From Octopus vulgaris (lineage: Eukaryota), in contig OX597835.1 in the NCBI GenBank assembly GCA_951406725.2, positions 36,208,001 through 36,272,000 of the forward strand: DNA of 64,000 bases, read 5' to 3'. Shown here piece by piece: positions 1 to 64,000 of this stretch (position 1 is the stretch's first letter; the number at the start of each line of letters is the position of its first letter). The translations under genes and the position numbers were made by a program. Under the pieces are notes generated by a model that made no database searches, had not been told where the DNA came from, and worked only from the letters and a program-made list of their open reading frames with translations.

Positions 1-53
1 TATACTTACATATACATAACGTAAATACATACACATATGCATGCATACATAAT

Positions 54-122
<69 letters not shown>

Positions 123-278
123 CATATATATATGAGGGCAGATGAGGGCAGCTGCATCAAACTCTCTTAGGCACCAAATGTCAATTGCTAAAAAGTATTC
201 GTGAAGTAAAATCATGTAGCAACACCAAATGGCGGTGCCCCAGCGTGGCCACAGCTCGTGAGCTGAAAGTAGATGAAA

Positions 279-328
<50 letters not shown>

Positions 329-448
329 ACAATCAAGGAACGGCCATAATAGGCCATTCACCCACTAGAAATAACAGCCAAAAGCTTTAACCGCAAAATA
401 ACGTCAATTCCGTAAACCAGGAGAAAATTGAAAAACATTTACCCTGTA

Positions 449-555
449 ATTTCTTAGACGATGCACCGTTTCATCTTCTGTTTAATGGAAAACTAACCTG
501 ATTAAATTAAATCAAGCCAATCTACCATAGGCCCTTAGATTCATCAGTAAGAAAT
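449..555 (-). ncRNA. Type I hammerhead ribozyme, copy L1
   Basis: Reverse complement of the motif at 2416-2522; predicted cleavage between 457 and 456 on the minus strand. Confidence 0.85.
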
Positions 556-943
556 AGCCAAACCGGAACAGATATTTTTCACGAGGCATTCTCATTGCTA
601 CCTCGTCAATATCTGACCTAAAATTTTCAAATCGTCGCACTCGCGCCAAATTTATCGGCAGCAAATAAATATAAGCCGCCGATTCCATTACGGAATTAAC
701 CAGAAAATTCATAATTAATCAATATAGGGTGGCAAAAAAAAAAATTTTGTAGAATTCTTTTGCCACCAGCGGCCTAGTGGGAAAAAATTAAATAGTCATA
801 AACCATTTTTAAGTTCAACATCAACAATCAAGGAACGGCCATAATAGGCCATTCACCCACTAGAAATAACAGCCAAAAGCTTTAACCGCAAAATAACGTC
901 AATTCCGTAAACCAGGAGAAAATTGAAAAACATTTACCCTGTA

Positions 944-1050
944 ATTTCTTAGACGATGCACCGTTTCATCTTCTGTTTAATGGAAAACTAACCTGATTAA
1001 ATTAAATCAAGCCAATCTACCATAGGCCCTTAGATTCATCAGTAAGAAAT
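944..1050 (-). ncRNA. Type I hammerhead ribozyme, copy L2
   Basis: Identical to L1, offset +495. Confidence 0.85.
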
Positions 1051-1438
1051 AGCCAAACCGGAACAGATATTTTTCACGAGGCATTCTCATTGCTACCTCG
1101 TCAATATCTGACCTAAAATTTTCAAATCGTCGCACTCGCGCCAAATTTATCGGCAGCAAATAAATATAAGCCGCCGATTCCATTACGGAATTAACCAGAA
1201 AATTCATAATTAATCAATATAGGGTGGCAAAAAAAAAAATTTTGTAGAATTCTTTTGCCACCAGCGGCCTAGTGGGAAAAAATTAAATAGTCATAAACCA
1301 TTTTTAAGTTCAACATCAACAATCAAGGAACGGCCATAATAGGCCATTCACCCACTAGAAATAACAGCCAAAAGCTTTAACCGCAAAATAACGTCAATTC
1401 CGTAAACCAGGAGAAAATTGAAAAACATTTACCCTGTA

Positions 1439-1545
1439 ATTTCTTAGACGATGCACCGTTTCATCTTCTGTTTAATGGAAAACTAACCTGATTAAATTAA
1501 ATCAAGCCAATCTACCATAGGCCCTTAGATTCATCAGTAAGAAAT
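1439..1545 (-). ncRNA. Type I hammerhead ribozyme, copy L3
   Basis: Identical to L1, offset +990. Confidence 0.85.
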
Positions 1546-1932
1546 AGCCAAACCGGAACAGATATTTTTCACGAGGCATTCTCATTGCTACCTCGTCAAT
1601 ATCTGACCTAAAATTTTCAAATCGTCGCACTCGCGCCAAATTTATCGGCAGCAAATAAATATAAGCCGCCGATTCCATTACGGAATTAACCAGAAAATTC
1701 ATAATTAATCAATATAGGGTGGCAAAAAAAAAATTTTGTAGAATTCTTTTGCCACCAGCGGCCTAGTGGGAAAAAATTAAATAGTCATAAACCATTTTTA
1801 AGTTCAACATCAACAATCAAGGAACGGCCATAATAGGCCATTCACCCACTAGAAATAACAGCCAAAAGCTTTAACCGCAAAATAACGTCAATTCCGTAAA
1901 CCAGGAGAAAATTGAAAAACATTTACCCTGTA

Positions 1933-2039
1933 ATTTCTTAGACGATGCACCGTTTCATCTTCTGTTTAATGGAAAACTAACCTGATTAAATTAAATCAAG
2001 CCAATCTACCATAGGCCCTTAGATTCATCAGTAAGAAAT
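1933..2039 (-). ncRNA. Type I hammerhead ribozyme, copy L4
   Basis: Identical to L1; lies 8 nt inside the inversion junction. Confidence 0.85.
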
Positions 2040-2415
2040 AGCCAAACGGAATTGACGTTATTACGGAATTGACGTTATTTTGCGGTTAAAGCTTTTGGCT
2101 GTTATTTCTAGTGGGTGAATGGCCTATTATGGCCGTTCCTTGATTGTTGATGTTGAACTTAAAAATGGTTTATGACTATTTAATTTTTTCCCACTAGGCC
2201 GCTGGTGGCAAAAGAATTCTACAAAATTTTTTTTTTTGCCACCCTATATTGATTAATTATGAATTTTCTGGTTAATTCCGTAATGGAATCGGCGGCTTAT
2301 ATTTATTTGCTGCCGATAAATTTGGCGCGAGTGCGACGATTTGAAAATTTTAGGTCAGATATTGACGAGGTAGCAATGAGAATGCCTCGTGAAAAATATC
2401 TGTTCCGGTTTGGCT

Positions 2416-2522
2416 ATTTCTTACTGATGAATCTAAGGGCCTATGGTAGATTGGCTTGATTTAATTTAATCAGGTTAGTTTTCCATTAAACAGAAGATGA
2501 AACGGTGCATCGTCTAAGAAAT
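2416..2522 (+). ncRNA. Type I hammerhead ribozyme, copy R1
   Basis: Stem I ATTTCTTA (2416-2423) pairs with TAAGAAAT (2515-2522). Core CTGATGA at 2424-2430. Stem II ATCT (2431-2434)/AGAT (2495-2498) closes a long hairpin. GAAA at 2499-2502. Stem III ACGG/TCGT has a palindromic TGCA loop. GTC triplet, cleavage predicted after 2514. Confidence 0.9.
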
Positions 2523-2910
2523 TACAGGGTAAATGTTTTTCAATTTTCTCCTGGTTTACGGAATTGACGTTATTTTGCGGTTAAAGCTTTTGGCTGTTAT
2601 TTCTAGTGGGTGAATGGCCTATTATGGCCGTTCCTTGATTGTTGATGTTGAACTTAAAAATGGTTTATGACTATTTAATTTTTTCCCACTAGGCCGCTGG
2701 TGGCAAAAGAATTCTACAAAATTTTTTTTTTTGCCACCCTATATTGATTAATTATGAATTTTCTGGTTAATTCCGTAATGGAATCGGCGGCTTATATTTA
2801 TTTGCTGCCGATAAATTTGGCGCGAGTGCGACGATTTGAAAATTTTAGGTCAGATATTGACGAGGTAGCAATGAGAATGCCTCGTGAAAAATATCTGTTC
2901 CGGTTTGGCT

Positions 2911-3017
2911 ATTTCTTACTGATGAATCTAAGGGCCTATGGTAGATTGGCTTGATTTAATTTAATCAGGTTAGTTTTCCATTAAACAGAAGATGAAACGG
3001 TGCATCGTCTAAGAAAT
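2911..3017 (+). ncRNA. Type I hammerhead ribozyme, copy R2
   Basis: Identical to R1; cleavage predicted after 3009. Confidence 0.85.
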
Positions 3018-3406
3018 TACAGGGTAAATGTTTTTCAATTTTCTCCTGGTTTACGGAATTGACGTTATTTTGCGGTTAAAGCTTTTGGCTGTTATTTCTA
3101 GTGGGTGAATGGCCTATTATGGCCGTTCCTTGATTGTTGATGTTGAACTTAAAAATGGTTTATGACTATTTAATTTTTTCCCACTAGGCCGCTGGTGGCA
3201 AAATAATTCTACAAAATTTTTTTTTTTTGCCACCCTATATTGATTAATTATGAATTTTCTGGTTAATTCCGTAATGGAATCGGCGGCTTATATTTATTTG
3301 CTGCCGATAAATTTGGCGCGAGTGCGACGATTTGAAAATTTTAGGTCAGATATTGACGAGGTAGCAATGAGAATGCCTCGTGAAAAATATCTGTTCCGGT
3401 TTGGCT

Positions 3407-3513
3407 ATTTCTTACTGATGAATCTAAGGGCCTATGGTAGATTGGCTTGATTTAATTTAATCAGGTTAGTTTTCCATTAAACAGAAGATGAAACGGTGCA
3501 TCGTCTAAGAAAT
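3407..3513 (+). ncRNA. Type I hammerhead ribozyme, copy R3
   Basis: Identical to R1; cleavage predicted after 3505. Confidence 0.85.
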
Positions 3514-3736
3514 TACAGGGTAAATGTTTTTCAATTTTCTCCTGGTTTACGGAATTGACGTTATTTTGCGGTTAAAGCTTTTGGCTGTTATTTCTAGTGG
3601 GTGAATGGCCTATTATGGCCGTTCCTTGATTGTTGATGTTGAACTTAAAAATGGTTTATGACTATTTAATTTTTTCCCACTAGGCCGCTGGTGGCAAAAG
3701 AATTCTACAAAATTTTTTTTTGCCACCCTATATTGA

Positions 3737-3808
<72 letters not shown>

Positions 3809-4369
3809 GGGAGAGAGAGAAGGGGAGAGAGAGAAGGGGAGAGAGGGGGAGAGAGAGAAGGTGAGAGAGGGAGAGGGAGAGAAGATGAGAGAGATGATTT
3901 TCCAAACAATCCAAAAGTTATTAGGAATTTGGTAAAAAAATATACAGTTGAGACTCTCCAACTTCTCCAACAATGAAGAAGTCTTAATGACAATTCTAGT
4001 TATTATCATACGACTATAAGAAGGTCTGTCGAAACCTATGACCCAGCAAGGTGAACGATTAAGTCATTTGGTATTATCCTCCGTTCAAGAGGATAATAAC
4101 TAATAAGTAACTAATAAGTAACTAATACCTTCACCAAAGTGTTTTTGCAGCTCTTAACCAAATATATTTTACAAGAACACAAATACTATGAAAGCTAAAT
4201 TAAATTTTTTTTATTAATTGTACAACATTTTGCACAAACAAAATATTTTAGTTGTTACCAATCTAAACTTAATCTGATCACGTGATATTTTAATGGAACA
4301 ACATGTTCTACACTAATTGCTACTTAGTAGAACGCAGATTTTAAACACCCCGAATCATGTCATATGTCA

Positions 4370-4530
4370 TGCTAACCCCTTTAAATTCAGTTATGAACAA
4401 GTGTTTTTACACCTTTCGTAATTGAAGAGAAGCAATGACTCTTCGGCATCGAAGTATATCTGGGAAGTAAAATCGACAAATATTAATAACAATATTGATT
4501 TTAAAATTCTGGCCTTTGCTAGACGGTACA
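4370..4530 (+). pseudogene. Degenerate Penelope-like GIY-YIG endonuclease C-terminal fragment
   Basis: Translation SNDSSASKYIWEVKSTNINNNIDFKILAFARRY resembles the LSKYIWELK...IxWxIL...Y motif of Penelope-like endonucleases. Confidence 0.55.
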
Positions 4531-4911
4531 TCAATCGCATGCATGTCTACCTGATTTTTTGCAACAGATGCGTCGAATTTATGGCGAATGTTTGGTCTCT
4601 CTCATAGCTGGTCCACGATATTGCAGGGACAGTAGCGTAACCGTCTCTATCATGCCTGGGTTTTTTTCAGAAGCAAGTGTCTTGCTGAAAGCACACTTGC
4701 CTCCTCTCCACTCAAGAATATGTCGCGAAGGATAGACGAGTCTGTACTCTCGCAGTATCCACTGGGCCGCGAGATATGTCAGATTTTCGTTAAGTATGAT
4801 TTGTACGTATCTTCCTACCTGACATTCCGCCCGGGTTTTCTGTATGGATTTGCTCCATTAGACTTGATATTGCAGCAAATATTTGCATCAATATAGATCG
4901 AATAGGTGGCT

Positions 4912-5103
4912 TTTATCTTTTAGCCGTTTTAGTCATTAGGTTGCGGCCATGCTGGGGCACCTCCTTGAATATTTTTAAAGCCCGATGCTTATTCTATCGG
5001 TGGATTTTGGCTGAAGCACTAACTTACGGAGACGCAAACACAGTAACACCGGTTGTGGTGGGGGGCAACGAATACAGACACAAAGACACACACATACATT
5101 TAT

Positions 5104-5169
<66 letters not shown>

Positions 5170-5296
5170 CAAAATGGGACAAGAACGCATAATATCCGGT
5201 CAGTTAGGTGATATAAAAATGGGACAACAAAACATTCAGATAGACGATACAAAGAAAATAAGGACGTGTCATTCGATGTTTTCTTTCCTCCTATAG

Positions 5297-5376
<80 letters not shown>

Positions 5377-5412
5377 GGCGGTGCATCAGCATGGCCGCAG
5401 CTCTGTATGAAA

Positions 5413-5446
<34 letters not shown>

Positions 5447-5590
5447 CAATGAGCTTCTTTCAGTTTACGTCAACCAAATTCACTCACAAAGATTTGGCCA
5501 GTCTGAGGCTGTAGTAGAAGACACTTGCCCAAGGTGCCACACAGTGGGACTGAACCAGAAATCATGTAGTTGGGAAGCAACCTTTTTACT
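4912..5590 (-). mobile_element. tRNA-derived SINE family A, interrupted by microsatellites and another repeat end
   Basis: Reverse complement of the family-A tail (gcggccatgctggggcacc) and head (gacacttgcccaaggtgccacacagtgggactgaacc); compare 23608-24078. Confidence 0.75.
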
Positions 5591-5934
5591 ATACCTTTTC
5601 CATGACTTCTAATTTTAACTTCACATCTAGTCTAAAGTTTGTTCCTTTCCTTTAATCACTTCTACGAGATTTCATACAACAATCCACCCGATTGCTGTTT
5701 TTCTTCTTTTATTCAGATTTCCTTCATTGAATTTCATAATTTCATTCATTTTCAGTTATTTCTAACTCGACAAAATAGATATTCCTCTGTTCCTTATGCT
5801 TCCTGACAATATTCATCCTTACCATTATAATTATTCATATAACTATTTCTAAATTTATTACTTCTGAATCTCTGCCCGGGGAGACGCGCATGATCTGCGT
5901 TGATATGTGGCAATGATACAAATTTATTTTAGGC

Positions 5935-6100
5935 ACCAGGCAAAGTGCTTAACAGCATTTCATTTGTCATTACTTTCTGAATTTAAATTCCACCGAGATC
6001 GACTTTGCCTTCCACTATTCCCTGGTCGATAAAATAAGTATCAGTTGAGTATTGGTATCGGTTTAATCGAAACTGCTGGCCTGGTGCCAAAATTTGAAAT
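5935..6100 (+). mobile_element. SINE family B, degenerate
   Basis: aaattccaccgagatcgactttgcctt...ggtcgataaaataagta matches the family at 54215-54790 and 63445-63612. Confidence 0.6.
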
Positions 6101-6131
6101 CAGTATTACAAATTCATTTAAAGTCATACTC

Positions 6132-6215
<84 letters not shown>

Positions 6216-6518
6216 GAGTATGACTTTAAATGAATTTGTAATACTGATTTAAAATTTTGGCACCAGGCCAGCAATTTCGATTGCACCCACCCCATTAGCC
6301 TTGATATTACAACAAATACATTTGCACCAATGTAGACCTAATGTATATTTATTCATATATACTTCAAAATCTCATTAAATCTGTTAAGATTGTATATAAC
6401 AGTCTATTTGCATTGACTTCTTACAAAATGTTATTACTTGTTTCAGACGAATACCCATTATCGTTACACACGCACACACCAGACACACACACACACATTC
6501 ACATACATATGTGTGTGC

Positions 6519-6558
<40 letters not shown>

Positions 6559-7195
6559 AAGGGTTTAGCAACAAGTTGCTTAACCACATACCGAAAAATT
6601 TAGAAATAGCAGCCAAAAGACCGTTATTTCTTTTCGCTACAAAATATGACTCCATAGATAACCCACTCTGTAACTCACACAAACAAAAAAGTAGGAAAAT
6701 AATGAAATCAAACAGTCTTCGGTTAATTATGGACGCGTTTCTGGATTAGAATTATAAAACTCATTTCCTTATCAACATAATATTCCGATAATTATAAATT
6801 AGAAAATGCAAGAAAACTTACCCTTATATATAGCTACACATATATAGATATATTTATGTTGAATAAACATCATTCAGTTTTGCTGTTAATAATCACAACT
6901 AGTTATACTAGAAGGCTCAAGATAAATCTTACAGTCAGCAAGATAAATCGATTCGTTCAATCAATTCGTTTCGATCTTTCTAACGGTAACGACAAGTCTT
7001 GATTAATAACTCTTGATTGTAGAGATGCAATAACAGTCACAATGTATAGATAATTAATATTCAATAATACTCTATTAATATAGAGAATTAATATTATGCA
7101 CAGATAATGTAATATTTCTCAGACAAACGACGTTATATAATTTACCGTTTTCAGTATCTTCGAAGTTTTGCTGGATGTGACTTATTCAAACTGAT

Positions 7196-8120
7196 ATGAC
7201 TTCACAACTACCACTACTACCATCACCAGAATCATCACCAGCACCATTACAACTATCACTGGCACCACCGTCACTAACCCCCACCGTCACAAACAGCACC
7301 ACCACCACTACATCACTGTCACCACCACCGCCACCACAACCATCACAAACAACTCCTCCACAATCGCCACAACCACCACCATAGCCATTAGCACCACAAT
7401 CATCATCACCACCATCGCAAGCATCACGACCATAATTACCAACACCACCACCATCACGAGCACCACCACTATCGCCATCACTATCATCACCAGCAACATC
7501 ATCACCACCATCACCACCATCACGAACACCACTATCACCAGCAACATCACCCCTAACACCACCATCACCACTATCACCAGCAACATCACCCCTACCACCA
7601 CCACCATCACCATCGCCACCACCACTATCACGAACACCACCATCACCAACACCACCATCACCACCACCGCCACCACCACAATCATCACCAACATCATCAC
7701 CATCACCACCATCACCACTATCACCACCACCACCATCATCACCACCACCATCACCACCACCACTACCAGTATCACCACCACCACCATCACGAACGCCACC
7801 ACTATCACCACACCTCAATAACAACCACCATTATCAACACCACTACATCCTCTACTAAAAGCAGCACCATCGAAACTATGGCCGGAACAACCATTCTCAC
7901 TACTATCTCCTTAACAACAACAACAACTTTAACCACTACCTCCTTCACAACTACAGCAACAATCACAAACACTACCACGACTACTATCTCCACCACCACC
8001 GTACCTTTTAAACAGCAACAGTCGGCACCATCCTTACCATTACTAACACCAACACAACCATCACGACCACCGCCACCACCACTACAAACACCACCACTCT
8101 TCACTAACATCTCAACAACA
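7196..8120. repeat. Degenerate (ACC/ATC)n trinucleotide low-complexity tract
   Basis: Continuous acc/atc/cac triplets giving only low-complexity ORFs in several frames. Confidence 0.85.
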
Positions 8121-8324
8121 AATTAGACATTATACCATCATCTAATTTACGCCGAAGAATTTAATTTTGTGTGAAAGTTAGCATTTTTCGCCTGGAGGTG
8201 AAAAATATACTAAAAGATGCACTTTCGTTTACTATTGTAAAATAACTCGTTTCACGTTTTTGCCGGTGGAATTTTCACGGCACGAACATGTGCCAGGAGG
8301 GACCATAAGCTGGGTGGTGGTGAA

Positions 8325-8371
<47 letters not shown>

Positions 8372-8865
8372 GAGAGAGACTGTGAGAGAAAGAGGGAGTG
8401 AAAGAGATGGAGAAAAGTGGGGTACGGAGAAAAGGAGAGAAAAAGAGCGGAAGAGATACGATGTGTACGTTCAAGATGGCGGTAGAGAAGGATTGACGTG
8501 TTGAGAGAAATGTATAGAGACGGAGTGAACATTAGCGTTGACAACATCGAAAAGACAGACTCACAAACGCGAGCGCAAACACACCTACACACACATACAT
8601 AGACGCGTACATGAATGAATGATGTATGTATGTGTAATATATTTATGTGTATATATATGTGTGTGTGTGTATGAATATATCTATGTGTGTATGTGTGTGC
8701 TTGTAGTATGTAGATAGGTATGTATGCATACATACTTGCATATGAATGCATGCATGTATATATATATATATATGTATATATATACATATATATATATATA
8801 TATGCATATATATATGCATACATAGACATATATATGTGTGCATGTGTATATATAAATATACATTC

Positions 8866-8904
<39 letters not shown>

Positions 8905-9035
8905 CATTTATATGCATATACATATGTATATATATATACATAAATACACACACACACATATATATATGTATATATAGTATACATATATATACACATGCAT
9001 ACATATATACACACATGTATAAATGTATATATATT

Positions 9036-9108
<73 letters not shown>

Positions 9109-9319
9109 CTATGTATATATTTATATATGTATATATATATATACATACATATATATATATATATGTATGTATATATATCAACACATAAAGTATATATGAG
9201 GAAGAAGAAAGAAGTAGGAGAGAGATGGAGAGGGGGAGAGACACAGATCCATGAGGGAGAGAGAGACGGAGATAGAGAAAGTCCAAAAGAGAGAGAGATA
9301 CGTTAAAGAGTTAGATGAG

Positions 9320-9450
9320 AAGAGAAGAAGAAGAAGAAGAAGAAGAAGAAGAAGAAGAAGAAGAAGAAGAAGAAGAAGAAGAAGAAGAAGAAGAAGAAGA
9401 AGGAGAAGAAGAAGAAGAAGAAGAAGAAGAAGAAAAAGAAGAAGAAGAAA
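9320..9450. repeat. (GAA)n microsatellite
   Basis: Near-perfect GAA run. Confidence 0.95.
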
Positions 9451-10165
9451 AAGGAAAAGAAAGAAGGAAAGGAATGATAAGACAGGATGGGAGGAATAAA
9501 TTCAATTAATGTCAAAATTACTTAGCTTTACTTAGCTTTGGATAAATTAGCTGTGAGGCTTTCCGACGTATGTTTTAATTCAAATGTGTGTGCTAAGAAC
9601 GAACGACACTGCTATGCTTCCTAAATGTTCCTTGTTTGTTTTTTTTTCTTTGTTTTTATTTCGTGTTATTTTATATTATATTTATGTTTTTATTTTTATT
9701 TTTCCTTCATTATTTCTTTATTTTGTTGTTGTTGTTGTTGTTGTTGATGTTTGATCAAGCTTTCGCGGGAGTCGAGGGAGGAAGAAAATAACAGATTGGC
9801 AATATTAACTCAGATAGCTGTATTATGTAGTAAGGCAAAGGGTTAGAGAGATAGAGGTGGCTGGTTGGTCCGTTGGACGGATGGTGGGGTAGATGGATGG
9901 ATGGGTGGATGGATGGGTGGATGGGGGAGATAGATAGATAGATAGGTTGGTAGATAAATACATAGATCCGAAGCTAAATGTCGAAAGAGCTTCATATATA
10001 TTTGTATATGTGTATATGTATGCATCTATATGTATGTATGTGTGCGTATGTGTATATATATATATATATACACACATATATATATATATATTTATATATA
10101 TATATACATATATATACACACACATACTTTTATATATACATATATACACACAAACACCTATATAA

Positions 10166-10263
<98 letters not shown>

Positions 10264-10445
10264 AGGAGGAGAGGGGGAGATTTTTAAGCAACAATAGCAA
10301 GCATTTTCATTGTGATGAAATTAAGGATACAGAAAACCTAATATGACACATTATGTATGTGTTTGTGTTTGTAAATGTGTGTGTGTTTATATGTGTGGTT
10401 GTGTATGTGTGTGTGTGTATGTATGTGCAAGTGTATGCATAGTTT

Positions 10446-10476
<31 letters not shown>

Positions 10477-11069
10477 GCGTTTGTATATCGGTCTGTGCGT
10501 GTTTGTGTGCTTTAGTATGCCTGTGTAAGCACAATCAACAAGGACCGTGTAGAAGAGAAAAATTGAAGGAATACAGGAAGGAGGAGAGAGATAGAATGGA
10601 GGGGATAGAGAGAGACAGACAGACAGAATGAGAAAGAGAGAGAGAAAGAAAGAGAGTTAGACAATAAGGGGACAAAGAGGGAAAAACAGAGAAACGAGAG
10701 GAAACGTGTTAATAGCAAGAAAAGTTTCGTCTTCAGCATTTTTATATTACATTACAATAGATATTTACCTAACCGAATACGTTGTAGGTGGAGGCACTTT
10801 ATGCCTCTAGCCACCAACGGCACTTACAAATTTGGGACTGTGTAGGTTTGTTTCTCTTGCTAGAAACAGAAGCTAAAAATTGATTCTTGGTAAGGAGACC
10901 GTATTTCGTTTAACAACCATAATATACCACCAGGTATATTAAAAGGTTTATAAGTTAATATTGTGTCCTACTTTTTTGTGAGTCAATCACTGTTACGTCA
11001 CCGCTACAGATATTTTATAAGATTTAGGGTCAGTTTTGAAAGTTACGACAAGCAGTATACCAATTTTTT

Positions 11070-12021
11070 TGTCTTCGTGAAAAATCCGATGCTTGGCGTT
11101 CCACAGATCCGGTCCCTTTCTCCAATGGTCCTTTCTCAGACCCTTCAAAACGTCGCAGTAGAACCCTCGATTGACAGCTTGGTCCTGGGGGACGAATTCT
11201 CGATGCACAATAACACGAATGTCGAAAAAAATTAAAGATGAGCATGGTCTTGATTGAGCAGCGCCTTTGTCGTGCCTTCTTCGGTTGTAGAGATGAAGGG
11301 ATCTTTCACTGTGACGACCGCTGCTTCATTTCAGGGTCGTACCTGAGGGCCCAACTCTCGTCACCGGTGATTATCCCCGACCTGAAGTATGGGTCATCAG
11401 CAGCACTCTTATGAAGATCTTGACAGACTTCGACGCGGTGTTCTCTCTGATTAGTGGTCAGCATACGGCGACAAAATTGACAAAGACACGCCGCACATTC
11501 AATTCAGACATTAGGTTTCCTTGCACGGACCCATACGAGAGACCAACAGCATCAGTAATGTCGTTTATTGTCCTCCGATGATTCTCATACACAAGCTGAT
11601 GAATTCTCTCCACATTTCCGAGGATGATGCTAGTGGCAGGTCTTCCAGACTGCTCATCATTTTCCAGGGACATTCTTCCGATTTTGAAGCACCCATGTTT
11701 CTCGAAACTTTGCATACGACCCACTGCTTCGACGCCGTAAACTTACCGAAACATGCTCAATGTCTTCGTAGCAGACTTACCAGATTTAACGCAAAAATTC
11801 ACGTTGGATCTTTGTTCCTGTGCATGACAAAATCGCAAACTGTATAGCATATACATGATCGCAAAAACACAAATTTTGCAATTTGCGAAATAAACAGCAA
11901 TGTCACTCGGCACACTGCCTCGTGAAGGTTACTACTAGCTCTCATCGTGCACATAACCGTGTGCTGCCATCTGTTGACGCACTACAGAACTAGTCTGGCA
12001 ACGTTTTGACACCACCTTGTA
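11070..12021 (-). mobile_element. Mariner DNA transposon, 3'-truncated, disrupted transposase
   Basis: Minus strand starts TA-CAAGGTGGTGTCAAAACG (TIR-like). It encodes FKIGRMSLENDEQSGRP...VGLSYGSVQ (HTH region), IITGDESW..YDPE (first catalytic D) and HREFVPQDQAVNRGFYCDVL...RKGPDLW...FHED, with stops and frameshifts. Confidence 0.9.
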
Positions 12022-12032
12022 TAACTGTGCAT

Positions 12033-12041
12033 ATAGATAGG

Positions 12042-12128
<87 letters not shown>

Positions 12129-12198
12129 GCAGACAGGCAGGCAGACAAACAGGCAGGCAGGCAGACAGACAGACAGACACACAGACAGACAGACAGAC

Positions 12199-12290
<92 letters not shown>
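12033..12290. repeat. (GATA)n/(GACA)n compound microsatellite
   Basis: Direct observation. Confidence 0.95.
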
Positions 12291-12291
<1 letters not shown>

Positions 12292-13019
12292 TTGATACTA
12301 GCAGGAAAATTGTGATGGCAGAAGTAAGCTTTAAAATATTGCAGCTTCATTTGGAATGTGTATTTATTTTAAAATATACGCCATATTGTTTAAATTCAAA
12401 TTCTAACTTCAGCTGTATCATTTCTAATGAACCACTTTTTTTGTCCCGTACTTTTCAGTGGTTAATTAATTAAGAATATTTTCACTAATACGCTCGCTTT
12501 TCTCTTGCTCATCCACTCTTCTTACCGGCAACGCTTTTTACAACTGAAAAGGGCAAAAACTGAAAAAGTTAAACAGTTGGATGTGTTTTCTCAAAAGTTT
12601 AAACTATAGTAAAAAAAAAAAAAATTATATATTATCAGAATGTAAATTATATAAAATTATATATTGGGTAACTTGAGAGGAAGAAGAAAAATAACACTAC
12701 AGAAGCAGTGCATGAATTAAATGACGCCTGTCTCATTTCGTCTGCTCGTTCAACAGGTATCCACACATAGAGGTAGTTTTACTCCGATGGTCGAAGGAGG
12801 ATTGACTTTAAAAAATCTGGAAAGAATCATTTTCCAGAGATTTAGCTGATTTTTTTAAGCCTCTCCAGCAATCCCACTGAAGCCACCTGATTTCGTCAGT
12901 TTAAATATTTTTTTTAATATAATAGTAGTATATGGTTCGGTGTAATGCATTTTGTGTTTTGTTTCAGAAGGTCTTTAATTATGTGTATATCTATCGTGTA
13001 GATATACAGAATTCATATA

Positions 13020-13187
13020 GGAGCACTCCGTCGGTTACGACGGACACAAAGTGTGACAAGGCTAGCCCTTTGAAATACAGGTATTACTCACTTTTGCCGG
13101 CTGAGTGGACTGGAGCAACGTGAAATAGAGTGTCTTGCTCAAGGACACAACGCGTCGCCTCCTAACCACTAAGCCACGCGCCTTCAC
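13020..13187 (-). mobile_element. tRNA-headed CORE-like SINE family C, internally deleted
   Basis: gagcactccgtcggttacgacg...gactggagcaacgtgaaatagagtgtcttgctcaaggacacaacgcgtcgcc...taaccactaagcca is shared with 46010-46294. Confidence 0.75.
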
Positions 13188-14074
13188 CGAATTCATATAA
13201 TATAGATCCATATAATACACTTTATATATCTTTTCCTGTATTTTGATAGACGTCGTACCACATGTGTTTGGTATTACATAGTTATTATATTTAGTCTATT
13301 AGTTAGAATAGCTACTGTTATTATCTTTTTCTTTTATTTTTGTATCTATTTATTCCCTGGAATTTTTTATCCTCTGATTCGTTTGAAAAAGAGAATATAA
13401 AAGCTCCTCTTGCGCATCGATATGGATATTCGCTGACTTCATATGAATATATGCATTTATTTGTGTCTTATAGAATTGACGTATCTGTTGTTCTCTATCA
13501 GAATGTTAGTCTAAGAAGAGAGATATACTTACATGGCTCAATATATTGAATGTTAGTGCTGCATTGTTTCCCAGTCTACTGTATTTTCCCAATGTCTTCC
13601 AGTTTCTTTAATACGATGGGTTTACCTTCCACATATTTGATGCATATCTTATCTTTATGTTTTTGTACCATATTTGTTGTCACATACAAAGTTGCGAACG
13701 TGGGCGCTAAGAAGGGCCCATGGCCATTCCACCATTTTTATATAATTTTCTTTGCCTAGTGAACAGAGGATGTATAGTTATATTGAACACTGCACTAATC
13801 AGTATGGTTGATGATATGGTGGGTGGTTACATTCTTAGGTGATTTTGTTTTAAATCAAACTTGTCTCGATCATTAAGAGTGTGGAAAACGAGTTATCTTC
13901 ATCTAAGGTTGAGTTATACTGAGAATTATGTTGAGGCTACACATATTCGTGGAATACTCGAACACACACGTTACATTTGGTTGAACAGCTAAATATGCTC
14001 ATCGTCGAAAGCGATGAATGATCACTCATAAATGCATTGTATAGAAACTTGTTCCACTGTCTGTATCAAAGCAT

Positions 14075-14520
14075 GCCTGAGTAGTTAAGAATATCGCTTT
14101 GCAGTCCTATATTTTCGGGTTCAATCCCACTGTGCGACACCCGGTCGAGTGTCTTCTGCTGTAACCTTGGATTGATTAATGCCTTCTGAATAAATTTGGT
14201 GGACGGAAACTGCGTGTAAAGCTGTCACATGTGTGTGTGTATGTGTGTGTGAGTGAGTGTGTGTATGCACTTGTGCGTGTACGAGTGTTTGTGCGCGTCT
14301 GTCTCTCCCTCTGACTCCCGCCACCACTTGATAACCGGTACTGGTTCATTTATGTCTCTGTAAGACAGCAATTCGTCAAAAGAGAGACGATAGAATAAGT
14401 ACGAGTCTTTAAAAACTAAAATTAGTACAAGGGATCGATTTGTTCCACTAAAAAAAATCTCTTCAAGACAGTGACCCAGCATGGCCGCAGTCCAATGACC
14501 GAAACAAGCAAAATATAAAG
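14075..14520 (+). mobile_element. tRNA-derived SINE family A
   Basis: B-box-like gggttcaatccc, central (TG)n, tail cccagcatggccgcagtccaatgaccgaaacaag. Confidence 0.8.
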
Positions 14521-15424
14521 ACCACACTACCACCTTCTAAAATTTCTTTCTCTACATTCCTTCTTTCTCTCTTTCTTTCATTTCTTCTTTCTATTTTTCA
14601 TTCCGTTCTTGTACTTACTTTCACTTTCTCTTTTCTTATTTCTTCCTGTCCTGCGTCTTTTCTTTCCACTTTACAGTCTTCGAGTTTATTTTGCACTCTT
14701 TCCATATCCTTTCTTTTCTTCTCTCTTTCTTCACTTCTTCCTATCCTCTTTTCATTCTAAGCCTCTATCATTCTTGTTCACACTCCCTCTATCTGTCTCT
14801 TTTTCGTTCTTCTCCCTCAGTTCGTTCTCCCTCTCGCCTTTAGTGTCTCCCTTGCTTCTCTGCCTTTTTTATCATCACCTAAAACTCTTGCTTTTCATCT
14901 TTCTCTCCCTTTCTCTCACCCTCATTTCCTCTCTCTATCATTCCCATCTTCCTTTGCTCTTTTGTTTTTCGGTTTTGGCTGTCTCGTTCTTCTCTCTCTC
15001 TCTCTCTCTCTCTCACTCTCTCTCTCACTCACTCTCTCCTTCTCTCTCTCACTCACTCCTTCTCTCCCTCTCTCCCTCCCCTCTCTCTCTCTCTCTCTCT
15101 CTCCCTCTCTTTATCTTTCAATTTCTTTTATTCTCTCTTTTTCTCATTCCCCTTACTTCTGGTTTGCTCTACTATTTTGTAATAAAACGTTCGTTCATAT
15201 ACATGCGTGTGTGTGTATATATATATAGATATATATATATGTATGCATTTATGTATGCATGTGCATATATGTACACACACACACAATACACACCACGCAC
15301 ACACACACATATATAAATACATTTACATATACACAATACATCTACTTTCTGTTTCTCTCTTCCTCGCTTTCTCTCCCTCTCGCTCTTTATATATATATAT
15401 ATATATACACACACACTCACATGC

Positions 15425-15455
<31 letters not shown>

Positions 15456-15530
15456 TGTACGTATATATATATTTATATATATATATATATATATATACAT
15501 ATATATGTATATATATATATATATATGTAC

Positions 15531-15596
<66 letters not shown>

Positions 15597-16644
15597 TGAT
15601 GTGTGTGTTCATATAACACTGCAAACTTTGTTTCTATTCGTTCGATTGCAGAGAAGAAGGAAGAAGAAAGTAAAACATGGAATCAAGATACAGACTTAAA
15701 AGACTTTTCTCGATTTACGAAATCTTCATTCAAGAAATCTGAAATTTCTATTGCATTCTCTGAGAATTTATTTTATGTTTTAAACTATTTAAAAGATACC
15801 TAACAAACAATTGTTTCAAGACATTTTTGATGGAGAAAGAGGGGAACGGATAACGAGAGTGGAACCGAATGTGTGGCGGAAAGACTGCGAGATTCTTTGG
15901 CGGGGCTTTTTTATTATTTTCATATATTTAAATATTTTTTGTTGTTTTATTGTTGCTTGTTGTTTTTAATGTAGTTTCTCGTCGTTACCTGAATGTTTTT
16001 CTTCTTTTTTTTTGTTCTGCTTCGTTAGAAAATTTTAAATATCTTTTTTATACAAGAGAATTTTTCTTTTTACAGCTATGAATCTTTTTAAAATTTCAAC
16101 TTTGTCCTCGTCAAGCCTCGAAGCTTTCTAGATAGAAACAAAATGCCAAACCTTTGTATATTTATATTTTCTGCTATCATTAACGAGAACGTTTTAGAGT
16201 AAGGAAGAAGAAGAATTGCAAAATGTTCACAAGACAGAAAAAGGAGAAAATAATAAAATGTAATATGAATTTTTTTTTATTTAATTTCTTTCAAAAAAAT
16301 CTAAAAAAAAGTAAAAGTTAACTTCATAAATGAATATATGAACAAATTATCAAAAGAGCAGAGAGAGAGAGAGGGAGGGAGAGATGATTACTATTTAATA
16401 GCTATAGAACACAACGCCGATGGTCATGTCTTTGATGATGATAATGATGACAGCGATGACGATGAGGATCAGCAGCAGCAGCAAGAGGAGGAGGAGCAGG
16501 GGATGCAGGAGGAAGAGAAGGAGGAAGATGACAACGGTGAAGTCGACGACGATGATGACGCTTATGATGATGATGATGATGATGATGATGTTAGTGATTT
16601 TCAGTGAAGAAAGAGGTGATATTTTACTTTCGTGTGGGTAGGTA

Positions 16645-16707
<63 letters not shown>

Positions 16708-16717
16708 CAATAATAAC

Positions 16718-16794
<77 letters not shown>

Positions 16795-17191
16795 TAATGA
16801 TAACAATAAAAATAATTCTTACTGCTACTACTACTACTACTAATACTACTACTACTACAACTACTACTACTATACTTGGTTGAAATATAATTTGAAGTGC
16901 AATAAGAATTATTGCGGGGAAATATGCTACGTTGCTACAGATGGTAATGATTATGGCGATGGTGGTGATGATGATAATGATGATGAACAACAAAAACAAC
17001 TACAACAAAGGAGCAGCAATAGTACGAATAAACAATAATTGCAAATAAATAAATAAATAAATAAAAATGAGCGAGAGCTTCAGAAAAAGAAGGATGAGTT
17101 TCTAGAGGGAGAAGGGAGATGGCGATGATGATCATGATCAAGATGATCATGATGATGTTCATGATCAAAGTGGTAATAATAATAATAATAA

Positions 17192-17222
<31 letters not shown>

Positions 17223-17317
17223 GAAGAGGAGAAGAAGAAGAAGAAGAAGAAGAATGGTAATAATAATAGTAATACTAATACTAATAATAATAATAATAAC
17301 ATCAATAATAATAGTCA

Positions 17318-17372
<55 letters not shown>

Positions 17373-17416
17373 TAATAATATCAATAATAGTAATAATAAT
17401 AATAATAATAATAATG

Positions 17417-17478
<62 letters not shown>

Positions 17479-17479
17479 C

Positions 17480-17544
<65 letters not shown>

Positions 17545-17551
17545 CATAATC

Positions 17552-17607
<56 letters not shown>

Positions 17608-17614
17608 CATAATC

Positions 17615-17668
<54 letters not shown>

Positions 17669-17670
17669 TT
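16645..17670. repeat. (AAT)n-dominated compound trinucleotide tract
   Basis: Direct observation. Confidence 0.9.
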
Positions 17671-18436
17671 GCCAAGACAATTCAACGAAAATAGGTAAAG
17701 AAAGCTGCTGCATTGATAACGACAACTACGACAACAACAACAACAACAACAACTACAACAGCAACAAAAGCAGTAATAACACATCACCACCCATAATGTT
17801 ATCTTTTTTAGCTTTTGAAACGAGATATTTATTTAATGAATAAGGAAAAAAAATGGCTGAAGGAATAAAAGTTCCGGTGATGTGCATGCTTCCTTAGAAA
17901 GGGCAAAATTATGCGTTTCGTGGAATAGCAGGAACGAATTGAAGTTTTAACATTATGCCGATTGCTGTTAGAATGCTTTTCGTATTGACCTTTTCAACAA
18001 ATTTGATTTTCTATTCTGATTTTTTCTCCTTTTTTCTGAACGATTGCAACTATAAAATATGAACGAAAATTTTATTATAGTTCAGCGACGATGTTTTTGT
18101 CTTTTTTTTCAAAAAAAAAAAGAACGTCGAAATTTTTATTAATAGCGAAAATGTACAAAATTGAAATCAAGTCAAACAAAAATTATATTAGGAGAATGAA
18201 ATAAAATAAATTAAATAGATTAAATATATATATATATATATATAATGGGGAATTTTCACAAGAAAAATTATATCGGTAGTTGAATTTAGTTATGAGTTTA
18301 TTAGTAAAAAGAAATGAATATGGAAAATGGAATGGATAGAAGAGATGGAAGGGACGGAGAGAATAGATTGACAAAGTGGGAGGCGTAAATAGAGAAGATA
18401 CATGTGCGCATGCGTATGTATGCATGGCTATATACG

Positions 18437-18467
<31 letters not shown>

Positions 18468-18513
18468 ATACACTAGATAAATAGATAAAAGGATAGATAT
18501 GGGCATATACATT

Positions 18514-18544
<31 letters not shown>

Positions 18545-18556
18545 GTGTGTATATAT

Positions 18557-18604
<48 letters not shown>

Positions 18605-19189
18605 ATGCATGTATGTATATATAAATGTGTGTTTATATGTGTATATGTGCGTATACATATATATATATAAATGTGTATATATATATATATATATATATAC
18701 TCGTGCATACATACATACACAGGCGCACTTTCACAGATATATGTCAATGTATATATGTGTATGTATGCGTAGAAAGACCATGCATTTTCCCATCTGTGTG
18801 GGTATTGTATGTGTGTATGTGTATGTGTGTGTAAATGTATGTGTGGACGCTCGTGTGTGTGAGTTTACGAATAACTTAAAGAAATGAGGAGCGAAAAAGA
18901 TGTAGATGAAGACAAAATACCGAAAAACAAGAAAAGAAAATTAACAGAAATTAAAATGTTGAGAAGAGAATCAAATGATTGTGAAAGAAAATTTAGAACT
19001 TGACTGAAATTGGAAAAAGAAAGATGGCGATGCATTTAGATTAGTTTGGAAATGGACGAGAGAATAGTCGAGAGAAACAAGCATAGTGTGTGAGACAGGG
19101 GGAGCGGGGATCATGTACATGTATAAGAAAAAAAAAGAAACAAATTACTTTGTTTTCGGTTTGAAAAAGATGGAATATGTGCGTAATGT

Positions 19190-19241
<52 letters not shown>

Positions 19242-19277
19242 CCAAGAAAAAAGTCCTGAATCTTAATTGTTTTGCTG

Positions 19278-19423
<146 letters not shown>

Positions 19424-19868
19424 ACCAAGAAAAAGTCCTGAATCTTAATTGTTTTGCTGAAATTATATATATATATATATAAATTATATATATATATATA
19501 TAGGTGTATGAATGTATGCATGTATGTATACATATATTTATATATCATATGTATATATATGTATATCATATATATATACACATCATATGTATATATATAT
19601 TTGTGTGTGTGTTTATATGTTTACATATACGTGTATGCATTAGTGTGTATATATGAGTTCTTGTACGCATGCGTTTGAGTGTGTTGTGTGTTTGCTTATA
19701 TGGGTATACAACTATATATTAATATACAATTATATATACAATATAGTAAGTGCATACAGATATACGTATATACATGTACACATTCTGACGCGCACACACA
19801 CACACACACATGCACCAACATTCACACACGCGCATATAAATCAACGTACACTTTCATTTTCTTCTCTC

Positions 19869-19909
<41 letters not shown>

Positions 19910-20613
19910 ATGTCAAAGGTGAAATGCAACGGTATCTCAAACACTGTTGAAATGTAGAACAGTGGTGACGTCACTGTGTTAATGTCATTAATAACGACGA
20001 CGATGATGATGATGATGATGATGACGATGATGATGAAGAGGAGGATGATGACAACGATAATATGATGATGGGAAAGAAGAGGAGGAGGTTGACGGCGATG
20101 ATGATGATGACGATGATGAAAGATGATAAGTGAAGGAAAACAAGAATATGAAGAAGAAAGAAAGAAAGAAAGAAAGAAAAAAAGAAAGAAAGGAAGGAAG
20201 AAGGAAAGAAAGAATATGAAGAAGACTGAAAACGAAATCCAATAAGAAGAAAGACAGAGGAGGGTGGGGTGAGAAGCAGCATGAAAACGACAAAAGGACA
20301 ATAGACGAAAGAAAAAGACGAAAATCTACTTGAACTAAGTAGAACCAATCTAGTGCCAGTAATTGTTTACAATGTAAACTTTAAAAGTTTCAAATTCTGT
20401 TTCGATTCCTCAATAAAACAACCTTTTACTTTGAAGCTTCAAACTTTCACGTTTCGCTCCACCTTCTCATCGGTTGCCGCCATTATCTTTAACACTTTTG
20501 ATAGTCGCCATTTTGACTTTTGTAACAACGCTCACTATTATCGTTTCCTATTAACGTTCTTTTATATTTCTCTCTCATTTTCACTCTCTTTCTATCTCGC
20601 TGTGTGTGTGTAT

Positions 20614-20649
<36 letters not shown>

Positions 20650-21307
20650 GTGTGTGAAAGAGGGGGTACGTAGTCACTCTTTTCTCTCTTCTGCAATTTT
20701 ATTAACACCAATAAAAGTAAGAAGAAAAATGTTTAAAAAAAAACGAACGATAAAGAAACTGTCGAAGATAAATGAATGTTTTGAAATATTTATAACACCA
20801 ACAACATGAACAACAACAACAACAATAATAATGACTATTATTGTTACTGTTATTATTACTATAATAAAAACAAAATGATAAACATATGCAAAAAACAAGA
20901 AACACGTATATATATTACTCTGTGTGTATGTGTGCGTGTATGTGTGTGCATATATATACACGCATATTCATACACTTATAATAACACGTGACCGGATTCT
21001 TTTGTTTGTATGTAAGGTTGTATACGTGTGTAGAATGGAGGTATGTAGTATGTGGAGAGGTGGAGGTAGAGGATGTAGAAATGGATAGTTTTTATATTTA
21101 ATTATTGAACTTCAATATAAAAATCATTATTCATACTTTTTCGTTGAAAACCCCTTCTTTTGGATATTTCCTCAAGAGGTTGTTTTATTCGCATTCTATT
21201 GGAAAGCGAGTTCAAAACCTCAGCAATATTTGTTTGGAAGGGAGGTATGACAGTCAAAACAATGTTTTTATTTTTTTATAGAATAAATAATAACAGCAAC
21301 AACAAGA

Positions 21308-21411
<104 letters not shown>

Positions 21412-22305
21412 CTAGAAGTAATTTTTCTATGAAACTAAATTTAAAGCAGCGATTTTTAAATGTTTAAATTAAACTTTTTAAAATATTTGTAAAGCCTTTT
21501 TCTTTCGTTCTTTCGTTTTTCTTCTATTTTCTTCTCCTCCTCCTCCACCCATATCGTTTTTTTCTTTCTGTCACTTTTCTTCTTCCTCTTCCATTTTGAA
21601 GGAATCTTTAGATTTTCGCAATTTCAAAAGCCAACGGTATGGTATTTTCCTAAAAGAATTCAATATCTGCAGAACCTTCTGTTTTTCTTCAACCTTTTTT
21701 TTGTCATATTTCTTTGTGTTGTATATGTCTGTGTGTATGTCTGCATGTGTGAATGTATGTATGTATGTATGTATGTATGTATGTATGTATGTATGTATGT
21801 ATGTATGTATGTATGTATGTATGTATGTATGTATGTATGTATGTATGTATGTATGTATGTATGTATGTATGTATGTATGTATGTATGTATGTGTTCCGAC
21901 ATTTTCTTAAGCCATTGCTTGTCATTATCTAACACCCAGAACACAATGATACACCGGAACGGCTAAGTGAATCAAGATGCAAAGATCTAACCCTGTACAT
22001 CACGAGTTCGCACGCTGCATAGATAGCTTGTTTAAATGCCTTGTTTATTTTTCGTTAGCCTCAGATGAACCTTCATCAAGCAAACCAAATCTCTAACCTA
22101 ATGGATTCCTAAAACACCATCTCAAACTCCTATGGCTATACACAGCTATATTAACTAATAGCTCTTTTGTCGAGCTTTAAAACTTAATTAAATGAAATAC
22201 AGATATTTGTAAATTTGTGGAAATTATTGTGGATTATCAGAAATTCGAGAACATCAGTATCTGGAACGTTAGCAGTTTTCCTGTCTGTTTATCTCACTCA
22301 CTCTG

Positions 22306-22381
<76 letters not shown>

Positions 22382-22404
22382 CCTCTCTCTCTCTCTCACT
22401 CTGC

Positions 22405-22467
<63 letters not shown>

Positions 22468-22472
22468 CATAC

Positions 22473-22525
<53 letters not shown>

Positions 22526-22557
22526 TATATATATACATACATACATACACATACACA

Positions 22558-22872
22558 CGTGGATGCGTAATGGCCCAGTAGTTAGGGCAGCGGACTTGCG
22601 GTCGTAGGATCGCGGTTTCGATTCCCAGACCGGGCGTTGTGAGTGTTTATTGAGCGAACGCATCTAAAGCTCCACGAGGCTCCGGCAGGGGGTCGTGGCG
22701 ATCCCTGCTGTACTCTTTTACCACCTCTTTCTCTCACCCTTTCTGCTGTTGGCCTGCTCGCTTAGCCAGCGGGGTGGCGTCATTTGAAGGCTAAAGCAAT
22801 GCGAACCGCATTGTGACCAGCGATGTGGAGCAACATCTGATAGCCTGGTCGGTGTCGGTCACGGTGATCACA

Positions 22873-22877
<5 letters not shown>
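22558..22877 (+). mobile_element. tRNA-derived SINE, distinct family
   Basis: Head tggcccagtagttagggcagcggacttgcggtcgtaggatcgcggtttcgattccc has A- and B-box-like motifs, followed by a GC-rich body ending at (TA)n. Confidence 0.75.
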
Positions 22878-22929
<52 letters not shown>

Positions 22930-22979
22930 GCGTGTATATATATATATATATATATATATGCGTCGTCTGCGCTTGTGTA

Positions 22980-23285
22980 TGTGAGGATGCACGGCCTAGT
23001 GGTTACGGTGTTGCAATCACAACCCGGAGATGGTAGTTTCAATTCCTAGCCTGAATGATGCGTTGTGTTCATTGAGCAAAACATTTTCATTTCCCGATAA
23101 TTGCTCTGCGATCAGATCGACACCTGATGCGTGGTGAACCGTGCTCCTGTTCGGGGAACATCGATATTTGATGGGGGGCGTCAGCTCATGTAGAGTAAAC
23201 TCATTTGACCGCAGATCATTTGTGCAGATCGTCCGGCCTAATATTGTACGCTCATACGTCGTCTTCGACGGTACAGTCCATCACG
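22980..23285 (+). mobile_element. tRNA-headed CORE-like SINE, degenerate
   Basis: ggcctagtggttacggtg...gtttcaattcc...gcgttgtgttcattgagcaaaacattttcatttc. Confidence 0.65.
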
Positions 23286-23431
23286 TATGTGTGTGTACAA
23301 CATCGATTTTCTCTAACCTTTGGTGCCAAAGCCTTTTCGGACTACTGACTTTTCCGAACCAGGTGTGGTCACCACGGTGAACACACTCTAAATTTTAAAA
23401 ATCTCAAATTTACTTAATAATTTACTTAAAT

Positions 23432-23607
23432 ATATTTCTTTACTGCCAACAAAGGGCTAAACACAGAGGGGGCAAACAAGAACAGACAAAGGGATTAAGT
23501 CGATTACATCGACCCCAGTGCGTAACTGGTACTTAATTTATCGACCCCGAAATGAGGAAAGGCAAAGTCGACCTCGTTGGAAATTGAACTCGGAACGTAA
23601 CGACAGA
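23432..23607 (-). mobile_element. SINE family B unit
   Basis: gggctaaacacagagggggcaaacaag...cgaccccagtgcgtaactggtacttaatttatcgaccccga matches 54380-54790. Confidence 0.8.
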
Positions 23608-24078
23608 CGCAGGAGTGACTGTGTGGTAAGTATCTTGCTTACCAACCACATGGCTCCGGGTTATTTCCCACTGCGTGGCACCTTGGGCAAGTGTCTTTTA
23701 CTATAGCCTCGGGTCGACCAAAACCTTGTGAGTGGATTTGGTAGACGGAAACTGAAAGAAAGCCCTTCGTATATATGTATATGTATGTATATACATATTT
23801 CTGTGGTATGTGTATGTATGTATGTATGTATGTATGTATGTATGTATGTATGTATGTATGTATGTATGTATGTATGTGTGTCAGTGTTTGTCTCCCCAAC
23901 ATCGCTTGACAACCGATGCTGGTGTGTTTACGTTCCCGTAACTTAGCGGTTCTGCAAAAGAAACCGATAGAATAAGTACTAGGCTTACGAAGTATAAGTC
24001 CTGAGGTCGATTTGCTCGACTAAAGGCGGTGCTCCAGCATGGCCGCAGTCAAATGATTGAAACAAGTAAAAGAGTAAA
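23608..24078 (+). mobile_element. Full-length tRNA-derived SINE family A
   Basis: Head gcaggagtgactgtgtggtaag..., ccttgggcaagtgtct, internal (TATG)n and tail ggcggtgctccagcatggccgcagtcaaatgattgaaacaag; many copies in the window. Confidence 0.85.
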
Positions 24079-25002
24079 GTGTATAGGGAAATATCTGAAT
24101 GGCCACGGCTGGAGTGTCTTTCATTTCAGGCCTGTACGATCAGAGTAGACCAAGGGTTAAATTACTTTATAAGTAAAAACAATGACTACGACGACCACAG
24201 AAACAGCAATAACAAACAATATCAACTATACCATCACAAACAACAACTTCGGTAAGGACATCAAAACGTCATTGATTGGGTATCTGATGTGTCACTCGAT
24301 TTGTTAGAAATAGTAGTCTAATCTCCCTCTAGTTATACACCCTGTTTTTTATTTTCTGAGTGAGGCTTAATGGAGACTATGGATAACGTATTGTATAATG
24401 AACTATCCCTGTTACAATTTCTTCAGTTTTTCTCCTTCGAAATGAAAAGTTGAATAAGGATAGATTTCAACTCAGAGTGCTAAAAGCTTGAATGAAAGCA
24501 GGAAGTTGTTCTATCCAGCACTGTAGCAACTCCACCATTTTGTCGTCTGCTTTCCTTGTAATCTTTTCTCTTATAAGCACAAGGCATATATTCCAACTAT
24601 TCCTGTTAAAAAAGGCAATATATTTATGCCTGAAATATTTTTGGCCCTAGATTATCTTGATCTGCGTTGACCTGAGGCTAACCAACAACAACAACAACTG
24701 CAACGACAACTATCCTACACTCACCTATTAACAATAACCACACAACAGAAGATACAAGTAATCTGTGAAGCAGTGGTCCTGAAACAATTTTCCTCTGACA
24801 TTTAAATAAATCATTCCATGCTTAAAATAGCGTTCTTTTAACTCTTTTGGTTGACGAAAACTAATTTCAAAACTATTTTAGAAATGTTACTGTTTCCACC
24901 ATTTTAATAAGCACGAATTGTAAAATTAAACATAAAAAAGAAAACAGTATCGAAACAGAGTCACTCTCTTTATTATACTATTTTATTATTATTATGATAA
25001 TT

Positions 25003-25200
25003 GAAGGCAGTGAGGTGGTAGAATCATTAACGAGGATGACAAAAATACATAGCGGTTACTCTTCCGGCTCTTTACATTCTAAGATCAAATTCCGCCAAGA
25101 ACGACCTTAATTTGGGTGTTCAATAAGGTAAAATACCAGGATCGATGTAACCAACTAGACCCTTCTAAAATTTCAGGCTTTTTCAGTAGTAGAAGGGATT
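25003..25200 (+). mobile_element. SINE family B, degenerate
   Basis: ggcagtgaggtggtagaatcattaacg...tcaaattccgccaag...aataccagg...tcgatgtaa. Confidence 0.55.
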
Positions 25201-25599
25201 TGTACGAAACAAGTGAGAGAGAGAGAGAGGGAACGGTGAAGGGGAGAGGAGAAGAATAGGGAAAGGGTGGGAGAGAAAAACAGAAAGGAAGACGAACAGG
25301 AGAGAGAAATCTCTCTCATTCTTCCTCATTGACTCTCTCGTTACTCACACGAGACCAACGGCTATCCATCTTCGTTTCTTACACTTCCTTCCTAAAGACA
25401 AGACGTGCTTTTGCCTGTCTCTTCTCAAAGCTCGTTTTTTCAGCGTTCACCATTACACATTGCCTTGGCTTTACAACCCTACCGCTTGCTTTTACTGTTT
25501 TGTTCTTATTGTCCTGTTTTTGTTACCACTATAACCCTCCGCAAATTTTATTTAATTTGCTTTGCGGGGAGGACTGTTTTAACGAAGTCACGTCTTGTC

Positions 25600-25795
25600 C
25601 TTACCTTCGGAACGCGGAGTAGATAACACAGGGGCCAACTGATGAGGGGAATGTTTTTTATGTTGCCTGTCTCGTTTCTCTATTTGTTTTTGTTTTTTTC
25701 GTTGTTCGAAAAAAGTTCGTTTTCTATGTTTTTGTTTGTTATGTTCTCGTTTCTCATTTTGTTGACGTTTTTTCTATGTCCTGTACCCATATATG
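25600..25795 (+). mobile_element. Repeat 3' terminus, Penelope-like, with a CTGATGA motif
   Basis: caactgatgaggggaatgttttttatgttgcctgt...gtcctgtaccc matches the reverse complement of 31945-32052 and ends in a TA-rich tract. Confidence 0.5.
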
Positions 25796-25904
25796 CATTT
25801 ATATATACATATATATGTAGGTATGTACATATATGTATGAATATATGCATATATTTATATATTATTTATATTATTATGATTGAACGCCAAGCATCCATTT
25901 TCGA

Positions 25905-25939
<35 letters not shown>

Positions 25940-25973
25940 TAAATAAATGGAGTTGAACGCGCGTGTGATTTTA

Positions 25974-26060
25974 CTCTCGACATATGTTTCGAAGACAACG
26001 TTGGTTTTATTCCAAAGGAATAAACGGTGGAAAATAATGTAATCTTCTCATAAGGAAAGA
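25974..26060 (-). ncRNA. Degenerate minimal hammerhead motif
   Basis: Minus strand reads CTTATGA-GAAGA...TCTTC-GAAAC-ATAT-GTC; core G5 is mutated. Confidence 0.55.
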
Positions 26061-26110
26061 AAGAGAACCTATCTCAGTAAAGGATAATTCATTCATCCAT
26101 TTATATATAT

Positions 26111-26189
<79 letters not shown>

Positions 26190-26764
26190 CACACACACTA
26201 GTAAATGCAGCCGTCATTTGGACGGTGTAATTATCATAATGGTGCACTCCTGTGGACGGTTTAAGTTGAATTAGCCCGCAGTCAGAAGTTTCAAGTTGAT
26301 AAGCGTAAAATGAATAATTTCCATTTTCGTTAGAAGATTATGATATGGTATTAAAAAGCTTAGGTAATGAATAATTTTTTTTTTAATACAAATTTGGCAG
26401 TCAATAGTGAACGGAATTCTATGAAATGAGATCGCAGCTGCAGTGTAGGCAATAGAGATTCTGTATCGTGTACTTATTATTCATGTAATAGCTGACACAA
26501 CCGCATTGAAGCTTTTTTTTTTTCAATGATAGTCATGTATGATAAAGAAAAAGCAAACATTTATAGCAAACAGGACACCTGATGAAGGCTTGAGAGTGAA
26601 TCAACGAAAACGTTGTGGTAACCACAAACAAGATAAGGACACATATCCGCCCAATATAAATAATGTAAATAATTTTTTTTACTGCTCTTTATTATTACGA
26701 CTTTCTGTTGAACGGTTGCGTGAAACTCTAACAGTTTGTGAAAGGTTTTTTCAGCTTTGATAAA

Positions 26765-26827
<63 letters not shown>

Positions 26828-27696
26828 CATATATAAATGCATACAAACATGCATGCATACATGCATGCATGCATGCATACATACATACATACATACATAC
26901 ATACATACATACATACATACATACATACATACATACATACATACATACATACATACGTATAGATGTACACACATAAGCGTGTGTGTGAGTGTCTCAGTAT
27001 GTAAATTTCATATCTTCTGTCAATATATCTGTAACGTATTTATGAAATTTTCTCTGTCTGTGTGTATGCATATCTCCATGCATGTAATGTATATTGTGTG
27101 CAGCGTCGCCGTATGTGGAACTGTACTGATGTTCTATGTCAGCGAAAATGTATTGGGAACCTCAAAAGAAACATTTTTAAACAAATTTTTGAATAGCAAA
27201 TGACATCCATGGAAAATTTTAGAAAGCAGACGATAATAAATGGTTATTGAAATAAATGTATTGATAACGCGAAGGTAATTTGAAGGGAACGCTAAATTTT
27301 AGAGAATGAATGTGTGTGTGTGTAATAGACACACATACATACAAGATATTATTCATTATATGAAGAAAGTTAAATAAAACGTTTAGTTTGAGAGTATATA
27401 CATGCAAATATATAAAGAGTGTTAAACGGGTATTATATTGAAGAATTATAATTATTATGTGTAACATGAAATTATCAATTTTTTTTTAGAAATCGTTGAA
27501 TATAAGTCTTTGAGCGAGAGAGGGTGAAATATTTTATATCACGAATTATAAGAAATGGTGGATGGCTATGTGTAAAGATGAGAAAATGATTATTCAACGA
27601 ATTATTTTTTCGGTTTTTATTTCTTCAATTTCTTTAATTTCCCAATGAAAATGAAGAGTGATATTATATGTGTGTGTCTGTGTGTATGTGTATGCA

Positions 27697-27758
<62 letters not shown>

Positions 27759-27805
27759 TATATACATGCATATATATACAGATATATATAATATATATAT
27801 TGCAT

Positions 27806-27856
<51 letters not shown>

Positions 27857-27895
27857 GAATATGTCTATATAATATTGACAGACAGACAGACAGAC

Positions 27896-27990
<95 letters not shown>

Positions 27991-28116
27991 GGGCGTTTAT
28001 ACAGCCATATCTGTTTTTTTATTTTTGATCTTCTATATAAAGGAAGATATTTCCTTCGTTTTCTTACTCTTTCTTCTACGAAATGAGAAGATGTATTGCA
28101 GAATTGTTATCTAATT

Positions 28117-28220
28117 TATCAACTGATGAGATACATCTGCACCGCCGGACGATCCCGAACCAGTTAAGCGTACCACCCGTGAGGGATTAATACCTGATGT
28201 GTCGAAACAATTGCCGTGAT
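28117..28220 (+). ncRNA. Minimal hammerhead motif with a mutated cleavage triplet
   Basis: CTGATGA 28123-28129, stem II GATACATC/GATGTGTC, GAAAC-AATT-GCC, stem I ATCA/TGAT; AATAAA and (TA)n follow. Confidence 0.65.
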
Positions 28221-28262
28221 TAATAAAAAAATTCTCGTATATTCCATCTTCCGGTTTCATTT

Positions 28263-28307
<45 letters not shown>

Positions 28308-28903
28308 CACTATATAATTATACACATCTTGTCATTTCGTAGAAGAAAGAGTAACAAAACGAAGGAGATATCTTCCTGTATATAGAAGATCAAAAATAAA
28401 ATCAGATGTAAAAAAGAAACGAACACCAGAAAAGTATTTACAGATATGGCTGTATAAATGCCCTCTATCTATCTATCTATCTATCTATCCGGCGGTGCAG
28501 ATGTATCTCATCGGTTGATAAATTATAACTGATATTACATTATTTATGGGTTTCTTACCTTAAAAATTAAAACATAAAAATTAGTATTTAACATTATAAT
28601 CGATTGTTTGACATAATCATAATCGTTAAGTTTCTAGTTTCATAATAGAGTATTTTATTAGAAAAATTATTATTTTATTTTTTTCATAAAAAATATTGTT
28701 TAAATATTTCTGATTATTTATTTAAATATTATAATTAACCTAACGATTGACTATAACCATAATTCGAATTATTAATTGTTTTTAAATTATTGTTATTCGA
28801 ATTGATTATGGGCATGAAACGATCGTAGTGGTTTTACTCTTTATCTTATATTAAACTTTTAATACTTTTTGATAGTTATATATATATTATTAATAAAAAA
28901 ATT

Positions 28904-29121
<218 letters not shown>

Positions 29122-29423
29122 TAAAATATTTATATATATATTTAAAATTTATAAGTTCAAATTATTAATTTAAATAATTTTTAAATATTAACTTTAATTT
29201 AAATATTTTAAATTTTGAATTTTATATTTTATATATTTTTTATTAATTAATTTTATTTTTATTTCTATGTATTGGTTTATGATTTTCACTGTTTGATTTG
29301 CCTAATAGTGGTTTTATCTCTAATTTAATATATATATATTTATACTATGAAATTAGATTTAATCCTGAATATAATTTTTCCCTGTAAGTTTGGATTTACT
29401 CCCTAATATTATTATTATTCTTA

Positions 29424-29463
<40 letters not shown>

Positions 29464-29555
29464 AACTTATATACATACACACAGATATATATACATATAT
29501 GTATACACACATATATACATATATATATACATATAAGAGCGCGGGCTACAAACAC

Positions 29556-29611
<56 letters not shown>

Positions 29612-30246
29612 GATTAGAGGTTAAATTAACCTCTTCAAGGGATAGTATCATCCAATGAATTACTGTTTCAATACCTAATATCTGTTGTAAATAATATTAA
29701 CAGTCATATGCATATATAAATGTATGTGTATATATAAAAAAGCACGCAATGTGGAGAAGATTATGAGATAATTATCAGAAAAACAAAATATATATGAAGT
29801 TAGATAAGTATGTGGTAGTAGTATAGTATAGAAATCATAGAGAAATATAAAGCGAATTAATCAAAGTAAGCGTACAAAACGCATAGCTTTGCATCCATTA
29901 CGCTATTACATCTTTTAAGAACAAATTGGAGAGATACCCTCATCTCATAGCTATGTACCGTAATGAAATAGGAATGGTGAGAAAAGTTCGATATTTTCGG
30001 ATAGTTTATGTTCAAACGATGCGAGGTTGGTATATAGGTGTGTTTGTAAAAAGCAGAAAGAGAAAGTGGGAGATATTTAAAACAAAAGTGATGAGCGATG
30101 CAAGAATATGGAGGGGGAAATTTCAGCCTCCCTCTCTAACATTCATCGTCTCTCTATTTCCTTTTTTGACTTGAATAATAACTCCACCATGTTTCTGCTT
30201 TTGTGATGTAAAAACAAAAAGCCAAAGTAATATGTTATAAATTGTA

Positions 30247-30302
<56 letters not shown>

Positions 30303-30346
30303 ATGTGCGTGGATGCATATTATTATATATATATATATATATATAT

Positions 30347-31444
30347 ATCATCAACTCCTTCACCTGCACCTCCAGCAATATTATCTATTGCGTCTCTTGC
30401 TCTCTCTGCCATTCCCTGTACATCGGACAAACGGGACGCCGCTTGGATGACCGGTTCGCGGAACACCTCCGTGACATCCGCCTTGCCAACGACACACCGG
30501 TCTCACGCCATTTCCGCTCCACCGGTCACTCCTTGCAACACCTGTCTGTGTTCGGTTTGTCCTTGCACAGAGGCCATCCGGATTCCCGTTTGCGCCGTGA
30601 ACAGGAATTAATCTTCTCTCTTCGCTCTTTTACGCCATTTGGTCTCAACTCTCCCCCTCCTCATCTAACCCCCTCTCCCCCCTCCTCATCTAACCTCCCC
30701 CCGACCCCTACTTCTCTTCAGTACTTCATCCTTTCACCCCTACTCCTCTTCCCTTCTTCCCTTCTTCCCTCTTCCCCTTCCCTCTTTCTCTCTGCTCCCT
30801 CACTCCCCTTCTCTCTCTCTCCCCCCTCTCCCTCTATCCTCCCTCCTCCTCTTCCCTCCTCTTCTCCTCTCCTTCCTTCTCCCCCTTCTCTCCCCTCCTC
30901 TTCTCCTCTCCTTCCTTCTCCCCCTACCCCTCCTCTTCTCCCCTTTCCTTCTCCCCTCTTCTCCTCTTTCTTTCTCCCCCTCCCCCTTACCCCCTCTTCC
31001 CTCATCTCCTCTCTCTACACTACACCATACGACTTTACACATCACATCATATATACATACACACGTCCAGACCTCTCATACGCACTAATACTCTCTCATA
31101 CACACACACACACTCTTATGTTGGGGCGAGGTCATTTAACCCTATTATCTCCCCTAATTTCGCTCTTGCGTCTCACGTTTGATCTTTGACTTCTGGCCGA
31201 AATCAGATCGCCATGTTGATTCGCTAGCCTCTGCACGCATTTTTTTCTCTCCTTCTTTCTGTGTTTCTTTCTGTGTATCATTCTGTTGAAGAGCGTAGGC
31301 TCGAAACGTTAAAGACTTGTTTTATTTATATTCCTGAGCGCCATACTAATGCAATTGTTTGTTTGTATTCCACCTGCCCTCGTCTTTTGTTTATTTCCGT
31401 AAACCTGCCTTCATCTTTTGTCTATTTTCATAAAGCTTCCCGTT
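30347..31444 (+). mobile_element. Penelope-like retroelement, 5'-truncated (GIY-YIG endonuclease plus 3' terminus)
   Basis: FTCTSSNIIYCVSCSLCHSLYIGQTGRRLDDRFAEH...VSRHF...RREQELIFSLRSFTPFGLN is a Penelope-type GIY-YIG domain with CCHH residues. The 3' part has a hammerhead-like motif at 31283-31310. Both ends lie in (TA)n. Confidence 0.9.
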
Positions 31445-31539
31445 ATATATATGTATATATACATATATATAAACATGTGCGTGGATGCATATTATTATAT
31501 ACATATATAGACATATTTACGTATTAGAATGTATATATA

Positions 31540-31922
31540 TTACTTTTTTTTAATTGTTTCAGTCATTTGACTGTGGCCATGCTGGAGCACCGCCTTTAAT
31601 CGAGCAACTCGAACTCGGGACTTATTCTTTTGTAAGCCCAGTACTTATTCTATGGGTTTCTTTTGCCGAACCGCTAAGTAACGGGGACATAAACATACCA
31701 GCATCGGTTGTCAAGCAATGCTAGGGGGACAAACACTGATACACACAGACACATATATATATACATATATACGACGGGCTTCTTTCAGTTTCCGTCAACC
31801 AAATCCACTCACAAGGCTTTGGTCGGCTCGAGGCTATAGTGGAAGACACTTGCCCAAGGTGCCACGCAGAGGGACTGAACCCGGAACCATGTGGTTGGTA
31901 AACAAGCTACTTACCACACAAC
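31540..31922 (-). mobile_element. tRNA-derived SINE family A
   Basis: Reverse complement of 23608-24078 at high similarity. Confidence 0.85.
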
Positions 31923-32128
31923 ATATATATGTATATACACATGCATATTTGGGAACAGGACGTCAAAAAAACGTGAACATTTTTTTGAACAACGAAAGAA
32001 ACAAATAGAAGAATGATACAGGCAACATAAAGAACAATCCCTTCATCAGTTGATCACTTTTATCTACTCGCATACAATATATGTATATTTAGATATGTTC
32101 ATACATTTTCATATATAAATATACATAC

Positions 32129-32201
<73 letters not shown>

Positions 32202-32440
32202 CAGATATATAGATATATATATTTCTTTATCTACACATATCTATCAGTCTATCGATCGGGCTGTGTGATTTTCCGTATTTTCTCGACGTCTAGAAAAACT
32301 GAAGCAATATTTAGATACAGTTTCAGCAAATTTTAATTCTGAATCTGTTGTTTTTATACAAGTGTGTCCATATGTATGTGTGTGTATACGCGTGTATATG
32401 TTTACGTATATATGTATGTAAGCATGGATCTCTCTCTCTC

Positions 32441-32482
<42 letters not shown>

Positions 32483-32845
32483 CTTATTAATCCGAGGGGA
32501 GGCAATGTGAGCAGCAACTAAAGGAACATTACAAAATCCACAGAAAGATCAAACACATACATATATTCATATATTCATTTATATCTACAGAACAGATATA
32601 AAGCCCGACGTTTAAAGATATAGTAATATATAAATATATAAACATCATATAAAAATATATAAATATATAAGAATCAATGTTGCATATATAACACATTGAA
32701 TTTACGTTTAAAATCATATATATATATATATGCATACACATATTTATATAGTTTAATATCGTTATATGTACAGACATACAAATAACCAAAAAACTGCGTA
32801 TACATATATATATATGAGGGGTGGCTTGTGTGTGTTAGTGATTGT

Positions 32846-32904
<59 letters not shown>

Positions 32905-33784
32905 CATACATACATACATACATACATACATGCATACATTGATGCATACATACATACATACATGCATACATACATACATACATACATACATACATGCATA
33001 CATACATACATACATACATACATACATACATACATACATACATACATACATACATACAGAACGATATAGAGGGTTTTTTTGCAATATCATATTAGGGAAA
33101 TTTTTTCTGCTTAAGTTTTGCTTTGTTTTCATAAATTTTGTCTTTGTCTGATATCATCATATTATAATTCTCATATCATTGCATTAATATGACTTTTGAT
33201 ACCCACCGGCTAAATGATACGGTGCGCCAGCCCAGAATATTTGTACAAGCGTATGATTATATTTATGCGTGCATACAAGTACATACATAAGCGTGTATGT
33301 ATGTATGTATGTATGTATGTATGTATGTATGTGTGTGTGTAAATACGTATGTATGCAAATAATTATGTTTGTATGTAGGCATTTCTGTAAGTATTCATGT
33401 ATGTATCTATGCATATGCATAGTTTTTGTGCAGCCGCTTATACATGCACAAACGATTATGTATACACATATACACTTCTCTCACACTCTCTCTCTATGCG
33501 TGTGTGTGTGTGTATACATGTATTTGTACGTACACAGACACATCTGCCCACCCATACGCATAAACACACCCAAACACACACAAACATGTGTGTGTAAATA
33601 TACATATATATATGTATATCTATATATATGCATATATCTATATGTATATATATATATATACATATATACACGCGTGCGTTCGCTCACGTACATATTAACA
33701 CACTAACATTTATATATAAATATATATATTTATATATATACATATATATATATATACGTTTATATAAACATATATATATACGGA

Positions 33785-33846
<62 letters not shown>

Positions 33847-34164
33847 CGTGTATATATATACATATATATATATATATGTATGTATATATATATATATATA
33901 TCAGACAACATATATGCATAGATTTTTAATATAAATATAATTATCAATCTTATCTCCATGAGATTTATTAAAATATTATTGTGTATATACATTTCGTAAG
34001 GGTTTATGAATATATAGATTTCCACATTCAATTTATATGCTTAGTTTTATCACTAAATCATATATCTTCTGTTAAGACTATTAATGACGCTTAGGTGCAT
34101 TGATGTATATATCAATGTATGTGTATGTATATGAATTTATAAATATATATAAATGTATGTATAA

Positions 34165-34330
34165 ATATATATTGTTGAAATTTATAGAAAGGACTAAGTC
34201 GAAAACAGGTGCAGAAACAACAAACAAGTGTTTTAGTTTGACGCTCTTGAAAAATGGAGAAGTCATTTATGTTTCGAGCCTACGCTCTTCGACAGAGGAA
34301 ATAAATAGAGAGGGAATGAGGAAAATTTAT
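34165..34330 (-). mobile_element. Penelope-like 3' terminus fragment
   Basis: Contains the reverse complement of ctgtcgaagagcgtaggctcgaaac, as at 31283. Confidence 0.7.
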
Positions 34331-34373
34331 GTATACATATAAATAAATGTATGCATATATATGTATGTGTGTG

Positions 34374-34457
<84 letters not shown>

Positions 34458-35507
34458 ATTATGCATGCTTGTATCTGTACTATCTGTACACGTATGTATA
34501 TTTGCTTGTTACTGAATATATGTGTCTGTATTTTATGTGGATAAATATTTGTGCAAAGGATGGATAGTAGGTGCGTATACCTTTTTGTATTTCTAGAATA
34601 TACATTTCCATATGCATGTATGTCTGTATATGTGTAGGTGTGTGTATGTGTCTTAGTACGCGTGTGTTGACGTTCCGGTAACTTAGCGGTTCTACATATC
34701 AGATCGATCGAATAATTACCGGGCTTAAAGTAAACATAAGATTCATTCGACTAAACATTTTCAAGGCGATGCTCCAGATGGGCCTCCGACTAATTACTGA
34801 AACATCTAAAAGATAAAATATATTTATAATATCGAAATAAAAAATCTTCGTTGTGTAACGTGTGAAATAACTGAACAGAGCAACGAGAATTATATCGGCC
34901 AGACAGGATCAAAATTGATATATCGGGTTAGGATACATAAACAACACATCATAGATTCGTCTTGGAACTATTCCGTGTAATGAATTTCAAACAATTTTTA
35001 CGAATGGAAAATTCAAAATATGTCCTTTTGCCTGAGTAAATGAATAACAGGCAGACGAACAATAATTTATAAAAATTTTAATCCGAACCTAGATCGTAGT
35101 CAACATCGCTACGAAAAACAACTTCCTCTATACGGATTACATCCCAGTACATATGTCTGAAAATTGTAAAAAAGGAATGCGCTTACACACGTTACGAAAA
35201 CTTACATAATTGTTTGCATCGTTAATTAAAAAGAATTGTTCATATTAGTAATTTTTTATTTAAGTAAATCTTAATTCAGATATTATGATTGTATCAATGA
35301 TTCTTTGAAAACACTTTTTTTAATGCGCGTGTGTGCGTGTGTGTGTGCGTGCACACGTGTGTGTTTGTGTGTGTGTGTGAGTGTGTATGTGTGAGTGTGT
35401 GTGTGTGTTTGTGCGTGTGTGTTTGTGTGTGTGTGTGTGTGTGTTCACGTGCGTATGTGTGTCCCCGTCTGTATTTGTGTTCGTGTGTGTATGCGCGCGA
35501 GAATGGG

Positions 35508-35581
<74 letters not shown>

Positions 35582-35647
35582 GAGAGAAACAGACTGACAG
35601 AAAAATAGACGAACATACAAAGACAGGGAGAGAGAGCTAGATTGATT

Positions 35648-35734
<87 letters not shown>

Positions 35735-35849
35735 TGATTGATAGATAGATAGATAGATAGGTAGGTAGGTAGGTAGGTAGGTAGGTAGGTAGGTAGGTAG
35801 ATAGAAAGATAGCGGTGAAGAGAGAGCGAAGCGTATGTAAACAGATTCA

Positions 35850-35941
<92 letters not shown>

Positions 35942-36259
35942 CACACACTCACAGACACACATGAACACACACAAACACACATATCACATATATATATTGT
36001 AGTTAATGTCAGGTTTTTTACGCGCTCTACTAGTAACATGAAACCTAGTGCAACCTGTTACCAGGCAAGAACGTAGGCAACGAAACTAGCGACTATTGAA
36101 AGCTGGCTAGGTGGGGAAGAGTGAGATTCTGCGAGATGAACATGGAGACTTGTGGAAGAGTCATCGGCAATTCATCCCCTTCAACGCGAGAATATTTATG
36201 TGTGATTGATGGCATTAACATAAAGTATGGAAGAAATGATTAAGTTTCATCTGCACGGC

Positions 36260-36750
36260 GCTTTGGGTGAATTTCATAGATAGAAACTGAGTGAATTTCA
36301 TACATAGAAACTTTGTGGAAGCCCTTCGTATATGTGTGTGTGTGAGTGTGAGTGTGTGTATGTGAGTGTGTGTGTGTGAGTGTATGTGTGTGAGTGTGTG
36401 TGTGTGAGTGTGTGTGTGTGAGTGTGTGTGTGTGAGTGTGAGTGTGTGTGTATGTGTGTGTTTGTGTGAGTGTGTGTGTGTGTGAGTGTGTGTGAGTGTG
36501 TGTGTGTGAGTGTGTGTGTGTGTATGTGCACGTACATATCTCTGTGTTTGTGTTTGTGCCCTTAACCGCTTGACAACCGGTATTATATTGTTTACGTTCC
36601 CGTAACCTATCGATTCCAGCAAAAGAGACTGATAGAATAAACATCGGGATTAAAAACAACAAAAGTCCTGGTGTCGATTTGTTTGCGTCAACCCTTCATT
36701 GCTGTGCCCCAGCATGGCCGCAGTGCAACGACTAAAATAAGTAAAAGATG
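36260..36750 (+). mobile_element. SINE family A, 3' part
   Basis: cgcttgacaaccggt...tttacgttcccgtaac...gatagaataa...gtgccccagcatggccgcagtg; a similar fragment lies at 34660-34820. Confidence 0.75.
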
Positions 36751-37866
36751 AGAGATAAGACACATCTACTGATTCGATATAAGCAACAGTATACCAGTGA
36801 CGCCACCTGGCACAGATCGCCACAACATACCCTTGTGTTTGGCGCGCTGCTATGATGCTGTGTAAACACCTGGCATAGAATTTCTTTCGTTATGTGCAAC
36901 AGAAGCAGTATTAATCTAAAATATTTATTTTAAACTAGTACTGCTTCTTTTGCAGTACTGTACCAGTAATTTATTGGGGTTGATATAATTGTCTGGCCCT
37001 ACCCCACAATTTTAGGCTTATGACTAGTGTATAAAGAGTTACATCTGTAATCTAAAAACACTGTGTAGGCTACGACAGTCGATGAAATAGAAACAAAATT
37101 TAAAAATTTATTCTGTGTGACACAGCAGCAAAGGATCTATGGCACCGTTTTGGTCCGTGGCACGGTGGTTGGAGACTCTTGCTATAAAGAATACGGTCAT
37201 TTCTTCCTTTTTCTATACTCACTTTTAAACAAACAAGAAAGAACAACAAAAAACAAATTCAAAATCTACAAAAATGAAAAGAGCGAGAATAAAAAAAAAA
37301 AAACTACTAAAAAAATGGCTGCGTCTTGTTTTACACTGTTCTTCTTGTCAACTTTCATTTTCGTTTTGCGTTGACCGTTTATATTTTCATCTGATGTAGT
37401 AAATATACTTTCGCAACGTAATAATCGGTGGAGGAGTGGGGCGAGGAGGTATTTCAATGTTTATTTTGCGTTTCATTTTGATGTCAAGAATCTCCTTATG
37501 TTCGAATCACATGACAAAAGAAACCCTTCCCTTTTTACATCCGGAACAACAACAACAACATCAACAGCAACAACAACTACAACAATAAAAGAAAAACAAA
37601 GTAAAAAAAACTACCGAATTTACTAGAGAAAAACCCCAAAAAGAAAACAAAACAACAGAACACGAAGGAATAAGCTAAACCAAAACAATTTGTTACAAAG
37701 AAAACAACGATATCTTGCGTAGACGGTTTTAAACTGCACGAATGGTAGCTAAACAAATAACCGTTCTCTTTACTTTTCTATCTCTTTCTCCCATCACCTC
37801 GCCCTCTCTCTCTCCCCGTATTCCTTCTTTATATAACTATGTATGCGTGTATATATATATATATAC

Positions 37867-37915
<49 letters not shown>

Positions 37916-38013
37916 CATGTGTGTGTCTCTTGCTCGCCCTTCGGTTAATTTCAAATTTGACAGGTAATACCATAAAAACAAGAATTCAGCAGATAATTGC
38001 AGCCCTTTTACAA

Positions 38014-38096
<83 letters not shown>

Positions 38097-38275
38097 CTAT
38101 ATATATATATATATATATTTATCTCTCTCTCTCTCTCTATCTATCTACCTATCTATCTATCTATCTCTCTATCTATCTCTCTATCTATCTATCTCTATCA
38201 ATGTCTCTATCTATCTATCTATCTATCTATCTCTTTATCTATCTATCTCTATCAATGTCTCTATCTATCTATCTT

Positions 38276-38318
<43 letters not shown>

Positions 38319-38365
38319 CTTTATCTATCTACATCTATCAATGTCTCTATCTATCTATCTATCTT

Positions 38366-38404
<39 letters not shown>

Positions 38405-40219
38405 CCTACTTCCTTTATATCTTTCTAACTCATGCAGCTTCTAATTCTCTCTCCCTCCCACCTTTCTCTACCTCCCACCATCTCTCTCTCTCTCTGCTTC
38501 ATTTCTAATATTTTTCACTAATACCCCTCACTACACCTCACACTTTCTCTCACTTTCTCTTCCCTTTTGCTCCACCTTTTACTCCTCCTTTCTATATTTC
38601 TCTCCAGCACAACCTCCTCCCTACACCCCTCTCAAACTTTGCTTCATTTACTTTTCTCTTTCCCTCTACCTCTCTCTACCATCCCCTCTGCCTCCTACTC
38701 TCTCTTTGTTTCATTTCTCATATCTTTTTATTAATACCCCTCACTCTACTTCACACCCATTCTCACTCTCCTTTCCCTTTTACTCCTACTTTCTCTATTT
38801 CTCCCTAACTCCTCCTCTTCACTTTGCTCCCTTTTTCTCTAATATACACAACCTTTTAAAGCGGGCTATAAACTTATGCATAAGGTTAAACCCTCTCTAT
38901 TCTTTCCCCTCCGTTTCTACGTCTCTCTCTCCCTCTCTTCTTCACCGCTGTGTATCTTTTTATATCTCTCTCACTCTCTCTCTGACTCCCATATATCTCT
39001 CTATAACCCACCCTCTCCCTCTCTCCATCTCTTCCTCTTTTTCTTTCCCTCGCATAACAGACTCTTGCTCATTTTCTCCTTCTCCCCATCACCTCTGTCT
39101 CTCTTTCTCTCTCTTTATCGTTCTCACTCACTCTCTCATTTAACTGCATGCAGCCTACCCGCTCCCTCTTGTCCATCTCTCCCTTTCTCTTTCTCTTTTT
39201 CCCATATATCTGACTCAAATCTAATCTCTCCCTCTTCCCACCACCTCTGTCTCTCTCTTTATCACTCTCTCCCTATATATATATTTCTCTCTGTCTCTCA
39301 TATATCCCGCTCAACTCTGCCCGCTCCCTCTCACCCGTTTCTGTCTCTCTCATCTTTTTATATTTCTCTATTTTCCTCTCTCTCTCTCTTCCTCTCTCTC
39401 TCTTTTCCTCTCTCTCTCTCTATCTCTCTTCCTTTCTCTGCCTTCATCGTCTCCAAGACCACACGAAGTTAACACACATAAAGCAGACATCAGAAAGACG
39501 CTAGAATTACCCCTACTTTACAGAGCTCAATGAGTGGCAGCAAAACGACTCGTCTCTGTTTAACAGTGGCACGTAACATCGTGTACGTCAATTGACTTGA
39601 CAAGCCAAACAGGAAATGCGCTCAACTAAAATGAAGAGCAGGCGATTCAGCAGCGCTTCCGGTTTGTCAGTGATCACGAGGAAGCGATCTGCAAAGCTCG
39701 TCAGCTTGAGGATACACGCGCTCGTAAAATCTGCGGAACTAAATTATAGTTTTCTATTCTATTTTGCTTTCGATAAAATGGTCCTTAATTATTGCCAAAT
39801 TGAACCGGGTTTTTACGTGTTTGCCGTTGTTTGCTGTTGTTTGACGTTGTCGTCTGCCTTTTAAAATGAAAAGCAATTGGCCCAATTTAATCTTTGGACT
39901 TAAAACAGAAACGGAAAATTAAACCGACTTTTAGAAGTCGACCAACGTATGGTTTCCGATTTCAAATTGTACTCAAGTTTGTCTTAATTTTCCAAATGCA
40001 CAAATTTGTTTGTTTGCTTGATTTGATGTGTTGTTTTGTTTTGAAGTTTTGTTTTAGTTTTGTTTTGTTTTTTGTTTTTGTTTGTTTGTTTGTTTTGTCT
40101 TCTGTGTTCATAAAATAATTAACTGGCTTTATTTTCATCGATCGATGAAACAAGATCAAATGGTTATTTCGATTGCTTGTGACGAAATAATAAAAAAATA
40201 AATAAAATAATAATATATA

Positions 40220-40413
<194 letters not shown>

Positions 40414-42834
40414 GCAAAACATGAGAAAGAGAGAAAAGGAAGATGCAAGGGAATAGACGTGGAGCGAACGAAACGTTAAGGAGATGGAAACAGGAAAAAG
40501 AAAAAAATGGAATAAAAGGGAAGGAATATGGAATGAGGACAGTACCAAAGAAAAAAAAGAAAGAATGAATGAATATAATAGAAGAGAGCAATGATACATA
40601 ATTAAATGGTTGAAATAATAGCAATAACAATGATGCTGATGATATCAATAAAGAGAACAGTAGAATAATATTACTATAAATGTTATTAATCTTTCTATAG
40701 GAATTGTAACCTGATCAGAAGGGAGAACACAATTAAAGAAAAAGCTTAGCTATAAGACGAAAATGGTGGACTTTCTAGAACGATTTCTGAGTCGTTCGGA
40801 AGAGGGTGGGGGATAATAGCAACGAGAGGGTTGGGTGAGAGTTATTTGGAATAAATAGAGGGAAAGAGTTGTCATATCCTTTTGTCACCGGTTTACATTA
40901 TAATCCGGCAGAATTCATTTCATCACTCTGTTTATTTTGGCTTGGTTTTCTTATGAATTTTCCCCGTTTCTTATATATGCTTTTGTATTTGTTTTTTTTT
41001 ATATATTTTTTTTCCCTTTATTGATCACTTAACTAATCATGATCGTAGCAAAGTGGAGGGAAGGGTGCTGCAAAAGTACCTGGTTCTTGACTCTTGCTAG
41101 AAATAACAGCTAAGAGCTCTCTCTCTCTCTCTCTCACTCTCTATCTCTCTTTTCAACTCACAATGTTAACGTTCTTTTAGTAAAACCAAATCGTACAAAC
41201 AAACACACCAACAGAAATAAAAACAAAGAACCGGAAGTAGATATTGGATAAAGAAGTCAAAGTAAAACTATGTTCATTGAGCGATGGATGTTTTTGATCA
41301 TAGGCCTGTTTGCTCGATAAGTGCTACTGACCTGGGGCTAAACAGTAGCAATCTCACCAAAGCCGAAAATGCAGCGAACATGTCTTCTTCTCTCCTCTTT
41401 TACTTTTGTTTTAGTTTAGTTTTTTTCTTGTTATTGTTTTGGTTTTCTTTATTCATTTACGAATATATTTCTCTTTGATGTCATACCTTACGTTCTTGTC
41501 ATTTCCTATCACTATCTCTCTCTCCCTCTCTCCTTTTTCTCTCTATGTCTCTCTCTCTCTGTTTCGAGACACCTCTCTTTCCCTCAACTTTCTATCTCAC
41601 TCTGAAGCTCTCTGAAGCTCAATCTGTCTTCCTCTCTCTCTTTCTCTTTCACTATCTCTCATCCTATTCTCTATATCTCTCTAGGATTTTCTCTCTCTCA
41701 CTCTTTGCTACTTTCTCTCTCTTTCTCTCTGCTACTTTCTCTCTCTCACTCTCTCTCTCTTTCATTCTATTCTCTGCCTTTCTAAGACATTCTCTCTCTC
41801 ACACCCTCTACCACTTTCTATCTCTTTCTAAGGCACTCCCTTCCTCATCCTTTCTCTCTCTTTCTCTCGCTCTCTCGCTCTCTCTCTCACTCTCTCTCTC
41901 TCACTCTCTCTCTCTCACTCTCTCTCTCTCACTCTCTCTCTCTCACTCTCTCTCTCTCACTCTCTCTCTCTCACTCTCTCTCTCATTCCCGCTCTCTCTC
42001 TCTCTTTCTCTCTCTCTCTTTCTATGGCACTATCCCATTCTCTGTCTCTCTCAACAGCACACTTCCGCTCTCTATTTCTCTCTCCCTTTCTCTTCCTTCT
42101 CTTTCGCTCTAAGATACATTATCTTTCAATGTTTTTCGACAACTCCTTATAGTATGACACGGAAATGTACTCTATCTCTAGAGTACACGAGACTATGATA
42201 GACGAGGGTTCGATGTTTCGAATCCTGTCACTGGTACTGTGTAGCTAGTATGGAGAAGACTCGTGAATTTCAAATGGTCCCAATATAAACACTACAATGG
42301 TGGAAGTCGCCGTTGCTGTCTAGCTTCATATCTTTCCTCGTCAAGAAACAGACCAATGATTAAAAGCATTCCAGCTATGGCCATACCATAGCAATACATA
42401 TTAACAAAAATATATTCATAAAAAAAAGAAATTCGGAGAAAAACAAATTGTTCAGAAGACGATTTGATCCAAAACATATTAGTTATTTCTCTCTATCTCT
42501 TTTTTCTATCTCTCTCTCTCTTTCTCTCTCTCATTCTCTCTCTCTCTCTCTTTATCTATCTATATCTCTAATTCTCTCTCTATCGCACTTTCTTTCCCTC
42601 TCTATCTGTCTTTATCTCTCTTTCTTTCTCTCTGTCTCTTTCTCTCTCTTCCTCTCTTTCTTTCTCTCTCTCTCTCTCTCTTTCTCTCTCGAAAGCATTC
42701 TCTCTTTCTGCCGTGTAAATTAACAGATCGACAGATGAAAATCGGTTAGATATGAAAGAGATCCATGTATATATTCATATGTGTGTGTGTGTGTGTGTGT
42801 GTGTTTGTGTGTGTGTGTATGTATGTATGTATGT

Positions 42835-43225
42835 AAACCAAAAAAGAGGTATAAGGACTTGCTGAAGGCTTCCTTGAGAGATGCTTGCATCTCTCCTAAC
42901 ACATGGGAAGGCATAGCTACGGATCGAAGCAGGTGGAGAAGGATTGTGCATGAAGGGACAGCCACGTTTGAGAAATCTCGAGTTGCACATGAGAAAGTAA
43001 GGAGGGATGTCAGGAAGGGCATCGCTGTTACACTTCCAGAATGGAAGGGTCTTCCTTTGATTCTGACATGCAATGTCTGTGCAAGACCCTGCCTCGGTAA
43101 AGCTGGACTCATGAGTCATCTTCGTAGTCATAAAACGAAACAGATGAGTGACAACCTGGCCACTGGTGGTGGTGTAACACACCATACTAATCATATCTGT
43201 CGGGCATGTGGAAGAGAGTGTAATT
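42835..43225 (+). mobile_element. RTE-clade LINE C-terminal ORF fragment with C2H2-type zinc finger
   Basis: KPKKRYKDLLKASL...WEGIATDRSRWRRIVHEG...CNVCARPCLGKAGLMSHLRSH...CRACGREC is typical of RTE/BovB-like ORF ends. Confidence 0.85.
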
Positions 43226-43861
43226 CAGCAGTTTACAACTACAGCCGACTATTACCAGTAAAGGTTTTAGTTGCCAATTTTGTACAAGACATTGTAGATC
43301 TTTAGCTGGGCTAAAAAGTCACATTCGATCACAGCACCAGTAACAGTTAAGCTTCGTGCAATGGCCATACTCGATAACGAGGGGGCAGCCATAATATATA
43401 TATATAGCTATATATATGCATGTATATTCACATATATACATACATACATATATATATACGAATGTATGTACATACATACATACATACATACATACATACA
43501 TACATACATACATACATACATACATACATACATACATACATACATACATACATACATACATACATAGGTATGACGGTGCAAATAGGAAAATTAGAACTCA
43601 AAATATGAGCGTATGTGTATTTTTATTAAAATTTAGCAGAAGTAACAGAGTGACGCCATCGAAAATTACTTCCAGGATTGGATGACCGCTGTACTAATGC
43701 GTGGATCCGTAGACCCCTTTCAGTGAGGGACAATGCTATCGGTGATACTGATGTTGCTGCGTTAAGTAGAATTTCTTCAAATTCGTATCAATACTCAGTT
43801 GAAAGTCCATTTTTCTAAACAAGAGTTTCCGACATTTTGGGCGAAACTGAAGGACGAATTT

Positions 43862-44304
43862 CGGATCTTTTCGGTTTGACCGGCAGTTTTTAAAAATAAT
43901 TTCCACGTAACTAAACACTTTTAAACTTCGTATATTGGTAGAATGTGTTTATAAAACATCTTTTTCTCTTGGCTTTATTGAGAAAATTCTATAGTTTGTA
44001 AGATATTTGTTGTTTTTTGTCTTCAATTTCTGCAGTTTCAACCAATCAATGATGTCTATTGAGGTGAAAACACTCTGTACCGTATGAATATGTCCCTCGT
44101 TTAAGAAACAGATTCGGTTTATTTTTCATTTCTGAAGAAAAAAAACCCTTCCTCCCACCCCTACCCCTAACCCTTACTAACCTTAACTAACCCTAACCCT
44201 AAAACAGATTGAAATGCAATAGATCGATACTAGGGTCATAATTATGGATGACAATTTCATATGACACCTCTAGAAAAAACTGTCGTTCAAACCGAAAAGA
44301 TCCC
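43862..44304. mobile_element. Non-autonomous TIR element (MITE), ~440 bp
   Basis: Left end ggatcttttcggtttgaccggcagttttt and right end aaaaactgtcgttcaaaccgaaaagatcc form ~29-bp imperfect inverted termini; no transposase ORF. Confidence 0.75.
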
Positions 44305-44699
44305 GACTTTCTTATACCTTAATTACGTGCATTGCCCATGTTGATCCAGCCACTCTCGACCTCCTGCTGCGAGACTGGATTCTCAGCAATAATGGCACTG
44401 AAAAAGAAGGCACGCCGACATGAGGTGCTGTCCGTCGAGCACTGCTCTTCGCTGCAAAACAATACCAACCCTCCCACAGAGTGAATAAGTAGGTTTTGCA
44501 TGATGTTCGATAGTTCCATGCGTTTGTTTTTTTAGCAATTGTGGCATTTTATAAGGTCTTTTATTTGTAACATTTTCAATAAATTAGGATTTTCCTATAG
44601 TTCTGTTTTATCCTACCGTTACACAAAGTTCACCATTACAAAATTTATCATAAGGGTCACGGTAATAACTTGGAGAATCTTAGGGGTTAAGACAATGAA

Positions 44700-44770
44700 G
44701 AAGCTTAAGAACAGCTGCACTAGATACGCAGATGACACTAGATACGCAGATGATACAAAGCTGTAACTGT
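44700..44770 (+). pseudogene. Possible CR1/L2 reverse transcriptase relic (YADDTKL)
   Basis: RYADDT-RYADDTKL arises from an 18-bp tandem duplication at 44718-44753; the match is very short. Confidence 0.35.
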
Positions 44771-45079
44771 CATATCGGGAAACGTTGTGAAATTAAAGGA
44801 TAACCTAGAGAACAACTTCGTACTAAAATTCGAGTTTCTAAGCATTATATTTATTTCTTTACTACCCACAAGGGGCTAAACATAGATGGGAAAAACAAGG
44901 ACAGACAACGGGATTGAGTCGATGACTAAACAGGATGACTAAAGACAGAAGGCAGGAAAATACCCCAGATACAAACAGTATGATGCACACACAATAGAGA
45001 AATATACACATACCTATGATAAATGTAAGAAATAGAGATAAATAGGTGAAAAATGTGTGTACACCAAGTACCTGGAGGA

Positions 45080-45270
45080 AATAGTTGCAGGTGATTCTGA
45101 AGTTGTCTGGAGGCCGTGGTTGAAGCCAATGGCGATTTTATTGAATAAATTTACTCTTTAGTATTTCAAGATATTTTTATGTAATGTTGGTAAATATATG
45201 TAAAAATGAGATGTCAGTGTTATTTTCATTTTTGCGTAATTTAGACGACAGTTTATTTGCCGCATCAGTG
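45080..45270 (+). mobile_element. Tc1-like transposon 3' end
   Basis: LEAVVEANGDFIE* (45107-45148) matches the Tc1 transposase C-terminus (RLxAVxxAxG), followed by an AT-rich 3' region. Confidence 0.7.
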
Positions 45271-45663
45271 TTTGTTGAGTATTTGGTTAACGAGAGATGA
45301 TACGAAGAGAGATGATACGAAATAAGTAAAAGATGAAATATAGGTGATTAATAATTGAAGCAATACCCATTTCACAACACAAAGCTAAAAAATAAAGATG
45401 AAATACACAAGTCCCAAACAGGTTTAGATTCGTGACGTGTAACTCTAACGTGTCTGCTGAGGTTGAATTTTAACGTTCAAATTCAGACTATAAAGGTTGC
45501 CTAAGTTATAGTCAACGACTATGGAAGAGGGCAGGATGCAACAATGCTACATATCCTGATAATGATCCCAAGTTAGTTGCAAATGTCGATGAAAGTCAAC
45601 TTAAGAATCTTATTCTCCCAAATATATTACAAGGAATCGTATAAGAAAATATGGGGAAAAGAA

Positions 45664-45712
<49 letters not shown>

Positions 45713-45844
45713 TGGGATCTCCCTTTTAAGTAGAAAGAATAGCCAAAACTCTTTGACTGCTATTTCTAAATTCGGTGTGTGGTGAGGCAAATCATTGCTA
45801 AACCCTTAATTACTTAGTATTACTATATATATGTATATATATTT

Positions 45845-45910
<66 letters not shown>

Positions 45911-46009
45911 ACTTACAATATAGTCGTGTTTTTTTATCATGTCTTTAAAAAAGCTGTTCTCCATATATGCAAATAAATGTGTGAGTATGTATATATATAT
46001 AAAGGAAAG

Positions 46010-46294
46010 GAGCACTCCGTCGGTTACGACGGTGAGGGTCCCAGCTGATACGATCAACGGAACAAGCTTGCTCGTGAAATCAACGTGCAAGTGGCTGATT
46101 GTTCCACAGACACGTGTAGCATTAACGTAGTTTACAGAGATATTCGACGTGACACAGGGTGTGACAAGGCTGGGTAGACTGGAGCAACGGGAAATAAAGT
46201 GTATGCTCAAGGACACAACGCGTCGCCCGGAATTGAACTCACGACTTCACGATTGTGAGCCGAATGCCGTAACCACTAAGCCATACGCCCTCAC
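46010..46294 (-). mobile_element. tRNA-headed CORE-like SINE family C
   Basis: Reverse-complement head (taaccactaagcca, ggaattgaactc) and body shared with 13020-13187. Confidence 0.8.
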
Positions 46295-46360
46295 GTATAC
46301 ATTAATTATATATATATATATATATATACATACATATATATGTATGTATATGTATGTATA

Positions 46361-46393
<33 letters not shown>

Positions 46394-46436
46394 ATGTATG
46401 TATATATATGTATATATATATATATGTATATATATA

Positions 46437-46480
<44 letters not shown>

Positions 46481-46668
46481 CATATATGCCTACGTACATA
46501 AATACGTACATATATATATACATATATTCATAAGTGCGTACGTGTGTATGCGTGTGTATGTGTATCTGTGTGTTTTTGTGTATTAGTGTGTGTGTGTGTG
46601 TGTGTGTGTTGTGAGTATGTGTATTGTGTGTATTTGCTTGTGAGTCAAAAAGTAGAAAATGGATTTAA

Positions 46669-46709
<41 letters not shown>

Positions 46710-46719
46710 TATATGTATG

Positions 46720-46775
<56 letters not shown>

Positions 46776-46781
<6 letters not shown>

Positions 46782-46970
46782 ATTGAAGAAATGGAGTTGA
46801 ACGAAGATTGAACAGAAATCGTTTTATTGCATTCTACACGTGTTTCGAAAGGCACAATTTACCAAATTCCGATTCCGAATTTGGTAAATTGTGCCTTTCG
46901 AAACACGTGTAGAATGCAATAAAACGATTTCTGTTCAATCTTCGTTCAACTCCATTTCTTCAATTCACTA
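46776..46970. repeat. Perfect palindrome with 94-bp arms and a 7-nt loop
   Basis: 46776-46869 is the reverse complement of 46877-46970. Confidence 0.95.
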
Positions 46971-47124
46971 ATAATATTAAAATTCAATTATCCGCACCAA
47001 CGCACGGTTGCAACACCATATGGTTGTACCTCCAACCGTGCCGTCTTCTGCTGTGATTTTTGCTACCAAGGTATCGGTTAAACTTTTGATTAATCTGCAA
47101 CAAGATTATTCATCTTTCTATTTC

Positions 47125-47185
<61 letters not shown>

Positions 47186-47533
47186 AACAGACAAGCTGAC
47201 AGATGGCCAGGTCTATGTGTGCGTACGTGCGTTTATGCTTTGTCTCTTTTCGTCGCGAGCCTAACTGATTCACTACTTCACTGTCAAAATGATGGCGTGT
47301 CATCAGCTTTGATATTTTAACAACGGAAGAAGAAAATAGACAAAGAAGGAAAGAACAAAAACATTCAAGCAAAATCATGAAAGCAACTTCATATTAAAAC
47401 AACGCCATCTCCCACACTTAGAAGTGTATGCACGTTTATATAGCTATTTCTATATCAAGTATGTTTCCCTCTCTCTCTCTCTCTTTCTTTCTCTCTCTCT
47501 CTCTCTCTGTCCCTCAACATCTCTCTCTCTTCC

Positions 47534-47643
<110 letters not shown>

Positions 47644-47656
47644 CATACATACATAC

Positions 47657-47703
<47 letters not shown>

Positions 47704-47770
47704 TAGATATAGATATACATACAGATATATATATAGACAGATATATATGTATATATATATATATATATAT

Positions 47771-47868
<98 letters not shown>

Positions 47869-47887
47869 TAGATATAGATATGCATAC

Positions 47888-47952
<65 letters not shown>

Positions 47953-48089
47953 TAAATATAGATATAGATATAGATACAGATATAGATATAAACAGATATA
48001 TATATAGATAGATTTTACATATGTTTGTGCGATATATATATATATATGATGTATATAAATTTATATGGACTCTCGTGTCTGCGTATGTG

Positions 48090-48149
<60 letters not shown>

Positions 48150-48307
48150 TATATGTGTGAGTGCGTTTGTGTGTCAACCTTCCAGCATTGTCTGTAGGTA
48201 TGCCAACCTGTAGATATCTTCCGTTTAACGGACACAGGAAAGACTATAAAACTAAGCAAAAAACCAACCGCTACCATTAACTTAGCATCCATCTTGTATC
48301 TCTAACT

Positions 48308-48420
48308 ATTGGTGTTGTCAGAGGGCGGGAAATGAATGGCGGGAAATGACAGCAGCGAGAGGTATAAAAGGATGGAGCGTGAGAGTTAAGAGAAGGACGT
48401 TATTGATGTAATATGGCGGC
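48308..48420 (+). promoter_or_regulatory. Candidate Pol II promoter
   Basis: ATTGG at 48308, GGCGGGAAA at 48324 and 48338, TATAAAAG at 48363, AATATGGCGGC at 48410; motif evidence only. Confidence 0.35.
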
Positions 48421-49084
48421 GTGGAGGTCAGGATGTCTACGGTACTGGAACTTGGAATACTTAATGGTTTATTTAAAAAATGTTTTCAAGGTTGTCATAT
48501 GGTTTTCTTGCCTTTTGTTTTTTATTTTATTTTCATCGTTGTTTTTTGTTGTTTTTTTCGTTTCTTTATTTTTCTGTTTTGTTGTTGCTGTTGCCGTTTT
48601 TTGTTGTATTTTTTTCTCTTTCTCCTTTCGATATTAAATTAGCCAAAATGTCAAAGAGTTTAGATATTTAATCCTATACGTGTGTATGTAGGTATGTGCA
48701 TATGAATGTACGTACGTATATAAGCGCGTATGTGTGTATGTGTGTGTGAGAGTATAATCCGATTGGCTGATTGTTAGATTCCTAGGTAAAGGAATAGAAT
48801 GCAAGTAGTATAGTCGTCATTAATATGAAAAAAATTGACTTTGTGTCACAGTTAACATACTCAATTTTCAGCCTGAGAATATCTATAAAAATGATAGGCT
48901 TTCTCACCCCATCTGATTAACTACAAAAAATTTGATTGATTATTGAAATTAAACATATATGGGAAGGAGTGAGGTTGGGTAAAAGGACAGAGAGAAACAG
49001 CAATAACCAAAAGAGTAACAGAGGGGTAGAGAGAGTTGGGAAGAGACAGGGAGAGAAAAACGGAAAAGTGTGAGTGTATGTGTA

Positions 49085-49119
<35 letters not shown>

Positions 49120-49126
<7 letters not shown>

Positions 49127-49300
49127 TCGGTAATTTGGTACGATCGTTTCATGCTACATCATTTTATTAAACATTACAACTATTACATCAGTTTTAAAAT
49201 GTTGCTGAAGATTGCTCAACATTTTAACACTGATGTAATACTTGCAATGTTTAATAAAATGATGTAGCATGAAACGATCGTACAAATTACCGAAGATATA
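49120..49300. repeat. Imperfect palindrome (~84-bp arms) containing a minimal hammerhead motif on +
   Basis: Arms 49120-49204 and 49217-49300; CTGAAGA at 49205, TGCT/AGCA stem, GAAAC-GATC-GTA at 49271-49282. Confidence 0.8.
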
Positions 49301-49416
49301 CTTGTTGCCTAGTTTGATTATAATCACCCCGTGGATTTATATGGATAATAGCATACAATATTCTGGTGCATCTGACTTAAGTACCATATCCGTTTGAATC
49401 TAAATTTTGCTGAACT

Positions 49417-49488
<72 letters not shown>

Positions 49489-50286
49489 AATATAATGAAG
49501 ACATCTTATTATGAAATTGGGATGTTCCTTTTTTACATAGTATGCTTTTTTTATTGTCTCATTGTTGTCTTTATTTGTTTTTGCTACTCCTATGAATATT
49601 CATCAAATACTTGATTCTATTTCTAATTCTAAACATCTTTTGTACAGGTCGTTTGTAGAAGTTTTATTGAAGAACTGTTTGTGGTAATTGGGGGATTGTT
49701 TGAAACTAAGGAGATTGCCCTGACATATTTCATGCTTGGCTGGCCTCTCTTCAAGGGTTAACCATCACTTCTACTTCTACGTACATAGATACCATCATGG
49801 CAATCGTTAATTATTAAAAGATATGATTAAATAATTGAATATATAAAAACAATAAGAACATGAATTGGAACATCTATGATGAATTCAATGAAGGTAGTCT
49901 ACAATATGTAACACTGACGTTGTAAAAATGAAACAAATCTAAAAGCACCGTATTCTTATTACACAGTGAAATATTATGAAATTACTTCGACACATTACAT
50001 AGCTTGCTGGTTCATCCTCAGCTGATAAGCTCCTCTCACCCTTCTGTTAACGGAGAGGTCTTCATATTAACCCATATTTAAATCAATTAACAAACAGGTA
50101 CTGAGATGAAATGCCCCAAAATGTATTCCAGAAGACCAATGATAATGATATACAGTAAAGTATTTCTTTATATTGCGGTAGTTTATCAGTTACTCTCTTA
50201 GTGATACCACACCATTCTCAATAGTTCTCTCATCTGAGAATCCTTCACATTGTATTTTCTTCGGAGTTCTCTCTATCTATCTATCA

Positions 50287-50383
<97 letters not shown>

Positions 50384-50404
50384 TCTATCTGTCTCTCTAT
50401 ATAT

Positions 50405-50602
50405 AAAGGGAAAGTTTACGAAAATAAACAAAAGACGAAGGCAGATGGTGTACAAACAAACAAATGTATTAGTATAGCGGTCAGGAATTCTTTTACGTTT
50501 CGAGCCTACGCTCTTCTACAGAAAGATACACAGAAAAAAAAACAAGGAGAAAAACGAGGAGAGAAAAAAATGTGTGTAGTCGCTAACGATCTATCATGGC
50601 GT
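50405..50602 (-). mobile_element. Penelope-like 3' terminus fragment
   Basis: Reverse complement of the 31200-31444 and 55315-55545 terminus, including ctgtagaagagcgtaggctcgaaacgt; microsatellites on both sides. Confidence 0.8.
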
Positions 50603-50607
50603 CTATA

Positions 50608-50682
<75 letters not shown>

Positions 50683-52060
50683 ATAAGTCAGTAAATGGTG
50701 GGGTTGTGTTAACCGCACGTGGAGAAATGACAGGAGAGGAAAAATTATAATAAGGCAGAATGCTAAATTGTAAGTAAATTTTAATAAAAATGGGTTTATG
50801 GAAAATTAAAAAAGAAAAAATAATAAATCAAACCAGCTTTTAGTGCAAGGCAAATTTTCAAGATTCGGAGGGGGAAAAGAATTTTTGTTTTAAAATTGAG
50901 GAAGGGAAAAAAAGAAATTTACAATGTTTTTACAAAAAAATAATAATAGATATATACAAAAATTGATAAATAAGTATACCAATACATTGTAGAGTCTTTT
51001 TGCTTTTAGAGTTCAATAATAGTCCTTGGAAAAGCATTTTCGGAGGATTAGGATGCATGTGCTATAATGTAGTGTTTAGTTTAAAGGGTTGGGTGAATGT
51101 GTGTCACACACATTCACCCAACCATGGTGCCCCGCAGTTGGGCTAAACCCGGAACCATGTGGTTATTAAGCAAGCTACTTACCACACAGCCACTCCCGCG
51201 ATAATATTCTTATTAAATAGGCAGTTTTTCAGTACTGAATATATTTGTGGAACACAAATTAGATAAGGCTACAATTAACCTATGTAAATATTAAGTTTTA
51301 AAAATCTGGATAAAAAGAATTACTGAAGATCGTCAGAGGAAATTGTACTCAAATATTCTGCTTACATGTCAGATGTTCAGCCATTGGACCAAAGAAACCC
51401 TTCGAAATTCTCTGTCCATTTTAGAATCCTTGTTCTTACCACCTAGAATTGTATGTTGTTGATGTGATAAGAATAAAAAAAACGTAGGCGTTAAATAATT
51501 CGTCTTTAATGGTGGAAATCAAAGGAGATAAAACTATAAACAATAGCATGGAAATATTAGGTTTAGGTTTAAAAGCTAGAAGAGAGAAAAAGTCGAAAAC
51601 TGTTTGACCTCATAATCGGTAAAAAAATAATTTCTTTTTATACTCGTTGTCTTAAAACCGTAGATACATTCACCGTTACTAAAAGCAATATACTACTATC
51701 TTTAACGGACGAGTATCAACCACTGAGAATGAACCGAAATAACTCGAAACCGTACAGGTTGTTAATTCCGTCACTGGAAGAGGTCACTGGTAGAGGTCCG
51801 CTCTCCTGCCTCCAATATATATCGGGTGCACATTGCATCGAATAACCAGCTGGAGAAGGCTTCCTTCAGGGGTTACAATGGTAGTAACGTCGGTTTCTAC
51901 GGAACAACAATGTTGAAGTGGCGACGAATAATACTTCTCAGCATAGATACTAATTTAATCTCTTCTAGAGATTGTCTAGCAAGCTACTTTGCATATATTA
52001 TATATGTGTGTGTGTGTATGTTTGTTTATAATTGTGTGTGTGTATGTGTGTATATGTGTG

Positions 52061-52140
<80 letters not shown>

Positions 52141-52366
52141 CATACATACATACATACATATATATATATACATATATACATATGCATACACATATACATG
52201 CATATCATATACGTACATATGTACATATTTCATGCATATATATATATATACTGAATAAAATCAATAAGGTGTATAAGCGAGCACGCGTGTGCGTGTGTTT
52301 ATATGTACACATATATATATATATATGTTTATAAATAGACATATATGCATATAAATAATTATATGT

Positions 52367-52416
<50 letters not shown>

Positions 52417-52497
52417 GTATATGAATATATGTATATATATATATATATGTATAAATATGTATATATATATGTATATGTATATATGTATATATATATA

Positions 52498-52548
<51 letters not shown>

Positions 52549-53081
52549 TATATATATGTATATATATACATAGATGTATATAACAAAATAAATTATATGT
52601 TTTTATGCATGGAACCTTTTTATTCTGTTTAGTGTTAATGTCACTACACGGTCTGCGTTTCCCTGTTTCCCGCGCCAACCACGACGTTTTCCAGCCGGTG
52701 AATGATGGCAACTGTCACACGGTTAAGAATTAGCCCGACAAGTGACTCCGTCGTAAAATTCTCTGTAAATTGTTTTTCTCTTCAAAGATGTTCAGTTTTT
52801 CCTCTCAGTGTTAACGACTTCATTTGACTCTAATGCATATAGATGGCAGCACCGAACGGCAAAGGACAACACAGGGCTCTTCTATCTCTGCTAAGGTAAT
52901 TAAACTTGCCAAAAACAAAATGTAGATTAATCGTGATTAATTGATAATAGTTACTCTTGAGATAGTCTTGCAAAATTGTCTTTGTTATTTTATTTCTTTT
53001 GTTAGTAGTACTATATGTTTTTTATATTAAATGTGTAGAGTACACACACACACACAAACAAAAACACGTACGCACATACAC

Positions 53082-53134
<53 letters not shown>

Positions 53135-53306
53135 ATACATATATATGTATATATATGTATATATATGTATATATATATATATAAATATATGTATATATAT
53201 ATATTTATATATATATATATATATATATATGTGAGCGGCGTAATAGAGAAGATATATGTGCGCATGCGTATGTATGCATGGCTATATATATCTATATATA
53301 TATGTA

Positions 53307-53368
<62 letters not shown>

Positions 53369-53925
53369 CAGAGAGAGAGAGAAGGATTGAGAAAGAGATG
53401 GAGTGGTAGAGAGTGAGAGGGAAGGTGAGTAAGAAGAAGAAGAGGAATAGATGAAGATATGCAAAACGTGGAAGGAAATGAAAGATAAACAAAATTATTG
53501 CTGCCATTCTATATACGGTCATTTGGGTGAGGGTTCTCCCATTTTGAACCTGACGATGAAGTCATACGCTACTAACGCCATATTGACAAGGATATTTATT
53601 TCGAAATTCTTATACGAACGCATGTATGTGGCATGAAGAAAGCTACGACGGTAATGCTAAAGTCTAAATAAGACAGACTTAAATAACAAAAAGAAATCCA
53701 AAGAATATATAGTTCAATAGATTTAAAATATGTAACGGCTGCTTTAACCCGAAATATCAAATGCATATTCATTTTACTCTGGAAAGTGTGTGAAACACAT
53801 TATTTGGCACGAATGGTATTGTGTAGCTGCGTATACGCATAAGTGTATCTTGAGTGTGTGTATACATATATACATATATATATTTATATACATATATATA
53901 TATATATATACGTATATGTATATGT

Positions 53926-54032
<107 letters not shown>

Positions 54033-54214
54033 CACTCTTACTCTTTTACTCTCTTTTACTTGTTTCAGTCATGAAAGTACTACCTCCCTGTGCGACAAGA
54101 CACTGTAGCAAAAACAATATAAAATGTCATCTGTGAAAAAAAATGTCCTGAAATAAATATAGAGAAACCCCTTTATTATTGAATACGTAAAACAAATTAG
54201 CCCTTGGAATATCC

Positions 54215-54790
54215 TTTTCTACTCTAGTCACAAGGCCCGAAATATCTGGGGATGGGTGGGGCCAGTCAGTTAGATCGATACCAATATGTAACTGGTGCTT
54301 AATTTATCGACGCTGAAAGGATGAAAGGCAAAGTCGGCCTCGGCAGAATTTGAACTCAGAACGTAAACACAGACAAAATACCTATTTCTTTACCATCCAC
54401 AAGGGGCTAAACACAGAGGGGACAAACAAGGACAGACAAACGGATTAAGTCGATCTATCGACCCCAGTGCGTAACTGGTACTTATTTAATCGACCCCGAA
54501 AGGATGAAAGGCAAAGTCAACCTCGACAGAATTTGAACTCAGAACGTAACGGCAGAAGAAATACCTATTTCTATACTACCCACAAGGGGCTAAACACAGA
54601 AGAGACAAACAAGGACTGACAAACGGATTAAATCGATTACATCGACTCCAGTGTGTAACTGGTACTTAATTTATCGACCCCGAAAGGATGAAAGGCAAAG
54701 TCGACCTCGGCGGAATTTGAACTCACAACGTAACGGCAGACGAAATACTGCTAAGTATTTCGCCCGGCGTGCTAACGTTTCTGCCAGCTC
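54215..54790 (-). mobile_element. SINE family B, tandem trimer-like multimer
   Basis: Three successive copies of tcgac(c)ccgaaaggatgaaaggcaaagtc..cctcg..gaatttgaactca, ~185 bp apart. Confidence 0.85.
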
Positions 54791-54799
54791 AAGAAATAT

Positions 54800-55175
54800 T
54801 GATGGAAGATTACCATCAAAGCATTTCTCAAGTGTAAGCAGAACCGGCCGGACTTTGTTGTTTTGGACAGTCAAGTAGAAGTATGTACCATCATTGAGGT
54901 CAGCTGTCCTGCTGGTTTGAACATCTCTTTGAAAAGGAAAGAGTTAGAAGATAACTATGGACAACTGCTCCGAGACCTCCAGCTTCTATATCCGGATTAC
55001 AAATTTACATTTATACCAATGATAATTGATGCACTTGGTTTTGTAAGTAAATGCCAAACTGTCAGTCTGGATAAGCTTCGATTTTCAGAAAAAGAAATCA
55101 ACCAAATCACAGACACATTATAAGTACAATCTGTAAGCGAAACAATAAAATTATGCAAGACTTTTATCAGGTTTA
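54800..55175 (+). mobile_element. Non-LTR retrotransposon restriction-like endonuclease fragment (R4/Dong-like)
   Basis: KCKQNRPDFVVLD...CTIIEVSCP...KELEDNYGQL...FIPMIIDALG fits the RPD...(D/E)...K..KY RLE signature; a premature stop follows. Confidence 0.8.
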
Positions 55176-55314
55176 AAATATGATATTGTTCTTGTTATCT
55201 ATATTCCAACGATGAAGCTTTGTGTCTTTGTCAGAAAACAGCTCCTTTTTCAAAGGAAAAGAACACGCACATACACACACACACACACATTCATACGTAT
55301 ACATACATACATAC

Positions 55315-55545
55315 GACCCTTCTGTCCGAGTCAGTCGCCAAAATATATCGTTAGACACTACACAAATTTTTTTTCTCTCCTTGTTTCTCTCCTTGTTTTT
55401 TCTGTGTCGCTTTCTGTAGAAGAGCGTAGGCTCGAAACGTAAAAGACTTTTACTATTCCTGAGCGTTATACTAATACATCTGTTTGTTTTGTACACCACC
55501 CGTCTTCGTCTTTTGTTTTGTTTTTTTTCGTAAACTCTCCCTACA
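55315..55545 (+). mobile_element. Penelope-like 3' terminus fragment
   Basis: Same terminus as 31190-31444, with ctgtagaagagcgtaggctcgaaacgt at 55414-55440. Confidence 0.8.
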
Positions 55546-56049
55546 TATATACATACGTATATACATAAATACATAAATACATATTAATATCTATACGGGG
55601 TGAAAGTGCTAGGTAGTGTACAATACAAACTTCTTGCCAATTCAGATATGCTTCAGACGTATACAAACCCGTAAGAAAGCCATTCATTTAACTGTATTTT
55701 ACCATGGAAATAATTTCCTTTTGCAGACCAATAGGTGTAAGTACAGTAAGGTAGTTCAAAGCGCTTCCTACGCAAACTATTGGATGCATGCATTTCGGAA
55801 TGGTTATCTCCTCCTCAGCAACAGAGACCAAACAGCTTAACTAGCAAACTTATATCCTTTCAACGCGTCAGTTACGTGTAAACGAACATGGTTTTAAATG
55901 TGTAAAGCCTATTCTCTATTTCGAATCTGGAATCACTTCCAAAGTTTCTCTAATGTATTTGTAACAAAAACTAGTTTTCTTTGAAAGCAGACATGGATAC
56001 GTATAGATATAAATATAGACTTATATATATTTACATACATATATTTACG

Positions 56050-56116
<67 letters not shown>

Positions 56117-56269
56117 GTGTGTGTGTGTGTGCGTATGTGTGTGTGTGTTAGTGTGTCTGCGTGTGCATCTATATGTGTGTATGAGTTTGTATGCATATAT
56201 TTATATTTACACACTGTGAGAACCCATATTAAGTATCAATGGATACTTAATTTTTCTACGAAATATATA

Positions 56270-56648
56270 TTCTCTTTTACTCTCTTTAACTTGTTTCAGT
56301 CATTTAATCGAGCAACTCGACCCCGGGACTTATTCTTTTGTAAGCCAAGTACTTATTCTATCGATCTCTTTTCCCGAACCGCTAAGTTACGGGGACATAA
56401 ACACACCAGCATCGGTTGTCAAGCATTGCTAGGGGGACAAACACAGACACACAAACACACACACAAATATATATGTACATATATACGACAGGCTTCTTTC
56501 AGTTTCCGTCTACCAAATCCACTCAAAAGGCTTTGGTCGGCCCGAGGCTATAGTAGAAGACGCTTGCCCAAGGTGCCACGCAGTGGGACTCCATCCGGAA
56601 CCATGTGGTTGGCAAACAAACTACTTACCACACAACCACTCCTGTGCC
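56270..56648 (-). mobile_element. tRNA-derived SINE family A
   Basis: Reverse complement of 23608-24078 with a small deletion in the tail. Confidence 0.85.
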
Positions 56649-56667
56649 TAGGTATATATATATATTA

Positions 56668-56699
<32 letters not shown>

Positions 56700-56853
56700 G
56701 TATATATATAGTAATACAATTGAGGGCTCACAAATTAGGATGCCGAGTGCTGGGAACACAAAAAGGAGATGTATTTATCGAGAGTGAAAATCAAAAACGT
56801 TTACCTGGTAGTAAATAATATTACTACCCCGCTTGTTTTTATATTTGTATATG

Positions 56854-56912
<59 letters not shown>

Positions 56913-57049
56913 GTATGTTTGTATACATATATATATGTCATGTATATGCAAGTATAGGGATTTATGTATGGTAGCCCGCTTCGCGCTGAAACTTTATATA
57001 CACGCACGAGCACACACACATCAACAATGACACGCACTCTAAGTAATCA

Positions 57050-61760
<4,711 letters not shown>

Positions 61761-61823
61761 GCGATATGAATTTGCATGTATATTTACATGTATGTATGTT
61801 CGCATGCACGCGCTCGTAGTAGC

Positions 61824-61888
<65 letters not shown>

Positions 61889-62094
61889 ACACCAACAAAG
61901 ACTCCGTTTCTGCTTAGATGCTTCTTTCCGGGCGGATCATTCCGATGTAGGAAACTTTTATTGCTTATTTTAGCCCAGGGTCACTCAGCCAGCCACAAAC
62001 TTCAAGCCCCAGCCTCCATACCAAGCCTTCTTATCGCATCATATTTTTGCTTTTTGATCTTGGTCTGTCTCGGAGAGTGTTATGCAGAGCGCTA

Positions 62095-63886
<1,792 letters not shown>

Positions 63887-63887
<1 letters not shown>

Positions 63888-64000
63888 ATAGTTTTATTTT
63901 TATATCGTGCTTTCACTTCACTACCGAGCGCAGTTCTGTGGGCCTTAGATATGTGCTGTGGTTCGTTGTGACTTATTATTTTTTTGTTTCAGCTCAGCTT
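63887..64000 (-). mobile_element. Probable retroposon 3' end attached to (TAA)n
   Basis: Minus strand reads ...cgctcggtagtgaagtgaaagcacgatataaaataaaactattg then (AAT)n, i.e. AATAAA just before the microsatellite; truncated by the window edge. Confidence 0.4.

Follow-up and report, generated by a model that had tools for sequence, protein, structure and literature searches.

How does a non-coding tandem repeat come to lie within a run of TA dinucleotides as two arms that point away from each other? The question is raised by a locus near the start of a 64,000-nt stretch of Octopus vulgaris DNA (contig OX597835.1), here called the window. The left arm is in minus and the right arm in plus orientation with respect to ribozyme sense, both sense 3′ ends adjoin (TA)n, and AT microhomology is found at both outer ends (Table 1). 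The original prediction was correct on these points, including the end sequences that it quoted. It went on to propose that both strands of a cut (TA)n target primed cDNA on a circular RNA. The best explanation overall is the insertion of a retrozyme by the reverse transcriptase (RT)-endonuclease of a Penelope-like element (PLE), primed at two sites, A and B. A probability of about 0.7 is given to this reading.

The locus and its repeat unit

This insertion is young. Its tandemly repeated unit of 495 nt is non-coding, carries a hammerhead motif and has 36% GC, and both arms are 99.8–99.9% identical to the reference unit. The only reading frame of at least 120 aa that touches the array passes through flanking repeats. 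The unit has no RT plus GIY-YIG open reading frame and is therefore not an autonomous PLE.

Table 1. Features of the two-armed insertion (window positions; hammerheads from a motif scan)
Feature	Position	Strand	Remarks
Left (TA)n target	284..326	.	21.5 copies; final AT common to arm end
Left arm	325..2047	- (ribozyme sense)	3.48 units; outer sense 3′ end is site A (phase 132)
Four predicted hammerhead copies	449..2039	-	cores start at 547, 1042, 1537, 2031
Central junction	2046..2079	+	short microhomology and 17-nt tandem duplication of right-arm start
Right arm	2061..3744	+	3.40 units; outer end is site B (phase 241)
Predicted type I hammerhead, copy 1	2416..2522	+	predicted cut after 2514
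Predicted hammerhead, copy 2	2911..3017	+	predicted cut after 3009
Predicted hammerhead, copy 3	3407..3513	+	predicted cut after 3505
A-to-B interval	3638..3744	+	~109 nt in reference unit; right end only; counterpart of PLE 'tail'
Right (TA)n target	3742..3773	.	16 copies, then (AG)n

The seven hammerhead motifs in the window amount to one per unit. The predicted structure has an 8-bp stem I, a CUGAUGA core, a long stem II, GAAA, and a minimal stem III with a palindromic loop. Across loci, stem I is fully paired (8/8) in 115/125, and the loop-3 palindrome is preserved through a double change. The core varies at position 7 only (T 84, A 28, C 9, G 4), invariance elsewhere being imposed by the search pattern, which fixed the rest of the core. 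An Rfam scan of the window gives no match at the gathering threshold, and fold z-scores are -1.45 for the isolated hammerhead and -6.1 for the whole unit. The motif is a putative self-cleaving ribozyme, as judged from its sequence.

A dispersed family

Exact junction strings yield 2,512 matches, indicative of a dispersed multi-copy family. A set of 118 loci was analysed in this genome. Forty of the loci were picked regardless of their ends (unanchored) and are biased to long young arrays; in 76 anchored loci one end is fixed through selection. The loci are spread over at least 16 chromosome-scale contigs and have distinct flanks. They form short dispersed arrays and not centromere-style satellite blocks.

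Arm polarity is not random, in keeping with what had been anticipated from the window. The strand patterns are '-+' in 91 loci, '-+-+' in one and a single orientation in 26, with no convergent case, i.e. 92/92 loci with both orientations are divergent. Mixed-strand clusters counted by eye among the first 100 of the 2,512 junction matches are also divergent (15/15). In addition, a short second arm that ends at the opposite site is concealed in seven of the 26 loci for which BLAST detects one orientation. The (TA)n targeting is likewise a property of the family: both ends lie in (TA)n in 38/40 unanchored loci, against a background of 12% per end. No target-site duplication is discernible inside (TA)n, and a single ~126-bp flank duplication is found, at L178.

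It should be pointed out that the similar arm lengths at the window locus are a coincidence. Among 85 loci with one A and one B end (A+B loci), the arms are within 10% of each other in three, and the median ratio is 2.1. The same applies to the proposed ~3.5 rounds per arm, which describe the window locus and are not a general rule.

Two fixed outer ends

The two outer ends of the window array had been taken to lie at arbitrary phases of the unit. They are instead the two fixed sites of the family. In the 118 loci, outer ends are found at site A, phase ~132 after the predicted cleavage site, and at site B, phases 234–241. Genome-wide there are 247 exact A|TA strings and 750 exact B|TA strings, and reversed-pattern controls give none. 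The argument from arbitrary phases to a circular template therefore fails, fixed termini in other copies having been named beforehand as evidence against it.

The two ends pair. By automatic call, 85/89 two-armed loci have one A and one B end, and inspection raises this to 87/89 by rescuing two loci with internal deletions. The other exceptions are one B end with a non-canonical partner and one A+A locus, which was hand-picked and carries the ~126-bp flank duplication. Site A is on the left in 46/88 two-armed loci (the hand-picked one excluded), which matches the expectation for a symmetric target. Two-armed and inner-end counts leave out L053 (two adjacent insertions), L068 (fragments), L122 (left side rearranged) and L177 (compound and cut by the fetch edge); L177, refetched as L231, has outer ends B+A. 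Priming from both strands of (TA)n is supported, and two-site priming, with one cDNA from A and the other from B, is regarded as highly likely. A search of titles and abstract openings in the literature showed no retrozyme for which A+B pairing had been counted.

Penelope-like elements as the probable source of enzyme

The original prediction pointed to the PLEs of the window as the source of RT and endonuclease, in part because of their inverted termini. The pieces examined have no inverted termini. The window's Neptune-like family has a single 3′ end in the copies read. It was rejected as a geometric match, since its own inverted arm is present in 0/27 copies with a resolved 5′ end (the 5′ end was unresolved in three of 30).

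A PLE as enzyme source is supported, and the matching geometry is that of a Hydra-type PLE family in this genome. The Hydra-type family has 727-aa frames with RWK, DKT and CxCx5C motifs and is young, many copies being 100% identical in the probed part. Its two 3′ ends are separated by ~71 nt, and a short and a long end occur together in 18/18 scorable pairs (20 fetched), so the footprint of the repeat is also seen in an autonomous PLE. No blastn or tblastn match to this family is present in the 64-kb window. Because more divergent Hydra-like relatives exist (about 31–67% amino-acid identity), the partner family is only a candidate. On balance, the partner enzyme is probably that of a Hydra-clade PLE.

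The repeat unit has no significant similarity to the Hydra-type terminal region (best E 0.52) and no match to the window's PLE pieces. Homology to the PLE terminal repeat, the criterion for a pLTR-derived non-autonomous PLE, was absent for the two families tested. The element is very probably a PLE-mobilised retrozyme.

Relation to known systems

The comparisons here refer to the cited portions of each paper. Animal non-LTR retrozymes have been described (Cervera and de la Pena, 2020, PMC7229834; Li, Clavereau and Pollet, 2026, 10.64898/2026.07.22.740005). Like these, the octopus element has dispersed copies and a non-coding, low-GC unit in tandem, each unit bearing a single type I hammerhead. 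Its length exceeds the 150–450 nt of PMC7229834 and is inside the 51–972 nt of 10.64898/2026.07.22.740005. A circRNA template and mobilisation by PLEs have already been proposed in the retrozyme papers; Fig. S9 of PMC7229834 is its authors' model, and circRNA-templated integration is a proposal in that paper. Divergent two-armed insertions, fixed A/B ends and (TA)n targeting are absent from the text of the retrozyme papers covered, and the word 'inverted' has no occurrence in the main text of PMC7229834. The component parts are already known separately, and an animal retrozyme is a known kind of element.

EN+ PLEs have an inverted, 5′-truncated copy placed head-to-head and a tail at one end only (PMC8557442), as here; the equivalence of tail and A-to-B interval was set against the Fig. 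2 legend of that paper. Hydra and Naiad PLEs share the (TA)n target preference. Unlike EN+ PLEs (PMC8557442, PMC3846280), the octopus element has no open reading frame, its tail is ~109 nt rather than 30–40 nt, its short unit allows up to 10 turns, and here the one-end rule has been counted and holds almost strictly.

The closest biochemical parallel comes from in vitro work with the Poseidon element PAc (Frangieh et al., 2024, PMC11167929). There too both strands are cut and extended, two internal RT starts bound the tail, and a dimer is predicted. In vitro, Frangieh et al. saw neither a difference in start site by strand nor homology of target and RNA, whereas in the octopus both ends have AT microhomology and the sites pair unequally. 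The PAc template is linear and no reads end at the ribozyme site; here some insertions end near it. L1 twin priming, described together with dual priming by Meyer et al. (2010, PMC2837659), also has two target strands that prime two cDNAs and yields an inverted pair, but its priming sites are a poly(A) tail and an internal position, and internal sequence is deleted. It was rejected as a model, as poly(A) is absent here, both sites are fixed and the arms overlap over several whole units.

Proposed mechanism of insertion

A Penelope-like, probably Hydra-type, RT-endonuclease would cleave both strands of (TA)n. Of the two cDNAs, each primed with 1–4 nt of AT pairing, one would begin at site A and its counterpart at site B. 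Both would be extended to a random stop, and their 3′ ends would be joined in mid-insertion via microhomology or a short templated fill-in. The template may be a ligated monomer circle for multi-unit arms, as at the window locus, and a ribozyme-cut linear RNA where both arms halt just short of the cleavage site. The least certain step is that both cDNAs would come from one RNA molecule, for which the chances are put at about even; strand displacement would be needed, as synthesis of the B cDNA passes site A. A more detailed and tentative picture is that an RT-endonuclease dimer holds one RNA at two preset, unequal sites, that each cut strand primes one of these sites, that two strand-displacing polymerases travel simultaneously on a ligated ribozyme circle, and that the insertion records the template.

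If this is true, insertions record template form, circle (long arrays) versus cut line (both arms halting at the cut), and PLE tail and inversion are products of one obligatory reaction. There would then be genomic evidence that RNA is reverse-transcribed by a rolling circle in the germline of an animal. PMC8557442 terms it undefined how PLEs come to have insertions that are tandem and inverted, and tails on one side only. The family supplies the exact coordinates of two start sites, a target and, from the same genome, a candidate for the active enzyme family. As circular and cut RNA have separate predicted products, a single in vitro reaction could address both PLE insertion and circRNA integration.

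Template: circle or cut line

A circular template for multi-unit arms, no longer supported by end phases, finds its support in junction and variant data. A single arm can span as many as 11 ribozyme junctions, and all 307 internal junctions matched by pattern are without indel. Sixteen variants private to a locus are fixed in both arms, in all of the units that cover the site. Single-unit variants number 108, and 64 had an in-register partner unit without the variant; variants common to both arms in register number two, both at one homopolymer-adjacent site. A monomer circle is the probable template for the long arms, as far as can be judged from these genomic copies, and the RNA would be circular.

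An unlikely alternative has the same PLE enzyme copying a linear multimer that is transcribed from a resident array and stays uncleaved. Ribozyme cleavage is dispensable for PLE insertion in vitro (PMC11167929), and 8/9 tested Xenopus retrozyme dimers were uncleaved in vitro (10.64898/2026.07.22.740005). This model predicts in-register donor variants in both arms, against which stand the two seen and the 64 lacked by a partner unit, the 16 private variants fixed in all units, and arms that reach 10.4 units though the mean run length is below two units.

Some templates appear to have been cut. Inner arm ends cluster 5–30 nt 3′ of the predicted cleavage site. On first approach 26/162 arms halt at phases 1–30, which is five times the background hazard (p~1e-8), and in later rounds halts near the site fall to 6/78 and then 1/100 arms; in end-anchored loci alone the drop is significant at p=0.044 only. 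The 6/78 arms that halt past one junction (p=0.055) would fit partly cleaved dimers and to that extent a linear multimer. Halting is common to both arms of a locus (table 24/1/1/11, p=1.6e-7), and the 11 loci in which both arms halt just short of the site fit a linear cut template. The stop cluster is almost confined to older subfamilies with an AT palindrome at phases ~24–31, which could also favour joining there and be an alternative source of the cluster. That both-stop loci form a separate clade was rejected, as haplotypes are common to both-stop and read-through loci.

The two arms of a locus share a template lineage. In 79 single-piece A+B loci (L178 also left out), 1,532/1,535 diagnostic comparisons between arms agree, and in the young set 168/168 agree where ~40 mismatches are expected under independent draws; this concordance fits one molecule and two molecules of one donor or cell alike. 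A rather unlikely alternative is dual priming on two RNAs of a common donor pool, each serving one subunit, or else end-to-end jumps of the RT on a linear monomer in place of a covalent circle. One dominant donor per cell could yield the concordance, dual priming has been proposed for L1 (PMC2837659), and the arms of L151 differ in structure, a 254-nt deletion being present twice in the A arm only. Against this alternative stand the shared halting, which occurs within single haplotypes, the indel-free junctions, and the halt rate near the junction, which drops by round whereas jumping should fail at a constant rate.

In contigs from four runs, only presumed to be RNA, all 29 bins are represented and the end is joined to the start, a pattern that RNA and DNA, or circle and tandem, would give alike.

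Inner junctions and later change

Inner phases are unrelated in 59/68 loci, as at the window locus (left arm 389, right arm 42), and within 10 nt of each other in nine, where 2.9 are expected (p=0.002), which gives central palindromes. Equal inner phases at L037 and L058 were rejected as proof of 'lapping' on a circle, both being at short palindromes. In read-through loci arm lengths are uncorrelated (rho 0.04, n=62), and the longer arm may be either one (35 vs 44).

Self-priming has been proposed for Penelope (Arkhipova et al., 2013, PMC3846280), whereby a single primed cDNA would fold back and the endonuclease would resolve it at a second fixed site, with no second target-primed start. The nine loci with near-equal inner phases have central palindromes as in that paper, and Craig et al. 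(PMC8557442) ascribe the tail to EN-mediated resolution. The unrelated phases in the other 59 loci, the independent arm lengths and the two RT start sites directly seen in vitro (PMC11167929) make fold-back improbable here.

Two-site priming would leave two cDNA ends to be joined. Microhomology of at least 2 nt is found at 27/41 blunt or overlapping junctions (null 18%) and inserts of at least 5 nt at 25/79, both figures being based on BLAST-defined ends and possibly inflated. The 17-nt central duplication of the window locus likely arose by a slip and re-priming while the ends joined.

Satellite DNA, by local unequal crossover and DNA-level spread, or an assembly artefact, is extremely improbable as the origin of the arrays, given their spread and distinct flanks, the fixed ends, divergent polarity, (TA)n targets and the same footprint in a coding PLE. 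Some DNA-level turnover after insertion does occur. L231 has a 1.26-kb inverted stretch in which the arms are 99.3% identical (other unit pairs ~96%), and as the stretch contains flank DNA, it shows DNA-level copying between arms. L039 and L055 show period-2 variant patterns.

Structure of the insertions

The 495-nt repeat unit, a candidate animal non-LTR retrozyme, lies at the window locus in two arms of opposite orientation. Their inner ends meet at a central junction and their outer ends abut (TA)n (see table). The central junction has a 17-nt duplication and short microhomology. The units are 99.8-99.9% identical, and therefore the insertion is very young. A motif scan finds a type I hammerhead motif in every window unit, whereas an Rfam scan of the window gave no match to a hammerhead or to anything else. 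Across loci, position 7 is the one variable position of the hammerhead core, stem I pairing is kept and the palindromic loop 3 is preserved through a double change. The unit folds far more stably than its shuffles (z -6.1), and a frame search of the window found no ORF of its own. It has the sequence features of animal non-LTR retrozymes as outlined in the relevant parts of PMC7229834 and of a preprint (10.64898/2026.07.22.740005); cleavage and circular RNA are predicted here.

Coordinates of the features (window positions, or positions within a fetched locus, L); phase 1 of the unit is the first base 3' of the predicted hammerhead cut, window 2515
Feature	Position	Strand	Remarks
Left (TA)n	284-326		(TA)21.5
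Left arm	325-2047	sense on minus	3.48 units; outer end phase 132, inner end 389
Right arm	2061-3744	sense on plus	3.40 units; inner end phase 42, outer end 241
Right (TA)n	3742-3773		(TA)16
Region of sites A and B	2599-2755		unit phases ~85-241
PLE terminal fragment	26705	+	minimal hammerhead motif
Direct repeat, ~57 bp	30272-30328, 31444-31500		
GIY-YIG element	30350-31443		5'-truncated PLE; minimal hammerhead at 31283
PLE terminal fragment	34206-34296	-	minimal hammerhead motif
188-aa frame	42739-43305		zinc-finger-like motifs
PLE terminal fragment	50414-50604	-	minimal hammerhead motif
PLE terminal fragment	55319-55518	+	minimal hammerhead motif
Sequence next to a single B arm	L034:6844-6884		41 nt unrelated sequence
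Deleted A arm	L151:4923-5491		
A+A insertion	L178:2514-3490		
Hydra-type PLE copies	L180:5539-10000, L181-L230		3,355-nt period, intact 727-aa frames, very young
B+A insertion	L231:4397-9223		

The genome has 1,176 candidates for the unit, of which 40 were scored, and 2,512 exact junction matches to it. The 118 loci examined are the window locus, 39 top matches picked regardless of their ends (a choice biased to long young arrays), 40 loci anchored on an exact B end (the first listed on contig C1), 36 likewise anchored at an exact A end (from contigs C1-C3) and two hand-picked as possible A+A cases. Ninety-one are minus-then-plus, one is double, 26 have a single detectable orientation and none is convergent. 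Of the 40 unanchored loci, 38 have (TA)4 within 25 nt of both ends; the window background is 12% per end. The divergent polarity and (TA)n context of the original prediction thus hold for the family.

That prediction also took the end phases as arbitrary and the arms as similar in length, and neither holds across the family. There are two sites for the outer ends, A at phase ~132 and B at 234-241, and these bound a tail of ~109 nt. With four compound loci left out, a script scores 85 of the 89 two-armed loci as A+B. On inspection L063 and L163 are also A+B, with an internal deletion, while L069 is B plus phase 112. The hand-picked L178, with a ~126-bp direct flank duplication, is the sole A+A insertion found. 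A short hidden second arm, ending at the opposite site, is present in 7 of the 26 apparent one-arm loci. Exact A|TA strings occur 247 times in the genome and B|TA strings 750 times (controls 0), a difference at least partly due to common sequence variants of site A. Arm lengths are within 10% in only 3 of the 85 A+B loci, and are uncorrelated among read-through loci.

Sites A and B have a common TTGATT-N4-AT|G pattern, and a predicted hairpin lies 13-17 nt to the 5' side of each; this is possibly a common recognition element. At L034, the 41 nt separate the inner end of the arm from (TA)n.

The template

With the end phases fixed, the argument from arbitrary phases to a circle fails. A monomer circle is nevertheless the best fit as template for the long arms. 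An arm crosses up to 11 ribozyme junctions, and all 307 internal junctions caught by pattern are indel-free. Variants were compared in 79 A+B loci: 16 private ones are present, in both arms, in all the units that cover them, and 108 variants are limited to one unit (64 have an in-register partner unit without them). Only two are shared in register between arms, both at one homopolymer-adjacent site. This speaks against a multimer transcript, since an aged-donor multimer predicts the reverse. Within one arm of L039 and of L055, variants repeat every second unit, which suggests that the template was a dimer or that blocks were duplicated later.

A second class of arms stops near the cleavage site. 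At their first approach, 26 of 162 arms end within phases 1-30, a hazard of five times background, and in later rounds 6/78 and then 1/100 do so (anchored loci alone: 22/78 first vs 3/32 later, p=0.044). The stop is common to both arms (table 24/1/1/11, p=1.6e-7). In each of the 11 both-stop loci, the arm that reaches farther stops 5-13 nt short of the predicted cut, never beyond it, and a double stop in a later round is seen in 0 of 16 loci at risk. Both-stop and read-through loci have haplotypes in common. Most simply read, reverse transcription ran off the 5' end of an RNA that the ribozyme had cut. Older subfamilies have an AT palindrome at phases ~24-31 that may to some extent confound the cluster, an explanation weakened by L102 and L172, whose one-armed ends at phases 7-9 abut (TA)n.

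Of 1,535 diagnostic comparisons between the arms of one locus, 1,532 agree (168/168 in the young set, where ~40 mismatches are expected), and in 45 of 51 loci no foreign arm is closer than the arm's own partner. Among 68 other loci, nine have coincident inner ends, where 2.9 would be expected. In six of these nine the arm length difference equals the tail, as if both enzymes had stopped at one RNA position. The chances are about equal that both cDNAs came from one RNA molecule or did not, as one dominant donor per cell would give similar arm concordance. Two loci count against a single molecule. In L231 each arm has one copy of a chimeric junction that takes in ~27 nt from the right flank of that locus. 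The junction lies in an inverted stretch of 1.26 kb where the arms are 99.3% identical; this is likely arm-to-arm conversion, i.e. DNA copying between arms. In L151 the A arm has an identical 254-nt deletion twice (241-nt sub-units without site B) and the B arm is full length; the source may be a mini-circle, an RT that skipped repeatedly, or subsequent DNA slippage.

Likeness to Penelope-like elements

The two-armed insertions have the same footprint as Penelope-like elements (PLEs), i.e. inverted copy, one-sided tail and (TA)n target, as far as the pertinent sections of two papers describe it. Craig et al. (PMC8557442) report partial tandems with an adjacent inverted 5'-truncated copy, a tail of 30-40 bp often on one end only, and (TA)n targeting by Hydra and Naiad PLEs. 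Frangieh et al. (PMC11167929) describe a PLE protein, predicted to be a dimer, which cuts and extends both strands and begins reverse transcription from two internal sites, one at either limit of the tail.

A young Hydra-type PLE of this genome (RWK, DKT and CxCx5C motifs; 727-aa frames; 19,161 candidates) has two 3' ends ~71 nt apart. Twenty pairs were picked from the match list as divergent neighbours, a choice that fixed their polarity but left the end type free; all 18 scorable pairs combine a short and a long end. The family has no match in the window. At L180 a Neptune-like copy carries it within its 3' (TA)n.

The window GIY-YIG element is classed as Neptune-like by its linker motif, and the RT of this family (15,671 candidates) was confirmed in the relative at L180. 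The ~57-bp direct repeat that flanks the element is a candidate long target-site duplication. The window PLEs had been thought to share inverted termini with the arms, but the Neptune-like family has a single 3' end and lacks an inverted arm in 27/27 resolved copies. Three of the four terminal fragments are 77-79% like the element at 30350, and none has an inverted partner in the stretches read.

The unit has no significant sequence similarity to the Hydra-type or Neptune-like families. Further Hydra-like families exist (fragments at L053, L055, L112 and L117, ~37-67% amino-acid identity to the young one) and are candidates for the true partner of the retrozyme. For these reasons the partner is inferred from geometry and age only. 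The 188-aa frame in the window presumably resembles the C-terminal part of a LINE ORF2.

Proposed mechanism

Inverted copies with a tail are known for PLEs (PMC8557442, PMC3846280), and priming from two strands for L1 (PMC2837659), as the parts of these papers on insertion structure relate. Titles and abstract openings in the literature yielded no two-armed, fixed-end retrozyme insertions, although supplements may bear on this.

We give the following mechanism as a whole a probability of about 0.7. A PLE RT-EN would nick both strands of (TA)n. Sites A and B would each pair, over 1-4 nt, with one of the two 3' ends. The cDNAs would both extend to a random stop, or to the RNA 5' end if the RNA is cut. 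The cDNA ends would then be joined centrally via microhomology or short fill-in, and second strands completed. The template at the window locus was likely a circle. Of all this, the geometry, the end sites, the target and the parallel with PLEs are observed, and the enzyme, the cleavage, the circle and the single template are inferred.

The junctions of five loci (L152, L155, L159, L171 and L127) have 18-35 nt AT-rich fillers that are reshuffled copies of adjacent arm ends, and which we take to resemble the templated insertions of end-joining repair.
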